Below the pieces are notes generated by a model that saw only the letters and a list, made by a program, of their open reading frames with translations, had not been told where the DNA came from and did not search any database. The position numbers and the translations under genes were made by a program. Shown here one piece after another: positions 1 to 64,000 of a DNA stretch of 64,000 nt. Origin of the DNA: a virus; the IMG/VR virus record IMGVR_UViG_3300045988_123612; one strand, 5' to 3'. The number at the start of each line of letters is the position of its first letter. Within the stretch, counting starts at the first letter, position 1.

Positions 1-31
1 TTCTGTAGAATCAGAGGAAGGGCAGAAATGG

Positions 32-2179
32 ATGTCTTTTATAGATATGCTGCTTGAATCTGGTGATTCTGAATTGCTACAGATGGGTCAAGATGACATA
101 CAAGATCTTAATGCGTATCTAACCAAGTTAGGTCTTGATCCGGCTTCGTATCAAGTATCGTATTTGAATCCTATTTCAGGGCTTAGAAAAGCTCGTGAGG
201 CTATAGAAAAATTATCTACGGTTCCTGATGTTGTTAAGTGGGTAGAAGATGAAAGCAGGAATGTGAAAGACATTGTGACGTCTGAAGTAGAATCTGGAAT
301 AGATTTCGAAGGTGAGATGTTTGTCGCTCCTAAGATCAGGATTCAGTTTGGCAAATCATCTTCCAGACCTAAATCGCTTATAGAGGATGATCTTCCTTTC
401 TCTGATGAGGGTAAGACCGTTACTTCTAAAGAAGACGTGGATGTTTATGAAGAGGAAATGCCAGAGGAAGGGGCTGCCCGGGAGACTCAGCCGGCGCCAT
501 TAGCTCAGCCGGCTCCTGCGGCACAAGCTACGCAGTCTTTACCTGGCAAGAAGCGTACCTCCAGGAAAAACTTCTCTCTTATGTTAAACGAAATAGAATC
601 TCATATAGAAAAAGAAGGATTGCCGTCTTATGCTAATATTTTTGATTTTATAGCAAGGAAGATTGTAGGAGGTGATTTGAGGTTTCTTCGTGAGAGAGGT
701 AATCCTAAAAGCCTTAAGGAGGAAATGGGATTAGAACCTAAAGGAACAGTAGGTGATAAAATATCCACTCCTTCCAGTAAAGGTGGTAAGACTTTAGAAG
801 AATATGTTTCTTGGCTTCGTTCTCAAACAGATCAGGTGGTGGTTGATTATGTTGGGCCAAGATATGATGAACAAATTATATCAGAGTTGAAAAACTTTTT
901 GAAATATATTGATTTTGTTCCAAGCAAGGCTTTGAATTATTCTCTTAGAGTCAATGGCATGGATACCCTAAAAGAATATGGCACAAAAGAGGAAGTAGAA
1001 AAAATGGAATCTGATATCAATAGTTTGGTTTCTAAAGTTTTTCCTACGGTGGATAATAAAACTGTAGAAGATGTTTCTACTGCAATAAAATCAAACAACT
1101 TGCCTGCCATATGGGAGCCTGTGGAAAGCCTTGATATGACAAACGAGGAAAAAATAGAGTTTTTGAATAACGTAGCAGATTTCCTTAGCGGCATACCAGA
1201 GTATGATGCTGTCGTGGAGTCTATAGAGTCAGAATCAGATAATATTTTAAATGATGGAAAAGAAGGAAGTGCAGAAGGCGGTGCAGTACGCACTGAGGAA
1301 GATGGCGATAAAAAGGGAGATGGAGAAGGCAAAGGACAATCCAGAACAAATGTCGAAGTTGAAAGAAATGTCGAATTACCTGGATCTGAAGAAGGAAGAG
1401 TAGATAACTATAGGAAGAACGGAAATAAGTTCTCTGACATTGCTGAAGTTACTTTATGGCTACTTAGAAGGGCTGCCGGTATAACCTCTATCCCGGAAGG
1501 AGAAGAGGTTTATGTAGAGGGAGATGAGGTTAATAGTATTATGACCGATATGGAATCAAGGTACGGGATAGACACCATCAACCACTCACATACGACTAAG
1601 GCTATAAGGGATCTTGACGGCGTGTCAGGTTATAAAGTAGAATACGGCTTAACCTTTTTGACATACGATCCTTTTATTAGAATATCCAATCCAAGGAAAG
1701 AATCTAAGGCTGCGAAAGACGAGCCTCGTATATCCGAAGAACCGCTTACTCACATATCAAGGGTGACAACCCCTTATTTCCTGTACGGCGGTGATGAAGC
1801 ATATACATCTGTTCCGGCTAAGGTAGAACCTATACCGGAGAAGATAATGGGTCGTAATGGCATTAAATTTGGTATGAGTGTAGTCGAGCTAACCAAATTA
1901 GGATACAAAAAAGCTGGTGGAAACTGGATATATAAATTCTATATGAACTCAGGTGTGTATGATTTGTATAATATCAGTACCGGTGAAGCGTTTAGGGCAA
2001 AACCGGATCTTGGAGTTAAGATAAGTTCCAGCGCATTCATCCGTTCTTTATCTCAATCTGGTAGGAAAATACAAAATATGATTAGTAATATGAGCCAGGA
2101 AGAGATAGATAGGAATAAGAATCTTGTAGAAGGTTCTGATAATTCGGATTCGATAAATGAGTTAAATAGGGAGTGTTAA
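32..2179 (+). CDS. hypothetical large protein (715 aa), possibly virion-associated
   Basis: Long ORF; RBS-like GAGGAAGGG ~10 nt upstream of ATG at 32; Pro/Ala-rich linker (QPAPLAQPAPAAQ); C-terminal codons are part of junction repeat B; frame is open to window edge so may be 5'-partial. Confidence 0.55.
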   Translation: MSFIDMLLESGDSELLQMGQDDIQDLNAYLTKLGLDPASYQVSYLNPISGLRKAREAIEKLSTVPDVVKWVEDESRNVKDIVTSEVESGIDFEGEMFVAPKIRIQFGKSSSRPKSLIEDDLPFSDEGKTVTSKEDVDVYEEEMPEEGAARETQPAPLAQPAPAAQATQSLPGKKRTSRKNFSLMLNEIESHIEKEGLPSYANIFDFIARKIVGGDLRFLRERGNPKSLKEEMGLEPKGTVGDKISTPSSKGGKTLEEYVSWLRSQTDQVVVDYVGPRYDEQIISELKNFLKYIDFVPSKALNYSLRVNGMDTLKEYGTKEEVEKMESDINSLVSKVFPTVDNKTVEDVSTAIKSNNLPAIWEPVESLDMTNEEKIEFLNNVADFLSGIPEYDAVVESIESESDNILNDGKEGSAEGGAVRTEEDGDKKGDGEGKGQSRTNVEVERNVELPGSEEGRVDNYRKNGNKFSDIAEVTLWLLRRAAGITSIPEGEEVYVEGDEVNSIMTDMESRYGIDTINHSHTTKAIRDLDGVSGYKVEYGLTFLTYDPFIRISNPRKESKAAKDEPRISEEPLTHISRVTTPYFLYGGDEAYTSVPAKVEPIPEKIMGRNGIKFGMSVVELTKLGYKKAGGNWIYKFYMNSGVYDLYNISTGEAFRAKPDLGVKISSSAFIRSLSQSGRKIQNMISNMSQEEIDRNKNLVEGSDNSDSINELNREC

Positions 2180-2194
2180 GTATGAGAAGGAGAT
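2148..2194 (+). repeat. junction repeat B copy 1 (ATTCGATAAATGAGTTAAATAGGGAGTGTTAAGTATGAGAAGGAGAT)
   Basis: Near-identical 47-nt copy at 2766-2812; contains last codons of an upstream ORF (SINELNxEC*), an AGGAG RBS and the ATG-AGA-AGG-AGA (MRRR) start of the downstream gene. Confidence 0.8.
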
Positions 2195-2712
2195 TTTTTA
2201 ATGCTGCGGATAATTTTGTGGGAGGATGTTATAATAAGTTATCCAATGAAGATATAAAAAGGCTTGGAGGAAAAAGACCTTATGTATGTCAGTTTAATAA
2301 AATTCATATACATATAGGGCCTGTATTAAAAGATCATGATTCCGATGTCAGTGATATAGTGTTTAATAGTGACTGGAATTATGGTAATTATGAATCTACG
2401 GTTTATCATCATAGCAATAATGGTATTTTTATATTAGGTGGAAATAAAATTGGTAATATAGAAGACCATATGCAAGATCTAACATATTGGTACGAATATG
2501 ATCCGAGTCTTAATGAAAATTATTGTTATTATTATTATGAAGCTGATAATAGTGGAAATGCTATTAAGTTGAATGGTGAGTTTAGTGATGTTAGCACTGT
2601 TTTTAACATTCCCAGTTTGAAAGTTACCACTCTTCGTGATGGCAGTTTGAGTTTTCCAGAGATTTATATAGAAGGAGTTTGGGATCCGTCATTGTATAAG
2701 TCGATTTTATAG
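2182..2712 (+). CDS. cassette protein 1, MRRRF N-terminus (176 aa), Asn/Tyr-rich
   Basis: ATG at 2182 preceded by GGGAG RBS (track ORF 2173 starts at in-frame GTG); flanked by repeat B (5') and repeat A (3'). Confidence 0.55.
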   Translation: MRRRFFNAADNFVGGCYNKLSNEDIKRLGGKRPYVCQFNKIHIHIGPVLKDHDSDVSDIVFNSDWNYGNYESTVYHHSNNGIFILGGNKIGNIEDHMQDLTYWYEYDPSLNENYCYYYYEADNSGNAIKLNGEFSDVSTVFNIPSLKVTTLRDGSLSFPEIYIEGVWDPSLYKSIL

Positions 2713-2713
2713 T

Positions 2714-2721
2714 TAATTTTG
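2714..2721 (+). promoter_or_regulatory. TAATTTTG, candidate Bacteroidetes-type -7 promoter motif (TAnnTTTG)
   Basis: Motif 18 nt upstream of repeat A1 and ~80 nt upstream of ATG 2800. Confidence 0.3.
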
Positions 2722-2738
2722 AAAAAAAAGTTAATTAT

Positions 2739-2812
2739 TATGGGTGTCAAATGTCAGATAGAAAAATTCGATAAATGAGTTAAATAAGGAGTGTTAAGTA
2801 TGAGAAGGAGAT
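2739..2812 (+). repeat. junction repeats A copy 1 (2739-2766) fused to B copy 2 (2766-2812)
   Basis: TATGGGTGTCAAATGTCAGATAGAAAAA recurs exactly at 3419-3446; B copy matches 2148-2194 with 1 mismatch; contains tandem TGTCA-N2-TGTCA. Confidence 0.8.
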
Positions 2813-3378
2813 ACGAAGATGTTTCAAGTCTTGTTCAGTATCAGTTGAAGACCAATCAGCAGGGGAATATAGAGGTTTATGTTGATGACAGGTTTGTTGG
2901 AAACGTAAGTGAAGGAGTCTGTAATTGGAAGGATGTTGAATACAAGAGTAAGGTTACTATATCTTTGAAAGGAGTCGAGGATAAGGCTAAAACTTCAAGT
3001 AAAAGAGTCGGTCCTTATTGTCACATTTATAGCATATTTGGAGGAAATGAATCTTATCATGCAGGTCCGGATAGTAATATAAAAAAGAGTCCGGTTACCA
3101 CCTTTATAATGTATTGTTATAAAAATGGGGATATTACAACTACCACTACTTATACTAAAAATTTATCTGGAACTCTTCAGATAGGTAAAACACAATTGAC
3201 TATCAATTACAAACAAAGTAAAAGTCAGTCTTTCTCCGGTGGTTCTGGAGATTATGTAACATCCGTATCTGATTTCCCTTTTGTTACTGGTCCAGGAAAT
3301 GATAGCGTTGAGTTCGAAGGAGAGGGAAGATTGATAGTTGAGACAGAGGCTTCGCATTATGAAATAGAAGTTTCATAA
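2800..3378 (+). CDS. cassette protein 2, MRRRY N-terminus (192 aa), Thr/Ser-rich
   Basis: ATG at 2800 in repeat B2 with AGGAG RBS; body unrelated to cassette protein 1; followed by repeat A2. Confidence 0.55.
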   Translation: MRRRYEDVSSLVQYQLKTNQQGNIEVYVDDRFVGNVSEGVCNWKDVEYKSKVTISLKGVEDKAKTSSKRVGPYCHIYSIFGGNESYHAGPDSNIKKSPVTTFIMYCYKNGDITTTTTYTKNLSGTLQIGKTQLTINYKQSKSQSFSGGSGDYVTSVSDFPFVTGPGNDSVEFEGEGRLIVETEASHYEIEVS

Positions 3379-3393
3379 TTTCTATTTTTATAC

Positions 3394-3401
3394 TATCTTT
3401 G
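3394..3401 (+). promoter_or_regulatory. TATCTTTG candidate -7 promoter motif
   Basis: TAnnTTTG 19 nt upstream of ATG 3420; lies inside the TTG-initiated track ORF (3399), which argues for the ATG 3420 start. Confidence 0.3.
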
Positions 3402-3418
3402 TCTAAAATATTTATCAC

Positions 3419-3446
3419 TATGGGTGTCAAATGTCAGATAGAAAAA
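3419..3446 (+). repeat. junction repeat A copy 2
   Basis: Exact 28-nt copy of 2739-2766; contains the ATG (3420) of the next large ORF. Confidence 0.8.
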
Positions 3447-5678
3447 AAGGAAAATGAAATAAAACGGGTTAAGGCTCCTAACGGGGAGCCTTCCGTTCTT
3501 TACGAAAGTGCTTTAAAAGTATTAGGAAACAGCGAGCGGGCTCTTCAGGTATGGGCTAAGGCTTACACTCCTGGTTTTTTGTCGTATTACGGTCATTGGA
3601 ATAACCCGGCTCCAGGGGAGATGTTTAACACCGATCCCAATGGCGAACCTCTTTTAGAAGATGTGCTGTCGTATATGAAGCGTCAGACTTATTTTGCTGA
3701 TCCTTTAACGGCTCAGGATGTTAAGGATGTAAGGGATTTCCTTTTGTCTACTCATTATTTTTTCAATGCGTCTTCATTGTCTAATGCTATTCTCTTCGAT
3801 TTTTATGTAGATGGCAGTTTGATACTGAATGAGCAGAAATTAAGGAGATCCGGTTTGTATGATGAAACAGAAATAAGTCGTATTTTATCCGATCCTTCTG
3901 TTTTAAACGAGGTTTCGACTTCCATGAGAAAGTTAATAGATTCTTCTATTAACGAACATGATAGGGAAAAAGATAATTATTTTATGTCTATTGACTATCA
4001 GTATGGTCCTATTGTTTACAAGGAGGGAGTGTTTAACCAATTTGGTAAAAAAGTACCATATAATCCTTCTGAGCTTTATTATGCTATGCGTAAAACAGTA
4101 GCCGGCATAAAAAACTTTTCTGAATTTTCATCTGCTTTTGAATCGTTGAGAAATTCATATCCTGAACTGGTTGAGAAATTCGTTTCTGATAAAGAATTTG
4201 CCGAATCTATGTTTGATGAGTTCTCATCTACGAATAAGATTCCGGTAATAAACATAGAAGGGGATGATGTGGTGGAAGGCAAGAGAAGATCTTTGTCTAA
4301 GCTACAAGATCTTTCTTATTACAATTCCGGCAAAATAGAGTTCCTAAGAGCTCGTATATCAGCTTATTTACATAGGGCTAATGCCGACACCGAATCCGAT
4401 TTAAGAAGCATGATATGGGATATAGAAGAGGCTTGTACGTGGTTTGGCATAGATATAATAGGGACATCGGAAACTTATGATGGCACAGAAGAATCTTTGA
4501 ATAAGATAGATAATTTGATGCTGGATCTTGATATTTATGTGGCCAGGCATAATGATGTAAATTATGCTCCAACGCTGGCATCTTCTATAGATGATGTTCT
4601 TGGTGATAGTACAGACTATTATTTTGGATTATTGCCGGAGTATATGGATAATTTGAATATCGTTTATTCTGAATCCGATATAGACCCAGTAGAGGCATTT
4701 GAGAAACATTCATTGCTTAAGGTAGGAGATAATCTATATCAAAGGATCAGCAAAGATGATCTTAACGAGATGTATCAAATATCAACAGTATTAGCCAAGC
4801 ACAACCTAACTCATTTTTCTACTAAAATATATCCTGAATCTTGTTTTAAGAACGGCGTTTTGGATAAAGAGAAAGTACGGAACGTAGATAATAATACGCT
4901 CATGGCTTCCATTAAAAAATACGTCAGATCGTTCATGGATTCTCAGAACACAGAGGACATGATAATGACCAGGATGGCGTTTGGGCACCCTGCGGTACTT
5001 GACGTTCCTTACGTGGATGTGGATCGGGAGTATAGTCGATACATGAACAAAAAACAAGATAGCGAAAACCCATTATCCTTATTCGATTTATACCAATCTT
5101 ACCTTGACAACAAACTCCATAAAACAAAATTATATGATAATGCCTATAAGTATCTTGACTTCAAACCTGGTCCATCTTTGGGTCTTATTTCTGATGATCC
5201 TGATATTTTGAAATCAATAGAATTATCTTTATCTGGAAAAGACAGGTTGATGTTGTTTGATTATAGCATGACCAGTACCGACCCTTCTTTATCAGAATTG
5301 TTTTATTTGGAGAAGTATGACCCTTCGTATGCCGGGAATGATTTTGAACACTATTTTTACACCAGGCACCCGTATTTGTTAAAAGAAAAATCGGGCCCTA
5401 ATATCGTAGAGCAAGATGGTGTTATAACAGCCGAAGGTATTTATGATAATTTTATAAGAGTAGGTAATAAGATATGGTCTAAAGTAAGCGAGAGTAGTTC
5501 CGGCTCTATCTACCAAAATCTGACAGGAACCGAATCAGAGGTGAAATACGATTCTACTCAGAAGGCTAAGACGGTAGAAACCGATTACGCTCCATACCAA
5601 AACAGATCTGGCTTGACGCAAGACATGACCGTAAGCAAGCCTGAATTGGATGATCTTAATAAATTGGAATGTAGGTAA
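3420..5678 (+). CDS. hypothetical large protein (752 aa)
   Basis: Long ORF; ATG inside repeat A2 (MGVKCQIEK...); no recognisable motif; followed by hairpin terminator. Confidence 0.55.
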   Translation: MGVKCQIEKKENEIKRVKAPNGEPSVLYESALKVLGNSERALQVWAKAYTPGFLSYYGHWNNPAPGEMFNTDPNGEPLLEDVLSYMKRQTYFADPLTAQDVKDVRDFLLSTHYFFNASSLSNAILFDFYVDGSLILNEQKLRRSGLYDETEISRILSDPSVLNEVSTSMRKLIDSSINEHDREKDNYFMSIDYQYGPIVYKEGVFNQFGKKVPYNPSELYYAMRKTVAGIKNFSEFSSAFESLRNSYPELVEKFVSDKEFAESMFDEFSSTNKIPVINIEGDDVVEGKRRSLSKLQDLSYYNSGKIEFLRARISAYLHRANADTESDLRSMIWDIEEACTWFGIDIIGTSETYDGTEESLNKIDNLMLDLDIYVARHNDVNYAPTLASSIDDVLGDSTDYYFGLLPEYMDNLNIVYSESDIDPVEAFEKHSLLKVGDNLYQRISKDDLNEMYQISTVLAKHNLTHFSTKIYPESCFKNGVLDKEKVRNVDNNTLMASIKKYVRSFMDSQNTEDMIMTRMAFGHPAVLDVPYVDVDREYSRYMNKKQDSENPLSLFDLYQSYLDNKLHKTKLYDNAYKYLDFKPGPSLGLISDDPDILKSIELSLSGKDRLMLFDYSMTSTDPSLSELFYLEKYDPSYAGNDFEHYFYTRHPYLLKEKSGPNIVEQDGVITAEGIYDNFIRVGNKIWSKVSESSSGSIYQNLTGTESEVKYDSTQKAKTVETDYAPYQNRSGLTQDMTVSKPELDDLNKLECR

Positions 5679-5722
5679 TTTTTGTGTACATATATATAGT
5701 TTTTTCATAGTTATAATTTGGG

Positions 5723-5751
5723 AAGTGAGGCTTGTGAAAGTCTCACTTTTC
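5723..5751 (+). terminator. rho-independent terminator candidate
   Basis: AAGTGAG/CTCACTT 7-bp stem, 12-nt loop, then TTTT; 45 nt after stop of 3420..5678. Confidence 0.4.
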
Positions 5752-6182
5752 TCATATATGCACGTATATCAATAACATACAAGAAAAGTTAGATTTTCAT
5801 TGTTTATGAATTATTTTTATTAAGTTTGCAATATTAGTTTCAGGAAGGGATTATAGAAATAGGAAAAAGTAAGAACCGGACGTAACTAATAACAGTAGGA
5901 AATGAGAATCAGTACCATCAAACGTAACAACAGCATTCATCTTATGTATAAAAACATTATGAATGATTTAGGTCAATTAAGAACTGTAGTTTCAAAATCC
6001 TATATTTATAATCTGATACAAAATCAAACCGGATTAAGTATCAGAACTATATCCCATGTCTTGAATCACACAAAAGAACAGGATACAGATTCTTTGTGAA
6101 AACCATACATTTTCATACATTTGTGTGTTCTTTAGTTTTTAGATTTAAGTTTTTCATGGTATTAGTTTAGATTAGTGTAGAT

Positions 6183-6217
6183 CAGGGTTCGCAGTGATGC
6201 GGGCCCTGGTTTGTTTT
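6183..6217. terminator. strong hairpin terminator
   Basis: CAGGGTTCGC/GCGGGCCCTG 10-bp GC-rich stem, 6-nt loop, followed by GTTTGTTTT. Confidence 0.5.
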
Positions 6218-6256
6218 AAAAAGTATTAAAATATTTGTTATTTAAAATCCTGTTCC

Positions 6257-6264
6257 TATCTTTG
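6257..6264 (+). promoter_or_regulatory. TATCTTTG candidate -7 promoter motif for 6387 gene
   Basis: TAnnTTTG downstream of terminator; leader contains 9-bp inverted repeat AGATCCCAC (6286-6294) / GTGGGATCT (6347-6355). Confidence 0.3.
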
Positions 6265-6386
6265 TTCCAGAAACAATGAACAACGAGATCCCACCTCTGG
6301 TTGTTTGATGTTGAAAGATATTTTTGGCTCATTAGGGTTTGTCATAGTGGGATCTGACATTCTCTTTTGGGCCTATTTTTTTTATT

Positions 6387-7040
6387 ATGGATAATACTTG
6401 TATTCCTTTTGTGTTAATAAACGACAGAAAAATGATTGACGCAAAACATGTTCATAAATTGTTAGAATGTAAGTATGATTTTAAACATTGGATTAAGGAT
6501 GTAATATCATCTTTTAATTTTAAGGATGTAATAGATTATATATCATATAGATATGATAATAATGGAGAACAAATAATAGATAATAATAGTCATGTATTTA
6601 GGCATGACTATTATTTATTCCCCAAATCGATTCTGTGTATCATCTATATGAAGTGTGATAGATCTTTATTTAAAGATTTTATTTATGATATATTTGATTG
6701 TTGTAATATTAAAAATGACGATCGGGTATTAGATATAATACATAGATCTATCGATAGGTATAATAAAAAATGTATAAAATATTTTACATATATAATAAGA
6801 AATAATAATAATGGTTTTTATAAAATAGGTAAAAGCTCTGATGTAAAAAGAAGGCTATCTGGGTTGTCTATTGTAGAAGATAACTTAACATTAATAGCTT
6901 ATGTGAATAAAGATATAGAGAGCGAGCTTCATGCAAGATTTGATATCAAAGGGATATACAGAGAATGGTTCAACTTATCAGATTGCGATTTGAATGATAT
7001 AATTGATAAATATAAATTCAAGTTGTGTGACATGGCTTGA
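6387..7040 (+). CDS. T5orf172 (GIY-YIG-like) domain protein, Bro-like
   Basis: C-terminal motif FYKIGKSSDVKRRLSGL matches T5orf172/MUG113 signature (YKIGxT.d..RRL); Asn/Ile-rich N-terminal region. Confidence 0.5.
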   Translation: MDNTCIPFVLINDRKMIDAKHVHKLLECKYDFKHWIKDVISSFNFKDVIDYISYRYDNNGEQIIDNNSHVFRHDYYLFPKSILCIIYMKCDRSLFKDFIYDIFDCCNIKNDDRVLDIIHRSIDRYNKKCIKYFTYIIRNNNNGFYKIGKSSDVKRRLSGLSIVEDNLTLIAYVNKDIESELHARFDIKGIYREWFNLSDCDLNDIIDKYKFKLCDMA

Positions 7041-7222
7041 ATTTTATTACAATAAAAAGTGATTAAGAGATGAGTCTATGGTGATATTTACTCATCTCTT
7101 CTTATTTTTCTGAAAATACTTCTCTTCTATAGGAAATAAACACACCCATATTCCACCCTGCAATCATGATCTTTGTTACGTGCTTCATGCACATATGTTT
7201 AACAATTAAATACTATAAAATT

Positions 7223-8230
7223 ATGGGTGGTGATAAAATCGTCCTTTTAGATGGAGCCGGGGCTAACGGTGGTGGTGCAGCCACTAACGGTCTTCTTTCA
7301 ATGATTCCCGGCATGTTTGCTAATTTGATAGGTGGTAATAAAATGGATCCGAATCTGGTGGCGGCTTTGATGAACGGTCGTAACAACCAGGACGGTTTCG
7401 GTGGGGCTAACGGTTGGTGGCTCTGGATAATTGTTTTGTTCTGGCTGTGGGGTGGACGCGGCTTCGGTAACGGTTTTGGAAATGGCGGTGATTGTTGCGC
7501 CAATGGTTTGCCGGCTCAGTTGAATAACGATTACGGTCGTGAACTTTTGATGCAGGCAATTCAAGGTAATCGTAGCGCCATAGATCAGATTGCTTCTGCT
7601 TTGAACTGTTCTACTACTCAACTTCAGAACGCTATCTGCAACGTACAGGGTGCTATTGATAAAGTAGCTGGTCAGGTAGGTATGACTTCTCAGGCTGTTA
7701 TCAACGCAGTTCAACAACAAGGTTGTGAAATAGGAAATCAAATCAGCTCTTGCTGCTGCAATCTGAGTTCGTTGATCAATCAAAGCACTTGCCAGACTCA
7801 GGGAATGATTACTCAGCAAGGTTTTGATAACCAGCTTCGCACGTTGGAACAAACCAATATCTTGCAGAACGGTCTCAACCAAGGTCTGGCTAACAATCGT
7901 GAGCAAGCTACAAGCCAATTCAATATCTTGTCTGCGAAACTTGACGCCCAAACCGTTATGATCAACGACAAATTCTGTCAGTTGGAAATGAGGGAGATGC
8001 AGAACACTATTGCTCAACTTCGTGAAGAAAAAGCGGCTTTGACAGCTTCGGCATTATCTCAGCAACAAACCCAGAATATCGTTGGTCAATTACGCCCGAC
8101 GGCCGTCCCGGCCTACCCCTCTTGTTCTCCTTACCAGGCTTATACTTGGGGACAGGTATTCGGAGGAGGTTGCTGCAATAACGGATGTGGATGTAACAAC
8201 GGATGTTGCAATAACAACGCTGCTGTCTGA
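7223..8230 (+). CDS. Gly/Asn/Cys-rich membrane-anchored coiled-coil protein (335 aa)
   Basis: ATG 7223 (track ORF extends upstream without good start); one Trp/Leu-rich TM segment (WWLWIIVLFWLW); Gln-rich central coiled coil; CC doublets and C-terminal GGGCCNNGCGCNNGCCNN; downstream gene has GAGGAGG RBS. Confidence 0.5.
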   Translation: MGGDKIVLLDGAGANGGGAATNGLLSMIPGMFANLIGGNKMDPNLVAALMNGRNNQDGFGGANGWWLWIIVLFWLWGGRGFGNGFGNGGDCCANGLPAQLNNDYGRELLMQAIQGNRSAIDQIASALNCSTTQLQNAICNVQGAIDKVAGQVGMTSQAVINAVQQQGCEIGNQISSCCCNLSSLINQSTCQTQGMITQQGFDNQLRTLEQTNILQNGLNQGLANNREQATSQFNILSAKLDAQTVMINDKFCQLEMREMQNTIAQLREEKAALTASALSQQQTQNIVGQLRPTAVPAYPSCSPYQAYTWGQVFGGGCCNNGCGCNNGCCNNNAAV

Positions 8231-8253
8231 TTTTATTAAGAGAGGAGGCTAAT

Positions 8254-8667
8254 ATGGCTTGTGTTTCTAAAATAGGATCGTTGTATGAGATGGTTACGAA
8301 GAATGTTATTGTCAGTACGACAAATACAGTCTTCGGTATTAACCCACGGGCTTGGATCGCCCTTCCGTGTGAGGGTCTTATCCTTCTTAAAATAAGGCAA
8401 GTAGTCCCCACAGCCGGAAGTGCTCTACCGGTACAGATTGCGGTCCCGGCAAACAGCACAGTTTCAACAGTAGGATCCGACACCTGTTGCCCGGTTACGG
8501 GAGTGAATGTCGTGAACCCTATTAACGTAGCTGTCACGGGTGCTGCTATGGTAAATGGCACAGAACGCCTTCTGTACTTCAATAAAGTTCGTGGCGTGTT
8601 AAGATTAATGGATTGCTGTGTTCCAGTAGCGGCAGCCCAGGCGTCTGAAGTTAAAGCAGGTAAATGA
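8254..8667 (+). CDS. hypothetical protein (137 aa), Val/Thr-rich, possible structural
   Basis: ORF preceded by GAGGAGG RBS; followed by hairpin terminator. Confidence 0.5.
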   Translation: MACVSKIGSLYEMVTKNVIVSTTNTVFGINPRAWIALPCEGLILLKIRQVVPTAGSALPVQIAVPANSTVSTVGSDTCCPVTGVNVVNPINVAVTGAAMVNGTERLLYFNKVRGVLRLMDCCVPVAAAQASEVKAGK

Positions 8668-8674
8668 TTTCAGT

Positions 8675-8702
8675 AGGGTGATGAAGATCATCACCCTATT
8701 TT
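8675..8702 (+). terminator. hairpin terminator candidate
   Basis: AGGGTGATGA/TCATCACCCT ~10-bp stem then ATTTT. Confidence 0.45.
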
Positions 8703-8717
8703 CACCTAACTAATATT

Positions 8718-9212
8718 TTGATCATGTTTTCAGATTTGAAGAAAGGGTTTCAGGTACATACCCTTGATACTAATACAGTACCTAAATACGAATTGGGAAA
8801 GGTAGTAGCCGTATCCGAACCCAGGTATCTTCCTCCTCAGCCAGGTCAGTATCAGGCGATGCAGACCCGCGTGGTGGATCTGACGGTAGAGCTCACTGGC
8901 GAAACCAAGACCTATACGGTCCCGGAATCCCAGAATGTGGCTAAGGCTATGGGCATAACATTATCTACCAGCATAGATCCGATTATGAACGAACTGAATG
9001 CTATAAAAAACACCAGTCAAGACATAATAAACAGCGTAGATGCCCATCGTGCCAAGATAGAGGCTTGTGAATCTATATTAGAGGACATCAATCCGGCATT
9101 CAAACAAACGAGAGAGCAGGATCGTAAAATAGCTGGTATAGAAAATAAGGTGAATGACCTTACTGATTCATTCGAAGATTTAAAGAAGTTAATTGTAGAA
9201 CGTTTGAAATAA
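8718..9212 (+). CDS. hypothetical coiled-coil protein (164 aa)
   Basis: ORF in plus-strand series; C-terminal heptad-like region. Confidence 0.45.
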   Translation: MIMFSDLKKGFQVHTLDTNTVPKYELGKVVAVSEPRYLPPQPGQYQAMQTRVVDLTVELTGETKTYTVPESQNVAKAMGITLSTSIDPIMNELNAIKNTSQDIINSVDAHRAKIEACESILEDINPAFKQTREQDRKIAGIENKVNDLTDSFEDLKKLIVERLK

Positions 9213-9219
9213 GTATAAT

Positions 9220-9588
9220 ATGATAGTATATGATTTAAATTCAGGACACAGAGAATATCCTGGATATGACGAGATAGAAGACAGACGAGGTGGAGGCAGA
9301 GGCAGAAGCCGGCGTTCTGATGGGACGTACATGGGGTACGGTGGTGGTATTTACGACCATTACGGTATGCATGAGAAGATGAAGGAAATGGAAGAGCGAG
9401 AAAACGAGCTGGAAGAAAGGGAAAGAAGGCTTGAAGAGCGCGAACGTCGTCATGAAATGGAGGACCGGGAATACCGGAGGATGGGTTACGAATCCTACCC
9501 GACCGATTACTATGGAGACGACAGATACTACGGTGACGGACCTCAGATGCGTAGAGGTCGCGGACGTGGCAGAGGTCGTTCTTATTGA
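9220..9588 (+). CDS. Arg/Gly (RGG-like) and Arg/Glu-repeat low-complexity protein (122 aa)
   Basis: GGGRGRSRRS ... ERENELEERERRLEERERRHE ... RRGRGRGRGRSY; GC-richer than surroundings. Confidence 0.4.
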   Translation: MIVYDLNSGHREYPGYDEIEDRRGGGRGRSRRSDGTYMGYGGGIYDHYGMHEKMKEMEERENELEERERRLEERERRHEMEDREYRRMGYESYPTDYYGDDRYYGDGPQMRRGRGRGRGRSY

Positions 9589-9681
9589 GGAGCAGACGCA
9601 GAGGATCCAGCTTATCAGAAATATGTAGATACTTACGGCTACCATTTTTCTAATGCTCTCGCTGATGAGGCGGTAAAGAAG

Positions 9682-9975
9682 ATGGTCAACGTCGATGGAT
9701 CCAAGAGGATCTGGAAGCAGCCGGAAATAAAAGATATTTTTGAAAAGTGCGGAGCGAAGAAGCCGGATAAAGCGACATGGGGCGATGTCCAATATGTCTT
9801 TGCAATGTACTATTCGGATGGTTTTCCGAAGGTCTTCAAATGTGAGAACGAGTTGGTGAAAGCTACGTTAATGTATTTGGATGATCCGGATGCTCCCGAA
9901 GGAGTAGCCTTTATAAGATGGCTTGCCGTGCAAGATTACCTCGGCGAAAAAATAAACTGGAAGGATCTGACCTGA
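9682..9975 (+). CDS. hypothetical protein (97 aa)
   Basis: ORF co-directional with neighbours. Confidence 0.4.
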   Translation: MVNVDGSKRIWKQPEIKDIFEKCGAKKPDKATWGDVQYVFAMYYSDGFPKVFKCENELVKATLMYLDDPDAPEGVAFIRWLAVQDYLGEKINWKDLT

Positions 9976-10338
9976 GATCCAGATCCAGGTCCTTCCGGTG
10001 GTGCGGGAGCCATAGTAAAAAATATGATTCCCGCATTCCCGTTTTTCCCGTTTGGAAAAAAAAGAATAAAAATATTATACCGGTCGGCGGACAATAGAAT
10101 ACCCGTGGCCGGTTTGTTTCACATAACTTTTTTTTGACATGAATATAGCACACGAATCTAAATCGAATAAAACCCCATTGTATTTAATAGGAGAGTTGAT
10201 TGGCGTACCGAATACGGTTATGGACTCAGCATTGCATGAACTGAAAGATAGAATAGACAAAGACCCTAAATATAAAGATGTTAAAAATTGGCTCGAATCT
10301 TTACCCAAGATCTGAACCTATTTTTTTTCAATACCGGG

Positions 10339-10372
10339 CCCGATGCGATTTTAACGTATCGGGTTTTTATTT
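10339..10372 (+). terminator. rho-independent terminator
   Basis: CCCGATGCG/CGTATCGGG 9-bp stem, 7-nt loop, then TTTTTATTTT. Confidence 0.45.
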
Positions 10373-10443
10373 TAATTCATATTGTTTTATTTTAAATCTA
10401 ATTAATTCATGAATGTCGTACTTTTGTTGAAAAAGTATTCTAT

Positions 10444-10671
10444 ATGGAAAATAAGGAAGATTACGTTGGTTACGAAGATCAAGAACTGTGTAACCGGTAT
10501 TACAAAGAGGCTGAAGCCATGAGGCAAAAGCAGGACTGGTCTCGTCTTAGGGCTGTCCCTGCTCCGGCCAAGGGAACGCCATCGCCCGGCTGGGGTCAGC
10601 TTGGACGTGGAAATGATGTCCGTGTTAAGTACGTTAGCATCAATTCAGGATTAGGAGGGGACAGATTATGA
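10444..10671 (+). CDS. hypothetical protein (75 aa)
   Basis: ORF; stop overlaps next start (ATGA), suggesting translational coupling. Confidence 0.4.
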   Translation: MENKEDYVGYEDQELCNRYYKEAEAMRQKQDWSRLRAVPAPAKGTPSPGWGQLGRGNDVRVKYVSINSGLGGDRL

Positions 10672-10883
10672 CCGTAGAAGAATTAGCTAATAAAAGATAC
10701 GGTGGCGAATTTGTTTTCATGCTTGGTCATTTGGAAGGTGTAACAAGATTCGTTTTTGAATGTTTCGATCCCAGGCCTGATCACGAAGGTAAAAACACTT
10801 ATATAGTTTCTTATTTTGATAAGGGACTTCGTAGAAGAGATGTGGTAGATGTGCCATGTTATATGAATGTTTTAGCAAAATAA
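10668..10883 (+). CDS. hypothetical protein (71 aa)
   Basis: ORF coupled to upstream gene. Confidence 0.4.
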   Translation: MTVEELANKRYGGEFVFMLGHLEGVTRFVFECFDPRPDHEGKNTYIVSYFDKGLRRRDVVDVPCYMNVLAK

Positions 10884-10889
10884 ATTAAA

Positions 10890-11310
10890 ATATTGTAAAT
10901 ATCGTGGTTAGAATCGCATATTTCGGAACCGATGGCTGCCCTGGTCATCATGTTATTTCAATACGAGGTAAATTTACGGAAGAGGATGTTAAGGTAATAG
11001 AATCTGTAGATTGTGATATCCTAAATAACATTAAAACAATATAATTTCATTATAAGGTTTTAATGTACCATAAATGGTCCGGATATTAGCCTAAGCCTTG
11101 AAACGAAGGCTACGTTATTTGAGAATATATAGTTACCTACGGATGTTTGCCCAAGTCCGTAGCTCTAAGGATGGTGATTAAACAGGAGTAGTGTATTTGA
11201 CGAAACAGTGTTGCCATTATATAAAACCTCTTATAACATTGGCGATGGGTACTAACAGGATGAAATATTCCTGACTTATGTTGAATAAACATTAAAAATG
11301 TTTGTAGATA
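10890..11310 (+). ncRNA. candidate omegaRNA of the IscB locus
   Basis: ~410-nt ORF-free region immediately upstream of and overlapping the iscB start; several local hairpins (GCCTT-GAAACG-AAGGC ~11092-11108; CTACGGA-12nt-TCCGTAG ~11137-11162; CAGGA-8nt-TCCTG ~11247-11264); exact ends not determinable by eye. Confidence 0.45.
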
Positions 11311-12530
11311 TGGTGTACGTACAAGACATAGATGGTAAACCTATGATGCCAACAACGAGGCATGGTAAGGTTAGGAGACTGCTTAAAGATAAAAAGGCAG
11401 TCGTTGTGAACCTATGTCCGTTTACCATCCGATTAACGTACGTAACATCTGATTACAAACAGGAAATTGTGTTAGGCGTTGATGCTGGTACTAAACATGT
11501 TGGTTTATCAGCTACGACGAAAAGCAAAGAACTTTACAGTAGTGAAGTAATTCTTAGAAATGATATCGTAGATCTTTTGTCTACCAGAAGGGAGCTACGA
11601 AGAACAAGACGGAATAGGTTAAGATATAGAAAACCTCGTTTCGATAACAGAATAAAAAGTAAGCGTCCTGGATGGGTAGCACCTTCGGTGAAATACAAAG
11701 TAGACGCTCATATTCGTGTTATTGAAAATATTTGCTCTATACTACCAATATCTCGTATTGTTATTGAAGTAGCTCAATTTGATACTCAAAAGATTAACAA
11801 TCCTAATATATCAGGTAAGGAATATCAGGAAGGAAACAAACTTGGTTTTTGGAACGTAAGGGAGTATGTTTTAGCAAGGGATGGGCATAAATGTCAGTAT
11901 TGTAAAGGAAAATCGAAATCCAAAATCCTTAATGTCCATCATCTTGAATCCCGAAAAACGGGAGGTGATTCCCCTTCTAATCTTATTACCTTATGTGAAA
12001 CTTGTCACAAAGAATACCATAAAGGTAATATAGATTTGAAGATCAAACGGGGATCGTCGCTTCGCGACGCGGCCGTAATGGGGATCATGAAATGGAAGTT
12101 GTATGAAGAACTGAGATCCAGATACGACAGAGTTTCTATGACGTTTGGTTATGTTACAAAATACAATAGGATTAAATACGGGATTGAAAAATCCCATACA
12201 TCCGACGCGTTTGTCATTTCTAAGAACATTAATGCGAAACGAATCGGATGTCAATATTTAAAACGTTTAATTCGTAGGCATAATAGGCAAATACATAAAA
12301 TGAAAATTTTAAAAGGAGGAAAGAAGAAAAACAATCAAGCTCCTTTTGAGGTTTTTGGTTTTAGGTTGTTTGATAAAGTGTTGTATAATAATAAAATATG
12401 TTTTGTTTATGGAAGGAGAAAATCAGGGAGTTTCAATATCAGGGATTTCAACGGAGAAAATTCAAAAGATGTTTCACGCAAAAAGTTTAAACTCATTAGA
12501 GGGAAGAGGCATCCGATTATATTAAAGTAA
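11298..12530 (+). CDS. iscB: IscB, OMEGA RNA-guided nuclease (RuvC-split + HNH), IS200/IS605-family associated
   Basis: N-terminal PLMP-like motif (GKPMMPTTRHGKVRRLL); RuvC-I LGVDAGTKHVGLSA; Arg-rich bridge helix RRELRRTRRNRLRYRKPR; RuvC-II IVIEVAQFD; HNH CQYC...VHHLESRKTGG...NLITLCETCHKEYH; RuvC-III KSHTSDAFVIS; basic C-terminal domain; 410 aa is typical IscB size. Confidence 0.8.
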   Translation: MFVDMVYVQDIDGKPMMPTTRHGKVRRLLKDKKAVVVNLCPFTIRLTYVTSDYKQEIVLGVDAGTKHVGLSATTKSKELYSSEVILRNDIVDLLSTRRELRRTRRNRLRYRKPRFDNRIKSKRPGWVAPSVKYKVDAHIRVIENICSILPISRIVIEVAQFDTQKINNPNISGKEYQEGNKLGFWNVREYVLARDGHKCQYCKGKSKSKILNVHHLESRKTGGDSPSNLITLCETCHKEYHKGNIDLKIKRGSSLRDAAVMGIMKWKLYEELRSRYDRVSMTFGYVTKYNRIKYGIEKSHTSDAFVISKNINAKRIGCQYLKRLIRRHNRQIHKMKILKGGKKKNNQAPFEVFGFRLFDKVLYNNKICFVYGRRKSGSFNIRDFNGENSKDVSRKKFKLIRGKRHPIILK

Positions 12531-12567
12531 ATGAATAGATTTAATAAATTTAATAGAAAAACGTATC

Positions 12568-12873
12568 ATGTATAATAAAGAAATAGTAATATGCGCCGCC
12601 ATCTGGGTGCAGGACGGCAAGAAGCGTCCCCATCAGCCCATCAACATACCATCCGGCACCGTGTTCTGTGGATTGAGACATTGTTCTATCATTTCTCAGT
12701 TTGTAGCTTATGGTGTTGCTCATAAGAACCGCAGTGTTCAAGGATTTTTGACAAGCAAGAATCGGTTTTTAACAAGAGAGGAAGCGTCTGAACTTGTTAG
12801 AAACAATAATCAGGAGATGGTGGTAGATAGGAATGCCATTAGAGAACAATTGTATTCAGAAGATCTATATTAA
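12568..12873 (+). CDS. hypothetical protein (101 aa)
   Basis: ORF 37 nt downstream of iscB stop. Confidence 0.4.
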   Translation: MYNKEIVICAAIWVQDGKKRPHQPINIPSGTVFCGLRHCSIISQFVAYGVAHKNRSVQGFLTSKNRFLTREEASELVRNNNQEMVVDRNAIREQLYSEDLY

Positions 12874-12890
12874 CTAAAAAACAAAATAAT

Positions 12891-13241
12891 ATGGGATTTA
12901 TAATCAAAAAGTCAATCATTTATAATATGATGGACGGCAATCAGTTAGAGTATGAATTTGACAACATAAATTTAGATCATATCACATTTAAAGGTAATGG
13001 TAAAGAACCTTTTTCATTTAACAGAGTCCTTGTTGAAAATTTAATTGAGACATTTGAGACTATGCAGGATATATACTCTGATAATTACGGAATTAAGGTT
13101 TATACCGGTAATTGCATAATTCAACTGAATGTAAATCCAAAGAACTTAAGTGAATCCTTTTTTGACGTATATGATAGAGATGGGATGAAATTGATATATA
13201 GCATACAAAATAGTATCTTGAAAGAAATGTTTGTCATATGA
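12891..13241 (+). CDS. hypothetical protein (116 aa)
   Basis: ORF; overlaps next start. Confidence 0.4.
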   Translation: MGFIIKKSIIYNMMDGNQLEYEFDNINLDHITFKGNGKEPFSFNRVLVENLIETFETMQDIYSDNYGIKVYTGNCIIQLNVNPKNLSESFFDVYDRDGMKLIYSIQNSILKEMFVI

Positions 13242-13549
13242 TCACCAAGCAAGATATACAAGCAGCAACATCGTATATTTTCCGAAGCAGTTTTGTCTCG
13301 GAGGACCAGGCAAGGAAAGCAATGGTAAGAGCCGGCAATAACGCTACCAAGAACCTCGTCAAGACCTTTAGAGGCAAGTTGTTCAAGAAAGCTTTTGAAA
13401 GAGCCCGTAGAGGAAAGGATATCAGCTCTTTTGAAAGACAGGAAAAAGAAAGTGGTTTCAATTTTCTACATAATCCTAATAATGGTCGTATGCAAAGCGG
13501 TCATGTCAAAATAGATGAAATTGGACTATTTAAACAAATAATAGAGTAG
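13238..13549 (+). CDS. hypothetical basic protein (103 aa)
   Basis: ATGA overlap with upstream ORF; Lys/Arg-rich. Confidence 0.4.
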   Translation: MITKQDIQAATSYIFRSSFVSEDQARKAMVRAGNNATKNLVKTFRGKLFKKAFERARRGKDISSFERQEKESGFNFLHNPNNGRMQSGHVKIDEIGLFKQIIE

Positions 13550-13587
13550 GGTACGTAAGTTATCCGACTTTTTCATATATTTGTGGC

Positions 13588-13911
13588 ATGGCAAGAGGTT
13601 ATTATTGGATACCACAAACAGATGAAACGTTAAATGGCAGAAGCTATTACGTGGCTAAGATAGTAGGAGATATCACGTTTGATACTAAACGAAAAAGAAT
13701 CGTATTTCAAGCTGATAGGTATTTCCCTGTAGGATCTGTTTTCCATTTTACGCACAATTGCTTTAACTATATCATAACTTGCCGACTTCGTAAGCCGGGG
13801 CTTTGGTTTGAAGCCAGGAGAGAGGATTCGGGCCCTATTTGCCCTGAAGATATTGAGCGCTTTGAATCGGGAAGGTTTATTCACCGAGATGGGTACATGC
13901 ATTACATATAA
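13588..13911 (+). CDS. hypothetical protein (107 aa)
   Basis: ORF followed by small hairpin and T-run. Confidence 0.4.
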   Translation: MARGYYWIPQTDETLNGRSYYVAKIVGDITFDTKRKRIVFQADRYFPVGSVFHFTHNCFNYIITCRLRKPGLWFEARREDSGPICPEDIERFESGRFIHRDGYMHYI

Positions 13912-13929
13912 GCTGAACTTGACGATTTT

Positions 13930-13967
13930 TCGTCAGATTATAATTTTTTTTCATATCATTTTAAGCC
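13930..13967 (+). terminator. weak terminator candidate
   Basis: TGACGA-TTTT-TCGTCA hairpin followed by T-rich tract. Confidence 0.3.
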
Positions 13968-14021
13968 ATCAGACTGAGAAGTTAGGTGGCTTTATTTTTT
14001 ATGATATGCTTGATTTTTAAC

Positions 14022-14029
14022 TACCTTTG
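14022..14029 (+). promoter_or_regulatory. TACCTTTG candidate -7 promoter motif for the giant ORF
   Basis: TAnnTTTG 23 nt upstream of ATG 14053, after terminator. Confidence 0.35.
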
Positions 14030-14052
14030 TCTCATAACAAAAATGTTTTACT

Positions 14053-17000
14053 ATGACATCAACGTGTATTATTAAAAGAGATAATAAAAAGAAAGTTGTT
14101 TCTGTCTCTACCAGATCAGGGGACAGGTCTATGTTGTTTGATAAAATAGCATCTATTCCTCTTATGGAGAACAGGGAACGGGCTACTACTGTTTTTAAAA
14201 CCGTATTTTCTAATAAGTTCTTAAAGGCTTTTGGCGACTGGAGAAGGAATGTACCTGTTAATAAACAGGCCTACAATAAGGTGAAATCCAACATCGATCT
14301 TATTCCGGAAGCCTATAGGGAAAGGGTGCTGGATAAGGCTTCTAAGATGAGTAACCCTGTTCTTGTGTCAAAATCAGATGCACCTTATGAAATCCAAGAA
14401 TCGGGCTTTGGATTCTACAGCCAAAATCTGGGTGATAATATTATGTTGGTGGATGCTATGGTCCCGTCAAGTATTTCCGTACCGGAAGGACCTGGAATAG
14501 ACGCCGGGCAGTATCTACAAGATGCTATATCTTCGGACTTCACTCCCGTATCTATGGTACAGGATAAGGGTGTTAATTATATGGTTATAAAAGACGGTCT
14601 TAAGATATTTAGCCCAGAAGAGTTACCACAGACAGATTCTAATCCTGTGGGTGTAACGTATCAGACCGGAGAGCCTCGTTTGTTTTTCATGAACGATCGT
14701 AGTCAATTATTTGAAGATTACGGAGAAGCTCTTCGCTCTGGCGGGAATGATATTAGAATAGGATTCTTATCAGGCACCGTTCAAGAATCTGCCTGGGATG
14801 GCGTGGCAGACATTACTTACAAAGCTGGAAAGTATGTTCTTAATAATCCCAAGTCTTTTATACCGGTCATGACCGCTTCTGCTTCTACTTCTTTATCAAC
14901 AAAAGGCGGGATAATTAACTACCTTATAAAGAAAGGTCTTTTGTCAGGATCTAAGATATTCGATCCTGAAACAAGAAGCTATTATCTTACAGGAGAAGGT
15001 CATACAGGACAAATTAGACTTTTCAATTCAGCCTTATCATACACTGAGCTCCGTAATCATTTTGGTTCCGATGTTTCCATGAACGACCAGGGTATGATAA
15101 CCATAAGCTCGTTGGATAACAGTAAGGTAACTATGAGACTTGCCACCGGAGGAACGGAAAGGGTTAGTAGGGAACAGATAAAGAACGATCTTAAGTCAGG
15201 AAGATACAATGAATTGGACGCCAAGTACGATCATTTTGATGCGCTTGTAGTTTCATTCATATTAGAAGACAACGATCTTTATGCTGATACTAAAGCTAAG
15301 ATCGTATCAGATTATAGCAGGCAGGAACGTGATCAACGAAATTCTATTGTCGAGATACTGAAAACTCTTGGCGTTAGTGTCATAGGTATGACCGACTATA
15401 TAGAGAAGTACCAAACCAAATACGGGCATGAACCTTCTGCTAAGGCATTGGCGGATATTGCCAATAACGTAATAGCAGTTGGTGAAGATGCTACTTTATC
15501 CGATTTAGTAGAAGAAACAGCCCACTTCCTTGTAGAGGCATACAGAGATCAGAATGCTGTTGAGGCTGTTCTGCAAGATGTAGAAGGTACGGAAGAGTGG
15601 AACCAATATGCAGGTCAGTATTATAATACATACGGTAAGGTATATGAAGGCTCTGAACTTGATAATGCTGTTAGGAGAGAAATTCTTGGAAAGATCCTCG
15701 CCAGGGAGATGCAGACCGGCACAGCACAGGCGCCGGTAGAGCCCACCTCCTTCCTGGGGAGCGTCCGGCAGCTTCTCTCTGGAATAGTAAGCTGGCTTAA
15801 ATCAACTTTATCTACCCAAAGACAAGATTTGAATAACGTTATTAAAAACATTCGTGATCTTGCCATTACCGACATAGATAAAGGATTTGACACCTCTCTG
15901 TTAAAGGATAATGACTTTACATTATACTCCCTTTCTTCTATGAACAAGAACAAGTTTCTTGAGTCCAAGATCAGATCACTAAGAAAAACATTAAGAGACT
16001 TACGTCAGATAAGCTCTGATAGGGCTGTAACTACGTCTATGACCCTTGCTCAGCTTAAGACCATAGAAGATAAGATAAATAAGGTAGAGACCGAAATAGA
16101 CAAGAATGAGATGGCGGCTGCCATGAACAGCATGATCTCCACAGCCGAAGCTCAGGTCAGATACTTAAGTAATGTGGTGAACACCATCCTTCATGGTGAT
16201 ACCAAAGACGGCAAGCTTCATTTCAATACCAATGATCGAAAGAACGTAGATATTATCAACAATCAGGTTCTTCCGATCATGAACGATCTTCGAGGATATA
16301 TCCGTAACAGAAGTACCGAATTTGATGAACGTGAAAAGCAGGATTATACAAATAGGATCAATACCGTCATTGCCGACATCAATGGTATTCAGTCTGATAT
16401 TAAATCAGTACAAGACCTTGATGAAAGCACGTTGCTTGATAAGTTAATGAACGAACTTCATGTGCCGGCAGATAAGGTAAAGAGAGTAAAAGAATTTTTC
16501 GACAAGGTTCAACACGATGTTTCTTGGATAAGTAGGTGGTTTGGTATATTAGAGCATTCTTCCAGTCCGTTCAATAACGCTCTTGGAGCTATGATTGCCA
16601 AAGACAATTACAATGCGATGGTGAATGCCCAGCCCGCCATATCCGACTTCCTGGCATATGCGAAAAAGCATGGTTTTAACAAATCTGAATTTGAAAAACT
16701 GCTTCAGAAAGTAGACGGCAAAACTTCTAATTACCTTCGTAGTGCTCTTGATATGGCTAAATACGATCGTAATAAGAAGCTGGCGCAGATGCGAGCGTTT
16801 GCGACTGCCATGAACATAGAGATATCAGAAGAAGAAATTGGTGATGTGGTTGACAATAACCGTAATTACGTATTTAAAAGAGAAGTAGTTGACAAGGATG
16901 GAAATACGGTTACTGAAAACGCTAAATTCAAACCATCGTCTGATAGAGTTAATACCGATATTTTTACCATCGAGCAGGAAAAGATCTATACAGAGCAGAT

Positions 17001-20000
17001 GGAAAAGTGGGATGCTGAAAATTCGGAACTGGAATTTAGCGAAAGTTATGCCACAAGAATGGAATCCATATACAAAAAGGCTGAAGAAGAATTAGGGCAT
17101 CCGGTTTCTCAAACAACCAAAGAATACCTTAATGCTCTATCCAGGCAAAAACGGATATTGAGGCAGCCTTTTATTGATAGCGGTGGTAATTTTGATGAGG
17201 CCTCCTATTTTAAAAGCAGCAATTACGAAGAAGAAGGACTGCTTCGTAAACAACGTAAGGAAGCAGCTTCAGAATACATATATGTAGGAACCAGGAGAGT
17301 GGAAAAAACCGGCGACCAACTTAAGATGGCCAAAGAAATACAAGCCATAAATGAAGTTTGGAGAAAGGAATCAAATAATGTCACTAATGCCGTATCAGAA
17401 TCGTTTTTGCAAAAATTAAGAACGATTCAGAGCGAGTCTGGAGGAGAAGCTGCGCTGAAGACGCTTATGTTGGGGGGTCACCTGTCATTCAACGATCGGT
17501 TTTGGAATGACGTAGAATCAGAACAGTCGGCGCGTACCGAATCAAATAACAAGGCTTCGTATCTTAAAATGGCGCATGATATCATTAGTTCTACGACAAG
17601 TGATAGAGATGCGACTGACGTGGATTCGATTGTGAAAGATATAGAAAAAAATAAGGCCATTATCAAGGAAATAATCGGAAACAACCGAGATGTGGCTGAT
17701 ATCGGAGAAATTAACGAAGCGACATTTACCTCATCTGAAAGAGATGCTTTTAGGGCCGCATCTGAAGCTATTGAAGCTGATTACGCTATCTTAATAGATT
17801 ATGCTAAGATGGTGGGTCTTGAAGATATTGATAAGTACCTTACTAAAAGCAGTAAGGCCGAAAACGAAGTAAATCAGTCTTATTTAAATGCTCTTGCTGA
17901 CTCCAAGGAAGTGGAATGGAAGTTCGTACAACGTCATACTACGGCGAAGAAAGCAAAAAGGATTCAGGCTTTAAGGGATAAGCTGTTTAAGGCTGCTGAT
18001 AACCGATATCTGTTTACCGTATCTGAAACCAACTACCTGTCAGAAAAGCTTGGTATAAGCAAAGAATTAGACGGTAGAGATTTTAGGAATGCTGTCAATA
18101 CTAAGATGGCCAGCTTGTTTTTAAATAACACAAGAGAATCAGGTATAGAAGAGGCTAATGCTATTGTTAATGAATTTGCCAGAAGTCAAGTCTTTTCATA
18201 TTACAAACGCATGACTCCTACCGGATATGCGGCTATGCTTGGTAAAATAGGTCGAGGTGAGATAGACGTGGCACAGATGGTTAAAGACGTACAGAACGGG
18301 ACATCCACACAAGATTATGGTATGAATATATCGTACCTGTCTTTCGACCCTGCAAGAGCGTGGGTGGCTGAATCTGAAGCTGAAAATAGCGGTCGTAACC
18401 CAGATTATGTAAAAGATCATGGGTATGGTTATCGTATGCCCAAGAAGAGCCTGTATCGTGATGAATCGTATTTCAATGACTTCGGCATTAGATATGATGC
18501 TGATGGTAATGAGATTGCTACTAAAAACGTAGAGCAATGGAATATGATTCAAAAACTTAAGGAAATAAAAAGACAATCCCTTTCCTTATACAAAGAGCAG
18601 AGCCCCAATTTGTATGCTATTCCACAGATATCCAAACAAGATATAGAACGTATGGAGGGATTGGGTATCAACTTCAAAAATACGGTTCGTAATTTTGTAT
18701 CAGATCTCTGTCTGGACAGAGTAGACGATTCTCTATACGGTAAAACCAGACAAGGGGAAGTATATGATCCAGAAGATAGGATTAGGTCTATACCTAAATA
18801 CTACATATATGAATTAGAGAACCAAGATGACGTATCTCATGATTTTGGTTATTCTTATTCGATGCTTATGATGCAATCATCGTTATACAACGAAAAGCAG
18901 AAGTCTATAGAGCTTGCCCAAGGACTGGAGCAGATGTTACTGAATAAGCAATTTGAAGGCGGTAAGAAAGCTGAGGCAACTCAAGCATACCAGATGTTTA
19001 GAGACTTCTTTAATGACCATTATTATGGCATTAGGATGAACACCAAGAAACTTACGGTTAACATCGGTGGATACACGATAGATCTTACAAGAATTATGAT
19101 GGCCGTTGAAAGATTTATGTCGGTCATGAACTTAGCGCTGTCTCCGTTTGTGGCAGCTACCGGCGCCCTGACAGGTCATATCAACCTCATCATGGAATCT
19201 GCCGTAGGACAGTATATAAGCAAAGACTCCCTTAAATACGCATCGGCTGAGTTTTCACGTCTTGCGCCATCTTGTATAGCAGAAACCGGAGACATAGATA
19301 GGAAAAGCAAATTATATGTCATAGGTGAGAGAATGGGGATATTCAATATCCGAAATCGTATGTATGGTGCCGGATACAATAGAGCGGCCAGGACCTTAAT
19401 GCGTTCGCCTATGTATGCTTTTATGGAAATCCTGAACTACCCTCTTGATCCGCAGGTTATGATTGCTACTATGGACAATGTTCGTTATTACAAAGGCCGG
19501 TTCTACACGTTCCAAGATTTCAAGATGGAAAAAGAACGCAATAAAGAACAGAGTACCATAAAAAGAGAATGGAACGCATTAAAAGATCGTACTTTATGGA
19601 GTATGGTAGACGTCGTGGATGGAAAGGTGGTTGTAAAGCCGGGATCGGGTGTTACTGTTGAGGAAGTTGAAACCCAGATGGCTATAACCAGGAATCAAGT
19701 CCGTAGCTTGTCGCAGATATGTAACGGATCTTTGAATGAAGAAAACCGAACTGCCGCATCGCGCAACTGGATAGCCAGGTTCATGACCGCCCACCGAGGC
19801 TGGCTGGTGCTGGCAGCTCAACGTCTGTGGAAAAGACGTGGCTTCAATTTCCAGACAATGCAAGAAGAGGAAGGGTTGTCAATTACGTTAAAGAATATGA
19901 TAGCCAAAACATTTAGCCTGGCTTCCGAGTCTGGTATGAAAAACATCATAGATGCCTGGAACGAAAATAAAAACAATATGAATGAGGTAGAAAAAACTAA

Positions 20001-20475
20001 TCTCAAACGCCTCAGTGTCTATGCCGGCACGTTCCTTATCATGCAAGCCGTATCCATGCTTCTTGCCGGATGGCGTGATGATGATGAAAACGAAGAAAGT
20101 TGGCTTACTCAATTTGGATCTTACGTTGGATTCAGAACCATAAACGAAATAGCTTCACAGATGCCGTTTATTATGGAGCTTAACGTTGTAGATATCATTA
20201 ACGACCCGTTTGTTATGGGAAGGAAGCTGAAGGATCTTACCGATCTTAGGAATTATTCACTTGATAAAGTAACATCCGGTACATACAAAGGAGAGTCTAA
20301 GCTATTTAGGCAACTCGCCAAACAGACGTTTATCAAACAATGGTATAATATCAAGACGCCGGAAGACGTAGCGCGCGCCTATAATTGGTGGCAGCAGACA
20401 AACAACAAGTCAATGATGTTCTTCATCGGCGCTACTCCTGATTCGGAAGGAGACGATGACGTTAGTTACAAATAG
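14053..20475 (+). CDS. giant hypothetical protein (2140 aa), possibly virion-packaged/ejection or tail-associated
   Basis: Single uninterrupted 6.4-kb ORF; mostly Asp/Glu/Lys-rich alpha-helical stretches; hydrophobic segment near C-terminus (LSVYAGTFLIMQAVSMLLAGW); no catalytic motif recognised. Confidence 0.6.
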   Translation: MTSTCIIKRDNKKKVVSVSTRSGDRSMLFDKIASIPLMENRERATTVFKTVFSNKFLKAFGDWRRNVPVNKQAYNKVKSNIDLIPEAYRERVLDKASKMSNPVLVSKSDAPYEIQESGFGFYSQNLGDNIMLVDAMVPSSISVPEGPGIDAGQYLQDAISSDFTPVSMVQDKGVNYMVIKDGLKIFSPEELPQTDSNPVGVTYQTGEPRLFFMNDRSQLFEDYGEALRSGGNDIRIGFLSGTVQESAWDGVADITYKAGKYVLNNPKSFIPVMTASASTSLSTKGGIINYLIKKGLLSGSKIFDPETRSYYLTGEGHTGQIRLFNSALSYTELRNHFGSDVSMNDQGMITISSLDNSKVTMRLATGGTERVSREQIKNDLKSGRYNELDAKYDHFDALVVSFILEDNDLYADTKAKIVSDYSRQERDQRNSIVEILKTLGVSVIGMTDYIEKYQTKYGHEPSAKALADIANNVIAVGEDATLSDLVEETAHFLVEAYRDQNAVEAVLQDVEGTEEWNQYAGQYYNTYGKVYEGSELDNAVRREILGKILAREMQTGTAQAPVEPTSFLGSVRQLLSGIVSWLKSTLSTQRQDLNNVIKNIRDLAITDIDKGFDTSLLKDNDFTLYSLSSMNKNKFLESKIRSLRKTLRDLRQISSDRAVTTSMTLAQLKTIEDKINKVETEIDKNEMAAAMNSMISTAEAQVRYLSNVVNTILHGDTKDGKLHFNTNDRKNVDIINNQVLPIMNDLRGYIRNRSTEFDEREKQDYTNRINTVIADINGIQSDIKSVQDLDESTLLDKLMNELHVPADKVKRVKEFFDKVQHDVSWISRWFGILEHSSSPFNNALGAMIAKDNYNAMVNAQPAISDFLAYAKKHGFNKSEFEKLLQKVDGKTSNYLRSALDMAKYDRNKKLAQMRAFATAMNIEISEEEIGDVVDNNRNYVFKREVVDKDGNTVTENAKFKPSSDRVNTDIFTIEQEKIYTEQMEKWDAENSELEFSESYATRMESIYKKAEEELGHPVSQTTKEYLNALSRQKRILRQPFIDSGGNFDEASYFKSSNYEEEGLLRKQRKEAASEYIYVGTRRVEKTGDQLKMAKEIQAINEVWRKESNNVTNAVSESFLQKLRTIQSESGGEAALKTLMLGGHLSFNDRFWNDVESEQSARTESNNKASYLKMAHDIISSTTSDRDATDVDSIVKDIEKNKAIIKEIIGNNRDVADIGEINEATFTSSERDAFRAASEAIEADYAILIDYAKMVGLEDIDKYLTKSSKAENEVNQSYLNALADSKEVEWKFVQRHTTAKKAKRIQALRDKLFKAADNRYLFTVSETNYLSEKLGISKELDGRDFRNAVNTKMASLFLNNTRESGIEEANAIVNEFARSQVFSYYKRMTPTGYAAMLGKIGRGEIDVAQMVKDVQNGTSTQDYGMNISYLSFDPARAWVAESEAENSGRNPDYVKDHGYGYRMPKKSLYRDESYFNDFGIRYDADGNEIATKNVEQWNMIQKLKEIKRQSLSLYKEQSPNLYAIPQISKQDIERMEGLGINFKNTVRNFVSDLCLDRVDDSLYGKTRQGEVYDPEDRIRSIPKYYIYELENQDDVSHDFGYSYSMLMMQSSLYNEKQKSIELAQGLEQMLLNKQFEGGKKAEATQAYQMFRDFFNDHYYGIRMNTKKLTVNIGGYTIDLTRIMMAVERFMSVMNLALSPFVAATGALTGHINLIMESAVGQYISKDSLKYASAEFSRLAPSCIAETGDIDRKSKLYVIGERMGIFNIRNRMYGAGYNRAARTLMRSPMYAFMEILNYPLDPQVMIATMDNVRYYKGRFYTFQDFKMEKERNKEQSTIKREWNALKDRTLWSMVDVVDGKVVVKPGSGVTVEEVETQMAITRNQVRSLSQICNGSLNEENRTAASRNWIARFMTAHRGWLVLAAQRLWKRRGFNFQTMQEEEGLSITLKNMIAKTFSLASESGMKNIIDAWNENKNNMNEVEKTNLKRLSVYAGTFLIMQAVSMLLAGWRDDDENEESWLTQFGSYVGFRTINEIASQMPFIMELNVVDIINDPFVMGRKLKDLTDLRNYSLDKVTSGTYKGESKLFRQLAKQTFIKQWYNIKTPEDVARAYNWWQQTNNKSMMFFIGATPDSEGDDDVSYK

Positions 20476-20612
20476 ACGAAGAATATCGGACTTGCATTGT
20501 TTTTGTATGATTCCAATATGTTATATTAGCATCGTCAAAGAGTAGATTGTACGTTTTTTTGTTCTTACTTGAAAGATTATGTAGGTTTAATTTTTTCTGA
20601 AATTGTTTTCTT

Positions 20613-20654
20613 ACCGGTTCTCAGTCAGAGATGATAGGGAACCGGTTTCTTTTA
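20613..20654 (+). terminator. rho-independent terminator after giant ORF
   Basis: ACCGGTTC/GAACCGGT 8-bp perfect stem, 18-nt loop, then TTCTTTT. Confidence 0.5.
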
Positions 20655-20689
20655 TGTTGTCAATTATTGCTATCTTGCAAACAAAAATC

Positions 20690-21307
20690 ATGAGACGAAG
20701 ATTTCAAATAGGGATGGGGGTAAATCCCTCGCTTATAATCAATAAAGGCATATACATCCAACATGTAGATGGAGGATTATATACAAAAGAAAATTGGTCT
20801 AATAAAGGATATTCCAATGATCTATGCAATGGAATAGCTCTTGTAGATAAAGTGTGTTTTGTTATAGCCACCGAATATATTGGCACATTTCGTTGGGGTA
20901 AGGATGGAAAAATAGACAATATATTTGCACAAGATAGTTCTCATATGGGAACTGTTAAAAAGGATTATTGGGGGCGTGAAAATCAGAATGCGTATCTTGA
21001 ATATGATACCAGTAATACAGATTACGCTTTTAATAAAGCTAATAGCTATTTATTTAAAAATGGTCAAAATGGATATGTAGGTGGCGCCGGAGAGTTTTTT
21101 TTGATATCATTGTATGCGAATGAAATAAACGAATGCCTTTTAATGGTAGGAGGTACGATAATGAGTAATAAAATGTGGACATCCACTCAATCTACACAAT
21201 TTACCTATTCGTGGTATTATGATATAAACATCCAAGGAGATCATTTGGATACAAGTACAAGGAGTAATCCACGTTATGTCCGCCCCTTTACCGAATTAAT
21301 TTTATGA
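20690..21307 (+). CDS. hypothetical protein with MRRRF N-terminus (205 aa), Asn/Tyr/Gly-rich
   Basis: ATG 20690 (MRRRFQIGMG) downstream of terminator; track ORF from 20603 would span the terminator hairpin. Confidence 0.5.
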   Translation: MRRRFQIGMGVNPSLIINKGIYIQHVDGGLYTKENWSNKGYSNDLCNGIALVDKVCFVIATEYIGTFRWGKDGKIDNIFAQDSSHMGTVKKDYWGRENQNAYLEYDTSNTDYAFNKANSYLFKNGQNGYVGGAGEFFLISLYANEINECLLMVGGTIMSNKMWTSTQSTQFTYSWYYDINIQGDHLDTSTRSNPRYVRPFTELIL

Positions 21308-21311
21308 AATT

Positions 21312-21446
21312 ATGAGAAGAAGATTTGAAAATAATGCTAAACTATATGAGTATAAGATAGTTAGCGATTGTATAGGGGGGGGTAATCGTAGAAGGAAAGA
21401 AAGTAGGCACCATTCCACAGGGCGGGCAATTTATCTTTCTGTCTAA
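21312..21446 (+). CDS. small ORF with MRRRF N-terminus (44 aa) containing a G8 homopolymer
   Basis: ATG-AGA-AGA-AGA-TTT start; G8 tract at 21375-21382 encodes GGG; below track threshold. Confidence 0.25.
   Translation: MRRRFENNAKLYEYKIVSDCIGGGNRRRKESRHHSTGRAIYLSV
21375..21382 (+). repeat. poly-G (G8) homopolymeric tract
   Basis: Eight consecutive G in an AT-rich region, inside the small MRRRF ORF. Confidence 0.6.
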
Positions 21447-21489
21447 AAAAGAACGGCTGGATTCCATAAGTGTCCAAGGCGGTGTTCCA

Positions 21490-22047
21490 ATGGAAGATAG
21501 GCAAGAGATCGATAGTCAGGTTGATACGACAGAGGAATTGCTTGAACAGGATTCGGTGGTTCTTGCTATTGCTTTAACAACCTCTCCTTATTATGGATTT
21601 AGAGTAAGTGTGATAGCACCTGATGAGTTTACGCTAAGAACAACCAATAGGATTAATAGAACCTTTTTAATAACAAGCTTTACTCCACCTGCTGCTATAT
21701 ACGGTGTAAACTTTGGTGATCCTATTGTCCTTAATTATGATAGTTACCAATATGAGATGCCAGATCTTGTAATTGATGGACCTCATGATAGAATAGTTAG
21801 GGCAGATCCTAATCTTACTTGGGTTGTAAGATGTACAGACGCCGACTTTAAACCTTTGCCATATCCAGAATCATGGTCTGGCCAAGGTTTAAATTCTATG
21901 TTCTTATCAGATATGAAACGTCTTGCTCCTGGTGATCATCATGTATCATATACAGCTTATATTAATTTGGACTTGATAAATGATGGCGGAAGTAAAGTTC
22001 ATACTGAATATCTGATATTAGAAAAAACACTTAATTTTACGATATGA
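21490..22047 (+). CDS. hypothetical protein (185 aa)
   Basis: Last plus-strand ORF before convergent terminator. Confidence 0.45.
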   Translation: MEDRQEIDSQVDTTEELLEQDSVVLAIALTTSPYYGFRVSVIAPDEFTLRTTNRINRTFLITSFTPPAAIYGVNFGDPIVLNYDSYQYEMPDLVIDGPHDRIVRADPNLTWVVRCTDADFKPLPYPESWSGQGLNSMFLSDMKRLAPGDHHVSYTAYINLDLINDGGSKVHTEYLILEKTLNFTI

Positions 22048-22050
22048 CAA

Positions 22051-22089
22051 CAATCCCCAACCGTACGCCTATTGTATGGTTGGGGATTG
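22051..22089. terminator. bidirectional terminator between convergent gene blocks
   Basis: CAATCCCCAACC/GGTTGGGGATTG 12-bp perfect stem, 15-nt loop, exactly between plus block end (22047) and minus block end (22137). Confidence 0.6.
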
Positions 22090-22136
22090 TTGTAGTTACC
22101 ATCTTTTCTTGTATAAGCAGAACATGAAATAAGTTT

Positions 22137-22625
22137 CTAAGCATTAACTTCATGACCTCCCCTATCTGTGAAAACTAAACCAATACCTTCTATGATATGT
22201 CCTACTACAGGAGCTTTGTCAAATTCCTCCTTCGTAGCCCAAGTAGCATTATCAGGCATAAGATCCTTGAATGCGTCCGAAACATCACCTTGACACCAGC
22301 AGTTATTTGATGTAACAATGCCTTTCCCTTCGATATTGATATACATTTTTCTTCCACCACATCCAAGGCTGTTCCATCCGCTCGGTACGTTTTCCACCAT
22401 AGGCTTAAGCACCCAGCTTACACCGTCTATCCTAACCCATCCAGGATCGTCTTTGTGCTTGTCGTACAAGTTTTGCCAAAAAGAGCATTCGTAGCACCAT
22501 CCCCTGTCTTCCATGACAGTTCTTATCTCACTCCTTTCAAATCCATCTGCATCCATCGTGTGCGGAGAATGAGGCTGGTGAGGGGTGCCACATTTTGGAC
22601 ATATGAGTTTTAAATTCTTTTCCAT
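22137..22625 (-). CDS. Zn-ribbon protein, paralogue of 42445..42888
   Basis: CPKCG...CYEC.FW..LY...PGW.RIDG.SW and C-terminal FKDLMPDNA.W shared with the 42.4-kb ORF. Confidence 0.5.
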   Translation of the reverse strand: MEKNLKLICPKCGTPHQPHSPHTMDADGFERSEIRTVMEDRGWCYECSFWQNLYDKHKDDPGWVRIDGVSWVLKPMVENVPSGWNSLGCGGRKMYINIEGKGIVTSNNCWCQGDVSDAFKDLMPDNATWATKEEFDKAPVVGHIIEGIGLVFTDRGGHEVNA

Positions 22626-22626
22626 A

Positions 22627-22860
22627 TTATTTAACTTTTACGATCTTAATAGAATCTCCGATATTGTATTCTCCTTGGTATCCAACGAATTTTATGATTC
22701 TATTATGTTTAAATATTGAAATTCTTTCGTCTTCAGCATAATACATCACACGTCCACCCTGTAAAGGACGTAGATCATATATAACCCATCCGTCATTAAC
22801 CTGATGATTATTTGAACATGATGATAATACTAATGTCATCAATAAAATAAAATACTTCAT
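22627..22860 (-). CDS. putative lipoprotein (77 aa)
   Basis: N-terminal signal peptide MKYFILLMTLVLSSC with LSSC lipobox. Confidence 0.45.
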   Translation of the reverse strand: MKYFILLMTLVLSSCSNNHQVNDGWVIYDLRPLQGGRVMYYAEDERISIFKHNRIIKFVGYQGEYNIGDSIKIVKVK

Positions 22861-22867
22861 ATTATTT

Positions 22868-23059
22868 TCAACATAAAAATTTGTAACCTGGTTTTACTGC
22901 CTCTGCTTCTTCTCTCGTATCAAACATTAAGGTAGTGACAGCTCCTATGCCTTCGCAAATGTAAGACACTTTCACCCACCACCTAAAAATACCAGAACCG
23001 TAATCATCATAGTACGGCTCGGAAAGAACCTCTTCTACGTACCCATCTAAGTAATTCAT
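22868..23059 (-). CDS. hypothetical protein (63 aa)
   Basis: ORF in minus block; overlaps next gene by 4 nt. Confidence 0.35.
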   Translation of the reverse strand: MNYLDGYVEEVLSEPYYDDYGSGIFRWWVKVSYICEGIGAVTTLMFDTREEAEAVKPGYKFLC

Positions 23060-23778
23060 GATCGTTCCTCCTTATTTTTAGATTCTGCCTCTTCGAGTAT
23101 GCTAATTACCTTATCGACAATATTCGAATCAGACATTTTCTCAATAAAAACATCCATCGCCTTAGTTATGTCATTGGCTTCTTTTTCCTCAAGAGCTATT
23201 TCCCCACCGGTAATAGCATCAGATAATGATGTAGATAAGTGTCTTATCTTATCAATGCTCATAAACGTAAATGGATTACCACCTTGACCTCCACCCATTT
23301 CTTTCATGATCTGATATCCACCTGAGATAAGTCTGCCTGATGTCGTGGCCAAGGAGGATACGATTAGGGACAGTACCGCCGCTTCCGTCCGCTCCTCGGA
23401 CACACCCCTCGACCACACGGCTGCCCTTATAGCGCCGGCCAGGTCGTCTATGTATGGCATGAGACAGTCTTCCATGACCTGTGTTATATCAGCTATAACC
23501 TCACTACGCTCTTTATTTATGTAGTAGATAGAAGCATTGTACCTCTTTATCTCTTTGTCCATGTCATTTAAAAGACGCTTGATATTGTGCTTATACATAG
23601 GACTGGTTTTAATTACTTCCTTTAGCTTAAGAATGTAATTATAAGCCTGGTCGTTTACGAACAACGTCATGGTCTCAACCGTTGAATGAAGCGTGTTAAG
23701 ACTGTTAAGAATCTTATCGAAATTGTTTATCAAATAAGCTTTTCTGGCTTTTGCCGCGTAATTAATCATCGCATTCAA
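23056..23778 (-). CDS. hypothetical protein (240 aa)
   Basis: ORF in coupled minus-strand series. Confidence 0.45.
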   Translation of the reverse strand: MNAMINYAAKARKAYLINNFDKILNSLNTLHSTVETMTLFVNDQAYNYILKLKEVIKTSPMYKHNIKRLLNDMDKEIKRYNASIYYINKERSEVIADITQVMEDCLMPYIDDLAGAIRAAVWSRGVSEERTEAAVLSLIVSSLATTSGRLISGGYQIMKEMGGGQGGNPFTFMSIDKIRHLSTSLSDAITGGEIALEEKEANDITKAMDVFIEKMSDSNIVDKVISILEEAESKNKEERS

Positions 23779-24304
23779 ATTTTAGATTTTCAAGTTCGAG
23801 TATTTGTAACCTAAGAGACTTAATTAAATCCGTTCTCTGTTCCTCTGCATGTTTTAAAGCCTCTTCCTTGCTTTCAAAAGCACAATCCCCTATCTGATAA
23901 GGGGTGTAACGACCAGGAGTGTCGGCTAATAAAAGACCACCACAATCTTCTATTCTGGCTTTTACCTTTCTTATTTTCCCATCTTTTAGACACATGTCCG
24001 TAACCCATACGAATTTACCATATAATTTATCATACTCTTCTAATCTCTCTTCTTGCAATTCATACCATTTAGGCTTAGGAAATCTTAATGTGAATTTAAC
24101 CTCAGTATCTTTTTCTAAGACATTAATATCGTATGCTTCCGGCCACAGCTCTTTTATGCTGTCTTCGTCTTCGGCATACACTACAAGTATGAATGAATCA
24201 TCGGATTCACCACTACACCAATATGGATATTTTATAGGCCATTTGACTGGACGGTAGTCGTTACCGCAATCGGATTTTTTAATGTAAAATCTTGCTTTAA
24301 TCAT
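23762..24304 (-). CDS. hypothetical protein (180 aa)
   Basis: ORF; stop overlaps MTase start by 4 nt. Confidence 0.45.
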   Translation of the reverse strand: MIKARFYIKKSDCGNDYRPVKWPIKYPYWCSGESDDSFILVVYAEDEDSIKELWPEAYDINVLEKDTEVKFTLRFPKPKWYELQEERLEEYDKLYGKFVWVTDMCLKDGKIRKVKARIEDCGGLLLADTPGRYTPYQIGDCAFESKEEALKHAEEQRTDLIKSLRLQILELENLKFECDD

Positions 24305-25503
24305 GATTCTTTTATTCTTTTAAGTATATGTTCAATCACTTTAATAGTCCACCCGTTTCCCAACATCTTGTACTGTTGGGTTTCGCTGCATTCCCATTTA
24401 TACCAATCTGGTACAGTCTGTAACCTGGAGCACTCTGTAGGGGTTAATCTTCTTATTTTGAAATCGCCATGTAATGCTCTCTGTATGATAAAATTGTTTC
24501 TATCATATGAATTACAAGATAATGTTGGAGCCTTATCTTCATGAAATCCACCTTTGTTAAATCCTCTTGGTATTTGGGAAATAAGATTATCTTTCTGAAC
24601 TGTTTTAAGACCATATTCTCTACATGTAGGTTTTTCTGGATTCCTACCTCTCGTTGCTACACAAATAAGATCGTACATGTATTTACCCTTTACGGTAACA
24701 GTATTGGATTTCTCATCTTTTGTTTTAATATTAGCTCCATAATGATTTCCCCTGTCGTGATTTATTTTCAAGTGAAAAGTTAAATTGTTTAAAACTTTTT
24801 CAGATAAGTAATATTTTTCATCTACTTCATATTCCGCTATATCACTTATAGTCAAACCTTCGTCTTTAGGTTGAGGGATAATTCCGCCTTGAATATTAGT
24901 CCAATAAATACGTTTCCTGGTTTGAGCGGAAACAAGCGCTGAATTAATATGATTGCCTTTACACCCTATAGCATCATCAAATACCAGCTCCCATTTCTTT
25001 CCCATCTTAACGTTCTCAAGAAGAAACAATACCTCGGGATTGGTTTTTCTTGCATCATTCAAAATACGGATAAACTCCCAGAATAAGTAAGACTGACCGG
25101 AAAACTCAAATCCTTGTTTTTTTAATTCAAGATACTCATTAAGTGATTTGATTTCTATTCCTTCTACGGTAGACAACCCTTTTCTTTTTCCAGAAAAGGA
25201 CATATCCGTACATGGGCTGCCGGATAAAATAAGATCTATGTGTCCAAGATCTTCTACATTCAAATCCCTTACATCTCCTACTTGTATAGTATTAGGGAAA
25301 TTTAATTGCGTTTGTTTAATAGCAAACTTATCTATTTCTGATGCATAATATACTTCAGGTGTGATCCCTATTTCTTTTAGCGCTATTTGACCACATGACA
25401 TTCCGTCAAATAAACTTAACACTCTCATGGCATTATACACATTTTTCAATTTTAATTGATTTTGATGATAGATACATATTCCATGTTCCTCTGCCTCTGT
25501 CAC
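24301..25503 (-). CDS. DNA (cytosine-5)-methyltransferase
   Basis: Motif I LSLFDGMSCG, catalytic SPC (GSPCTDMSFSG), ENV motif LLENVKMG; 400 aa. Confidence 0.7.
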   Translation of the reverse strand: MTEAEEHGICIYHQNQLKLKNVYNAMRVLSLFDGMSCGQIALKEIGITPEVYYASEIDKFAIKQTQLNFPNTIQVGDVRDLNVEDLGHIDLILSGSPCTDMSFSGKRKGLSTVEGIEIKSLNEYLELKKQGFEFSGQSYLFWEFIRILNDARKTNPEVLFLLENVKMGKKWELVFDDAIGCKGNHINSALVSAQTRKRIYWTNIQGGIIPQPKDEGLTISDIAEYEVDEKYYLSEKVLNNLTFHLKINHDRGNHYGANIKTKDEKSNTVTVKGKYMYDLICVATRGRNPEKPTCREYGLKTVQKDNLISQIPRGFNKGGFHEDKAPTLSCNSYDRNNFIIQRALHGDFKIRRLTPTECSRLQTVPDWYKWECSETQQYKMLGNGWTIKVIEHILKRIKES

Positions 25504-25741
25504 CTTTTTCGTTTTGTTTTTGGATTGTCAAGTACAGATCTCCGTCTTCACATACTTCAACTTTTTTCAAGAAGCCTATCATTTCATCTCCTGTTTCGTG
25601 TAAAATACGGATCTTATCTCCTTCTTTTAACCCATAATTGGAATCAAAGTATTCTTTTTTGATTCTATCAATATTGTCTTTATGATTTTTTATAGCATAA
25701 AGCTCGTTTCTTAATAAATAATTTAGTTGTTCTATTGTCAT
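25433..25741 (-). CDS. hypothetical protein (102 aa)
   Basis: ORF; 5' end overlaps MTase region, start uncertain. Confidence 0.35.
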   Translation of the reverse strand: MTIEQLNYLLRNELYAIKNHKDNIDRIKKEYFDSNYGLKEGDKIRILHETGDEMIGFLKKVEVCEDGDLYLTIQKQNEKGDRGRGTWNMYLSSKSIKIEKCV

Positions 25742-26295
25742 TTCTTTTCCTCCTTGTTTAATGGTATCAACCCTTTTCCATGCTTGTCATACCACAGCAT
25801 AGCTATACAGTTCCATGCACATTGTGCAAGATGAAAACATCCTGTATCTGAGTCTATTCTTTCCCCTTTCATGTATTCCATTAGGTGTCTGGCAGCCGCA
25901 GCACGATACCGTTCAAACCCGTTGTCAAGGTTCTGCCATTTATTGGGTCCGTACTTCTTTGCACCAGCATGATAGACTTTTACAATGTCCTCAATCTCTT
26001 CCATTGGAAGTAAATCCCATCGTAGTTTATCGTCAATGATGTCATTTTTCACCGATTTGTTTTCTCTGGATACTTTGACAGGAATAATACCCATAATGTC
26101 CGTTCCTACGATAAACGTCTCTCCATTGCAACAAACCTCAGCATATTCATCATCTACCTCTATGTCTGATACTGCCTCCACTATAGCTCCTCTGGCTATT
26201 TCTAATTCGGAACTGATTACATCACTTTCCAACATGCGAAAAATAGATCCTTTTGGATAAAGGATGTTTTTAGTATTATTGTCCATCTTTTCCAT
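25738..26295 (-). CDS. hypothetical protein (185 aa)
   Basis: ORF in minus block. Confidence 0.45.
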   Translation of the reverse strand: MEKMDNNTKNILYPKGSIFRMLESDVISSELEIARGAIVEAVSDIEVDDEYAEVCCNGETFIVGTDIMGIIPVKVSRENKSVKNDIIDDKLRWDLLPMEEIEDIVKVYHAGAKKYGPNKWQNLDNGFERYRAAAARHLMEYMKGERIDSDTGCFHLAQCAWNCIAMLWYDKHGKGLIPLNKEEKK

Positions 26296-26339
26296 TGTTT
26301 TATCGTTGTTTTAATTATTTGATATAATAATATAGTCCA

Positions 26340-26705
26340 TCATTTTTCTTTTGCAAAGCGGTCAAATTCTTCTCCGCTCATGACAATGCGGTTAATGATA
26401 ATTATGCCGTTATTGCTATAACTATCATTTTTAACTCCCATGTCATCAAGCTCCTTCTTTAAATCTTCAAATGTAGGGCCTTTCTTGTCTTTAAAAAATA
26501 AAGTAGCATGCACAACCCTTCCGTTGTTTAGTTTTACTCTCACGGTATAGAGATATCCTTTTTCTTCTTCATCCTTTTTATTGATACCATCAAGGATGCT
26601 ATTTATCATATCCTTGTCCTCACGTGATAGGTTGGATATGGCTATTCTGCCCTTTAATCTAAATATTTCGTTTTCGTTCATGACTTTCTGTTTTATTGTT
26701 TTCAA
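26340..26705 (-). CDS. hypothetical protein (121 aa)
   Basis: ORF in minus block. Confidence 0.4.
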   Translation of the reverse strand: MKTIKQKVMNENEIFRLKGRIAISNLSREDKDMINSILDGINKKDEEEKGYLYTVRVKLNNGRVVHATLFFKDKKGPTFEDLKKELDDMGVKNDSYSNNGIIIINRIVMSGEEFDRFAKEK

Positions 26706-26964
26706 AATATTGTCTTACGGCTTCTATGGCTTTATCATCATCAAAAGCTTCTTCAAACTCCGTGTAGAACCTATCTCGCTCCATGCAGAATGTGTTTTTC
26801 CCTTCCGGTATAGGACGGAACACAACCACCCTCTCTTTGTCGTGATTGGTTCCTATTATGTTATTATCTAAGATAATAGAATACCTTCTTGAACTTTTGT
26901 TGATAACAACATCATGTTGAAGACCATACAATTTAAGTATTTCCCTTAATTCATTTGTTTTCAT
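26659..26964 (-). CDS. hypothetical protein (101 aa)
   Basis: ORF; overlaps downstream neighbour. Confidence 0.4.
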   Translation of the reverse strand: MKTNELREILKLYGLQHDVVINKSSRRYSIILDNNIIGTNHDKERVVVFRPIPEGKNTFCMERDRFYTEFEEAFDDDKAIEAVRQYFENNKTESHERKRNI

Positions 26965-27321
26965 TTATATTACTCCTTCCAAATTTACTTTAATAGAACC
27001 ATTTATGGTTTTAATGCTCCCATCTATGGTTGAAATCACATCATCTATATCATTTATAATACTTTCCATGTCATCAACCACCTCCTCCATATCAGTTACA
27101 GCCTGATCTGATTCCCAATATCTTTCTGAGTCTTGTAACGATTCCGGTATATTATCTCTCGCCTCAGTCTCTTCATCTAAAATCATATCAACATCATCTT
27201 TGGCTGAATTTATGTTGTGCTTCAACTCCGACAACTTTGATTTGATGTATTCAAAATCTGTTTTATACTTATTTACGTTGTTAATAACATCCGATATTTT
27301 TTTTCTTCTCTTGTTGTTCAT
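26965..27321 (-). CDS. hypothetical acidic protein (118 aa)
   Basis: Asp/Glu-rich; abuts neighbours. Confidence 0.4.
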   Translation of the reverse strand: MNNKRRKKISDVINNVNKYKTDFEYIKSKLSELKHNINSAKDDVDMILDEETEARDNIPESLQDSERYWESDQAVTDMEEVVDDMESIINDIDDVISTIDGSIKTINGSIKVNLEGVI

Positions 27322-28748
27322 GCCTTTATCTTATTATAATATTCGATAATCTTTTCTTTCCTGTCTCCTGGTTTTACTGCCATATTCTCAGCCAAGAACC
27401 TAAAATACGACACTGGTATGTCCTTGAATCTAATTCCTTCATATTTTCCAAACCACATTATTATACTGTCAAGATCGTCTTCTCTCCTACCATCTCCATT
27501 CACAGATTTAAGCGAGGCTGCCCGGCGAAGGATCTCGTCTTTGGTAATAATATCACCCATCCTTATATTAGACAGAAGTTGATCTCCGGCAAACATACAC
27601 CAGCCCTTAGAAGGGAATTGTTCGATTGTCAAGTCTTCTATCCGGCCGAAACGCCTCATGTTGTCGCAGCAATCAACTATCAGCGCCTCTTTCTTGTCAG
27701 GATGGATGCGGACGGCGCGGCCTAATATTTGGTAATAAGTTGAATATGAGAAAGTTGGGCGACCAAACATCACACAATCAAGTTCAGGAAAATCAAATCC
27801 GGTAGCAAGCGTTGAATAATTAAACACGACCTTTAACTTACCTTCTTTGAAATCGGATATGATTTGCTCTCTTTTCTTTTTGGTTGTTAGCGATGTTACG
27901 ACACCGGTTATGGCTCCCATCCTGGCATTCATGAACTCTGATATTCTATTACATGATTCAATAGAATCCATACATACCAAAATAGCCTTCCTCTCGTTCA
28001 TAAGCTGAAGAAGGCGTTTGTATATGGAGTTGTTTAAGCCATTTCGTACAATACTTTCTTTAATAGATTCGTTGGTGTATTCGGCTCCGGTACTGTTTAA
28101 CATCAGAGCCGATTCATCAAACGACCATCGTTCGTACTTAAGTGGACACCAAAACCCTTGAGAGGTTAGTTCTTGTATTTGTGTTACGTGAACTATCTTC
28201 TTAAAGAAATTATGCTCGTCTTTCGTCAGCATATTAAGTTTGCTGTAGTTCCCTTCCAGCATAGAACTGTAGGTCCGGAGGCGGCAGGGCGTGGCAGTGA
28301 AGCCCAGTACCTTCGCCTCTGGGAACTCGTTCATAAACTCCATAAATTCAGAACCTTCTTCTGGGGAATATCCTGAATGACATTCGTCTATCAATAAGGT
28401 ATCTATCCCTATATCCTTCAACCTCGCTATATCCTTCTTGATACTTTTCAATGTAGCATAAGTCATAGCTGACAGCTCCTTTACGCCACATGAAGCAGAA
28501 TATATAGTAGGCTCAGAACCGAACGATATAGCTTTTGCATAATTTTGTTCCAGAATCTCTTTTGAAGGTTGCAACACTAATGTCGGTCTATTAATCTCAT
28601 GCGCTATCTTGGATATCAGGAGGCTCTTTCCACATCCACATGGAGCTACTATTATGCCGGGCTTTCTTGACCTCCCTGTAAGAAACTTAAGCCCGGCATC
28701 TACCGCCTCTTTTTGGTAAGGTCTAAGTTCAAAGCCCACTGCAATCAA
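27318..28748 (-). CDS. SF2 DEAD/DEAH-box (ResIII-type) helicase
   Basis: Walker A APCGCGKS, DExH LLIDECHS, motif III FTATP, motif VI QILGRAVR. Confidence 0.7.
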   Translation of the reverse strand: MIAVGFELRPYQKEAVDAGLKFLTGRSRKPGIIVAPCGCGKSLLISKIAHEINRPTLVLQPSKEILEQNYAKAISFGSEPTIYSASCGVKELSAMTYATLKSIKKDIARLKDIGIDTLLIDECHSGYSPEEGSEFMEFMNEFPEAKVLGFTATPCRLRTYSSMLEGNYSKLNMLTKDEHNFFKKIVHVTQIQELTSQGFWCPLKYERWSFDESALMLNSTGAEYTNESIKESIVRNGLNNSIYKRLLQLMNERKAILVCMDSIESCNRISEFMNARMGAITGVVTSLTTKKKREQIISDFKEGKLKVVFNYSTLATGFDFPELDCVMFGRPTFSYSTYYQILGRAVRIHPDKKEALIVDCCDNMRRFGRIEDLTIEQFPSKGWCMFAGDQLLSNIRMGDIITKDEILRRAASLKSVNGDGRREDDLDSIIMWFGKYEGIRFKDIPVSYFRFLAENMAVKPGDRKEKIIEYYNKIKA

Positions 28749-29127
28749 TATTATAATTTTGTGCGTAAAATCTTATTTCTTTTACCATTATTTTTCTTGC
28801 TATTTCTATATCGTCTTCATCCAAGCATATATTACATTCTACATAATCGGGATACGATATAGTATTTGCATCTCCTATCGTGTATGCGCAACAATAATCA
28901 AACTCCGGCTCTTTAGCTACAGGAATAAAATCTTTATCATCCGCCTCGGATAAAGCGCAATACTCAGCTTCTGTTTCACACAATACAGTCAATTTTTCAA
29001 CTTTTATAGTTAGATTATTATCTTCGTAATGACCACTATAAAGCCATAACTCCTTCCCCTTGTTTTTGTAGAAGTCATCCAGTCTTTCCTTGATACTTTT
29101 CGCTTTTTTGATTTCAATCTTTTCCAT
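28729..29127 (-). CDS. hypothetical Cys-containing protein (132 aa)
   Basis: ORF overlapping helicase start. Confidence 0.4.
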   Translation of the reverse strand: MEKIEIKKAKSIKERLDDFYKNKGKELWLYSGHYEDNNLTIKVEKLTVLCETEAEYCALSEADDKDFIPVAKEPEFDYCCAYTIGDANTISYPDYVECNICLDEDDIEIARKIMVKEIRFYAQNYNIDCSGL

Positions 29128-29138
29128 GACATTTTTTT

Positions 29139-29447
29139 TTAATTAGTTATTAAAATATATCTTTTAACAATATCTTCAAGCTCCATAGAAAATAATAAAG
29201 TTGGGCTTTTTCCGTACTCGTACAGAGCGTACCCTTCCTTTATGTCTAATGTCTTAATCACATGCTTGCCTCTTTCAAATGGATCCATGAAGTAACCTTT
29301 GTATTCGTATCTTTGACCGACTTTTATCTTGTCGGTTTTCTTCTTCATCTTATACCGATCTATCGACCTGCTTATTTTTATAAGAGCCGTTACAAACAGG
29401 TATGATAATAAAAAGACCGCTGCTCCTGCTATCAATGCTTCTTTCAT
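29139..29447 (-). CDS. small membrane protein (102 aa)
   Basis: N-terminal TM helix AGAAVFLLSYLFVTALI. Confidence 0.4.
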   Translation of the reverse strand: MKEALIAGAAVFLLSYLFVTALIKISRSIDRYKMKKKTDKIKVGQRYEYKGYFMDPFERGKHVIKTLDIKEGYALYEYGKSPTLLFSMELEDIVKRYILITN

Positions 29448-29608
29448 TGGATTTCTTTTAAGTAGTTAAACCAAATAGCTTCAAGTTTCTCCTGGAACTC
29501 AAACGCCTTTTTAAAATTTCCGCACCGTACCGCCACGTTCCTCATCTCTTCAAGATATATGACTTCCGGATCTTGCCGGTATTTTGTTCTTAACTTTTGA
29601 ACGTCCTC
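29438..29608 (-). CDS. small ORF (56 aa)
   Basis: Hand-translated MKYEDVQKLRTKYRQDPEVIY...; fills gap between neighbours; below track threshold. Confidence 0.25.
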
Positions 29609-29613
29609 GTATT

Positions 29614-30633
29614 TCATCGATTTATCTTTTTAGACGGATCCCAATCTGAAGAGAAAGGGCATTCGTTTTTGTTATGTAATCCAAAGTCACAATAATAACA
29701 CAGTGCCGACGGGCAGGGTAGCTTGTTTTGCGAAACAGGCTGGCTTAGGGTGGCACGCCGCTTGCTATACCTGGCTCCTTCTGCTCCCTGGATGTACGCT
29801 TGAAATGATTTTACACTATTATCTTCAAAATCATACATTTTAGATAAAGTGTCATTTAGCATCTCTATAGATTTTGTTTTACGTTCCTCATCCACCTTAA
29901 CCTTTTGGTACTGCCTGGTTCTGGTAAAGAAATAGATGTTCATATCTGGTAGAACCCCACCATATTTTCTATAGATGTAAAACGAATATATAGGATGCTG
30001 TAAATTCGTTTCCAACTTCTTAGAATCAAAAACCTTATTCCCTGATTTCCAATCTATGACATAATGGTGAATTACGTTCTTGCTCTTTATAGCCAGATGA
30101 AGGTCTACTGATCCTACTATGTACACATGGGTATGAATTACCCCATTTATGTCAACTGGCTTAGGAAGGCGGTACGGTAGCACAAAATCTTCTTCGACTC
30201 CAACTATAGCGCCGTGTCTGATAAGTTTCTCACAAGGATTAAGATCACTATCAGCTATCATAAACCTATTGCCGTCTTTTTTAAACAGATCCACAATCCA
30301 AGCAAGAAGCTCCCCAGATTGTTTCATGGCTATCATCATATTTTCCGGTGATTGCCAAGGTATGTCTTCTTGGTAAGCATAGTAACTTATTGCTTCTCCA
30401 AGGTCTTTGCCAGAAGGCTGCCTTCCGTTCTTGAAGAAGTATTCCAGTGTCTTATGAATAACCGTACCATAAGACGTAGCTTCTTGTTTTTCTGTAGACC
30501 TTTTGCCCTCTACGTAAGTCTTATACCATTTCATTGGACAAGTAAGAAACGTATCTATCTGGGAATAAGAAATGGCAAGACGTTTCACACCATTAAACTC
30601 CTTATATAGCAAATGCGTTTCCGGGACCATCAT
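29614..30633 (-). CDS. Cas4/RecB-like PD-(D/E)XK exonuclease with Fe-S cysteines
   Basis: N-terminal Cys (CPMKW), motif II DLHLA, motif III VIDWKSG, QhxxY (QHPIYSFY), C-terminal CxxC...C triad (CPSALCYYCDFGLHNKNEC). Confidence 0.6.
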   Translation of the reverse strand: MMVPETHLLYKEFNGVKRLAISYSQIDTFLTCPMKWYKTYVEGKRSTEKQEATSYGTVIHKTLEYFFKNGRQPSGKDLGEAISYYAYQEDIPWQSPENMMIAMKQSGELLAWIVDLFKKDGNRFMIADSDLNPCEKLIRHGAIVGVEEDFVLPYRLPKPVDINGVIHTHVYIVGSVDLHLAIKSKNVIHHYVIDWKSGNKVFDSKKLETNLQHPIYSFYIYRKYGGVLPDMNIYFFTRTRQYQKVKVDEERKTKSIEMLNDTLSKMYDFEDNSVKSFQAYIQGAEGARYSKRRATLSQPVSQNKLPCPSALCYYCDFGLHNKNECPFSSDWDPSKKINR

Positions 30634-30989
30634 AAGCTATCGTCTTTAAATCCTTCTGGGTAATATACAACATATTTCTTGCCATCCTCCGGCGTCATGG
30701 CGAATTGCATGTAGTTATTACGATTACGATGTTTGCCATCCAATCCTCGTTTCCAATACAGTATCCCGTCTATATCCACATAAGATCGGCCTCGGTCGGC
30801 TCTAACTACGTCCGTGTGCAGCAGATACCCGTCGGAAGACACGATCCACACTTTATCCCCTTTGTTTAAATAGGATATTCTTTTTCTTACAACAACCTTT
30901 TTCTTATTATCTAATGCAAATTCCTCATCAGTCATACTCTTCATCCTCCTCTTCTTCTGTTTCAAAATCAATTCCATAACACTGATCAT
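30630..30989 (-). CDS. hypothetical protein (119 aa)
   Basis: ORF overlapping nuclease start by 4 nt. Confidence 0.4.
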   Translation of the reverse strand: MISVMELILKQKKRRMKSMTDEEFALDNKKKVVVRKRISYLNKGDKVWIVSSDGYLLHTDVVRADRGRSYVDIDGILYWKRGLDGKHRNRNNYMQFAMTPEDGKKYVVYYPEGFKDDSL

Positions 30990-31142
30990 AATGCTTGGTC
31001 AGTTCTTCTGGTTCTAAATCTTGTCCAAAATCCATGTTAAAAATATTGTAATTAGTAAAGCACTGTCCCTGCCGGTAGGAAATCTATAAATGCTGCTTTT
31101 GCTTCTTCAATTAGGCCCAAGTGTAACCTTGGGCCATTGTAT

Positions 31143-32843
31143 TTATTTTTTGTCATCTCCTTTTAACTTCTTTAAAGTATCTGCAATCGGAAGCTGATCA
31201 ATGACTCCCAATGCCGGAGCAACGGCCTTAACAACATTGTTAAGGAAATTACCGGTGCTGTTCTGACCGCCGTCAAATACCGTGATATTTCCGAGATTGA
31301 TGTGCTCGAACGCCTTAACCTGTTCTCCAGCAATTTCTTTCCACTGATTAACCATCTTGTACTGGATGGCGATCTGAGGATTGGATTCTGCTGCTTCCAC
31401 CATAGCCTTAAATCCGTCGGCTTCTGCCATCAACGACTTTTTCTTACCTTCGGCTTCCGCTTCCAGCTTCATCTGAATAGCTTTTGCTTCCGCCTCTGCT
31501 TTTGCCAAATGTGCTGCTGCTTCAGCATCGGCCCGGCGTTTGATCTTCTCGGCCTCGGCATCAGCTTGCAACATAGCCTCCTGCTTCTGAATTTCAGCCG
31601 GCACAATCTTTTCAGCTTTAAGCGCAGCTTGAACCTTCTTAGCTTTAGCTTCTTCCACTTCTTTATCAGCAAGCTCTTTTGCCGTTTTCACAGCCGCTTC
31701 CGATTTAACTTTCTCTTCTCCGGCTTTCTTTTCTGATTGAGCTTTGATAACCTGCAATTCTGATTCTGATACAGCAACCTCTTTCTGGGCATTGTTGTAG
31801 CCTACAGAAGCATTTTTCTCAGCCTCAGCTTTCTTAATCTGAGCTTCAGAGTCTTGTATTGCTATAGCTGCTTGTTTGTCAGCTTCAGCTTTATTCTTTC
31901 CAACTTCTTCCATTCTTTCGGCTTCAGCTTTGTTTACTTCAAGTTCCGCCTTAGATCTTGCAATCGCTGATTCCTTGTCAGCCAAAGTCTTTGCTATAGC
32001 CGCAGCCCTATCTCTATCGGCTTGAGCTACACCGATCTGTTTTTCTTTATCGGTTAAAGCCAAAGCTACTTCTTTTTCTTTCTTTGTTTCAGCTACTACC
32101 GTTTCTTTTTCTTTTTCAGTATAGGCAATTTGAATCTCTTGTTCTTTTTGGGTATTAGCTACAGCCGTTTCTTTTTCCTTCTGTTGTACAGCAATCTTAA
32201 TAGCACCCAGCTTTTCCTGTTCTTCGATATTAGCCTGTGCTTCGTTCAGAGCCTTGCTTTCAGCCTCTTTACCAAGATTCATGATGTAGCCGGCTTCATC
32301 TCTGATGTCACTGATGTTAATGTTCAAAAGATAAAGACCCAATTTATTAAGTTCGTTATCAATGTTTTTTCTTGCCTTATCCAAAAACTCATCCCTATCA
32401 GAATTAAGTTTTTCGATTGTCATTTCGGCAATAATCAAACGCATCTGACCGTAAACGATGTCTGTAATAAGATTTTCAGTAGATTCGGTATCCATCCCCA
32501 AAAGTCTTTCTGCTGCATTTTGCATGATTTCAGGATTTGTACTGATAGCTACTGTAATAGTTGTAGGCACATCTACTCTAATATTCTGAGATGACAAAGC
32601 ACCGGTAAGCCTACAATCTATTTGCATAGGCTCCATAGATAAAATATCATAGCTTTGGATAATAGGCAACACGAATGCTGCTCCACCATGATATAATTTC
32701 GCCGATTTCTTCTCTCCACCTGTCTTACCATAAACGACCAAGACCTGATTAGGCTTACATCTACGATACCTTGATAAGACTCCGATGATTGTCAAAATAA
32801 TCACTACAGCTAAGATGGCTGACACGTACATAATTGTTGTCAT
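31143..32843 (-). CDS. SPFH/band-7 flotillin-like protein
   Basis: N-terminal TM helix, SPFH core, then >250 aa Ala/Glu/Lys repeat coiled coil typical of flotillin/YqiK. Confidence 0.65.
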   Translation of the reverse strand: MTTIMYVSAILAVVIILTIIGVLSRYRRCKPNQVLVVYGKTGGEKKSAKLYHGGAAFVLPIIQSYDILSMEPMQIDCRLTGALSSQNIRVDVPTTITVAISTNPEIMQNAAERLLGMDTESTENLITDIVYGQMRLIIAEMTIEKLNSDRDEFLDKARKNIDNELNKLGLYLLNINISDIRDEAGYIMNLGKEAESKALNEAQANIEEQEKLGAIKIAVQQKEKETAVANTQKEQEIQIAYTEKEKETVVAETKKEKEVALALTDKEKQIGVAQADRDRAAAIAKTLADKESAIARSKAELEVNKAEAERMEEVGKNKAEADKQAAIAIQDSEAQIKKAEAEKNASVGYNNAQKEVAVSESELQVIKAQSEKKAGEEKVKSEAAVKTAKELADKEVEEAKAKKVQAALKAEKIVPAEIQKQEAMLQADAEAEKIKRRADAEAAAHLAKAEAEAKAIQMKLEAEAEGKKKSLMAEADGFKAMVEAAESNPQIAIQYKMVNQWKEIAGEQVKAFEHINLGNITVFDGGQNSTGNFLNNVVKAVAPALGVIDQLPIADTLKKLKGDDKK

Positions 32844-32875
32844 AACTTTTAAAATTTAATTGTTGATAAAAAAAA

Positions 32876-33370
32876 TTAGATAATTAATTCTCCTTCTTCG
32901 TATTTTATATTCACCTTGTCACCGTTTTTGTAAGTTTTTCCAGACAAGCATCTTACTCTCATTTGCTCCTGTCTTCCATTTTTCGAAATATTTACCATAT
33001 AATGATTCTTCCCTGATCTAAACACTATCTCCACCTCTCTGCCATTTAAATCTTCCGGACATTCGTACACCATTTCTTGCTTTAACTTAAGAAGTAACTT
33101 ATATACGTAAAACAAAACGATAAAGAAAAACGACCCTATCACAACCCCTACTAAATGGGAACCCGAAAAGTAGGTAGTCCAGCTATATCCAAGAATAAAA
33201 TGTGTTATGCCCTTGAATGATATGATGTCCGACAAAGACATACTTAAATCAGAAGCATCATCAATATCAATATCCGTATCCAGATCAGATCCTAATATCG
33301 ACAACAAAAACTGTATAACAAAAGCAAATGACGCTATTAAAGCCATGCATAAAATTATGTCACTTCCCAT
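32876..33370 (-). CDS. NfeD-like membrane protein (flotillin partner)
   Basis: Multiple TM helices then C-terminal OB-fold-like soluble domain; immediately upstream of flotillin gene, as in bacterial nfeD-flotillin operons. Confidence 0.5.
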   Translation of the reverse strand: MGSDIILCMALIASFAFVIQFLLSILGSDLDTDIDIDDASDLSMSLSDIISFKGITHFILGYSWTTYFSGSHLVGVVIGSFFFIVLFYVYKLLLKLKQEMVYECPEDLNGREVEIVFRSGKNHYMVNISKNGRQEQMRVRCLSGKTYKNGDKVNIKYEEGELII

Positions 33371-33611
33371 ATCCTTCTGTTATTATTTTGTAAACAAGAT
33401 CAGTCATATCTTTGATGGTCTCCATATCATAATCATTAATAACAATATTGAATTTTTGTTCCACCATCATTTCCAGTTCAATTTGATCGATAGAATCTAA
33501 TCCAAGTTCTTTAAACGTCACATCTTCTTCATGAACTATATCTATTTCCGAATTAAGAAACTGAGTAATAATTATATCCTCTATTATCTTTCTGATTCTT
33601 ACTTTTTCCAT
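33360..33611 (-). CDS. acyl carrier protein-like (83 aa)
   Basis: Phosphopantetheine-attachment motif LGLDSIDQIELEM with conserved Ser; acidic 4-helix size. Confidence 0.5.
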   Translation of the reverse strand: MEKVRIRKIIEDIIITQFLNSEIDIVHEEDVTFKELGLDSIDQIELEMMVEQKFNIVINDYDMETIKDMTDLVYKIITEGYGK

Positions 33612-34312
33612 TGCTTTCTAATTTTGTTAAATAAATACGTTTTTATGTTTTTCAATCGCTCTTTGTCTGTTTCAGAACTTCCGGTAAACAAATAATCCGG
33701 ATTGCCTTTAGCCGGCGGCGTAGGCAATTTAGATACGGCAAACAACCAATCCATTTCCTTATTCTTCTTAGACTCCAAATAAGGCTCGGTAGCGATCTTA
33801 AATTTTTCAGCTATTAAGTCAAAGAGCTTTGAATTTTTAAGGTTCATATGGACCGAAAAGGCCTGAGAAGGCGGTTTCCATATGAAGTTACATAAGCTCA
33901 TTGTATAATCTCCTGACTCTGCTATATAAGATTCCGTTACCTGAAGTATGACCTCTTTCTTGAATGAGGTGTTACCCATAAACCAACACAACCTGGATTC
34001 CGCTTCTTTTCTGCTGACACCTATGTCTTTTGAATACGATTCGTACATTCCTATCATAATCTTCAACGTTTCCAGAACCTCGTCTGTCATCTCCGGTGTC
34101 TCTATATAATTCACAAAAGACGTTCCTTTGTTGGTCAATCTCATCACGCCTGATTTTAATTTCTCAACCAGGCCAAGCTCTATATACCTCCCAGCATCTT
34201 TTTCCAGCATGGCTTCGATCATAACCGTATCCTTCTGTCTTATAGCAAGAAGATTAGCCAGATCATTAGGAGTCATGTCTGATGCTGCAAGTTGTCTGAA
34301 ATTGATGTACAT
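33599..34312 (-). CDS. hypothetical protein (237 aa)
   Basis: ORF coupled to ACP gene. Confidence 0.45.
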   Translation of the reverse strand: MYINFRQLAASDMTPNDLANLLAIRQKDTVMIEAMLEKDAGRYIELGLVEKLKSGVMRLTNKGTSFVNYIETPEMTDEVLETLKIMIGMYESYSKDIGVSRKEAESRLCWFMGNTSFKKEVILQVTESYIAESGDYTMSLCNFIWKPPSQAFSVHMNLKNSKLFDLIAEKFKIATEPYLESKKNKEMDWLFAVSKLPTPPAKGNPDYLFTGSSETDKERLKNIKTYLFNKIRKQWKK

Positions 34313-34314
34313 GC

Positions 34315-34524
34315 CTAATCAGCTTTAATAAAAATAACATCCTTACCATCCTCCCTCTCTACGTGATTACACGGGCCTGCGACTACATCTACCGACCCGC
34401 ATGTAATGTGGTCATTAAATATACATCCTTCACATCCTAAGTCTGGCTCTGGAGCATCCACACATTTTAATCTCACAAGTCCGGCATCAAACACTTCTCC
34501 TACTTTAAATTCCTTCTTTTCCAT
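34315..34524 (-). CDS. hypothetical Cys-rich small protein (69 aa)
   Basis: CxxxxxC ... CxxC spacing. Confidence 0.35.
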   Translation of the reverse strand: MEKKEFKVGEVFDAGLVRLKCVDAPEPDLGCEGCIFNDHITCGSVDVVAGPCNHVEREDGKDVIFIKAD

Positions 34525-34539
34525 ATTTCCTCCTTGTTT

Positions 34540-35142
34540 TTAACTGTTGTACCCTTCTTTGATAATCGAATTTCTACCGGTAGATACCGACTGTCGAAGA
34601 TCGTCATGTACAGAATCTACCGTAGAATACTTGTTTCTGGTTGTAAAAATCACTTCCAGCATCTCCTTGTAATCACCTAAAGCTACTTCATATCTCGGAT
34701 CTACTTTGGCTTTTCTTTCGGCCTCGGCATTACTCTTAGCCAGCTCTCGGTCAAGAAGATCTTCTTTGATTCGGTCAGCAATCATATCAAGTTCTTTTTT
34801 TATAACTTCTCCTGCTGCCCGAAGTTGACCTTCTACGTCGCCAAGCTGATCTTGGACGGTTCCTATTTCTTTCTTTAGGCGATCGTATTCGTTAATCATA
34901 CCCATATCACCTGCATAGCCGGAAAAGTCCTTGATTATTCTGGTTCCTTCTTTAAGGAGTTCAATAACTCGTCTTTTACGTTCTCTGCTTATTAAAGACG
35001 GAAGACGATAATTCATATCCGCCACCGCCTTATCATGTATGGAGTTGATTAAAAACATCTCTCTTTCATCCCCTGCAAACTCAGTAAGAACCAAAAGGAA
35101 CTTACTTATCAGGTATTCGTTTTCTTCTACTGTTAGTCTCAT
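34540..35142 (-). CDS. hypothetical protein (200 aa)
   Basis: ORF in minus block. Confidence 0.45.
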   Translation of the reverse strand: MRLTVEENEYLISKFLLVLTEFAGDEREMFLINSIHDKAVADMNYRLPSLISRERKRRVIELLKEGTRIIKDFSGYAGDMGMINEYDRLKKEIGTVQDQLGDVEGQLRAAGEVIKKELDMIADRIKEDLLDRELAKSNAEAERKAKVDPRYEVALGDYKEMLEVIFTTRNKYSTVDSVHDDLRQSVSTGRNSIIKEGYNS

Positions 35143-35157
35143 GGTTCTTATTTTTTT

Positions 35158-36291
35158 TTAATACAATGACTGTTCTTCCTTTGTCTCTTGTTCTTGATCT
35201 TGATTGTTCGTAACGTCTTCCACAGTATAGAGCTTGGGCGGCGTCGGCGGCTGGTTGGGGTTCACGAACTTCGTCCCGCCCTCCCCGTACATCCATCCAT
35301 GTCCCGGCAGTATCTCTGGGTGGATTGTATTAGTAAGCTCTTCCATACTAACTTGCCTTACCTTCAGTATATGATGAAACACCAGTCCGGCTGTCCTGAA
35401 TGATGTTTTGTTTTCAGTTTTAAACCTATCAAGAGTCTGATACCAATCTTTCCCAAATATCATATACTTATCCAGCCCGTACCTACGAGGATTGTGCAAG
35501 CCTATCATTAACGTACATAACTGACCCAGCGTATCAGACTGGTAAAAATCAGAAAGACGCGGAGGCTGCTCTTGTGGGCTTTTTATCCTTCCTTCTATTT
35601 CTCTGTTGAATTGGGATATGATGAGGAAAAATATGTTTTTATATACTAATTTAGCTTCGTTCATAACCGCCACCAAATCATCTATAGCCGACTTAGGATC
35701 TAATCCCATTCTTTTTATCAAAGCAATATGATCGACTTTAAATATTATAAGACGTTTGTCTTTATGTTTGGTAGCTATATGATACACAGCCGCCTCAAAC
35801 TCTTTTACCGTACACGGAGCATCGATGTATATTATATTATTTCTGATTTCACCTTGAAGGATTTCAAACATCCTCATCTCTTCTACTGTATTAGAATCTT
35901 GCCTTCTTAATATTTCAGGAGCCCGCTTTTTCATATCCTGGCTCATTCTGCGAAGAAGAAGATCTTGAGGATTCATTTCGAACTCGCAATTAACAAGAAA
36001 ATAATCTTCTGCTTGCGGGTTGATCATCGGATTCATCACATTTTCCAATATCTTTTGGGCCACATACGATTTACCTACAGATGGCCGGGCTCCTATGGCA
36101 ATAGCATGCTGAGGGAAAATACCTCCAAGCAAAGCCTCATCAATATAATCGTATCCGGTTTTAGCGGGGATAAGCTCTCCCCGCCTGTATTTCAAGATAT
36201 TCTCATACGCCTCTTCCATAACTTGTTTAGAGGTCTTGAATATCCTTCTTATATCTATCCTATTTGCTATCTCCTCTTGCATTTTTGTCAC
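35158..36291 (-). CDS. DnaB-like replicative helicase (RecA-fold C-terminal domain)
   Basis: GYDYIDEALLGGIFPQHAIAIGARPSVGKSYVAQ (DnaB Walker A context), Walker B LIIFKVDHI. Confidence 0.6.
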   Translation of the reverse strand: MTKMQEEIANRIDIRRIFKTSKQVMEEAYENILKYRRGELIPAKTGYDYIDEALLGGIFPQHAIAIGARPSVGKSYVAQKILENVMNPMINPQAEDYFLVNCEFEMNPQDLLLRRMSQDMKKRAPEILRRQDSNTVEEMRMFEILQGEIRNNIIYIDAPCTVKEFEAAVYHIATKHKDKRLIIFKVDHIALIKRMGLDPKSAIDDLVAVMNEAKLVYKNIFFLIISQFNREIEGRIKSPQEQPPRLSDFYQSDTLGQLCTLMIGLHNPRRYGLDKYMIFGKDWYQTLDRFKTENKTSFRTAGLVFHHILKVRQVSMEELTNTIHPEILPGHGWMYGEGGTKFVNPNQPPTPPKLYTVEDVTNNQDQEQETKEEQSLY

Positions 36292-36538
36292 CTTTCGTAT
36301 CCGACTTGGATCCCCTATTAGCTTTTACTGATTTATACCTAAGACCGTTCTTGGTATGAGAACAATCCTTGCCTTTCCTCCAGCCCTTGCCCTTCTTCTT
36401 GTCCGTTTCGTAGTTTTTACGACCAAGCTCCCGGCGTTTGGCTTTCTGTTCCGGTCTGGCATTTATCTCCTTGTCCTTTTTAGCCTTTTTCTTCCTGGCT
36501 TCTGGATGAGTCCTGTAGTACTCTGTTGATCTGCCCAT
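36260..36538 (-). CDS. highly basic Lys/Arg-rich small protein (92 aa)
   Basis: About 40 percent K/R; possible nucleic-acid binding. Confidence 0.35.
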   Translation of the reverse strand: MGRSTEYYRTHPEARKKKAKKDKEINARPEQKAKRRELGRKNYETDKKKGKGWRKGKDCSHTKNGLRYKSVKANRGSKSDTKGDKNARGDSK

Positions 36539-36590
36539 GTGCTTATATTTTTTTTGATTAATAATAGCACAAAGATAGGCAATTCGCGCC

Positions 36591-37157
36591 CTATTTCAAC
36601 CTGCCGTAGCTCATATCAGGATCACACCAGACATACCCATCTTTCTCATCATGGAGATACTCAGGACATCCTCTACATGCGCTACTTCCTGACACTATTT
36701 GATTGTTCTTATTAGGGCACTTATCTCCAGGCTTATGCCATTCTATTCTCGAACCTGATCGTTCTTTGTTTACATGACAGAACTGAAAGACTTTTCCCAT
36801 CGTCTTCTCGCCAAACATACCTATATGTGTGTACTCTTCCGGTATAGATAGAAATTCAGATAAATCTTTATACATCCTTTCCCGTTCCTCCGGCGTAGAC
36901 CATAATCTGTCAAGTTCGGCATGGACTCTTATCTTAAGAGACCTCAGTGATGGCCCCGCAAGCCGGCCTTTAGCTTTTCCCTTATTCGGCCCTGATTCAT
37001 GAACACCGACATAAGCGTTGCATGGTTTGCACATCATAACCATCCCTAAGCCTTTTCTGCTATATATTTTATCGGCATTTACCAGCTCAGTTTCTCTTCC
37101 GCAATAAGGACAAATTTCGCCTCTTAAAACCCGTTGTTGGCGCTCATTAAGTTCCAT
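36591..37157 (-). CDS. Zn-ribbon protein (188 aa)
   Basis: CPYCG...CKPCN and C-terminal CRGC. Confidence 0.4.
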   Translation of the reverse strand: MELNERQQRVLRGEICPYCGRETELVNADKIYSRKGLGMVMMCKPCNAYVGVHESGPNKGKAKGRLAGPSLRSLKIRVHAELDRLWSTPEERERMYKDLSEFLSIPEEYTHIGMFGEKTMGKVFQFCHVNKERSGSRIEWHKPGDKCPNKNNQIVSGSSACRGCPEYLHDEKDGYVWCDPDMSYGRLK

Positions 37158-37399
37158 ACCCTATTCTTTTGTTTTTCTTTAAACTTTTCATACAAACTGC
37201 TTTCAGTTTCCATTTCTGAGATCTCTACCTCTACGTCCTCTCTTTTGAAAATTACTTTCTTGGCTGTCGGATACGCACATTTAGAGATACGAATAGCATT
37301 ACGAATAGCGTAAACAAAATACGTTTCTGGTGACGATTCGATCACCACTACCTCATTTAAAGTATTTTTATAATTTTCCATATTATCTGCTTGCTTCAA
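37124..37399 (-). CDS. hypothetical protein (91 aa)
   Basis: ORF in minus block. Confidence 0.35.
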   Translation of the reverse strand: MKQADNMENYKNTLNEVVVIESSPETYFVYAIRNAIRISKCAYPTAKKVIFKREDVEVEISEMETESSLYEKFKEKQKNRVWNLMSANNGF

Positions 37400-37736
37400 T
37401 TATATAACCCGGATGATCTTCACACGCCTCTTTGTATTTGATAAGAAACTTAAGAAATGAATCATAAGACCCCCATCCGTTTTCTGGTTCGTATCTCAAA
37501 AGACTCTTTCTCTTGGAGATCATAATATATATACCTTTTGTGAGTATCTTCACCATCTCCTTAGTATCTATTTCCCTGCCCAATTCTTCCGGTCTCCAAA
37601 CATAATCGTATAGTGTTTCTTTGTTTTCTGATACGAATATTTTTTGTGCCATCTTGTTCATGTTGTGGGTGATGTTTGCAACCCATTTACGATCCTCTTC
37701 TTTCTTCTTGCTCTTAATATAAACGTCCAGGCTCAT
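37383..37736 (-). CDS. hypothetical protein (117 aa)
   Basis: ORF in minus block. Confidence 0.4.
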   Translation of the reverse strand: MSLDVYIKSKKKEEDRKWVANITHNMNKMAQKIFVSENKETLYDYVWRPEELGREIDTKEMVKILTKGIYIMISKRKSLLRYEPENGWGSYDSFLKFLIKYKEACEDHPGYIIEASR

Positions 37737-38727
37737 AATATTTCTCTTTTACTTTGTTATTAATTATCAAATCTGCCACATCATCTCCGTCCCCTACATT
37801 CTCAACACTCTGAAGATAGTCCGATACTTTTATCCTTGACTTCATCATCATCCCATCTATCTTTTTACTCCATGTGTCAAATGCTTGTCCTTTGTCCGGA
37901 AAAGCTACAGTCTTTCTATCTTTTAAAACATCTATCACTTCCGGTCTTAAGTTCTGCAACCCACCGGTAGCTACAAACAACTCATCTGGTTTATTCACGG
38001 CGCATATAATAGCCGTCTTTTCTGACTCCACCAAATTAACTACCTTATCTGGATACTGGCTTAGAAGATGTTCTCCAAACAGGCATTGTCTAAACAAGAA
38101 GTCTCTTGCATGCAACGAGTGATAAAACATGACATGAGGTCGCTCATTGTCACCGTCTTTTTCCTTCACTCTTTTTACATCAATCTCATTCCCCTGGCTG
38201 TCGGTCTTTATATAAAAATCCATAATCTTGCCGGTTCTGCATACAAAGTCCTTATCTATCTGCCAGAATATACAACACCCTTTCCATCCCCATAAGTCCA
38301 TTGTTCCAACATGATACCTTCTAAATACGTCAGATACCCTTTCTTTTCCCCATAGAGACGATAAAAATCTAAATACGGTGTTTCTATCGTCTGGAACTAC
38401 AGTCCTCTCAAACTCGCTAAAAGGTATGTAATTTACAACGTCAGGATTTACAGGAGGACGATAAGCTCTTATGCACTTATTTCCCGAAATCCAAAGATCT
38501 TTGTCACCTACATCCTTGCCGGTAGGTCGTTTATCATAACCGCAAGTTCGTTCATGATCGCATCTTCCAAACCCATTGCCAACGACCTGACCGGTCGCCA
38601 CATCAATATAAGGGGTAAGGCACCGGCTTTTCCCGCAAGCCGGGCAGGTTAGCTTCAGTCGGCTCCTGCCAGGCCTGCGGTCAAGTTGAAACCGAGGTAC
38701 GTTTTCGTATTTTCTAAAATCAAGCAT
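37714..38727 (-). CDS. Zn-finger protein, primase-like candidate
   Basis: CPACGKSRC...C.HERTC zinc-binding N-terminus; located upstream of DnaB-like helicase in replication module. Confidence 0.35.
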   Translation of the reverse strand: MLDFRKYENVPRFQLDRRPGRSRLKLTCPACGKSRCLTPYIDVATGQVVGNGFGRCDHERTCGYDKRPTGKDVGDKDLWISGNKCIRAYRPPVNPDVVNYIPFSEFERTVVPDDRNTVFRFLSSLWGKERVSDVFRRYHVGTMDLWGWKGCCIFWQIDKDFVCRTGKIMDFYIKTDSQGNEIDVKRVKEKDGDNERPHVMFYHSLHARDFLFRQCLFGEHLLSQYPDKVVNLVESEKTAIICAVNKPDELFVATGGLQNLRPEVIDVLKDRKTVAFPDKGQAFDTWSKKIDGMMMKSRIKVSDYLQSVENVGDGDDVADLIINNKVKEKYYEPGRLY

Positions 38728-38749
38728 CCTTAGCTCCTCTCATTGCTTT

Positions 38750-40078
38750 TTATATCATGAACCTTTTAGATATTTCCTCTGCAATATCATATACAACCGT
38801 ATGATCCTCTTCATTGTATGGTTTATTGATATTCAACACTCCTTTTCTCACTTTGAATTTCTTATCTTTTCTAAGGTGATTCAACATACCTTGTTGGAAC
38901 ACACAGTCCGCCTTTTCAAGTGCTACACTGTCTTCTGTCCATTCTTTCAGCGTATATCCTTTACTGCTCGTGCTTTTTGGAGAAAAGTTCATAATACGTG
39001 CATCAATGCCATACCATGCTTTAACCATTCTTCTTTCAGCTTCCAATTGGAATGCATATGATTCCCATATTCCTCCCGATTTAAAGTCAAGAATGACCAC
39101 TTCTTCTTTTTCCACTTCTCTTACTTCCTTCTTCGGATCACCTTTTTTGAACTGTCCGGTAGCCCTTTGATACACGGCTCCAAAATAACCTTCTTCTTTG
39201 TATTTGAATGTCATTTTAACCATCGCATCAATAGGTGTTGCTACAAGGTAATCCTCTAAAGAAAGGATTCTTTCTATCATCATCGGTTTCACCTTGTAAT
39301 CAGAACAGAATTTGGCAAACTTCATGACCCTGACAATCATATCGTCAAGATCATCTATGCTATTAAAGAACCGATCAAGATTTTTCTTAGATATCTTCAG
39401 CTTGCCTTCTTGCACTGTCTTAACCACAAAGCTTCGATTTAAGACCATATCTCTACCTGTTAGGTACAATCCGTATAAGTAGTGCATGATCGTTCCCTTA
39501 TCGGCTTCATACTGCGCTACCTCTTCTGGATTGCGACCAAGCATCTTTATCTCTTGCTTCCATTCCTGAAGTGCTGTCTTATCATCTACATACCCATCTT
39601 TGATTAAAGTTGTTACCGAAGCATATATCTTAGCCGTCCCATCATCCATCTTTCTTACATAAAAACGATTATCGTCTAATGTCAATCTTACGAATTTGGG
39701 GGTCTCAATCTTCTTTAACTCATCACAGATATAAAACGGCTCCAATGTTTCCTGATTTTCTGTAAACGGATTCGAATCTTCTTCTCCAGGGTTAGGAGCG
39801 GCTTCCTCCGCCTGAGCTTCCGGTTCCTCCTTCTGGACCGGCTCTGGCTCAGGCGCCGGCTCTTTAACTACTGGAACCTGTCCGCCTCTTTCTGCTATGT
39901 CTCTGTTCTTTATTAAAGACATAACCTCCTTCTTCAACTGCTCTGGTGTTTGGTTAGGATCTGACACCGACATCACAACATCGTTCATTCTAAACAACGT
40001 ATTTCCCTCTCCTTTCACCATAGGTACAAACCCTAAATCTATTAATATTTTAATCTTTTCTTCTATCATACCTATCAA
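38750..40078 (-). CDS. PD-(D/E)XK-family nuclease/exonuclease candidate (442 aa)
   Basis: VVILDFKSGGIWESYAFQLEAE motif-III-like D.K core; acidic Pro/Glu-rich linker. Confidence 0.4.
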   Translation of the reverse strand: MIGMIEEKIKILIDLGFVPMVKGEGNTLFRMNDVVMSVSDPNQTPEQLKKEVMSLIKNRDIAERGGQVPVVKEPAPEPEPVQKEEPEAQAEEAAPNPGEEDSNPFTENQETLEPFYICDELKKIETPKFVRLTLDDNRFYVRKMDDGTAKIYASVTTLIKDGYVDDKTALQEWKQEIKMLGRNPEEVAQYEADKGTIMHYLYGLYLTGRDMVLNRSFVVKTVQEGKLKISKKNLDRFFNSIDDLDDMIVRVMKFAKFCSDYKVKPMMIERILSLEDYLVATPIDAMVKMTFKYKEEGYFGAVYQRATGQFKKGDPKKEVREVEKEEVVILDFKSGGIWESYAFQLEAERRMVKAWYGIDARIMNFSPKSTSSKGYTLKEWTEDSVALEKADCVFQQGMLNHLRKDKKFKVRKGVLNINKPYNEEDHTVVYDIAEEISKRFMI

Positions 40079-40568
40079 TTATTTCAATAATCAACCTACC
40101 TCTTTCCTTGATCATTCCTCTGCTTTCCATATCCAGTACCTTCTTTACCGCATACTTCCACACAAAAGGAAATTCTGTTTCAAGTTTATCAAATTCCATC
40201 CGGTCAAGATACATGTCGAATACCGTATGCTCCGATTCATGAAGGAAAACTATATTATCCCTGCAAGTAGCAACTGACTTATATATCCTTTTCGGAAGTA
40301 TGTGACAGACGTTACATACTGTAGGAAAATGAATAGCCTTACCGGTCATAGACATCCGACTATTATTTAACTCTTCCAGCATAAGACGAAAAAACCCGGA
40401 TAAATCCGGGTTCTCTAACTTTTTCTTCTTGCTGCTGTTTTTAATGGATGTAATTCTGTCTTTTTTCTTCGGAGTCAACTCTTTACTCCTGCAAGCCTGG
40501 CATAAGCCATGACTTCTTATCATCACTTTTCGTCCGCATCTTTCGCAGACGTACAATTTCTTTTCCAC
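40050..40568 (-). CDS. Zn-ribbon protein (172 aa)
   Basis: CERCG...CQAC N-terminal ribbon. Confidence 0.4.
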   Translation of the reverse strand: MEKKLYVCERCGRKVMIRSHGLCQACRSKELTPKKKDRITSIKNSSKKKKLENPDLSGFFRLMLEELNNSRMSMTGKAIHFPTVCNVCHILPKRIYKSVATCRDNIVFLHESEHTVFDMYLDRMEFDKLETEFPFVWKYAVKKVLDMESRGMIKERGRLIIEIIDRYDRRKD

Positions 40569-40753
40569 TCTCTATATTTCAATACAAGTGATATAATTGA
40601 AAAGGATACTGCCGTTAAAGATAACGTATATGGTAAGTTCATTAACCATCTCGGTACTTCTTCGGTCTTAATCACTATCAACAAAGTAGCACCTGCTACT
40701 ACCAATAATACAATTGCCGTCGCAAGTGCTACACGGGAAACAACATCACTCAT
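40523..40753 (-). CDS. small 2-TM membrane protein (76 aa)
   Basis: Two hydrophobic helices and charged C-terminus; overlaps both neighbours. Confidence 0.3.
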   Translation of the reverse strand: MSDVVSRVALATAIVLLVVAGATLLIVIKTEEVPRWLMNLPYTLSLTAVSFSIISLVLKYREWKRNCTSAKDADEK

Positions 40754-41216
40754 CAGTTTTCTTTTCTCCCAATTTTTCTACACCTTTTTGCAGATCGTAT
40801 TTAAACACTTCAATGATCTTTGTTTCAGCAATAGACTCGCAATTCCAGTCTCCCAACGTACCCTGCATACCTTTAGTCAACACAGCTTCGGCGTCTTTAG
40901 GATTGCCGGCTTGGACATACATATAGCATGGCGTTTTCTTTTCTTTACCTTTCTTTTCATCCAGTGTAATGTAATTCACCTTGCACTTATACCAGTACTC
41001 AGCTTCTCCGTTGAAAAAGATTTCTGACACTTTAATAGGGTTAATTTTTACAACCTCGAAAGAATTGTACAAATCCTTAAAGATCTCCAACGATCTTGAT
41101 TCTGCCTCTGTATAAGACAAGGCATCCACCAAATACTTTTCAGTTACTTTCTTTTTTTTGCCGTTCTCGATATTATCAATCTCGGCTTTTACCGTAATTT
41201 CAAACCAGCGATTCAT
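40746..41216 (-). CDS. hypothetical protein (156 aa)
   Basis: ORF in minus block. Confidence 0.45.
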   Translation of the reverse strand: MNRWFEITVKAEIDNIENGKKKKVTEKYLVDALSYTEAESRSLEIFKDLYNSFEVVKINPIKVSEIFFNGEAEYWYKCKVNYITLDEKKGKEKKTPCYMYVQAGNPKDAEAVLTKGMQGTLGDWNCESIAETKIIEVFKYDLQKGVEKLGEKKTDE

Positions 41217-41227
41217 TGTATTAATAT

Positions 41228-41536
41228 TTAATTAGTTGATTTCTTTCCTTTCTCTATACTATTTTTAAATCTTTCAGAACACCACTGCAAAACGTCCATC
41301 ATCATCATCTCATTATTAGATAAGATACCTTTTATAACTAACGCCAATTGATGCTGTGACATTCTTTGGCTCATATCAAATCTTCTTTCCTCTTCATTTA
41401 CTATCGTAGCCACGAAATACTTACACCCCTCTAAGTGCGTCAGGGCTTCAATCATAGCTTCTTTTATCTCTTTTTCTTCCATTATGTTTGTTTTTTTTGG
41501 GCAAAGATATGTCTTTTGATAATAAAAAAGATTCAA
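41228..41536 (-). CDS. hypothetical protein (102 aa)
   Basis: ORF in minus block. Confidence 0.4.
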   Translation of the reverse strand: MNLFYYQKTYLCPKKTNIMEEKEIKEAMIEALTHLEGCKYFVATIVNEEERRFDMSQRMSQHQLALVIKGILSNNEMMMMDVLQWCSERFKNSIEKGKKSTN

Positions 41537-41556
41537 AATGATTTAATTTAGCTTAA

Positions 41557-42225
41557 TTACTGCTCTTTTGATTCGTCCGGTATAGGCATGTCAAACTTTT
41601 TTCTGATAAACGACTCTGTTTCTTCATTGAATGGATAGGCTTCCTTAATAAAATTCATAGCTACCTCCATATCACCGTCTGCTATATCTTTATACCTTTC
41701 AAAGATACCAACCAGGTCATTGTTATATGAACGCTCTTGTTTTATGTTGTACACGTATTTCAACACCCTGTCTTTAATTTCATTGGCTTTTTTCACGGTG
41801 TCATTGAAGGTATTTATACTTGTCAATTCAGGGTTTTTATTTTTCTCATCTATCTTATCAAACTCTTCCTTGCTATATCCTGTTTCTCCTTTAACAGCCG
41901 GGCAAACACCCTCCTTCATGATCCAAAACTGTTCATACGATCCTGCCAGATATCTCGATTCTGTTTTAAATGCATTATACTTGACAAGCAAATTAGCCAC
42001 CTCAGTTGCACCTTCTATGGTTCTAAAACCGATGCCGATATCTTTTAACATAAATACCGGAACTCCAGTTCTTGGATACACGACTTCTTTTTTGTTCTTT
42101 ATATTCCAGTTTTTAGCTTCAATTGGAATACCTTTATTAGCAAGCTCTTTGTCTATATACAGACTTATGTCTTCGTCTGTCAATGCCACAATCTCATCTC
42201 TGCTTAAATCAAAAACTGTTTTCAT
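41557..42225 (-). CDS. hypothetical protein (222 aa)
   Basis: ORF in minus block. Confidence 0.45.
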   Translation of the reverse strand: MKTVFDLSRDEIVALTDEDISLYIDKELANKGIPIEAKNWNIKNKKEVVYPRTGVPVFMLKDIGIGFRTIEGATEVANLLVKYNAFKTESRYLAGSYEQFWIMKEGVCPAVKGETGYSKEEFDKIDEKNKNPELTSINTFNDTVKKANEIKDRVLKYVYNIKQERSYNNDLVGIFERYKDIADGDMEVAMNFIKEAYPFNEETESFIRKKFDMPIPDESKEQ

Positions 42226-42425
42226 TTTTCTTTATTTATTAAATTAAACAACTTACTTCTTTGTTCAGGCTCCGTATATTCTACCCATATATCGGCCGCC
42301 ACATTTCTAAGAAATTCCATAAAGTCTTGATGATCCCTGTATTCAGCAGAATCAACTTTTCTCACAAAACTTAGAATTTCCTTTAACATCTTATTGTTTT
42401 CTTCAAGAAGTTCTCTGTCGGTCAT
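42222..42425 (-). CDS. hypothetical protein (67 aa)
   Basis: 4-nt overlap with downstream gene. Confidence 0.35.
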   Translation of the reverse strand: MTDRELLEENNKMLKEILSFVRKVDSAEYRDHQDFMEFLRNVAADIWVEYTEPEQRSKLFNLINKEK

Positions 42426-42444
42426 AACCTTTCATATTTTCTTC

Positions 42445-42888
42445 TTAACTCATTTTTACCCATTTGGCATTATCAGGTATTAAATCCTTAAATTCTTCTG
42501 GGATTTTCCCTTGATGCCACCAATCATTGGAAATGATTTTTCTCCCATCATTTGAAATAGCCTCCATCATTCTTCCTCCCATACCCATGAATCTTCGTGT
42601 TTTGTTGTTTGTATTGGGAACAAACGGATTAGCTATCCATGATTCTCCATCTATAATCAACCAATTGGGATTATTCTTATTCTCTTCATATAGTCTGATC
42701 CAAAACGCACAAGAATAGCAAACTCCATCTCGTTCCATAATAGACCGTATAGGACATTTACAAAAATGTTCTGGATTCATGCTATGTATATTATTTTGCC
42801 CCGACCCATCTTCGCAGCCGCATTTGGGACATATTTTCTTCTTTTCGCTTTCCATATTGCTTATGCTGTTTTTAAGGTAATAGATCAT
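42445..42888 (-). CDS. Zn-ribbon protein, paralogue of 22137..22625
   Basis: CPKCG...CYSCAFW..LY...PNW.IIDG.SW and FKDLIPDNAKW shared with 22.1-kb ORF. Confidence 0.5.
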   Translation of the reverse strand: MIYYLKNSISNMESEKKKICPKCGCEDGSGQNNIHSMNPEHFCKCPIRSIMERDGVCYSCAFWIRLYEENKNNPNWLIIDGESWIANPFVPNTNNKTRRFMGMGGRMMEAISNDGRKIISNDWWHQGKIPEEFKDLIPDNAKWVKMS

Positions 42889-43132
42889 CTAAATAAGCCC
42901 ATGATTCCATTTCATCTAATCTGTATAAAATACATCCTGGACGGCTGGATATAAAAGTTTTGTTCTCTTCCAATATACCCATAATTGGACTCTTTGATCC
43001 TATTGTTGATTTCTTGGGGAGAAACACAATAAAACGGTGGCAATCTGGAATTACTGTTATAGAATGCCACACGCTGTTAATGCGCCACTCTGCACCAGCT
43101 TTAAAAAGAGGAATAGCATATTCTTGTTCCAT
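42872..43132 (-). CDS. hypothetical protein (86 aa)
   Basis: ORF in minus block. Confidence 0.35.
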   Translation of the reverse strand: MEQEYAIPLFKAGAEWRINSVWHSITVIPDCHRFIVFLPKKSTIGSKSPIMGILEENKTFISSRPGCILYRLDEMESWAYLDDLLP

Positions 43133-43138
43133 GTCTAT

Positions 43139-43594
43139 TTAGTTTTGAATTAATGTGAAAAGAGCAATTATAGCCGCAACTGATATAATAGATAAAATAA
43201 CGTTTGCCAATGCATGCTTTAAGAGGCGCCTTTCGAGATTTGCGATATGCTTTCTTAGTCCTTCGCAATGTTTTTTTGTAGATCTGGATTCTTTGAGTTC
43301 TTTGTTGTATTTTACCATATTTTTGTCGCACCATTTCATTATATCAGCACTTGCTTTGTTAAGCATATCTCTGATTTTTTCATCATCATAGAATGGTATT
43401 TCAACATCAACACAAGTATTTGGCCTGTATAATAATCCGTATGTATCAAAGCACACTTTCAATGTGACAACTTCAGGCTTAGCCATTTCTTCGGCTTGTT
43501 TCTTTATCTGCTCATCTGTTGCTTCGGCTTTAGCTTTAAGCTCATTGTAGTCTTCTATATTCAGCAAAGCCATGTTTTCAAATTCTGTATTCAT
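43139..43594 (-). CDS. C-terminally membrane-anchored protein (151 aa)
   Basis: C-terminal TM helix VILSIISVAAIIALFTLI. Confidence 0.4.
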   Translation of the reverse strand: MNTEFENMALLNIEDYNELKAKAEATDEQIKKQAEEMAKPEVVTLKVCFDTYGLLYRPNTCVDVEIPFYDDEKIRDMLNKASADIMKWCDKNMVKYNKELKESRSTKKHCEGLRKHIANLERRLLKHALANVILSIISVAAIIALFTLIQN

Positions 43595-43780
43595 ATCTAC
43601 TATTTCTTATTTAGAGTGAATGTTTGCCAAATGCTTTATCCCAACGCCTGCTTGCTATCTGTACACATACTACCAACGCATCACGATATTTACGGGATTA
43701 GATGGTTCTTATGTGGCGGATGTTGATAATCCTAACAACGCATTCGTACTGATTTTTGCAAACTGTTCACTCAATTATTT

Positions 43781-44032
43781 TTAATTTTTAATTAATTCAA
43801 CTCCTATAATATCTTCGTAATCAATATAGTGCATCATTGAAACACCGTTGTCATCATCGGCCATTATTTCAACACAAGCAGAACAGCCATTGAATGCACC
43901 TTCGATTGTTATACCTGTTAATTGCCTAAAGAATCCGAGAAATTTCTTTGGTTTGATAACCCTAATGCGGACAAGATCATTCCAAGTTATTCCTTTCTCT
44001 TCGCAAATAGATTTAAACTTCTCGGCTGTCAT
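43781..44032 (-). CDS. hypothetical protein (83 aa)
   Basis: ORF in minus block. Confidence 0.4.
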   Translation of the reverse strand: MTAEKFKSICEEKGITWNDLVRIRVIKPKKFLGFFRQLTGITIEGAFNGCSACVEIMADDDNGVSMMHYIDYEDIIGVELIKN

Positions 44033-44039
44033 AGTTCAC

Positions 44040-44237
44040 TTATTTTTTACGATTACGTTTATTCATTTTCTTCTTCTTACGATCTTTCTTGATCTGTTTT
44101 TCGCTTCTTCCGGATTTGTAAGAAGAACCTTTATATGCCGGTGGTTTATTTTCCCACATCGGAAGGCTGACTTCTATTTCATCCATAACAGGCTCTTTAG
44201 TCGTTGGCTTATTGTAGTAGATATACTCGTTATCCAT
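44040..44237 (-). CDS. small basic protein (65 aa)
   Basis: C-terminal KKDRKKKKMNKRNRKK. Confidence 0.3.
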   Translation of the reverse strand: MDNEYIYYNKPTTKEPVMDEIEVSLPMWENKPPAYKGSSYKSGRSEKQIKKDRKKKKMNKRNRKK

Positions 44238-44261
44238 GACTTAGTTCTTTTTGGTTGTTAT

Positions 44262-44597
44262 TTAATCTTCTAAATTATCCTTACCTTCTAATTTAGATAA
44301 TGCTTGTTCAAATTCCTTTATTTCCTTTAAGGCATATTCCTTACGATAGGTGATAATATCAAGTTGTGTATAATCCGTAAAAAATCTGTCTATCATGTTC
44401 TTATAATGAAACCGTACAGGTTCTTCACAATGATTTAGTAAAATCACAAAATTGGAATTTCTCGGATGAAAACACAAGAATCTGTAATAATTCACTTTCC
44501 CTGCTATACATTCAATTAACTTTTCATCCATCTTCAATTTATCGATGTCTTCTATGGTTAATATTGGTTTCATATCTTTAGTTTGTTTTAATATCAA
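44262..44597 (-). CDS. hypothetical protein (111 aa)
   Basis: ORF in minus block. Confidence 0.4.
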   Translation of the reverse strand: MILKQTKDMKPILTIEDIDKLKMDEKLIECIAGKVNYYRFLCFHPRNSNFVILLNHCEEPVRFHYKNMIDRFFTDYTQLDIITYRKEYALKEIKEFEQALSKLEGKDNLED

Positions 44598-44845
44598 TTC
44601 GAATAAATATAATGCATTCCTGCTTCATATACCCTATGTACATCAGGGTCATTCTTGTCTTCCGGTTCCAATTCACTTTCTTCACGAGTATAATCCCATT
44701 CAGAGTTGTAGTACATATCCTCGTCTGTTTTCTCCAAGGAACAATCTTTCATTAGATTCATATTTTCTCCCCATACTGCAACTTCTTGTCGTTGCTCTTC
44801 TTCTGTCATAAGGGATATTTTGTCTTTTAATTCTTTCCAGGTCAT
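44594..44845 (-). CDS. hypothetical acidic protein (83 aa)
   Basis: 4-nt overlap with neighbour. Confidence 0.4.
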   Translation of the reverse strand: MTWKELKDKISLMTEEEQRQEVAVWGENMNLMKDCSLEKTDEDMYYNSEWDYTREESELEPEDKNDPDVHRVYEAGMHYIYSN

Positions 44846-44869
44846 GATTTCTAAAATATGATCAATAAT

Positions 44870-45253
44870 TCATTCTACATCAAAAAGTTGATCTAACACC
44901 AATAATTCTGCATCCATATCTTCATCTTTCGGGAAACGAACTTTTATGTTTCCGAACTTAGATGTCTTAAACAAGATGTAGGGGTTCATGTCTTCGGCGG
45001 TCACCGGCTTATATTCCTTAACTTCCGACATCTTGAGATACCAGTCGCCTATTTTTACAAATCCGGAGAAGATAGAACACAGATGCGCTTTTACGGACTG
45101 TATCTCCTTTTTATCTTTGAAAGGTATAATTTCGTCCTTTCCCCTTATCCTGATTGACAGAAAAGGACGAATGTTATCTGTTTCATTTTGAAATTTGAAG
45201 CCTGTTATAGCTTGTTTGGGGATTCTTCTTCCCATTAATATGAAATAAGCCAT
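44870..45253 (-). CDS. hypothetical protein (127 aa)
   Basis: ORF in minus block. Confidence 0.4.
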   Translation of the reverse strand: MAYFILMGRRIPKQAITGFKFQNETDNIRPFLSIRIRGKDEIIPFKDKKEIQSVKAHLCSIFSGFVKIGDWYLKMSEVKEYKPVTAEDMNPYILFKTSKFGNIKVRFPKDEDMDAELLVLDQLFDVE

Positions 45254-45562
45254 TGCAATAAGTTGTTTTACTTTGTATTCTATAATCCTACCAACAAGTT
45301 CCCCGATGATAGAAAATATTCTAATTCATAGAGGAAAGAAAAGAAGTAGCTCTTTCAAATTTTCTTCTTAGTTCATTAGACCATTGATGATCATAATCTG
45401 CCAATAATGATCCCATTTCCATTATTAAGGAATAAACTTCTTCTTTTCTTGCTAAAAAAGATTGTTTGTCTTTTTCTTTTAATGTTTTCATGACTGTAAC
45501 TTAAAAATGAATAATTAATTGATTTATAAAAAATGTGTTAAAATGACATATAAATGCCTTGA

Positions 45563-46363
45563 TCAATTGGACACAAATGTACAAGTTTTATTAAGATACC
45601 CTTCTGTCATCTCTATGAAATTCACACAATCTAATTTGCTTAACTTGTAAATCAATGCCGGATTGTGTACTATGGCTATAATTTGTGTTTGTGGTTTATG
45701 GAATGACAATACATTATAAATTTGCATTATGTTGTCAATGTCAAGATTCCTGTCTGGCTCATCCATGAGAACCGTGTATTCAAAACTGCTTTCTGTTAAT
45801 GTTATGCGGTTTCTTTCATAATACTTCAACAGGTTATCAATTCTTTTAATCCAAAACGCATTTGATTTTTTCTTGTATTCTACAAGATCTTGTATTGGAA
45901 ATGTATAATCCTTTTGACCGAACATTAAATTGAAAAGTGATTCCAATGACAACACCACTTTCTCTCCATAAGATCTTCGAATATTATTCACATACAAATC
46001 TAAGTTGCTGATGTTTTTCAATACGCTATCTCGATTCATCTCCGCCGATGGCAATAAACGGAATACTTTCCCTGCATAATCGGATGATATGTCAATCCCA
46101 TCAAGAACCTTGTCATCATCATCATCAAATATAGGTGGAAAATCCAGTGCCTCGATCGGTATTTCAGAACACATGGATTTCTCACATAACGCATACATTG
46201 ATATGATGTTAAGCAAGGTTGATTTTCCACTACCGTTTTTACCTATAATTACATTCACTCCTGGCTTGAAAATAAATTCTCTGCCATTTTCAAATGCTTC
46301 TATATTAGAAACGTATTCAAATGGAGTTTTTGTATTGTCTTTTATTTTTACCGATGTTATCAT
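45563..46363 (-). CDS. compact ABC-type/AAA_21-like ATPase (266 aa)
   Basis: Walker A GKNGSGKST, Walker B TVLMDEPDRNLD, H-loop-like IVHNP. Confidence 0.55.
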   Translation of the reverse strand: MITSVKIKDNTKTPFEYVSNIEAFENGREFIFKPGVNVIIGKNGSGKSTLLNIISMYALCEKSMCSEIPIEALDFPPIFDDDDDKVLDGIDISSDYAGKVFRLLPSAEMNRDSVLKNISNLDLYVNNIRRSYGEKVVLSLESLFNLMFGQKDYTFPIQDLVEYKKKSNAFWIKRIDNLLKYYERNRITLTESSFEYTVLMDEPDRNLDIDNIMQIYNVLSFHKPQTQIIAIVHNPALIYKLSKLDCVNFIEMTEGYLNKTCTFVSN

Positions 46364-46375
46364 ATGTAATCCTTT

Positions 46376-47212
46376 TTAAAAATCAATTACCGCCCGAACC
46401 CTGTAACTATTGTACTCAATGTTGCTGTGCGTGCCGCCAATGGAGAAGCTCACGAACCATGCGCTGACCTTGCTGTACTCGGTACTGGACCAATACCGCG
46501 CCGAGGAGAGGGGAGATGCCGAAACATAAGCGAATGCTTTGTTTAGTTCGTCCATATGATGGGCCATTAAATTTAATTGACCAAGAGATGGTATATACTC
46601 GTCATCTTCCAGCAGATTTCTCAATTTTGGATTTCTGGCTACAAGGCGCTCCGTATTGCCGCGTCCGTCAATATCAAACAGCGCATCACATTCACGTTCG
46701 TAATATGTCTCACTTCCGGATTCTTTACGGCTATCATTGTCAAGCAACCGTACACTATCATGCTCCTCCAGCGAGATAGCAAACGATACGTCTTTGTGTT
46801 TTAATCCGATATAACGCACATTCTCTTTAATATTCTCTCCAGTAAACGGCTCAGCGTGTCCGTTTCCGTAGATTAGATACAAACCATCTTTTCTTGATGG
46901 TACTCTATTTTCACATACGCATCTTTCATTTTTGGGACTTACAATTATGTTCAACCCATTCAACACATGATCTTTTATAACCTCCTTACATATTCTTCTT
47001 ACAAAATCATAATCTCTTTGTTTAAGCTCATCTGCTACCATACATCTGATCCAATGTTCTATCTGATTGTTTCCTCCGTATGTATTAAGCATACACTGTT
47101 TTACGAGTTTTTCCAATAATAGCTCTATGTTTTTGATTATATCTTCTTTGGTAAGGTGAAGTTCATTTAATATATAGTTCCTTACTGCCTTGTATTCTTT
47201 ACTTGTGCTCAT
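46376..47212 (-). CDS. hypothetical protein (278 aa), upstream partner of ATPase
   Basis: ORF ending 12 nt before ATPase start; no motif recognised. Confidence 0.45.
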   Translation of the reverse strand: MSTSKEYKAVRNYILNELHLTKEDIIKNIELLLEKLVKQCMLNTYGGNNQIEHWIRCMVADELKQRDYDFVRRICKEVIKDHVLNGLNIIVSPKNERCVCENRVPSRKDGLYLIYGNGHAEPFTGENIKENVRYIGLKHKDVSFAISLEEHDSVRLLDNDSRKESGSETYYERECDALFDIDGRGNTERLVARNPKLRNLLEDDEYIPSLGQLNLMAHHMDELNKAFAYVSASPLSSARYWSSTEYSKVSAWFVSFSIGGTHSNIEYNSYRVRAVIDF

Positions 47213-47368
47213 AATATATCTACTTAATACTGTGAATTATATTTTTTTTCTCTCTCCCACTATCTTCCCCTATAGGATTATTCCATCCGTATTTTACAGC
47301 CGTAGCTCTAAATAGAGGAAGTCTATAAAATCTATAATCATTCTCAAGATGAGCATATACTGTTGATT

Positions 47369-48031
47369 TCATTTCAGTTCTTTAATTAAAGCATCCGCAT
47401 ATATTACAGCTAATTCAGCCGCCTTATCACACGCTTCCAATATTAATTCACCGTGAGGTCCACGTCCTGATACGGATGTGATCGGAAGCATGGTTTTTGC
47501 CATCTCGTATCTACGTTGTTCCCAATCTACATGGGTGCTACACGGTTCTTGATTGACCTGTATATATCTTCCTTCAATATTAGAAGATCTTAATATTTCC
47601 GCATTCTCTTCGCCGAATGCAACCAGAATAGACCCACATCCTGGACTTTCACCTATTGTTCCATCTTCTCTGTGGAATTTTATCCTTCCTTTCATGAACA
47701 ATATACCTTTTGCTTTCGGGAATACAACATCCTGAAACATCTTATTGTCAAGACGATTAAAAAGAAGAGCTATTCCGTTATTGTGCTCTACCATACGAGT
47801 AATAAAATGCTCTATAGTCGGTCTTGAATAAGGTGGGTTTAACCATACCCTTCCTTCCCATTTTTGTTTTAATCCATCTTGCTCTTTGTTATACATAACC
47901 CTGGCTGTCCTCCATAACGGACGCATAGGCGCACATGGATCTAAATCAAATTCCCCTAAAGCGTCTATAATTTCTTTAGGTGTGTACCATTCATCTGTAC
48001 TGTTTTTAGATTTCTCAAATGATGTATTCAT
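47369..48031 (-). CDS. phage Dam-type DNA N6-adenine methyltransferase
   Basis: DEWYTPKEIIDALGEFDLDPCA and catalytic LNPPYS (NPPY) motif; 220 aa. Confidence 0.7.
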   Translation of the reverse strand: MNTSFEKSKNSTDEWYTPKEIIDALGEFDLDPCAPMRPLWRTARVMYNKEQDGLKQKWEGRVWLNPPYSRPTIEHFITRMVEHNNGIALLFNRLDNKMFQDVVFPKAKGILFMKGRIKFHREDGTIGESPGCGSILVAFGEENAEILRSSNIEGRYIQVNQEPCSTHVDWEQRRYEMAKTMLPITSVSGRGPHGELILEACDKAAELAVIYADALIKELK

Positions 48032-48049
48032 ATATCTATGTTTTATAAG

Positions 48050-48712
48050 TTAATCCCATCCTCCAGTAGTGTACAAAGATACATCTTCCTCCTCTACGTT
48101 TACACCTTTAATAGCCTGTAGAAGTTTTTTCTTTGTCTCCCGGCACATATTGTAACCATATCCTTTATACCGATATGAGCGCTCCCATGTGCTTACTGGA
48201 AAAGGAATATTTTCGTCAATGACCAGCCTCTTCATATGAAGATGTTCGAAGAATTTCTCATGATAGAGTAGTTTGTACTCGTATGCTACTATACTTGCAG
48301 ATGAGAATGGAAAATAATCATCTTCCTTTTCTTCGTATTTAGGCTCCTTATAGTAGGCCATTTTTGCTACAGTAAAGTCGAAGCTCCTGAGAATCTCTTC
48401 TGGCTTTCCAAACTCTGACTCTATGAACTCTATCCATGCCTTTTCTCCCTCTTTCTGGAACGCACATACCTTCTCATTTCTGTACTTAAATTTCCATCCT
48501 TCTTTCTGATGTTTTTCATCATTGAACAAATCAACAGCTTCCTGAAAATCGTCTTCGCTTTCAAAGAAAATATCAATATCTTTTACTCTTTCTCCGGAAA
48601 GGATATTCTTAAAACATCCACCAGCTATGAACCCCTTGTGACCTTCCATATATTTGTCAAGCCATCTTATTTGCCAGAAATTATCTGGAGTATCTATTAT
48701 AAAATTGTTCAT
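48050..48712 (-). CDS. Pol-beta-superfamily nucleotidyltransferase-like protein
   Basis: GGCFKNILSGERVKDIDIFF (G[GS]-x9-13-DxD NTase motif) with downstream acidic residue (SFDFTV). Confidence 0.4.
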   Translation of the reverse strand: MNNFIIDTPDNFWQIRWLDKYMEGHKGFIAGGCFKNILSGERVKDIDIFFESEDDFQEAVDLFNDEKHQKEGWKFKYRNEKVCAFQKEGEKAWIEFIESEFGKPEEILRSFDFTVAKMAYYKEPKYEEKEDDYFPFSSASIVAYEYKLLYHEKFFEHLHMKRLVIDENIPFPVSTWERSYRYKGYGYNMCRETKKKLLQAIKGVNVEEEDVSLYTTGGWD

Positions 48713-48730
48713 ATTGTTTGTATTTTACTG

Positions 48731-48985
48731 TCACCAAGCGAGATAAAAATTCCGCTTTACTATAACACAGTGGGTATAGTTATCCAGATCAACCCCATTT
48801 TCTTTGAATGTATCCAGAACCCTCTTTTCCACATGTTTCAATTTTACTATTATTCCCTTCCTAAACTCTTCTATTAACTTCCCGTTACATTCAATAGGCC
48901 CAATAAAACAGTACCTATTTGAAGAACTGTCACATATGCAATATGTATCACACCCAAACATATTGCTTAAAATATCCTCGTTCAT
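48731..48985 (-). CDS. hypothetical Cys-rich protein (84 aa)
   Basis: ORF in minus block. Confidence 0.35.
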   Translation of the reverse strand: MNEDILSNMFGCDTYCICDSSSNRYCFIGPIECNGKLIEEFRKGIIVKLKHVEKRVLDTFKENGVDLDNYTHCVIVKRNFYLAW

Positions 48986-49019
48986 AATTTCTCTATTGTT
49001 TTAATAATGATACTCTTTA

Positions 49020-49319
49020 TTATATTTCTTCTTCACACCATTCATCCTCCCCTATCAATTGTTTATAATATTCGCTATGCTCTATCGCCAAAACATCTTG
49101 AGACAAATATTCTTGTAGCTCCAATTTGCGCATTGGAGCAAGGCAATCCAGATGCTTAGTGTCCATTTCTTGCCTATCTTCATCTACCCACACCAACGTG
49201 TCGTATCCATAACATTCTGGACATTGGTCAGCTCCACGTGGAAGAAGCATTTGTACTCCACATTGAGTACATCTCACCCAGTCTCCATGCTGCACCCCTT
49301 CGTATGTTCTTGTTTTCAT
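49020..49319 (-). CDS. Zn-ribbon protein (99 aa)
   Basis: CTQCG...CPEC. Confidence 0.4.
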   Translation of the reverse strand: MKTRTYEGVQHGDWVRCTQCGVQMLLPRGADQCPECYGYDTLVWVDEDRQEMDTKHLDCLAPMRKLELQEYLSQDVLAIEHSEYYKQLIGEDEWCEEEI

Positions 49320-49321
49320 AT

Positions 49322-49516
49322 TTATTGTTTATCATTTATAACATTTACTTCTTCGCTCCACAAATGTCTCTTATATATCGGAGTGATGCCGATCAGAATA
49401 CCACTATCTTCGCCCCAATACTGAAGTGTTTTAGGCTCAATTTTATGATGCAATTCTTGTATTCCTCCTTTGTTTCTGTCATAAGGAGAAAAATCAGATA
49501 ATTTTACCGTTTTCAT
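49322..49516 (-). CDS. hypothetical protein (64 aa)
   Basis: 4-nt overlap with neighbour. Confidence 0.3.
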   Translation of the reverse strand: MKTVKLSDFSPYDRNKGGIQELHHKIEPKTLQYWGEDSGILIGITPIYKRHLWSEEVNVINDKQ

Positions 49517-50247
49517 TTTTCTGGATTTTCAGCAGTTCCTAAAAGATATTCATTGCCCTCAAAAGGAATGCAATAAACATACACTGTTCCATTCAAGCAT
49601 TCATATTTAATCTCCCCATCCTGATCGTCTGTAATTGTTCTTATGAATAAACTGGCCTCCCAATTATCGTCCTCATAATATTTTGCTAACACTTTGTCAA
49701 ACGGCTTAAACTCATATTTCGTCCTTTCTTCAATTCCGAAGAAGCGTTTTAGATATTCTTTTGCTTTAGGATTTTTGCTTTTCTTTAACGCTTTAATCAT
49801 CTTCTGTTTTTCCGAATCTGTTGCAAATCTATAACATTCTATGTGGTTTTCGTGTGCAGCCAAATTATCCGATATATTAAGACTTTTTCCCGCTGCAAGA
49901 CTCGCATAAAAAGATGTTAAATATTTCCCATGCGTATTTAAAATAAAAATATAACTTCCATCTTTGCTGCTTAACACATCTCCATCTTTAAATGTAGTAT
50001 ATTCCGGGACTTCAAGAAGGAGGCGATTTTCGCTGCTAAATGCTTTTCCTGTAGCAGAAAACCAATCTGCCGATACAGAAATAGAATGAATTACAACCAA
50101 TAACGGACAAATTGACGAATTGTCTTCATATACTATTTCTGCTCTATTTCGTCCTTTCTCTGTCACAATCTGACCTACTCTTTCCCCTATGTTTATTTTT
50201 TTCGCCGTTTCTAAATCAAACGGGATTGTTACCATTTTATATTCCAT
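49513..50247 (-). CDS. hypothetical protein, tandem paralogue A (244 aa)
   Basis: Shares IPFDLETAKKI, FKPFDKVLA, YECLNGTVYVYCIPFEGNEYLLGT with adjacent ORF. Confidence 0.5.
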   Translation of the reverse strand: MEYKMVTIPFDLETAKKINIGERVGQIVTEKGRNRAEIVYEDNSSICPLLVVIHSISVSADWFSATGKAFSSENRLLLEVPEYTTFKDGDVLSSKDGSYIFILNTHGKYLTSFYASLAAGKSLNISDNLAAHENHIECYRFATDSEKQKMIKALKKSKNPKAKEYLKRFFGIEERTKYEFKPFDKVLAKYYEDDNWEASLFIRTITDDQDGEIKYECLNGTVYVYCIPFEGNEYLLGTAENPEK

Positions 50248-50251
50248 AATC

Positions 50252-50992
50252 TTATTTGTTTTTATTGGTTCCTAAAAGATGTTCGTTCCCTTCGTATGGG
50301 ATACACTGACTAAATCCTACCCCTCCTAAGCATTCGTATTTATTATCTCCTACTGATTCTCTGGAAAATAGATGCAATTTCCACCTCTCTTGGTTAGTTC
50401 TTCTCACCAGCACTCGTTCAAATGGTTTGAAGTCACGTTTCGGCATCTCATCTAATAGATACTCATATTCACTTAAATATCGTTTTATTATATCTATTTT
50501 TCTACTGTCTTCGGCTTTTATAATCTTTTCTGCTAAAAATTTCTTCTCTTCTTCTATAGCCTTTCTTACATGCCGTTTTTTATCTTCATCATACACATCA
50601 GTCCATAATCCGCTATGATCAAACTTAATATCTCCAGATGTTACCATTCCACATATACTTCCCATTACCCCTTTGGTAATAAGTCCATCATATATAAATT
50701 GACATCCTTTAGTGCTTGTTAATACATCTCCTTTCTTAAAATACGCTCCAGCCTCTACCCTCAATTCCAGAGTGGTGCCGCCAATAATACAACCTTCCGT
50801 GTTGGCATATATAGCACTTATCCCATATCCATCTTTTTTTACAAAAAGCAAATTATAAGGACCCGCACAGTCTTTCGACTCATATACAAATTCTATTTCA
50901 ATATTATCAATTAATACCGAACCTTCTATTTCTCCGCTTTTAATTTTTCTCGCCGTATTTAAATCAAACGGAATAATAATTGCATTTTCCAT
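50252..50992 (-). CDS. hypothetical protein, tandem paralogue B
   Basis: IPFDLNTARKI, FKPFERVLV, YECLGGVGFSQCIPYEGNEHLLGT; start taken at MENAIII (track ORF starts 51 nt upstream). Confidence 0.45.
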   Translation of the reverse strand: MENAIIIPFDLNTARKIKSGEIEGSVLIDNIEIEFVYESKDCAGPYNLLFVKKDGYGISAIYANTEGCIIGGTTLELRVEAGAYFKKGDVLTSTKGCQFIYDGLITKGVMGSICGMVTSGDIKFDHSGLWTDVYDEDKKRHVRKAIEEEKKFLAEKIIKAEDSRKIDIIKRYLSEYEYLLDEMPKRDFKPFERVLVRRTNQERWKLHLFSRESVGDNKYECLGGVGFSQCIPYEGNEHLLGTNKNK

Positions 50993-51033
50993 ATTTTTCT
51001 TGTTTTTAGTTGTTATAAAATAAGATGGGTTAC

Positions 51034-52098
51034 TTACGCCCATCCCAGTTGCTTTGCAATACTTTCCATCTCACTATACGCAATACGATGACATCCGGCT
51101 GTCAGTATATCGTTTTCATACCGGTTTATGCTCCACTTATTGCCACCCACGTCCTCTACCAGGCCATGCCGGAACTGGCCTCCCCGGTGCAACAGTGACA
51201 CCATCTGCCACATCCTTCTGGCTTCTTCTATCCCGATTTTTATTTGTTTGCTCGTTTCAATAATTCCCCCTTTTATGCGCATCCAAGCATTTACGTCAGC
51301 ACAATCAATAAAATAATATGAATGCAAGAAATTAAGTTCTCCCGACTTCCATTTTTCTAATTTTTCATAAAAATCCTTACGAAATTTGTCTAATTCTTCT
51401 TCCCTTGCCCTTCGCTTTTTTTCCTGTTTTGCTTCTATATTTATTCTATATTTTTCAACTCTTTCCCGATATTTCAACCAAGTTCCTTCACCACAAACTT
51501 CATCTACAATCACAATAACGGTTCCAAGGACTTCCAGTGCTTGATGATTCAATAATATCTGGAAAACACGTTTCAACTCACGGACATGTTCACGTTTAAT
51601 CTTATCTGATTTCCATGATAATTCATGGTTAGTTCCAAGCCATTCGTTTGCGCTCTTTTTAAGAAGACGCCGGGGAGTCCCCATATCGAAGAACTCAATA
51701 TAATCCATCAGATTTTTAAAATTCCCCCAAACATCCCGATAAGACAATTCGGTTCTGGCTTTCTTGTATTTTTCAATAGCATCTTTAATACATTCCAACA
51801 TATTGGTAACAAAGAGCATGTTACCGATACAATATGATATATTACATTCAACATAGAACACCTTTGAGCCAGTTGGTATTGCTTCACGAACATAATATTG
51901 ATGCTTGCTTGTAGTAGAAGAATAGTATGTATCATTAATCAAATACGCCTTTTCTCCACGCTTGTTTCGCACGATTCTTCCGACCTCAAAATGTCTTCCA
52001 TAGGAGTAAATACTTTCACCTTCAAAATAGAAATTACTACCATTTGCAGATTCTTGCTTTTCGTTTGCCCACAAGTGAGCAACCATTGAATTGTTCAT
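51034..52098 (-). CDS. hypothetical protein (354 aa)
   Basis: ORF in minus block. Confidence 0.45.
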   Translation of the reverse strand: MNNSMVAHLWANEKQESANGSNFYFEGESIYSYGRHFEVGRIVRNKRGEKAYLINDTYYSSTTSKHQYYVREAIPTGSKVFYVECNISYCIGNMLFVTNMLECIKDAIEKYKKARTELSYRDVWGNFKNLMDYIEFFDMGTPRRLLKKSANEWLGTNHELSWKSDKIKREHVRELKRVFQILLNHQALEVLGTVIVIVDEVCGEGTWLKYRERVEKYRINIEAKQEKKRRAREEELDKFRKDFYEKLEKWKSGELNFLHSYYFIDCADVNAWMRIKGGIIETSKQIKIGIEEARRMWQMVSLLHRGGQFRHGLVEDVGGNKWSINRYENDILTAGCHRIAYSEMESIAKQLGWA

Positions 52099-52110
52099 AT
52101 AAATATCTTT

Positions 52111-52401
52111 TTAATTGTTTAACTTACCTTTATCATATGACATTCTTTTTTCGTATTTTTCAATACGTTCGGTTATCATATCGCAGAAAATTTGCCCCTC
52201 TTTTTCGGAACCTCTGAAGTAACCAATCATCTTCAGGATATTCCCGTTAAACTCATGGACAAACTTATTGTAATAATGTTCTCCCATAACTTTCCCGTAT
52301 TTTTCTATGAACAAATCCTTGTCCAACGATTCATCTTTAAAACAACGGTTGTAATCCCATATTACGACACGAAGTAACGTTTCAAAATCCAACCTTTCCA
52401 T
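52111..52401 (-). CDS. hypothetical protein (96 aa)
   Basis: ORF in minus block. Confidence 0.4.
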   Translation of the reverse strand: MERLDFETLLRVVIWDYNRCFKDESLDKDLFIEKYGKVMGEHYYNKFVHEFNGNILKMIGYFRGSEKEGQIFCDMITERIEKYEKRMSYDKGKLNN

Positions 52402-52409
52402 ATCCTGTA

Positions 52410-53306
52410 TTATTTAAGTTCAAACTTGATGCCTTCCGGCAACTGAGAGCGGTCTACGTTATTCACAAAATCATCAAACTCTTCCTGTGTGATTTTTCCT
52501 CCATAATCGTTCCAGTTGAAAAATAAAGTGTTCGTGTGAGGATAATATATAACATTATTAATTGGCAATCCATAATCAAACACACAGAGTATTATCTTCT
52601 TTTCTGCTTCTGCTTGTCTGATTTTTTTATCGTATCGCTCACAAATTTCAGCACGTTTTGCCGCCATCTTTGCTTTATGGGCTTCCACTCTGCGTTTCTC
52701 TATATTTTCTGAGGAATAATGCCCGGCTTTAATACGCTCTTCAATAAGAGATCGTTCCTCGTCCGTTAGTGTTAAAACAAATCTTTCTTCTTCCGGCTTA
52801 TATGGATTAACCCACTTCTTTCCACACAATTTTTCAAGTTCCGCAATAAGCTCTTCTGATTCTCTTTTCCATCTATCCACAATCCCAAGATTGAAAAGCT
52901 GATACTTGAAATACAACTCATCCTCAGAGGCTTTATATAATTCTGCGCATTCTTGTTCTGATATACGCAAATACTCCATTGCTACAGACATGCCACTTCT
53001 TCTAACGTGATATATGCCATTTTCCACCGGATACATAGGAGCACCATAATGGTTACAAAGATGCAACGATATGAATTTTGCCAATTCCGGAAAATGTTTT
53101 GCAACTTCATCGTGACAGCAGCCTCCCATATACTCCTTGTATTGTCCACGTTGATTTTTCCATCTAACATCGGCTGTTACTCTCCAGTCACACATATTGT
53201 TATGACAATCATCATCTAAAGATACTGTGACTGTTATTCTGTATTCTTCTTTGTTTTCTGTAAAGAATTTTGTACTTAAATAAGTTAGTTTGTTTGCAGT
53301 TTCCAT
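52410..53306 (-). CDS. hypothetical Cys/His-containing protein (298 aa)
   Basis: ORF in minus block. Confidence 0.45.
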   Translation of the reverse strand: METANKLTYLSTKFFTENKEEYRITVTVSLDDDCHNNMCDWRVTADVRWKNQRGQYKEYMGGCCHDEVAKHFPELAKFISLHLCNHYGAPMYPVENGIYHVRRSGMSVAMEYLRISEQECAELYKASEDELYFKYQLFNLGIVDRWKRESEELIAELEKLCGKKWVNPYKPEEERFVLTLTDEERSLIEERIKAGHYSSENIEKRRVEAHKAKMAAKRAEICERYDKKIRQAEAEKKIILCVFDYGLPINNVIYYPHTNTLFFNWNDYGGKITQEEFDDFVNNVDRSQLPEGIKFELK

Positions 53307-53317
53307 ATTATTTTAGT

Positions 53318-53572
53318 TTAATCATTACACTTATGAAAAATAAAATCTGCACACTCTCCGGGAAGTGTTCCTGCGTCATTACAACGGTAAAACCCTTGTG
53401 TTTCCAAATCTACATCTACCGGATAACCTTCTGCTTTTTTCAAAAAAGCATCTATTTCCTGTATTTCTTCTTCAGACAGTCCTGAATAATCACCGTTTAT
53501 CAGAGCGCAAGCCCAATAAATCGGAAGCCTGTATCTTATTATTTCTATCATACCACCTTCGTTTATACGCAT
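53318..53572 (-). CDS. hypothetical protein (84 aa)
   Basis: ORF in minus block. Confidence 0.35.
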   Translation of the reverse strand: MRINEGGMIEIIRYRLPIYWACALINGDYSGLSEEEIQEIDAFLKKAEGYPVDVDLETQGFYRCNDAGTLPGECADFIFHKCND

Positions 53573-53869
53573 TCTATTATATCCACATCATCAATTTGAG
53601 CAACCTGTACACCTTCGTCGTTTTCTATGATATATACATTAACTGCAAAAGGCGAACAGAAACCATTTTTTGATTCTCCTCCAGTGATGGGATTATTATC
53701 CTCATCTAACCCACCCCATACCTCAAAATGATATTTTCCGAAATCAAAATAAGAGAACCAGACATTATTGTCTTCATGTATTTCAATCTCTTTTTTATCT
53801 ATTTTGTAATTATGTTTACACCCACCATATTTAAATGATATGGTTATATATTTATCAAATTCTTTTATT

Positions 53870-54262
53870 TTATATCTTCATTAGTCTGCAATTTGCATCT
53901 TCAAATACCGGAATCATCCCTTGTTCTCTAAAATAAGCAGTGGCCACTTTAAAAGCATACAGCGGATTTACTTTCTGGATTTCCCGCTGTGATTTGTAGA
54001 AAGATAACGGTTGACATACATAGAAGTTTTCATTGCCAAGACTCCCAAAAAGCCAATCCATACTACCTTCATCACAATTAGTGCCACCCAGTATTATTAA
54101 ATCACATCCGGTCTTTCTGGTTCCAAGAATAAATATCTTATTCTTGTTTTTCGGTTGCATAAATATCTCCTTGTCGATTTTAAACCAGTCACTCTGGCAA
54201 CTCTCCACATCCCGACGAACGATTTCGTCAATTTCACGGGCATATTCTTCTTGGGTTTTCAT
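53870..54262 (-). CDS. hypothetical protein (130 aa)
   Basis: ORF; preceded by ~300-nt gap with no long minus ORF. Confidence 0.4.
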   Translation of the reverse strand: MKTQEEYAREIDEIVRRDVESCQSDWFKIDKEIFMQPKNKNKIFILGTRKTGCDLIILGGTNCDEGSMDWLFGSLGNENFYVCQPLSFYKSQREIQKVNPLYAFKVATAYFREQGMIPVFEDANCRLMKI

Positions 54263-54299
54263 AAGATATGTTATTAAAAATGATAACTAAATATGTTTC

Positions 54300-54713
54300 T
54301 TAAAAGAAACTCCAACAAAATGTTACGATAAATTCTCCCATTCCGTATTCAGCAAGTTGCTTAAACGATTCTATCCCATTGCAGTAACAAAAAACATCAT
54401 CATTGTCATCATCGTTGATGTTCAATGATAGTTTCATTGTCTTTCTTTGTTCATCTCCTGTCTCTTTCCGTACAATCTGACATTCTACGTATTCAGGCTC
54501 CTTCCCTGTTCTTTCTACAAATTCATGAAACCTTAAATCAATTTCATGTTTGACTTCTTCAATGTTGGATATTATCACCTCGTTTTCACAATTCGAGCAA
54601 ATAGCATGCATAAAAGATCCATCAAAATAATCTATTATTTTTCCGGTATTCGGATTTACTATGGCTTCACAAGCAACATTTGTTCCACCACATCTTGTAC
54701 ATATATATCCCAT
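54300..54713 (-). CDS. Zn-ribbon protein (137 aa)
   Basis: CTRCG...C and CSNCEN. Confidence 0.4.
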   Translation of the reverse strand: MGYICTRCGGTNVACEAIVNPNTGKIIDYFDGSFMHAICSNCENEVIISNIEEVKHEIDLRFHEFVERTGKEPEYVECQIVRKETGDEQRKTMKLSLNINDDDNDDVFCYCNGIESFKQLAEYGMGEFIVTFCWSFF

Positions 54714-54856
54714 AATTATCTGTTTTTAAAATGTTCAACAATTTCATCTACTGTAGCCTTACGCCACGCAAAGCAGGCCCCGTCTCCCCTGAACCGGAGC
54801 TCTTCGCACTTTCCCACCTGTCTCCTGTGGCGTCCGTCACTATCAGCCATTATAAC

Positions 54857-55666
54857 CTATTCTTCTAAATCATTCTCTATCATAACTTCCTTTATCAATT
54901 CATCTGTCTCCTCGTAACATCCCCAGCAAGAATCAACCTCTTCCCATTCTTCACAATCTTCATCCTCTCTTGATTCGTCTTTGTATTTCTTGGTAAATGC
55001 TACCTTCTTTTCAAGAACGTACCCTTTTACATCTCCCCACATCCACATACCTATGGACTTTACTTCATTATCTATAATTTTGGCACAATCTTCTTTCCAG
55101 TCTCCTTCCTTATCGCAGACTTCATTATCATATTTTTCTTTTGTAACGTATGCTATCCCTTTTATATAATCACCTTGACTATAACCCCTTGTTGACCACT
55201 CTATAGCCACCACATCTTTTCCATATTTGGATATGATATCTAACAAATCTTCGTCATCCAGATCCTCTATTAATTCCCCTCTGCAATCAAAGTCCGTCAA
55301 ATCACTTGGAAAAAACTCTTGACCTATATATGGACTTGTCTTATGCTTCAACTCCCATACATTGCTACCTCTGTTGTATGTGAATGAGATCCCATTCGCT
55401 TCCCCTTTCTTTAAATATTTTACAATGTCTTTCTGTTCTATATGCTTCATTACAATAGCATCAATAACATCTCTAAGATTATGCTTGTTATCGTAGAAGA
55501 AAGTTTTCCAATTGCATTCATCATGCAATCGATGCATATCAGAGTATTCAAAAAAGAATGACCCAAACAAACCCCAATTAGTTATAGGGCATTCTGAATC
55601 ATGGCAATAATACACTTTAATGCGATAATCGCCTACTTCTTTTGTTGTAATAAGATCGTCTTCCAT
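54857..55666 (-). CDS. hypothetical protein (269 aa)
   Basis: ORF in minus block. Confidence 0.45.
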   Translation of the reverse strand: MEDDLITTKEVGDYRIKVYYCHDSECPITNWGLFGSFFFEYSDMHRLHDECNWKTFFYDNKHNLRDVIDAIVMKHIEQKDIVKYLKKGEANGISFTYNRGSNVWELKHKTSPYIGQEFFPSDLTDFDCRGELIEDLDDEDLLDIISKYGKDVVAIEWSTRGYSQGDYIKGIAYVTKEKYDNEVCDKEGDWKEDCAKIIDNEVKSIGMWMWGDVKGYVLEKKVAFTKKYKDESREDEDCEEWEEVDSCWGCYEETDELIKEVMIENDLEE

Positions 55667-55677
55667 GTCTTTATATT

Positions 55678-56130
55678 TTAAATAGTTCTTAATTTTTCTT
55701 CGATAAATTCATCTATTACATCATAGTATGAGCCATCAAAATCCCCATATTTCTCTGTAAACTCTTTAGTCCACTCTTGAATGATGGCAAATGCCTCTTC
55801 CCTGCTACATTCTTTTAATCCCATTAGATCATCCACGGCTATCACCGACATCTCTTGCAGATTTCGTAAATAATTCAAATCTATGCTATATGGTAGCTTG
55901 CCTACTTCTATACATACATAATGACCTTGTTTAAAGGCATCCTGCAAGTCTTCAAGACTCTCTATCAATGACTCAGACTCATCATCTATTCTTATCTTGT
56001 ATAACTCAAAATCTTCATTTTCTGCCGACACCCATATCTTATAGGCTTTTTCGTTGGACAATCTTTTCCAAACAAATCCGTCACTGAATACAATTAGGCT
56101 ACCTGTTACTATCGTATTTTTCATAACCAC
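55678..56130 (-). CDS. hypothetical acidic protein (150 aa)
   Basis: ORF in minus block. Confidence 0.4.
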   Translation of the reverse strand: MVMKNTIVTGSLIVFSDGFVWKRLSNEKAYKIWVSAENEDFELYKIRIDDESESLIESLEDLQDAFKQGHYVCIEVGKLPYSIDLNYLRNLQEMSVIAVDDLMGLKECSREEAFAIIQEWTKEFTEKYGDFDGSYYDVIDEFIEEKLRTI

Positions 56131-56132
56131 TT

Positions 56133-56447
56133 TTAATCTGTTATTCTGTAATAATAATCAAGTTCTTCTCCCTTAAAGTTGTTCATGGCATACTCGTCAG
56201 CTTCTCGCCACAACCGGTCATACAATGCAGCCAGTTCGCGATCACCTTCATAATGCTGCCAGATTTTATGATTCAATACAAGCGTTAATTCCGTGAAAAA
56301 CTTATAATCATCTTTCCATTCATTAAACGCACGTCTGTAGGTATCCTTGACACCTGCTATACCATACTTGTCGGCTATGCTGAAATCTTCCCAAAAGGTA
56401 GTCATTAGGTTATAGCCCACTTCTTTCATAAATTCTTTGAATGTCAT
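56133..56447 (-). CDS. hypothetical protein (104 aa)
   Basis: ORF in minus block. Confidence 0.4.
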   Translation of the reverse strand: MTFKEFMKEVGYNLMTTFWEDFSIADKYGIAGVKDTYRRAFNEWKDDYKFFTELTLVLNHKIWQHYEGDRELAALYDRLWREADEYAMNNFKGEELDYYYRITD

Positions 56448-56478
56448 AAGCTATTATTTTAGGTATATAATTACCTCA

Positions 56479-56769
56479 TTAAATTTTTGAATTGTCATAT
56501 AATTCCCCTGAATATGGACTGTATATTGTTCCGGCTTCCACCGCTCCAGGTTCTACCGCCATCAGTCCTACACCTACTTCATAATACAGTTCAAGATCTA
56601 TTGGCTCCATCGCCATCCTCTCAGCTTCTTTCTTGCTAAGACCTGAAAGCATTAAACATTTCACCTTATTTGCGTACGCAATAGGATACTCTTCTGGAGT
56701 TAATCTTATTAAGACTACTTCTGCTTCTTCTGCGCTGTTAAGTTTTAATTCGTTTCCCATTTTATGCAT
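56479..56769 (-). CDS. hypothetical protein (96 aa)
   Basis: ORF in minus block. Confidence 0.4.
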   Translation of the reverse strand: MHKMGNELKLNSAEEAEVVLIRLTPEEYPIAYANKVKCLMLSGLSKKEAERMAMEPIDLELYYEVGVGLMAVEPGAVEAGTIYSPYSGELYDNSKI

Positions 56770-56813
56770 TGTTTTCGCTGTTCACTATCTGACTAATGTA
56801 CGGTCCTGGTCAC

Positions 56814-56867
56814 GAACAGCCAGGCCGACCTCATGGCAGGGCAGGCGTCGCCTTACCCTGGCTGTTC
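56814..56867. repeat. GC-rich palindromic element (11-bp perfect inverted repeat, 32-nt spacer)
   Basis: GAACAGCCAGG (56814-56824) / CCTGGCTGTTC (56857-56867); about 65 percent GC in an AT-rich region. Confidence 0.6.
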
Positions 56868-57041
56868 TACCCACTCCCTGTACCCTACATTAAAACCAAT
56901 AGGATCATACCTTTTGATCATAGTGCCATAATTCTCTCTACCGCAATACCTGTTCTTTCCTCCAATAACCCATGCTTCATCGTCTCTATCTGGAGATATG
57001 GAGTTAAGAAACTTCTCATAATCTTTTCTACTCTTTCCCAT
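56853..57041 (-). CDS. small ORF (62 aa)
   Basis: 3' end overlaps the GC-rich palindrome. Confidence 0.25.
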   Translation of the reverse strand: MGKSRKDYEKFLNSISPDRDDEAWVIGGKNRYCGRENYGTMIKRYDPIGFNVGYREWVEQPG

Positions 57042-57396
57042 CTTTGTCTTGATTTAAACAATAGTTAATAAAATAAGCAACCTGTTCATTTTCCCCTGTA
57101 TTATCATAATCACCTAAAGTCATATCATCATAATCCAGCAGAACTATACGAAAATCGTTTTTTTTGACATACACTTCTGTTAAATACATAGGAATCCCAG
57201 CAATTTCTATTATCACCGGAAACTGATCATCGAAGTCAAACGCATCATTAGTTTCTTTAAACTCTTTAAATTCTTTGAATTTTAGCTTTATACTTCCACC
57301 GTTCTCCACTAATGCCTCTTTGATGTACTTTAATCTTTTTGCATTCAGATCAATCTCTGCTTTTTCTATTTCTTTGTACAATTCATTCAGATCCAT
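57028..57396 (-). CDS. hypothetical acidic protein (122 aa)
   Basis: ORF in minus block. Confidence 0.4.
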   Translation of the reverse strand: MDLNELYKEIEKAEIDLNAKRLKYIKEALVENGGSIKLKFKEFKEFKETNDAFDFDDQFPVIIEIAGIPMYLTEVYVKKNDFRIVLLDYDDMTLGDYDNTGENEQVAYFINYCLNQDKDGKE

Positions 57397-57898
57397 ATTC
57401 CACTATATTTATGTTGTCAAATTTTTCTTTTATAACATCCAAGGCTCCACACTCGTTTGTTACCATAACATACTTTCCTGGCTTCATTCTCCACAGATTA
57501 AAATATCTTGTCACATTTATAATGCTATTAAATAATGATATTTCGTATCTTGTGTTCCCATTTTCACCATGTCCCGCTTTTTTAAAATAACATAGGGTCG
57601 GCTTGTATTTGAAATAATTAAAAAGCCTATACCATCCCTTCCCGTTACATGTTTCACGATTCCATATTCCAGTAAGCTTCCTATATCCCCTTACCGGTAT
57701 TTTCACTATTTCCCTTGGCACGATTTCAATATACTTTCCTTCTCCGATTGGTATAGTCATATTACCTGTCTCTTCCGTGCAAAAGTATTCTATTTCAGAT
57801 GCCATGTCTTTATATACATAGAACCGGTATAGGTTCCCGTCAGGGTCTACCCGATCCATGTAATATAATATCACTTTGTCTACTTTTATCTTTTTCAT
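57383..57898 (-). CDS. hypothetical protein (171 aa)
   Basis: ORF in minus block. Confidence 0.45.
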   Translation of the reverse strand: MKKIKVDKVILYYMDRVDPDGNLYRFYVYKDMASEIEYFCTEETGNMTIPIGEGKYIEIVPREIVKIPVRGYRKLTGIWNRETCNGKGWYRLFNYFKYKPTLCYFKKAGHGENGNTRYEISLFNSIINVTRYFNLWRMKPGKYVMVTNECGALDVIKEKFDNINIVEYGSE

Positions 57899-58182
57899 TC
57901 CTTTATTCTACTTATCTTTAAATTGTTATTCTTACAGTATTCCTTCAACCAACTATCTGTTAGATAACGATTGACTCTATCGTATTTCTTTTTCGGACCC
58001 TTGCTCCAGAATTTCCATTCGTTTGTGATATTGTACCCATATTTATCAAACCAATAGATATAATACACTACGTTACCGTATAAATCCACTCTTTTTCTTT
58101 CCTGTATGACTACCTCATAAGGTATCTCCTTGTCTCTTTTTCCCATCTTTGTCCTCCTTTCTTGAATAAAAAAAAACGGCAC
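57895..58182 (-). CDS. hypothetical protein (95 aa)
   Basis: 4-nt overlap with neighbour. Confidence 0.4.
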   Translation of the reverse strand: MPFFFIQERRTKMGKRDKEIPYEVVIQERKRVDLYGNVVYYIYWFDKYGYNITNEWKFWSKGPKKKYDRVNRYLTDSWLKEYCKNNNLKISRIKE

Positions 58183-58225
58183 CTATCTTCACAGACCAGT
58201 GCCGGCAACTAACTTACACGGAAAA

Positions 58226-58636
58226 CTACTTAACCTCAACTAATTCTACAGAGTTGTAGAATTTAGTGAAGCTACCAACAAATTCTCTTATATTTTTATA
58301 TTCTTCTGGTCGTTTTCTGTTACCGTCTTTTATGTAATTCACCCACAGTCTATCCTCTATGTTCTTAATCGCATTTTCTATAGTAAATTCGTCGCTGACA
58401 CACATTAAACACGAAGATCCGGTTTTCTTATGTGGTTTATACACCCTTGAAAAAGACCACATTTTTATCCTGTCGTATATATATCCGTTGTTTGGATAAA
58501 CGAATCCTATCCGGCTGTCACCTTCTTTGGCATAAAATACACCTGGCTCCTTCCCGCCCTTTCTATATACTACGAATCCTTTTTCTTTTAGGATCTTAAC
58601 CACTTTATTTAATTTATTTTCTACGTTCATTTTCAT
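58226..58636 (-). CDS. hypothetical protein (136 aa)
   Basis: ORF in minus block. Confidence 0.4.
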   Translation of the reverse strand: MKMNVENKLNKVVKILKEKGFVVYRKGGKEPGVFYAKEGDSRIGFVYPNNGYIYDRIKMWSFSRVYKPHKKTGSSCLMCVSDEFTIENAIKNIEDRLWVNYIKDGNRKRPEEYKNIREFVGSFTKFYNSVELVEVK

Positions 58637-59087
58637 GCAAAAATTTAAAAACGACCCTCATTATAGTTGCGAAGTTCTCTACCTTAACCCACTCATGAGC
58701 TACTGCTCTAAGTACAGACGTTTCATATGTTGGGACATTGTCTTCTTCAACCACCTTACAAGAAGCCAGAACTCCTTCGGTCGGCTTTAGTCCTCGGTCA
58801 TGCAGCTCGCAGAGACCGTCCGGCTGGCGGAATGCGCACCACCCGTCTTTCACTGTTGGCTGGATCATCGCTATTGGTTTTTCTTTCACTGCAAGATACC
58901 CTACCATCCACATTGTTTCTTTTAGCCTGTCAGCGTATCCGGCATCTATGATAGCTTCTATGTCTTTTGGCGTACCAATACAAGGAACCTCACACATGTT
59001 CTTGCATTTATCACATGTACAAGGCTGCTCCCATCTATTATGATCTATGCCAACCAACTTCTTTATCCGTTCTACTTCCTCTTTCAT
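58614..59087 (-). CDS. Cys-rich protein (157 aa)
   Basis: CTCDKCKNMCEVPC cluster plus further Cys. Confidence 0.4.
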   Translation of the reverse strand: MKEEVERIKKLVGIDHNRWEQPCTCDKCKNMCEVPCIGTPKDIEAIIDAGYADRLKETMWMVGYLAVKEKPIAMIQPTVKDGWCAFRQPDGLCELHDRGLKPTEGVLASCKVVEEDNVPTYETSVLRAVAHEWVKVENFATIMRVVFKFLHENERRK

Positions 59088-59088
59088 A

Positions 59089-59373
59089 TTATACTGTCTC
59101 TGTTAGTTTTTCGTAATACAACTTCATTTCCGGTGAAGCGTATTCCATGAATGCTTCGAATAAGTGTGGTACCTCTATTATCATATTCACATTACAACCT
59201 TCTGTCTGTGAAAGCGATTCAAGATCATTACTGTACAGGCACGTAACATAGGCACCTATATTAAATACATGCAAATCTATCCTTACGTATTCTATACATA
59301 AAGACAATGCATTAAACAAATTCTTTACTTCATTCTTGTCAAAAAGTTCTACAAATTCTCTCAACCCCATCAT
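59089..59373 (-). CDS. hypothetical protein (94 aa)
   Basis: ORF in minus block. Confidence 0.4.
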   Translation of the reverse strand: MMGLREFVELFDKNEVKNLFNALSLCIEYVRIDLHVFNIGAYVTCLYSNDLESLSQTEGCNVNMIIEVPHLFEAFMEYASPEMKLYYEKLTETV

Positions 59374-59753
59374 TTTACCACCCTTTCTATGTGTTTAATT
59401 AATACTACTGCTATTCCCTTACCGGTTTTTATCGCACATTCCGACCCTTTTATCCATTCTACACACCCTACATACTTTTCCGTAGCATGAAATCCGGGAT
59501 TGTATTTTCCAGATGTACTGAACTCTACCGTATCCCCTACCCTCAGATCATCAAAAGCAATAGACCATGTGGTCCAAATTCTGTCATGTCTCCCAGGCTG
59601 AATGGCCCCGATTACGCCTTTTTTACGACCGTTTTTTATTGCCCTTAGTATTATCTTCCTATCACCTTCGATAAGGCTGCAAAAGCGCCCGTAAAAGGTC
59701 AAATCAACCTGTTTTCCTCCTATTTCTTCTCTTATTTTTGTTATTCTGTTCAT
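59370..59753 (-). CDS. hypothetical protein (127 aa)
   Basis: 4-nt overlap with neighbour. Confidence 0.4.
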   Translation of the reverse strand: MNRITKIREEIGGKQVDLTFYGRFCSLIEGDRKIILRAIKNGRKKGVIGAIQPGRHDRIWTTWSIAFDDLRVGDTVEFSTSGKYNPGFHATEKYVGCVEWIKGSECAIKTGKGIAVVLIKHIERVVK

Positions 59754-59767
59754 TTTCTGATTTTGTT

Positions 59768-59998
59768 TTATTTTTTTCTTTGTTTTTTTCTATCTTCTAT
59801 AGAAGATGATAATAACATTATCTTTTCTATGTTACTTTTTGACTGTAAAAAAGAATCGCATTTCATTACTACTACCACCTTCTTAAGTTCCCCATTATCG
59901 TATAGCGATACACGCATCATGTTTTGCACCTCGTCCACTATCAGACCTGGAGTAGTCTTAGCCATTTTGCGTAGCTTATTATACTCCGGTCTTTCCAT
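59768..59998 (-). CDS. hypothetical protein (76 aa)
   Basis: ORF in minus block. Confidence 0.3.
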   Translation of the reverse strand: MERPEYNKLRKMAKTTPGLIVDEVQNMMRVSLYDNGELKKVVVVMKCDSFLQSKSNIEKIMLLSSSIEDRKKQRKK

Positions 59999-60263
59999 TT
60001 CCTCTGTTTATTACTCTATAGTATTTATCCTTATCCCCTTCTTTCAACTTCTCCAGATAGAAAATTCCATCATGTAAATGAGACAAACAAAACCTGTATC
60101 CGTATTTCTGTACTCTTCTTACATGATCCCGCAGTCTTATCTCTTCACTTTTGTCTTGTACTTTGATTTTAATACTGTCTCCTTCTTTGATTGTGTATAA
60201 AATAGTTTGAATCTCTTCTTTTTTCATCTTATAAAATATTTTAACGGCAGCACCTATACTCAC
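59979..60263 (-). CDS. hypothetical protein (94 aa)
   Basis: ORF in minus block. Confidence 0.35.
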   Translation of the reverse strand: MSIGAAVKIFYKMKKEEIQTILYTIKEGDSIKIKVQDKSEEIRLRDHVRRVQKYGYRFCLSHLHDGIFYLEKLKEGDKDKYYRVINRGNGKTGV

Positions 60264-60290
60264 GCACCACTACTGCCTTATGTTTAACAA

Positions 60291-61100
60291 TTAAATACTT
60301 AACTCTTCAATGGTCAAGCCTTTTTCTTTTGCCCACTTTAGCATCGCGCATAATTCTGTTTCTGACTTATATTTCGGATCACGCCACGCCCATCCGAATT
60401 TATCCAGGACATGATGATATAATTCGTCGGCCTTTGCCGTGTAAATGTCTTTGAATAAATGCTCTGAACCTTCCGGTATAAGCATCTCTGTTGTTGCAAA
60501 ATCGGAATACGATAAACATCCGTAAGCATATTCTGTTATTTCACTCCATGCTTCTCCGGCTTTAAATCCAAATTCTTTTACAAAAGCCAAAGTTAGATAC
60601 ATATTTAATAATATTGTTACATCATATCCGGAATCCGACTTTCTTTCTATTATTTCCTTTTCAAATTCCTTTAAATCTTCAGGTCCTAAAAAGATGTATC
60701 CTGATACCGACCGGTAATTAGTCTCCGCATACTTCTTGCATTTATCATCATTGACAATCTTACTAATGTTAGATAACATCTTTTGCCTCCATTCATCACA
60801 AAACTCTACCTCTACGTTCATCCAATCAGTACCATAATTATATTCTTTCGGATATCCGACCGATGTTACCTTTATACTATTCACGCCATATCCGTAAAGG
60901 CGTTCACTTACCTCATTCGCCCATTCCTGTACAAAAGGAATAAACTTATTGTAATAAGAATCAAAATCAAAATCCGATTCCTCCTCATATTCTGGCATCT
61001 CTTCATAATCCTGTTCAAAGAAATGACGAGGATCTGCTATTGTTTCGTAGAAACTTACGTTAATGAAACAAAACTCGTTGGTTGTCGTTTTTAATATCAT
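60291..61100 (-). CDS. hypothetical protein (269 aa)
   Basis: ORF in minus block. Confidence 0.45.
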   Translation of the reverse strand: MILKTTTNEFCFINVSFYETIADPRHFFEQDYEEMPEYEEESDFDFDSYYNKFIPFVQEWANEVSERLYGYGVNSIKVTSVGYPKEYNYGTDWMNVEVEFCDEWRQKMLSNISKIVNDDKCKKYAETNYRSVSGYIFLGPEDLKEFEKEIIERKSDSGYDVTILLNMYLTLAFVKEFGFKAGEAWSEITEYAYGCLSYSDFATTEMLIPEGSEHLFKDIYTAKADELYHHVLDKFGWAWRDPKYKSETELCAMLKWAKEKGLTIEELSI

Positions 61101-61351
61101 AACTTTTTGTATTTACGTACATTTTTCTTGCCATAGAATCTACACATGGCAAGAATCTGACTATAAAATACTTTTGTCCTCCTGGCCTCAAAGTATTTAA
61201 ACATTTCTTCATTCTTTGTTTCCCAAACGTAATCCGTTTGGGAACTCATGCGATCTTTCTCCTTGCGTGAATAATGGTAATATGATACCACAACACGTTT
61301 CATACCATTCTTTACAGGTACGATATTTACGTCTATACTATTCTCTGTCAT
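61097..61351 (-). CDS. hypothetical protein (84 aa)
   Basis: 4-nt overlap with neighbour. Confidence 0.4.
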   Translation of the reverse strand: MTENSIDVNIVPVKNGMKRVVVSYYHYSRKEKDRMSSQTDYVWETKNEEMFKYFEARRTKVFYSQILAMCRFYGKKNVRKYKKL

Positions 61352-61470
61352 ATTATTATTGTTTTATGCATTATACAAATACAAAGAGCGCATACCTTCA
61401 CAGGCCGGCGCTCCTTTCAATAAAAATGAAAAAACTAATATTACATAAACATATTGTTTTCTACTCTTTA

Positions 61471-61704
61471 TTACAATACTTTTGTTCCGCAATTATTATA
61501 TCTTCCGTACTCTTTTTTCGTATCATTCAAGATTTCAAAAACCATCTTCTTGTGATCTTCGTTTGGTAACCTATCCTTAACAGCCGATATTACGCCCGCT
61601 ATAGACGTAAAGCCTGAATCTGTTATTGAACACAGCAACACGCCTCTGTCGGCTCCGGTGCTTATTGCTGACGCCTTTATAATATCATTCTTATATATTC
61701 TCAT
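61471..61704 (-). CDS. hypothetical protein (77 aa)
   Basis: ORF in minus block. Confidence 0.35.
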   Translation of the reverse strand: MRIYKNDIIKASAISTGADRGVLLCSITDSGFTSIAGVISAVKDRLPNEDHKKMVFEILNDTKKEYGRYNNCGTKVL

Positions 61705-61724
61705 AACTTTTTTGTTTTATTGTT

Positions 61725-61815
61725 TGTGAGATGCCCAGAATCGAACCAGGACCGGCACATACGCACCGGCACGCCGCGTCATCCCCTCTATGATGCAGAA
61801 ATAGGCATGCCTATC
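61725..61815 (-). ncRNA. tRNA-like element 1 (T-arm GGTTCGATTCTGG plus acceptor-like tail); cloverleaf not resolved
   Basis: Plus strand reads GAGATGCCCAGAATCGAACCAGG, the reverse complement of a canonical T-stem-loop and 3' acceptor; GC-rich 175-nt intergenic gap. Confidence 0.25.
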
Positions 61816-61879
61816 CTCACGAACCGACATGCCAAAACCCAAAACTTAATTTGATGAATAAAATAGATTAACAAAAATA

Positions 61880-62194
61880 CTATTCTAATTCTTTTATAAT
61901 ATCTTTCACAATATTCAGCCTTACCTCCTTCGTTTCTGGACTAAGACAACCAAACCACCCATAAAACGTTCTTGTTTCCTCTGGTTCTGTGGCCATACTT
62001 ATCTTCTCCTCCAATTCCGGGAAATATATTCTCACCATTTCGTCTGAACGAAACTCATAGATATTTTTATGTGTTTTGAAATACATAAACACTACATTTC
62101 TTAACGCAACACATATGTATTCCCCATCCTCTAACCTATCAATCATCTCATATACCTTTTTCCATATGAATAATCGCTCTTCTTTTGTAAACAT
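61880..62194 (-). CDS. hypothetical protein (104 aa)
   Basis: ORF in minus block. Confidence 0.4.
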   Translation of the reverse strand: MFTKEERLFIWKKVYEMIDRLEDGEYICVALRNVVFMYFKTHKNIYEFRSDEMVRIYFPELEEKISMATEPEETRTFYGWFGCLSPETKEVRLNIVKDIIKELE

Positions 62195-62202
62195 ATCTTT
62201 CT

Positions 62203-62550
62203 TTATTTTTGTGGTATTATTTGACTGTACGCAGACTTTTCCATGTACACAATACTATGCTCCTGTCCAAGTATTTTCTTTGCTGCTTCTTTCTTTATCG
62301 CGCAATATCTCCCTGTACGATACGGATTCTTTTGATCTGATCCATCCTCAACTTCGATAATAAAACAACCTCCGTCATCTATTATCTTTTTGCAATTGTC
62401 ACATATTTCTCCCGTGCATATATAATGCGGCGCCTGCCCTTTGATGTTATTCCCTAATAAAGCAATCCCCATCTCTTCACCGCATACTATGCATAGTTCT
62501 ATGGATGGATTCAACCCATGCTCTGGATGCAATACAATACCGTCTTTCAT
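62203..62550 (-). CDS. Zn-ribbon protein (115 aa)
   Basis: CIVCG...CTGEICDNC. Confidence 0.4.
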   Translation of the reverse strand: MKDGIVLHPEHGLNPSIELCIVCGEEMGIALLGNNIKGQAPHYICTGEICDNCKKIIDDGGCFIIEVEDGSDQKNPYRTGRYCAIKKEAAKKILGQEHSIVYMEKSAYSQIIPQK

Positions 62551-62954
62551 TTTCTATCCTCCTTTATTAATTCTATTATAAACTTTTTATCTTGTTCCCA
62601 CAATGGCAGCCCTTCTTTTACTGTGTATGCCACTGTTTCCCTCTCTCCTATTAATCGCACGGCAATCTCTCTTGCTTTCAAGTCATCCTCCTCATGCGAT
62701 TTGTTTATTAAATCATAGGCACATGATTCCACCTTTTGCCTTTCGATTATTATCGAACCCATTAACTCGCTTATATGCGATCCTAAAAACGATAAGACAT
62801 TAATAGCTTTCCCAATATCATTTGAAATAGCACTTGCTAAATACATCTTATCCATATACTCCGGCAAAGCCTCGTATGCCGTTTCTATGTTTTTATACTG
62901 ATTTTCGTTTACCTCCCTTTTAATCAGTTCTTCAAATTCTTCTTTTAACATGTT
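62547..62954 (-). CDS. hypothetical protein
   Basis: Start taken at internal MLKEEFEEL; track ORF extends to 63098 across the tRNA-like element and is probably spurious there. Confidence 0.4.
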   Translation of the reverse strand, partial: NMLKEEFEELIKREVNENQYKNIETAYEALPEYMDKMYLASAISNDIGKAINVLSFLGSHISELMGSIIIERQKVESCAYDLINKSHEEDDLKAREIAVRLIGERETVAYTVKEGLPLWEQDKKFIIELIKEDRK

Positions 62955-62961
62955 CTTCCCT

Positions 62962-63040
62962 ATTTTAATGTTGTGTGAGATCGCCGGAATCGAACCGACT
63001 TGCTGCACCATGAATCCCATAAAGCAAATGCTCCGATCTT
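62962..63040 (-). ncRNA. tRNA-like element 2 (T-arm GGTTCGATTCCGG); cloverleaf not resolved
   Basis: Plus strand GAGATCGCCGGAATCGAACCGAC shares the GAGAT-GCC-GAATCGAACC core with element 1; flanking AGATCG/CGATCT and ATGCTCC/GGAGCAT pairings. Confidence 0.25.
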
Positions 63041-63287
63041 CGCAGATGGGAGCATTCTGTCTAAAGCATAAGAAAATTAATGAAGAAATTTTTCTCACTT
63101 ACGCCATAGCATCTAAAATAGCTATCAGCACTATTTCTATGACAAACATAATAGAAAATATCTTAAATGCCTTTTTCATATCGCTATCTCCTCCTTTTTA
63201 TTTTTTTTTAGTTCCACAATAAACTGTTCCGGCTCTGCTCCGACCTACGTTCCACCTACAACCGCAGGCCTTAGCCCAAGGCGCCGC

Positions 63288-63557
63288 CTACTCCCCCTCT
63301 ATGGCAGCCTGTTCGTACCTACAAATCCAATCTCCATCTATACAACTATCACTACGCGATAATAAACATTTATCCTTATAACAATCATAAAAAATACACC
63401 TATCACAACTGTAATCCTTAACGTCTACACAGCTAACTACCTTAGCATATACTATTCCATCACTGCCTTCTATTCCTTTTACCCCGAAAATAGAACCTTC
63501 TACCTCCTTACTCAAATCTAAGTCAGGCGCAAAGTCATATACGTTCATACCATCCAT
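63288..63557 (-). CDS. Cys-rich protein (89 aa)
   Basis: CDRCIFYDCYKDKC...C..C; first gene of the minus block. Confidence 0.4.
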   Translation of the reverse strand: MDGMNVYDFAPDLDLSKEVEGSIFGVKGIEGSDGIVYAKVVSCVDVKDYSCDRCIFYDCYKDKCLLSRSDSCIDGDWICRYEQAAIEGE

Positions 63558-63646
63558 ATTTTAATTGTTAAACATCCCGCTTAAAAAAAAATACTCACAT
63601 AATGCAGTCCTCAACCCTTAATCTGTTGGAAGGAACCTATATAATG

Positions 63647-63732
63647 CTGTTTTAAACCCTTATCATATTGAATTTTGTGGAAATGATCTACAGAACACTG
63701 TTTTAAAACGCTTATCTATTGAATTTTGTTGG
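63647..63732 (+). repeat. two ~35-nt imperfect direct repeats (CTGTTTTAAA-N-TTAT-N-ATTGAATTTTGTGG)
   Basis: 63647-63680 and 63698-63732, about 80 percent identical, in terminal non-coding region. Confidence 0.6.
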
Positions 63733-63795
63733 TAGGGAGTGCCCTCCCTCTCCCCCTCTCCAACTCCCGCTAATCCTCCGGCTTTCCGCATAGAA

Positions 63796-63930
63796 CCCAC
63801 GCCCTACCGCCTCACTACCGGCATACGGAGAGCGCTACAAGCTTATACTCTGGCATGGAGTATGGGGGATTTGGAGATAATATCATTCCATAGAGAGAAT
63901 AGAGAGACTTCAGCCCACGCCCTACCGCCT
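63796..63930 (+). repeat. 17-nt exact direct repeat CCCACGCCCTACCGCCT x2 in GC-rich non-coding patch
   Basis: Copies at 63796-63812 and 63914-63930; surrounding sequence is far more GC-rich than the rest of the window. Confidence 0.6.
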
Positions 63931-64000
63931 GCTCCTCCTATCAAGATAGATATTCAGACCTATAATCAAAGCCAAAAACGAAAAGCAAAAAACCATCACA

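Follow-up and report, generated by a model that had tools for sequence, protein, structure and literature searches.

Two unrelated accessory genes as alternative alleles at a variable site of epsilon crAss-like phages, a probable recombination origin for their tandem, and a shared MRRR[F/Y] protein head

How do two unrelated small genes come to lie side by side in a phage genome, each flanked by the same pair of short repeated sequences? No viruses are more abundant in the human gut than Crassvirales, and the way in which they track their hosts is poorly understood; to our knowledge, most of them, the whole epsilon group included, are uncultured. We addressed the question at one locus of IMG/VR record IMGVR_UViG_3300045988_123612, an epsilon crAss-like virus from the human gut, using a stretch of 64,000 nt of one strand (hereafter, the window). 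The locus comprises the following features.

1..2179, + strand: 3′ part of ORF1, a giant gene of ~2208 aa, 'structural protein' in the crAssE-Sib annotation, ending in ...SDSINELNREC and stop
2148..2194, + strand: B1, made up of the genuine last 11 ORF1 codons and stop, 2 nt of spacer and 13 nt from the start of X (ATGAGAAGGAGAT)
2182..2712, + strand: gene X, 176 aa, N-terminus MRRRFF; accessory and orphan, the majority allele of the site
2714..2721, + strand: TAATTTTG, a match to the TAnnTTTG consensus only, 26 nt ahead of the copied ORF3 start within A1
2739..2766, + strand: A1, a duplicate of the ORF3 start (ATG at 2740 and 8 codons), broken in the A7 run and fused to B2
2740..2778, + strand: remnant ORF of 12 codons, MGVKCQIEKFDK and stop, product of the A1-B2 junction
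2766..2812, + strand: B2, a non-functional duplicate of the ORF1 tail with the first 13 nt of Y
2800..3378, + strand: gene Y, 192 aa, starting MRRRYE; the alternative allele, sole gene at the site in crAssE-Sib
3394..3401, + strand: TATCTTTG, a match to the TAnnTTTG consensus only, 26 nt upstream of the functional ORF3 start
3419..3446, + strand: A2, the genuine ORF3 start
3420..5678, + strand: ORF3, 752 aa, a conserved large protein, starting MGVKCQIEKK and ending LNKLECR and stop

The repeats themselves are as the original prediction had read them: the 47-nt element B precedes each gene with one mismatch between its copies (2148-2194 and 2766-2812; G2169 versus A2787), the 28-nt element A follows each gene in identical copies (2739-2766 and 3419-3446), and A1 is fused directly to B2, the two having one base, A2766, in common. 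A weaker likeness between the copies (76%) extends over the 38 nt upstream of A. Allowing up to 3 mismatches, we found no further copies of A or B in the 64-kb window; dinucleotide-preserving shuffles gave a match to A or B in 0 of 100 cases. What the repeats are, however, differs from the proposal that they are conserved elements bounding each cassette: the two conserved genes on either side end in A and B, and the event that formed the tandem copied these ends a single time. B had been described as the end of an ORF1-like gene, and it does hold the last ORF1 codons, but B1 is the genuine 3′ end of ORF1 and only B2 is a non-functional copy; A had been described as holding the ATG of the downstream ORF, which is true of A2, the real ORF3 start (3420, as in the crAssE-Sib annotation), whereas A1 is a duplicate. 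That genomes with a single cassette contain B and A once each follows from what these are, the ORF1 end and the ORF3 start. crAssE-Sib, the nearest GenBank relative, has Y alone at the site and lacks exactly 618 bp that are extra in the window (2148-2765 or, equivalently, 2195-2812); this stretch can be read as X plus A1 or, just as well, as X plus one copy of B. Two regulatory readings of the repeats also fell away: the AGGAG taken for a ribosome-binding site consists of the ORF1 codons K/R-E-C, and relatives lack it, with KPC, KDC or RNC in its place, and the TGTCA-N2-TGTCA repeat proposed as an operator is not conserved in relatives, where the second TGTCA alone persists because it codes for Cys-Gln of ORF3. 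By themselves, the A and B repeats are an ordinary recombination scar. We separately rejected a diversity-generating retroelement target, A and B being the sole repeats at the locus; the retroelement of the clade lies ~45 kb off, at a different gene, in crAssE-Sib.

Comparison with relatives showed that gene content at this site varies rather than being identical everywhere, which upholds the earlier notion of cassette exchange. Among ~100 related loci in IMG/VR, 60 carried X only and 23 Y only, while the tandem occurred in both orders, X-Y in 6 (the window counted) and Y-X in 9; X-X or Y-Y arrangements were absent from ~130 loci. Within the close clade, X and Y were the two cassette types present, and their states were mixed within the haplotype clusters of both the upstream and the downstream flank. 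X and Y thus behave as alternative alleles at one site, with a state that is uncoupled from flank phylogeny, and homologous recombination in the flanking genes would shuttle them between genetic backgrounds. In each relative examined, an ORF1 homologue (2104-2213 aa) immediately preceded the variable site, and ORF3 homologues ranged in gradual steps between 95% and 22% identity. The site was empty in relatives at 70%, 33% and 23% ORF3 identity; L121, L196 and L195 are empty loci, and in the most distant relatives ORF1 and ORF3 abut. Other occupants included antirepressor-like KilA-N/Bro-N-ANT genes in distant relatives, a 152-aa MRRRY gene and, at L132, seven MRRR[FY] genes; in such larger arrays (up to 7 genes), A-B scars between the genes were not found. 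Chimeras, deletions and TnpB insertions were also seen at the site in this natural epsilon-group population. The ORF1-ORF3 interval would be a hyperplastic insertion site of epsilon crAss-like phages, situated between large virion-operon genes. It resembles the hyperplastic regions of T4-type phages, in which orphan, non-essential genes are present, absent or replaced at fixed intergenic sites of near-identical phages (PMC2839356).

The tandems were joined by two junction sequences only, each identical across all its carriers: that of the window (J1), found in 5 other IMG/VR contigs from at least two datasets, and a second one (J2), found in 9 contigs. Both break A in the A7 run of ORF3, at ...CAGATAGAAAAA, and their partner sites in ORF1 display 1-2 nt of microhomology and a nearby GATA-containing match. 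J1 equals J2 minus 33 nt flanked by AT, and the B2 of J2 has two substitutions (ATAAATAAG and AAAC) that the B2 of J1 does not have. A chimeric gene, X(1-63)::Y(141-192), with an AGT microhomology at the joint, shows an X-Y tandem in collapse; an X::Y chimera, derivable only from an X-Y tandem, was found on an independent Logan contig. Phages of the X type and of the Y type are common alike and probably occur together, and a mixed population of them could in principle be assembled into a chimeric contig. The A-B junction is a novel sequence, however, and needs reads that contain it; together with the recurrence of J1 and J2 in contigs of several datasets and with the Logan chimera, this leaves an assembly artefact a negligible chance.

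That both junctions break ORF3 in the A7 run speaks for an unequal recombination, mediated by microhomology, of X-type with Y-type genomes. In the mechanism that we propose, an illegitimate exchange of this kind, or a template switch, would have joined ORF3 codon 9 (in the A7 run) to the 11th-from-last codon of ORF1. This one event would have generated the duplicated copies of A and B and would, at the same time, have placed Y behind a copied ORF3 promoter-like leader, after the 12-codon remnant ORF. We infer the event from its product, no parental pair having been identified. Recombination of B with B would then yield a Y-only genome and recombination of A with A an X-only genome, and the tandem may therefore be seen as a carrier of both alleles. 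The explanation as a whole, that is, a hyperplastic site with X and Y as alleles, a tandem from unequal recombination of X-type and Y-type genomes and, with lower confidence, tail-associated modules as the gene products (see below), strikes us as probable.

Because the breaks of J1 and J2 fall within 1 nt of each other and J1 is J2 shortened by 33 nt, it is conceivable as well that the tandem originated once and that cassettes were swapped afterwards. One ancestral duplication, represented by J2, would have been followed by recombination at A or B that excised mini-circles, which were re-integrated at B or A by homology; this would yield both gene orders, with J1 arising from J2 by a 33-nt deletion. 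The common A break of the two junction classes fits such a course, recombination is rampant in the population, and shuffling of modules via mini-circles has been proposed for the PeSL of T4-type phages (Arbiol et al. 2010, PMC2839356). Here, too, short conserved sequences flank the cassettes, and direct repeats permit excision and re-insertion. Yet the course demands an extra deletion step, the substitutions in the B2 of J2 are missing from that of J1, the internal homologies measure merely 28 and 47 nt, and the intermediates X-J2-Y, X-X and Y-Y numbered zero among ~130 loci, all of which makes it unlikely. The parallel with PeSL is likewise partial: PeSL is a dispersed ~100 bp motif that joins a strong promoter to a stem-loop terminator and flanks ORFans in many copies per genome, whereas A and B are duplicated ends of neighbouring genes, each present twice and at this locus only in 64 kb; a terminator hairpin between the genes was not found here; and the element common to the cassettes is a coding head of 5 residues.

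Unequal recombination, our preferred reading, also has to be set against a dedicated site-specific cassette system, integron- or shufflon-like, in which A and B would be the sites for a phage recombinase. The A-B fusion is superficially like a cassette boundary, both junctions use an identical point in A, and, as in integrons, unrelated small genes with repeated boundary sequences stand in tandem. But the boundaries here are fragments of the flanking genes, namely the coding ends of ORF3 and ORF1, which recur nowhere else in the window and leave no scars in the 7-gene arrays of relatives, and the B-side breakpoints of J1 and J2 lie 33 nt apart. Neither A nor B contains an inverted repeat, including the imperfect attC-like kind, and no attI site was found; the flanking ORFs and annotations showed no IntI integrase of the tyrosine-recombinase type, and the neighbouring genes no integrase or invertase. 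The junction region folded no better than shuffled sequence (z = -1.4). Such a system is, hence, very improbable. IntegronFinder is named among the methods of the crAssE-Sib paper (PMC11054128).

The bodies of X and Y bear on a further alternative, in which one gene was duplicated in tandem and then diverged, or in which the two are a paralogous pair with conserved promoter and ribosome-binding site. BLASTP detected no likeness between X and Y past MRRR, and profile-profile comparison aligned residues 1-6 alone, in agreement with the original claim that the gene bodies are unrelated. Both start with MRRR, they are alike in size, and both were predicted to be mostly beta-strand, albeit by AlphaFold2 models that failed for both proteins (pLDDT 32); the structure prediction advised for the two cassette proteins was thus run, with this outcome. 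Common ancestry of the pair is scarcely credible when repeats that are 98-100% identical enclose bodies that are dissimilar even profile against profile, when X-only and Y-only are the common states, and when the conserved upstream sequence is ORF1 coding sequence and not a promoter or ribosome-binding site. Searches returned no detectable homologues or domains for X or Y, and for X not even a remote homologue emerged when its profile was compared with 1.84 billion representative proteins. With pN/pS ratios of 0.21 for X (47 unique copies) and 0.32 for Y (24 unique copies), both genes are under purifying selection; about 15-20% of their copies are disrupted, and therefore neither gene is essential.

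X starts 2 nt past the ORF1 stop and is therefore probably co-transcribed with ORF1. TAnnTTTG is the Bacteroides-type -7 promoter consensus; a promoter-like box of this form lies upstream of A in both copies, and before ORF3 the motif occurs at -24 to -29 in every relative examined. Matches to sigma-70-type promoters at the locus did not exceed chance, in a tool whose scope excludes Bacteroidetes and phage-RNA-polymerase promoters, and no terminator-like hairpin was found between the genes of the locus. These features invite comparison with morons, the extra genes of lambdoid phages (the Juhala/Hendrix concept) that have an autonomous promoter and terminator. As with morons, an extra, dispensable gene sits between genes that are adjacent in relatives (the empty L121, L196 and L195), and its base composition deviates (30.9% GC for X versus 37-40% for the flanking genes). 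Unlike morons, a promoter/terminator pair of its own was not detected, and both alternatives and both tandem orders co-circulate. As for homopolymers, X has a T6 tract only.

The ATG-AGA-AGG-AGA start that had been noticed within B turned out to be a real common feature, namely an MRRR[F/Y] N-terminus found on many unrelated genes, and this set of proteins is a more interesting result than the A/B repeats. The head occurs on at least 11 accessory protein families of the clade that are mutually unrelated by BLASTP. Its Arg codons vary among AGA, AGG, CGA, CGG and CGT, and selection therefore acts on the peptide, not on the DNA. X and Y would belong to a clade-wide accessory set that shares just this N-terminal pentapeptide, of which the window holds two more genes.

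20690..21307, + strand: third gene with an MRRRF head, 205 aa; a second giant gene (14053-20475, 2140 aa) lies upstream of it
21312..22047, + strand: fourth gene with an MRRRF head; a G8 tract (21375-21382) is the site of a frameshift

At the position of the fourth gene, crAssE-Sib has a different MRRRF gene. Poly-G tracts of G8-G12 lie in or just upstream of MRRR[FY] genes, with lengths that vary across the population, and all tracts of at least G8 that we found sit at MRRR[FY] genes. In this they are like the contingency loci of phages, hypermutable homopolymer tracts (bioRxiv 10.1101/2025.10.21.683753), among them the poly-G tracts of Campylobacter phages; here, the length variation was seen across a population rather than followed in a single lineage, and the tracts concern neighbouring members of the gene set, not the A/B repeats.

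Which function might such a set serve? The members that could be classified match Pfam Gly_rich_2 and PHROG families of minor tail protein, tail fiber assembly and tail protein. Tail fibre proteins with an N-terminal anchor characteristically have one N-terminus in common while their bodies diverge, as is the case with MRRR[FY]; in crAss001, the fibre protein gp22 docks in the hub via its N-terminal residues 1-26 (PMC10172136). The likeness to such receptor-binding proteins extends from the constant N-terminus on unrelated bodies to the tail-family matches of some members and to repertoires that differ between close relatives, whereas the constant part here measures only 5 residues, and none of the crAss001 fibre proteins starts with MRRR. 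With lower confidence, we suggest that the MRRR[FY] proteins may be tail-associated host-interaction modules, with the head as a common docking peptide; for X and Y, the tail or adhesin assignment derives solely from the shared 5-residue head and the other proteins that bear it.

The same proteins could instead be cargo that travels inside the capsid and enters the host on ejection, for instance as anti-defence effectors, with the head as a packaging signal. The genes follow directly after giant genes, and the ORF1-ORF3 site lies in the giant-protein block which, by position, corresponds to the cargo and RNA-polymerase proteins of crassviruses (PMC10172136), a location that fits a cargo role equally well. 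They are, moreover, orphans, dispensable and quick to turn over. The loci of T4 internal proteins show a comparable polymorphism, and there, too, a short common N-terminal tag is carried by unrelated small proteins. The T4 capsid-targeting sequence comprises ~10 N-terminal residues, which the prohead protease cuts off at a defined motif, whereas the head here has 5 residues only and no protease cleavage motif is evident. Classifiable head-bearing proteins match tail families and a glycine-rich domain, not known effectors, and poly-G phase variation is best documented in receptor-binding genes. We consider cargo unlikely.

Returning to tail-associated modules, the locus offers gene-content variation at nucleotide resolution in a natural epsilon-group population, and a 5-residue head on unrelated, partly tail-like accessory proteins provides a testable handle on host-interaction genes; head and poly-G pattern together bear on how virions might take exchangeable modules. 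As a tentative proposal, which we put forward as a possibility, MRRR[F/Y] may be a universal tag by which epsilon crAss-like phages plug interchangeable host-interaction modules into the virion, from a repertoire that is recombined and poly-G-switched. If this is true, tagged genes would be arrayed at a small number of hot spots, each shortly after a gene for a giant virion protein, where recombination gains, loses, swaps and duplicates them, the X-Y tandem being one snapshot, and many of them would be individually switched on and off by poly-G tracts. Together, these features would make up a host-range repertoire that is both modular and phase-variable, a kind of system so far undescribed in Crassvirales.

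The two small genes between the giant ORF1 and ORF3 (752 aa), and the short repeats at their ends, are laid out as follows.

2148-2194: repeat B1, holding the true ORF1 3' end (...SINELNREC*, stop at 2179), a 2-nt spacer and the opening 13 nt of X
2182-2712: gene X, 176 aa
2739-2766: repeat A1, a surplus copy of the ORF3 start
2766-2812: repeat B2, a surplus copy of the ORF1 end
2800-3378: gene Y, 192 aa
3419-3446: repeat A2, the true ORF3 start (ATG at 3420), annotated identically in the nearest GenBank relative, crAssE-Sib

The repeats are real, with the coordinates and lengths originally described: the two 47-nt B copies differ by one mismatch, the two 28-nt A copies are exact, and A1 and B2 overlap by a single base, A2766. 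The 38 nt upstream of A show a weaker similarity between copies (76%), and the 64-kb window holds no further copy of A or B at up to three mismatches, nor did any shuffle yield one. The gene bodies also proved unrelated, as originally noted, with no BLASTP similarity past the first residues (E > 2) and a profile-profile alignment limited to residues 1-6. Two regulatory readings of the repeats fared less well. The AGGAG taken for a ribosome-binding site consists of the ORF1 codons K/R-E-C, where relatives have KPC, KDC or RNC instead; Shine-Dalgarno pairing is little used by Bacteroidetes. The putative operator TGTCA-N2-TGTCA is not conserved as a repeat, since relatives keep the second TGTCA alone, which encodes Cys-Gln.

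Cysteines recur at the ends of the large proteins. ORF1 ends in ...NELNREC* (2150-2179), with [EL]-[LI]-N-[KR]-x-C kept in relatives; ORF3 ends in ...DLNKLECR* (5650-5678), and in ...LGKLEC in the single case checked in relatives (the related loci L132/L133); and Cys is kept at residue 5 of the ORF3 N-terminus (3420-3440), within the motif MG[VLI][KA]CQ. The large proteins may thus share a conserved Cys motif at their termini. A fusion of X to ORF1 by frameshifting or readthrough was rejected for two reasons: the X frame is closed by stops 4 codons before the ATG, and the frame offset from the ORF1 stop to the ATG of the small gene varies among relatives (5 nt versus 4 nt).

A TAnnTTTG box lies at -24 to -29 from ORF3 in all relatives and in both window copies; it fits the Bacteroides -7 promoter consensus, as a consensus match only. 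No sigma-70-type promoter signal above chance was found at the locus, no terminator between the genes and no significant RNA structure in the junction region. The sole terminator-like match in 1900-3700 is a perfect 9-bp GC-rich hairpin at 3471-3492 (ORF3 codons 18-25; AAGGCTCCTAACGGGGAGCCTT), with a T-rich stretch behind it.

X and Y occupy a single site as alternatives. The genome of crAssE-Sib (in GenBank as csAssE-Sib, OR575929; 151 kb, human gut), an epsilon crAss-like virus in the proposed genus Epsilonunovirus (PMC11054128), has the order ORF1-Y-ORF3. It aligns with the window on both sides, the window carrying exactly 618 surplus bases that include X. A tandem differs from a single-cassette genome solely by one cassette and the duplicated gene ends. 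Scanning IMG/VR for exact matches to the core of A gave 118 loci, to which a further scan aimed at broken A copies added three.

Cassette states at the ORF1-ORF3 site in IMG/VR
X only: 60 loci, 7 of them with an extra insertion
Y only: 23 loci, 3 of them with an insertion
X-Y: 6 loci, the window included
Y-X: 9 loci
X-X or Y-Y: 0 loci

When the 800 nt upstream and the 800 nt downstream were clustered by haplotype, X and Y states were mixed within the clusters of both flanks, which indicates that recombination exchanges the cassette between backgrounds. The original suggestion of cassette exchange was thus right in spirit, while the view of A and B as elements that bound the cassettes was not: they are an ordinary recombination scar. 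Defining features of integrons, shufflons, PeSLs and DGR targets were tested and found absent for each, so the locus is none of these; in the way it works it most resembles a moron or a hyperplastic region of T4-type phages.

Only two junction sequences occur: J1 in X-Y genomes (...CAGATAGAAAAA/TTCGATAAATGAG...) and J2 in Y-X genomes (...CAGATAGAAAAA/TAAGAATCTCGTAGAAGGTTCTGATAATTCGGATTCGATAAAT...). Neither varies among its carriers, although these stem from several datasets. An assembly artefact is thereby excluded, and a single origin for each junction class is suggested. In both, ORF3 is broken inside an A7 run at codons 8-10, and the ORF1-tail breakpoints lie 33 nt apart. Homology at the junctions is minimal, with a microhomology of 1-2 nt at the join. 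A GATA-containing 6-7-mer match, spotted post hoc in a GATA-rich stretch, lies 4-7 nt upstream of each join (AGATAGA in J2, TCnGATA in J1) and is at most a plausible reason for the breakpoint that J1 and J2 have in common. The two junctions might also go back to one event, with cassettes swapped later, as J1 equals J2 minus 33 nt; however, J1 lacks two substitutions present in the B2 of J2.

The tandem probably arose when a genome of X type and one of Y type underwent unequal microhomology-mediated recombination or a template switch, for example in a co-infected cell or within concatemers. Homotypic duplications would be lost by recombination across their ~600 bp of homology, which may explain why only heterotypic tandems are seen, and recombination between the two B copies or between the two A copies could restore either single-cassette state. 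In the window, Y is preceded by a copy of the ORF3 leader and a 12-codon remnant ORF, MGVKCQIEKFDK*. One Logan contig encodes a chimera, X(1-63)::Y(141-192), whose two parts meet in frame at AGT, as expected if an X-J1-Y tandem had collapsed.

Both genes are under purifying selection, with pN/pS values of 0.21 for X (47 unique copies) and 0.32 for Y (24 unique copies), yet roughly 15-20% of X and Y copies are disrupted. The T6 tract directly after the N-terminal pentapeptide of X (2194-2199) differs in length among contigs: T5 (3 contigs) and T7 (2 contigs) shift the X frame, and one contig with T9 + AGG keeps it; in two of the Y-X tandems X is frameshifted by T5. Many distinct in-frame internal deletions of X and Y were seen in independent assemblies (homologues P0014-P0025, P0047-P0052 and P0056; loci L137 and L138), several having a left breakpoint in common, for example after ...IMFNS in X (window 2370) or ...DIEYK in Y.

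Ordering relatives by a graded series of ORF3 identity, we find that the ORF1-ORF3 interval is a hyperplastic site.

Content of the ORF1-ORF3 interval by ORF3 identity
70%: empty, 26-nt spacer
53%: seven genes in L132; a different set, one inverted, in L133
47%: a KilA-N/ANT or Bro-N/ANT gene, differing between two contigs despite identical ORF3
43%: one 152-aa gene
33% and 23%: empty

At 23% identity the gap is 3 nt, and this spacing of ORF1 and ORF3 is likely the ancestral state. In more than 10 contigs the interval has taken up an IS605/TnpB element, of three different kinds in all, with TnpB proteins of 408-410 aa (+), 379 aa (-) and 407 aa (-). The insertions lie just upstream of the ORF3 ATG (L016, L018, L043, L046, L092, L094, L096, L105) or at the Y stop codon (L012, L019, L057), with further cases in L102 and possibly L056. 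One TnpB class inserts exactly between ...TTATTATG and ATGGGTG, preserving the ORF3 start, and L065 holds a ~250 bp TnpB-less remnant at the same point upstream of ORF3. About 3 kb downstream lies another two-allele replacement (window 6387-7040 versus crAssE-Sib record 95605-96489), with an AntA + T5orf172/MUG113 (GIY-YIG-like) protein in the window and a Bro-N/ANT-type 'antirepressor' in crAssE-Sib; the same alternation separates L122 and L123, whose ORF3 is identical.

X and Y are orphans found in this clade only. When 1.84 billion representative proteins were searched exhaustively with a profile of X, no remote relative came up, the matches being X itself, X fragments and one marginal repetitive match. 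Searches of Pfam and PHROGs with X, Y, the ORF1 C-terminus and ORF3 yielded no significant match, and PDB sequence searches with the two giant proteins and one Gly_rich_2 member nothing useful. The structure models of X and Y were unusable (mean pLDDT 31.8 and 32.3, from alignments of 15 and 10 homologues).

What X and Y do have in common is their N-terminal pentapeptide, MRRR[F/Y], hereafter the head. All array genes of the ORF1-ORF3 interval begin with it, antirepressor-like genes excepted, as do genes elsewhere at window 20690 and 21312 (the latter frameshifted) and at 63285, 109702 and 110324 of the crAssE-Sib record, yielding at least 11 families with nothing but the head in common. Its Arg codons vary synonymously (AGA, AGG, CGA, CGG, CGT), so the constraint lies on the peptide, and the case for a DNA-level recombination or translation signal is weakened. 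Nothing can be read from replacement boundaries coinciding with the head, since two unrelated genes necessarily cease to be similar at its end. Despite its RRxF resemblance the head is no Tat signal, as no hydrophobic segment follows it.

A second cassette-replacement site lies downstream of the second giant gene (14053-20475), at window 20690-22120 versus crAssE-Sib record 109702-111113. Both genomes carry a 205-aa MRRRF gene there, and the gene after it has an identical start (ATGAGAAGAAGATTTGAAAATA) in both and is unrelated thereafter (~245 aa in the window versus 149 aa in crAssE-Sib). A lectin-like assignment of W205 was dropped, its Lcl_C/DUF1566 match being not significant (E = 1.3).

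In ~330 kb surveyed, every poly-G tract of at least G8 sits within an MRRR[F/Y] gene or immediately before one: one in the window (21375-21382), one in crAssE-Sib (63256), three in L132 (6442, 7120, 9014) and three in L133 (543, 1218, 1958). For the window gene at 21312, 55 relatives from IMG/VR were compared: 20 have G10, with the 245-aa ORF intact in 16; the ORF is truncated in the 21 with G9 and, like the window, in the 10 with G8, and G7 and G11 occur once each. By sequence the tract resembles a phase-variable contingency tract, but errors in homopolymer sequencing may be the source of the length variation.

Head proteins that can be classified carry a Pfam Gly_rich_2 domain and match PHROG families annotated as minor tail protein and tail fiber assembly, and for a 386-aa member the matches are to a PHROG tail-protein family and to the C-terminus of a 2494-position PHROG profile. 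Docking by the N-terminus has a precedent in the crAss001 fibre protein gp22, whose residues 1-26 dock in the hub (PMC10172136); crAss001 fibre genes themselves have no MRRR head. Arguing from these other members of the head family, we propose that head proteins, X and Y included, may be tail-associated host-interaction modules docked by the head; a live rival is that they are cargo and the head a packaging tag. The head-tagged gene set and its exclusive link to poly-G appear to be new, the available passages of the crAssE-Sib paper being silent on them (PMC11054128), and it is this broader MRRR[F/Y] pattern that merits follow-up.

Follow-up and report, generated by a model that had tools for sequence, protein, structure and literature searches.

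The 64,000-nucleotide stretch of viral DNA analysed here (the window) carries at 11016-12567 a non-autonomous element of 1552 bp that belongs to the IS200/IS605 family (IS605-type, 'ISC'), and its carrier is an epsilon crAss-like phage of the human gut. The bounds of the element were set by comparison with 79 related copies, including copies at other sites, and its features are collected in Table 1. The original prediction had placed a nuclease gene within a phage-like genome, and the window was indeed found to be about 96% identical to phage crAssE-Sib (OR575929), with 95.8% identity over 14001-39000 and 96.5% over 9500-10894. IscB is absent from the crAssE-Sib genome. As a plain empty site this genome was ruled out, because two other genes occupy the position of the element. 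On its left the element abuts the stump of a phage gene, whose reading frame enters the element and stops at 11044 (ORF 10904..11044). At the sister locus L006 the full 211-aa ORF is present, with the same N-terminus as the stump, and a 251-aa gene comes next. A deletion of 1.3 kb adjoins the element of the window.

Table 1. Features of the element and of guide-matched sites, in positions of the window.
Feature	Position	Strand	Remarks
Site matching the L002 and L007 guides, TGGCGAATTTGTTTTC then ATG	10703..10721	+	Intact target; exact 16-nt match, then ATGCTT
Phage gene stump	10904..11015	+	Codons 1-37 of a 211-aa gene; sister phages have the gene intact
Predicted guide, GAATCTGTAGATTGTG	11000..11015	+	16 nt directly 5' of the scaffold
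omegaRNA (HEARO) scaffold; transposon RE in TnpA nomenclature	11016..11279	+	Rfam, covariation
Small hairpin, AUGUU GAAUA AACAU	11278..11292	+	RNAalifold; between omegaRNA and iscB start codon
iscB coding sequence (probable start)	11310..12530	+	406 aa; profiles, solved structures, conserved start codon
Terminal 37 nt; LE in TnpA nomenclature	12531..12567	+	After the stop codon; A-rich, conserved TTTAAT box
ATG, inferred transposon-adjacent motif	12568..12570	+	Doubles as start codon of the downstream 101-aa gene
Site matching the L022 guide	29615..29633	-	Unoccupied; one mismatch, then ATGAAA
Site matching the guide-side flank of the L022 iscB-less mini element	30975..30993	-	Unoccupied; exact match, then ATGGAA
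Site for the guide shared by L041 and six further subfamily-B copies	41395..41413	-	Unoccupied; one mismatch, then ATGAAG

The ORF named in the original prediction (11298..12530, + strand) is present and would encode 410 aa. Its in-frame ATG at 11298 is limited to the window and a few relatives, AAAAACG standing there in most relatives, and the true start of iscB is probably the ATG at 11310 (MVYVQD...). The protein scored 358 bits against NCBIfam NF040563 ('RNA-guided endonuclease IscB', guided_IscB; cutoff 175) and matched Pfam RRXRR (residues 6-179, 7e-61) and HNH (residues 199-242, 8e-10). Sequences of solved IscB structures were matched at E values of 1e-43 to 1e-45 (OgeuIscB, about 1e-43). 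The hallmarks of IscB, which had been predicted to occur in canonical order with all catalytic residues intact, were all recovered. A PLMP domain (PMMP, then TTRHGKVRRLL) aligns with the N-terminus of OgeuIscB; the Arg-rich bridge helix is RRELRRTRRNRLRYRKPRF; and D58, E153, H296 and D299 of the split RuvC (406-aa numbering) align with OgeuIscB D61, E193, H340 and D343. The HNH domain sits inside RuvC (CQYC ... NVHHLE ... CETCH), retains H210/H211 and both CxxC pairs, and aligns in this region with the catalytic H247 of OgeuIscB. The roles of these five OgeuIscB residues have been described (PMC9640706). The C-terminal 73 aa, where wedge and TAM-interacting beta-barrel domains would be expected in an IscB, gave no Pfam match, and the alignment to solved IscB stops near residue 333. 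Judged from its sequence, the protein is an IscB whose RuvC and HNH active sites are both complete; the profile search proposed earlier as a check assigns it to IscB and not to the plain HNH nucleases. Full length and catalytic motifs are retained in 75 of the 79 copies; dN/dS across the iscB copies is 0.06-0.12, reflecting strong purifying selection on the family.

The roughly 410 nt upstream of the ORF had been described as ORF-free and as the source of a structured RNA. This was correct for the part from 11016 to about 11279, which is the omegaRNA scaffold, and incorrect for 10904-11015, which consists of codons of the phage gene. The covariance-model search identified HEARO (RF02033), the sole Rfam family above threshold in the window, at 11041-11256 on the + strand, with 94.3 bits (gathering score, 83) and a full-length match (model positions 1-211). 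When 50 variants were folded with RNAalifold, 11 compensatory pairs were found. In the core structure of 46 pairs, 99.7% of cells were paired and 10 pairs showed compensatory change; in the control, with partners slid by 1-3 columns, pairing did not exceed 40%. The outer stem P1 is formed by 11016-11022 with 11080-11086 and carries compensatory changes in five subfamilies (ATATCCG/CGGATAT, ATAATCG/CGATTAT, ATAATCA/TGATTAT, ATAACCC/GGGTTAT); the window copy has a single P1 mismatch, T11022 opposite C11080. Placement of the first P1 strand at 11041, as in the Rfam match, was dropped because covariation favours 11016-11022, and a fixed guide within 11023-11040 was dropped because a long conserved hairpin has its 5' strand there. 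An additional covarying hairpin lies 3' of the end of the HEARO model (11256-11273). In the small hairpin that follows, all 5 pairs are invariant among the 50 sequences, and similarity to the iscB-less mini elements stops at 11279. By homology and covarying helices, then, the upstream RNA is a HEARO/omegaRNA.

Both the transposon ends and the transposon-adjacent motif, which the original prediction had suggested looking for, were found by comparing junctions. The LE tip is common to copies at four sites and is also kept in the mini elements, which lack iscB and consist of omegaRNA and LE tip only. ATG directly follows the right junction in 16/16 independent cases (chance about 5e-27). At the left end, the uninterrupted allele goes on with ATG at 16 of 24 distinct junctions (chance 3e-21), and the eight that break the rule show small slippage or microhomology deletions, or a naive allele with GTG; microhomology deletions occur at the locus, for example in L017 and L019. 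Exact empty sites, in which one flank is joined directly to ATG and the other flank, were found for the L034, L063 and L065 sites. There is no target-site duplication, there are no inverted terminal repeats, and the motif is present on one side only. The element always lies directly 5' of ATG on the iscB strand, or 3' of CAT as read on the opposite strand, and from these junctions we infer that ATG is the motif.

Two features of the junctions are less regular. Copies of subfamily A2 show the same 16 nt in direct orientation in flank and element tip, an arrangement not expected from the standard mechanism. In addition, many copies, including that of the window, are not simple insertions and replace the DNA between two ATGs; such deletions might have arisen by recombination between two copies, and the intermediates of this route, simple insertions at left-junction ATGs, were sought in 181 sequences and none was found, a result that neither establishes nor dismisses the route. 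The ends of IS200/IS605 elements normally bear a DNA hairpin. Folding of the DNA gave z = -4.5 on the RE side and z = +1.0 (not significant) on the LE side of the full-length element, and in the mini elements a strong hairpin was detected near the LE tip (z = -6.5).

IscB guides are roughly 16-17 nt long and lie just 5' of the scaffold (PMC9640706). Since the scaffold begins at 11016 and the preceding 10904-11015 is the phage gene stump, the predicted guide of the window is the last 16 nt of that stump, 11000-11015. The candidate guide named before, at about 10890-10920, has to be given up, as that stretch holds the start of the truncated gene, upstream of the first base of the element at 11016. 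Similarity among copies at different sites likewise ends at 11016, and 42 distinct 16-nt flanks precede the conserved scaffold start; use of the flank as guide matches an earlier description (PMC10055086). In every case the left tip of the element reads ATA or ATT and not ATG, so that the DNA encoding the guide has no motif behind it. Within the window the predicted guide has no other close match. Followed by ATGAT, GAATCTGTAGATTGTG occurs exactly in 85 IMG/VR contigs of sister phages; the junction type of the window was found in one other contig only. Sites for the putative guides of other copies are present in the window as well (Table 1), and in L022 itself the element stands in for the next 170 bp, a 57-codon ORF. 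The 85 exact matches of guide plus ATG support, at the level of sequence, the suggested role in homing or inter-phage competition.

No TnpA was detected in the window or within 6 kb of the 79 copies (the genomes being about 150 kb) by phmmer, tblastn and a motif regular expression, with ISHp608 TnpA (PDB 2a6m) as query. The element is therefore classified as non-autonomous, still within the IS200/IS605 family. Such a lack is expected at about 98% of iscB loci, tnpA having been found near only about 1.5% of iscB genes (PMC10055086). The IscB clade comprises 289 relatives in viral contigs, and a search of species genomes from bacteria and archaea (185,579) gave no genuine close relative; the sole match above 59% identity, in a Vibrio assembly, was a contaminating phage contig and was discarded as a sign of a host or reservoir. 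Within the epsilon crAss-like lineage at least 16 sites are occupied. Since a single metagenome data set (3300045988) supplied most of the related contigs, the copies represent population variants and not independent lineages.

Taken together, these results show that 11016-12567 encodes an intact IscB nuclease with its omegaRNA, and they make it likely that guide, homing and TnpA supplied in trans account for the locus. The omegaRNA would be read through from the upstream phage operon, and its 5' guide would be whatever flanks the element, here 11000-11015. IscB-omegaRNA would then cleave DNA in which GAATCTGTAGATTGTG is followed by ATG, namely the allele without the element junction, as in sister phages with the intact 211-aa gene. 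In a mixed infection the break would be repaired from the element-bearing genome, and repair would copy in the element together with the adjacent 1.3-kb deletion. This would be the known 'cut-and-copy' homing of OMEGA nucleases, taking place between phage genomes. New sites would most likely be reached by means of TnpA in trans, recognising the same CAT motif.

A further step can be proposed only tentatively: that the TnpA-less IscB-omegaRNA element works as an RNA-guided gene drive among co-infecting epsilon crAss-like phage genomes and drives the loss of accessory genes. Deletions or replacements at the guide end would then always stop at an ATG, and each new junction would yield a guide and motif aimed at the parental allele. 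More-deleted genomes would attack less-deleted ones: L002-type copies would target the window, the window would target L006-type genomes, and L006-type copies would target crAssE-Sib.

Spread and re-targeting may also have proceeded entirely without TnpA, by IscB cleavage and copying through recombination; the ATG rule would then arise by selection, as among rare illegitimate joins or deletions only flanks followed by ATG in the naive allele could drive. We regard this as rather unlikely, even though it would fit the lack of TnpA near any of the 79 copies, the lack of a reservoir of close relatives among bacterial genomes, the LE side without a hairpin, the replacements between two ATGs with their absent intermediates, and the microhomology deletions in L017 and L019. 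Base-precise identical ends and exact empty sites, with neither filler nor duplication, are the signature of TnpA chemistry. In addition, the motif is the same as that shared by the TnpA and IscB of ISGst5 (PMC10055086), and the mini elements, having kept omegaRNA and LE tip, imply a need in cis for both tips beyond guiding.

It is improbable that the window copy is a stranded or phage-captured relic that no longer moves, its IscB being a weapon against sister phages or without function. The rarity of its arrangement (the window and one other contig), the deletion next to it, the mismatch in P1 and the missing TnpA would all suit a relic, but the ORF is intact in a family under strong purifying selection, both tips are intact, with no difference from copies elsewhere, and with 85 perfect guide targets homing could go on without a transposase. 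Targeting of the bacterial host, which had also been suggested, or of host defence genes gained no support and is very unlikely: the predicted guide is phage sequence, the 3' end of the truncated gene, with exact matches in sister phages, and the guide of related copies is simply their flank. Least credible, and refuted by these results, is an ordinary protein-guided HNH homing endonuclease beside an unrelated upstream structure. In its favour are the GenBank label 'HNH endonuclease' on the phage homologues and the Pfam HNH match; against it, the protein has a split RuvC, a bridge helix and the RRXRR/PLMP region, it matches solved IscB structures and, with 358 bits, the NCBIfam IscB equivalog, and a covarying HEARO RNA stands above threshold.

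The closest parallel is GstIscB of ISGst5 from Geobacillus stearothermophilus (Meers et al. 2023, PMC10055086). The motif TTCAT, used by GstIscB as well as by its TnpA, has the reverse complement ATGAA, which fits the ATG of the crAss-like element; the nuclease-dead mutant D58A/H209A/H210A has its counterparts in D58 and H210/H211 of the window IscB; and ISGst5 too is non-autonomous, being mobilised in trans as is proposed for the window element. In contrast, the Geobacillus elements reside in a bacterial chromosome with a known TnpA, whereas the crAss-like elements belong to a phage lineage, no TnpA was found near them, and many of them replace DNA between two ATGs. OgeuIscB-omegaRNA (PDB 7utn, 7xht; Kato et al. 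2022, PMC9640706) shares domain order and catalytic residues with the window system, as well as a 5' guide of about 16 nt (predicted in the window) and a large omegaRNA with a pseudoknot. However, OgeuIscB has 496 aa and the motif NNRR, while the window IscB has 406 aa, an inferred ATG motif and a last stretch of 73 aa without detectable sequence match. The 5' domain of the window RNA is larger than that of HEARO RF02033.

Free-standing homing endonucleases of T-even phages (intronless homing, marker exclusion; PMC13565253) likewise lie as nuclease genes between conserved phage genes, and the predicted process is alike: the sister genome without the gene is cut, and the gene and neighbouring DNA are copied in by recombination. 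The T-even enzymes recognise their targets by protein, whereas the window system is predicted to use an RNA guide and a 3-nt motif, so that the target would be redefined automatically when the flank changes; the window IscB falls outside those protein families. In multicopy plasmids, a TnpB-driven IS gene drive shows an OMEGA nuclease biasing inheritance among co-resident copies of a replicon (PMC11870625). Genes of OMEGA type were already known from epsilon crAss-like phages, two TnpB genes having been reported in crAssE-Sib in a paper that makes no mention of IscB (PMC11054128). Both of these cases concern TnpB, which is Cas12-related and has a 3' guide, while the window encodes IscB with a predicted 5' guide. 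In our literature search IscB was linked to crAss-like phages nowhere except in one review that mentions both, and no report of an RNA-guided homing system in phage populations was found.

This kind of element is well known, and what is new is its spread within one phage lineage; the interest lies in the population pattern, the mechanism itself being an ordinary one. What OMEGA nucleases do in nature has been shown for bacteria and for plasmids. Because phages recombine freely with one another during mixed infection, RNA-guided homing should be most effective in their populations. The lineage amounts to a natural experiment, with 50 omegaRNA variants, 42 guides, at least 16 sites and matching empty sites, together with RNA-only mini elements and alleles that have lost the motif. 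A compact IscB of 406 aa with a very short inferred motif and rich RNA covariation may also interest enzyme engineers. If the element does act as a gene drive, accessory genes would be lost through it, including a Tad2-like anti-defence gene. The lineage also suggests that such elements shape part of the variation in gene content of the accessory regions of abundant gut phages.

The original prediction of an intact IscB was borne out in both observation and interpretation. The 410-aa ORF (11298..12530, + strand), whose sequence is as the prediction had quoted it, was identified by profile search as the NCBIfam equivalog 'RNA-guided endonuclease IscB' (358 bits, cutoff 175), with Pfam RRXRR (7e-61, residues 6-179) and HNH (8e-10). 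The closest solved structures were those of IscB (OgeuIscB 7utn/7xht, E ~1e-43, next HfmIscB and TbaIscB), and IsrB and Cas9-like proteins ranked below them. The catalytic residues of OgeuIscB named by Kato et al. (PMC9640706), D61, E193, H247, H340 and D343, are all retained (see the table). An IMG/VR scan gave 289 stretches encoding relatives, from which 79 loci were retrieved (78-96% protein identity, mainly phage contigs between 80 and 160 kb long). All relatives share the ATG at 11310, and most have ACG in place of the ATG at 11298, which argues that the protein most likely starts at 11310 and has 406 aa. Of the 79 iscB copies, 75 have their full length and the catalytic motifs; in comparisons with the window copy, dN/dS was 0.06-0.12. 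Selection thus maintains the gene.

The whole model of Rfam HEARO (RF02033), the RNA now termed IscB omegaRNA, aligned with + strand positions 11041-11256 at 94.3 bits, above its gathering score of 83, and no other Rfam family came to threshold within the 64-kb window. When 50 distinct versions of the region, taken from related loci, were aligned, RNAalifold gave 57 pairs, 11 with compensatory changes. In a 46-pair core structure 99.7% of cells were paired, with both-sided changes at 10 pairs; as a control, sliding the core pairs by 1-3 columns gave pairing of <=40%. The conserved block opens with 7 nt (11016-11022) whose pairing partner is 11080-11086; together they form an outer stem, of which compensatory variants were found between subfamilies (ATATCCG/CGGATAT, ATAATCG/CGATTAT, ATAATCA/TGATTAT, ATAACCC/GGGTTAT); the window copy has a single mismatch at its inner end. 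The outer-stem placement of the Rfam model is wrong for this variant and was rejected in favour of this covarying pairing. Meers et al. (PMC10055086) noted that RF02033 is without downstream elements, and likewise two hairpins lie beyond the model end here. The prediction of a structured upstream RNA therefore stood as to a covarying HEARO RNA but not as to its extent, as the scaffold starts at 11016. At one related locus (L017, ~5960-5970) iscB is present, and nearly the whole omegaRNA and an upstream 71-aa gene are gone, leaving a guide-less copy; the deletion responsible ran from one CAGGAT hexamer to another (corresponding to window 10647-10652 and 11256-11261).

Coordinates of features in the window and at related loci (L numbers; residues numbered from ATG 11310 in the structure-match alignment)
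Feature	Location	Remark
OgeuIscB D61	D58	GVDAG
OgeuIscB E193	E153	IEVAQFD
OgeuIscB H247	H210/H211	NVHHLE
OgeuIscB H340, D343	H296, D299	HTSDAF
Extra covarying hairpin	11256-11273	3' of Rfam model end
Invariant hairpin	11278-11292	3' of Rfam model end
251-aa WDGH/Tad2-like gene	L006 4955-5710; L001 (crAssE-Sib) 4440-5195	gone between window 11015 and 11016
Mini elements	L008 ~1124-1486; L022 ~4005-4362	P1 ATAACCC/GGGTTAT, strong GC hairpin, left-end tip
Multi-element genome	IMGVR_UViG_3300045988_120989	L004 + L042
Multi-element genome	IMGVR_UViG_3300045988_127883	L022 + L052
Multi-element genome	L035 1513-3055, 5727-7275	
Multi-element genome	L041/L052	second copy near 12314-13208
2140-aa ORF	14053-20475 (+)	
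122-aa ORF	9220-9588 (+)	
Terminator-like hairpin	10336-10366 (+)	12 pairs then T run

Both ends and an adjoining motif, which had been expected at the boundaries, were recovered. Similarity among differently flanked copies runs from 11016 to ~12567, and AT are the first two nt in all 50 RNA variants. ATG follows every right junction (14 sites of full-length copies and 2 of mini elements), for which the chance probability is ~5e-27 at an ATG frequency of 2.3%. One of these ATGs stands before tRNA-like sequence, and therefore the junction ATG is more than a start codon. Exact empty sites were found in other contigs for L034, L063 and L065, with the left flank running straight into ATG plus the right flank, without duplication. 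Viewed on the other strand, the element is inserted 3' of CAT, as with ISGst5, whose TnpA and IscB both use TTCAT (reverse complement ATGAA, compared with ATG here; Meers et al., PMC10055086). This argues that the anatomy is canonical for an IS605-type IscB element. At the tRNA-like site (L058-L061, L064, L067) occupied alleles have ATG, and 5/5 distinct naive variants have GTG in its place; the latter may reflect escape from the motif, or may be the reason those alleles stay empty. In the subfamily of L034-L039 and L081, the element ends, ahead of ATG, in 16 nt (TAACGCAAAAAAGGAA) that are almost a copy of the 16 nt closing the left flank (the predicted guide), which is not expected from IS200/IS605 insertion.

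Since the scaffold begins at 11016 and the preceding sequence varies by site (42 different 16-mers across copies), the predicted guide must be the flank 5' of the scaffold. For the window copy that gives 11000-11015, GAATCTGTAGATTGTG, rather than 10890-10920 as first proposed. These 16 nt close a 37-codon stump, left from a phage gene of 211 aa that L006 and other sister phages have whole; the upstream region is thus not ORF-free, contrary to what had been stated. In those sister phages ATGATT comes after this 16-mer. With the guide so corrected, matches were found in sister phages: guide+ATGAT occurs exactly in 85 contigs of the IMG/VR scan, and the window's own junction in one other contig only. 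No second close match to the 16-mer was detected inside the window. The guide's own DNA in the window continues with ATA, not ATG, and in every subfamily the left tip is AT plus A or T. We infer that such a tip would protect the element from self-cutting.

The window shares 95.8-96.5% identity with crAssE-Sib (OR575929), an epsilon crAss-like phage of the human gut (Babkin et al., PMC11054128). Two TnpB genes and no IscB were reported for that phage (PMC11054128), and a search of it with the window IscB gave no match. Further ORFs in the window are typical phage replication genes. For a 2140-aa ORF the crAssE-Sib annotation is 'structural protein'; in size it may be likened to the virion RNA polymerase of crAss-like phages. 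Also conserved in crAssE-Sib is an ORF of 122 aa, very low in complexity, with RG repeats and stretches rich in E/R. Upstream of a small-gene cluster running into the element is a strong terminator-like hairpin that forms the centre of a weak Rfam 'trpB motif' match, below threshold at 25 bits.

Compared with L006-type phages, the window is short of ~1.3 kb beside the guide end. Lost are the part of the 211-aa gene beyond the stump and a second gene, whose 251-aa product has WDGH and Tad2-like (Thoeris anti-defence 2-like) domains. The domains of this lost neighbour suggest that the element is located in an anti-defence or accessory region. CrAssE-Sib lacks the element and carries the 251-aa gene together with a 91-aa ORF. 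Copies sharing the window's right junction have left junctions that form a nested series. Over all sites, ATG comes next in the uninterrupted allele at 16/24 distinct left junctions (p ~3e-21); of the 8 exceptions, 2 are derivable by repeat slippage, 4 are small deletions at one site and 2 are GTG. At the L022 site the element stands in place of 170 bp of naive DNA (a 57-codon ORF), and at the L040 site of 181 bp, in both cases between one ATG and the next. Such junctions and replacements point to a chain of predicted targeting, in which the L002/L007 guide is matched exactly by a window target at 10703-10718 with ATG next, the window guide would target L006-type genomes, and the L006 guide those of crAssE-Sib type; for this last guide the window offers no target. 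The replacements could arise by a one-ended TnpA reaction using the right end and a distal CAT, or by recombination between two element copies. No intermediates were seen among 181 sequences.

With ISHp608 TnpA (verified as PDB 2a6m) as query, no Y1 transposase was found in the 64-kb window or <=6 kb from any of the 79 copies. Single-stranded DNA folding was strong on the right-end side, which in TnpA nomenclature is the omegaRNA side (z = -4.5), and not on the left-end side (z = +1.0). Mini elements of ~360 bp at two loci keep the omegaRNA and left-end tip without iscB, with ATG next, and presumably use IscB in trans; the guide-side flank of one exactly matches an empty site in the window. 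Several phage genomes contain two or more IscB elements, sometimes of different subfamilies and just 4-6 kb apart. Among 185,579 bacterial and archaeal species, one genome each, the sole relative of >59% identity was a 20-kb contig in a Vibrio assembly (L081, NZ_JBHMEP010000019.1, 'Vibrio olivae CECT 8064'). Its identity of 94-96% to gut-phage loci L034-L039 over both element flanks indicates that it is very likely phage DNA foreign to the Vibrio genome. GenBank phages gave remoter IscB homologues (<=51% identity), mostly annotated HNH endonuclease.

Taken together, its sequence features mark the element as a non-autonomous IS605-type IscB-omegaRNA element, a well-understood kind, and the proposed molecular mechanism would be the standard one. 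In the literature searched, one review alone mentions IscB and crAss-like phages together, and no report of OMEGA-based homing between phages was found; a related idea has been put forward for plasmids (PMC11870625), and a 2026 review treats OMEGA systems as composite homing endonucleases (PMC13565253). The setting and the population pattern, by contrast, exceed the standard picture. This IscB clade appears confined to a crAss-like phage lineage, with many sites having matching empty alleles, with RNA-only derivatives, and with guide-end replacements that re-aim the predicted guide at the parental allele. The sequences themselves show these patterns, and from them we infer a possible gene drive between phages.
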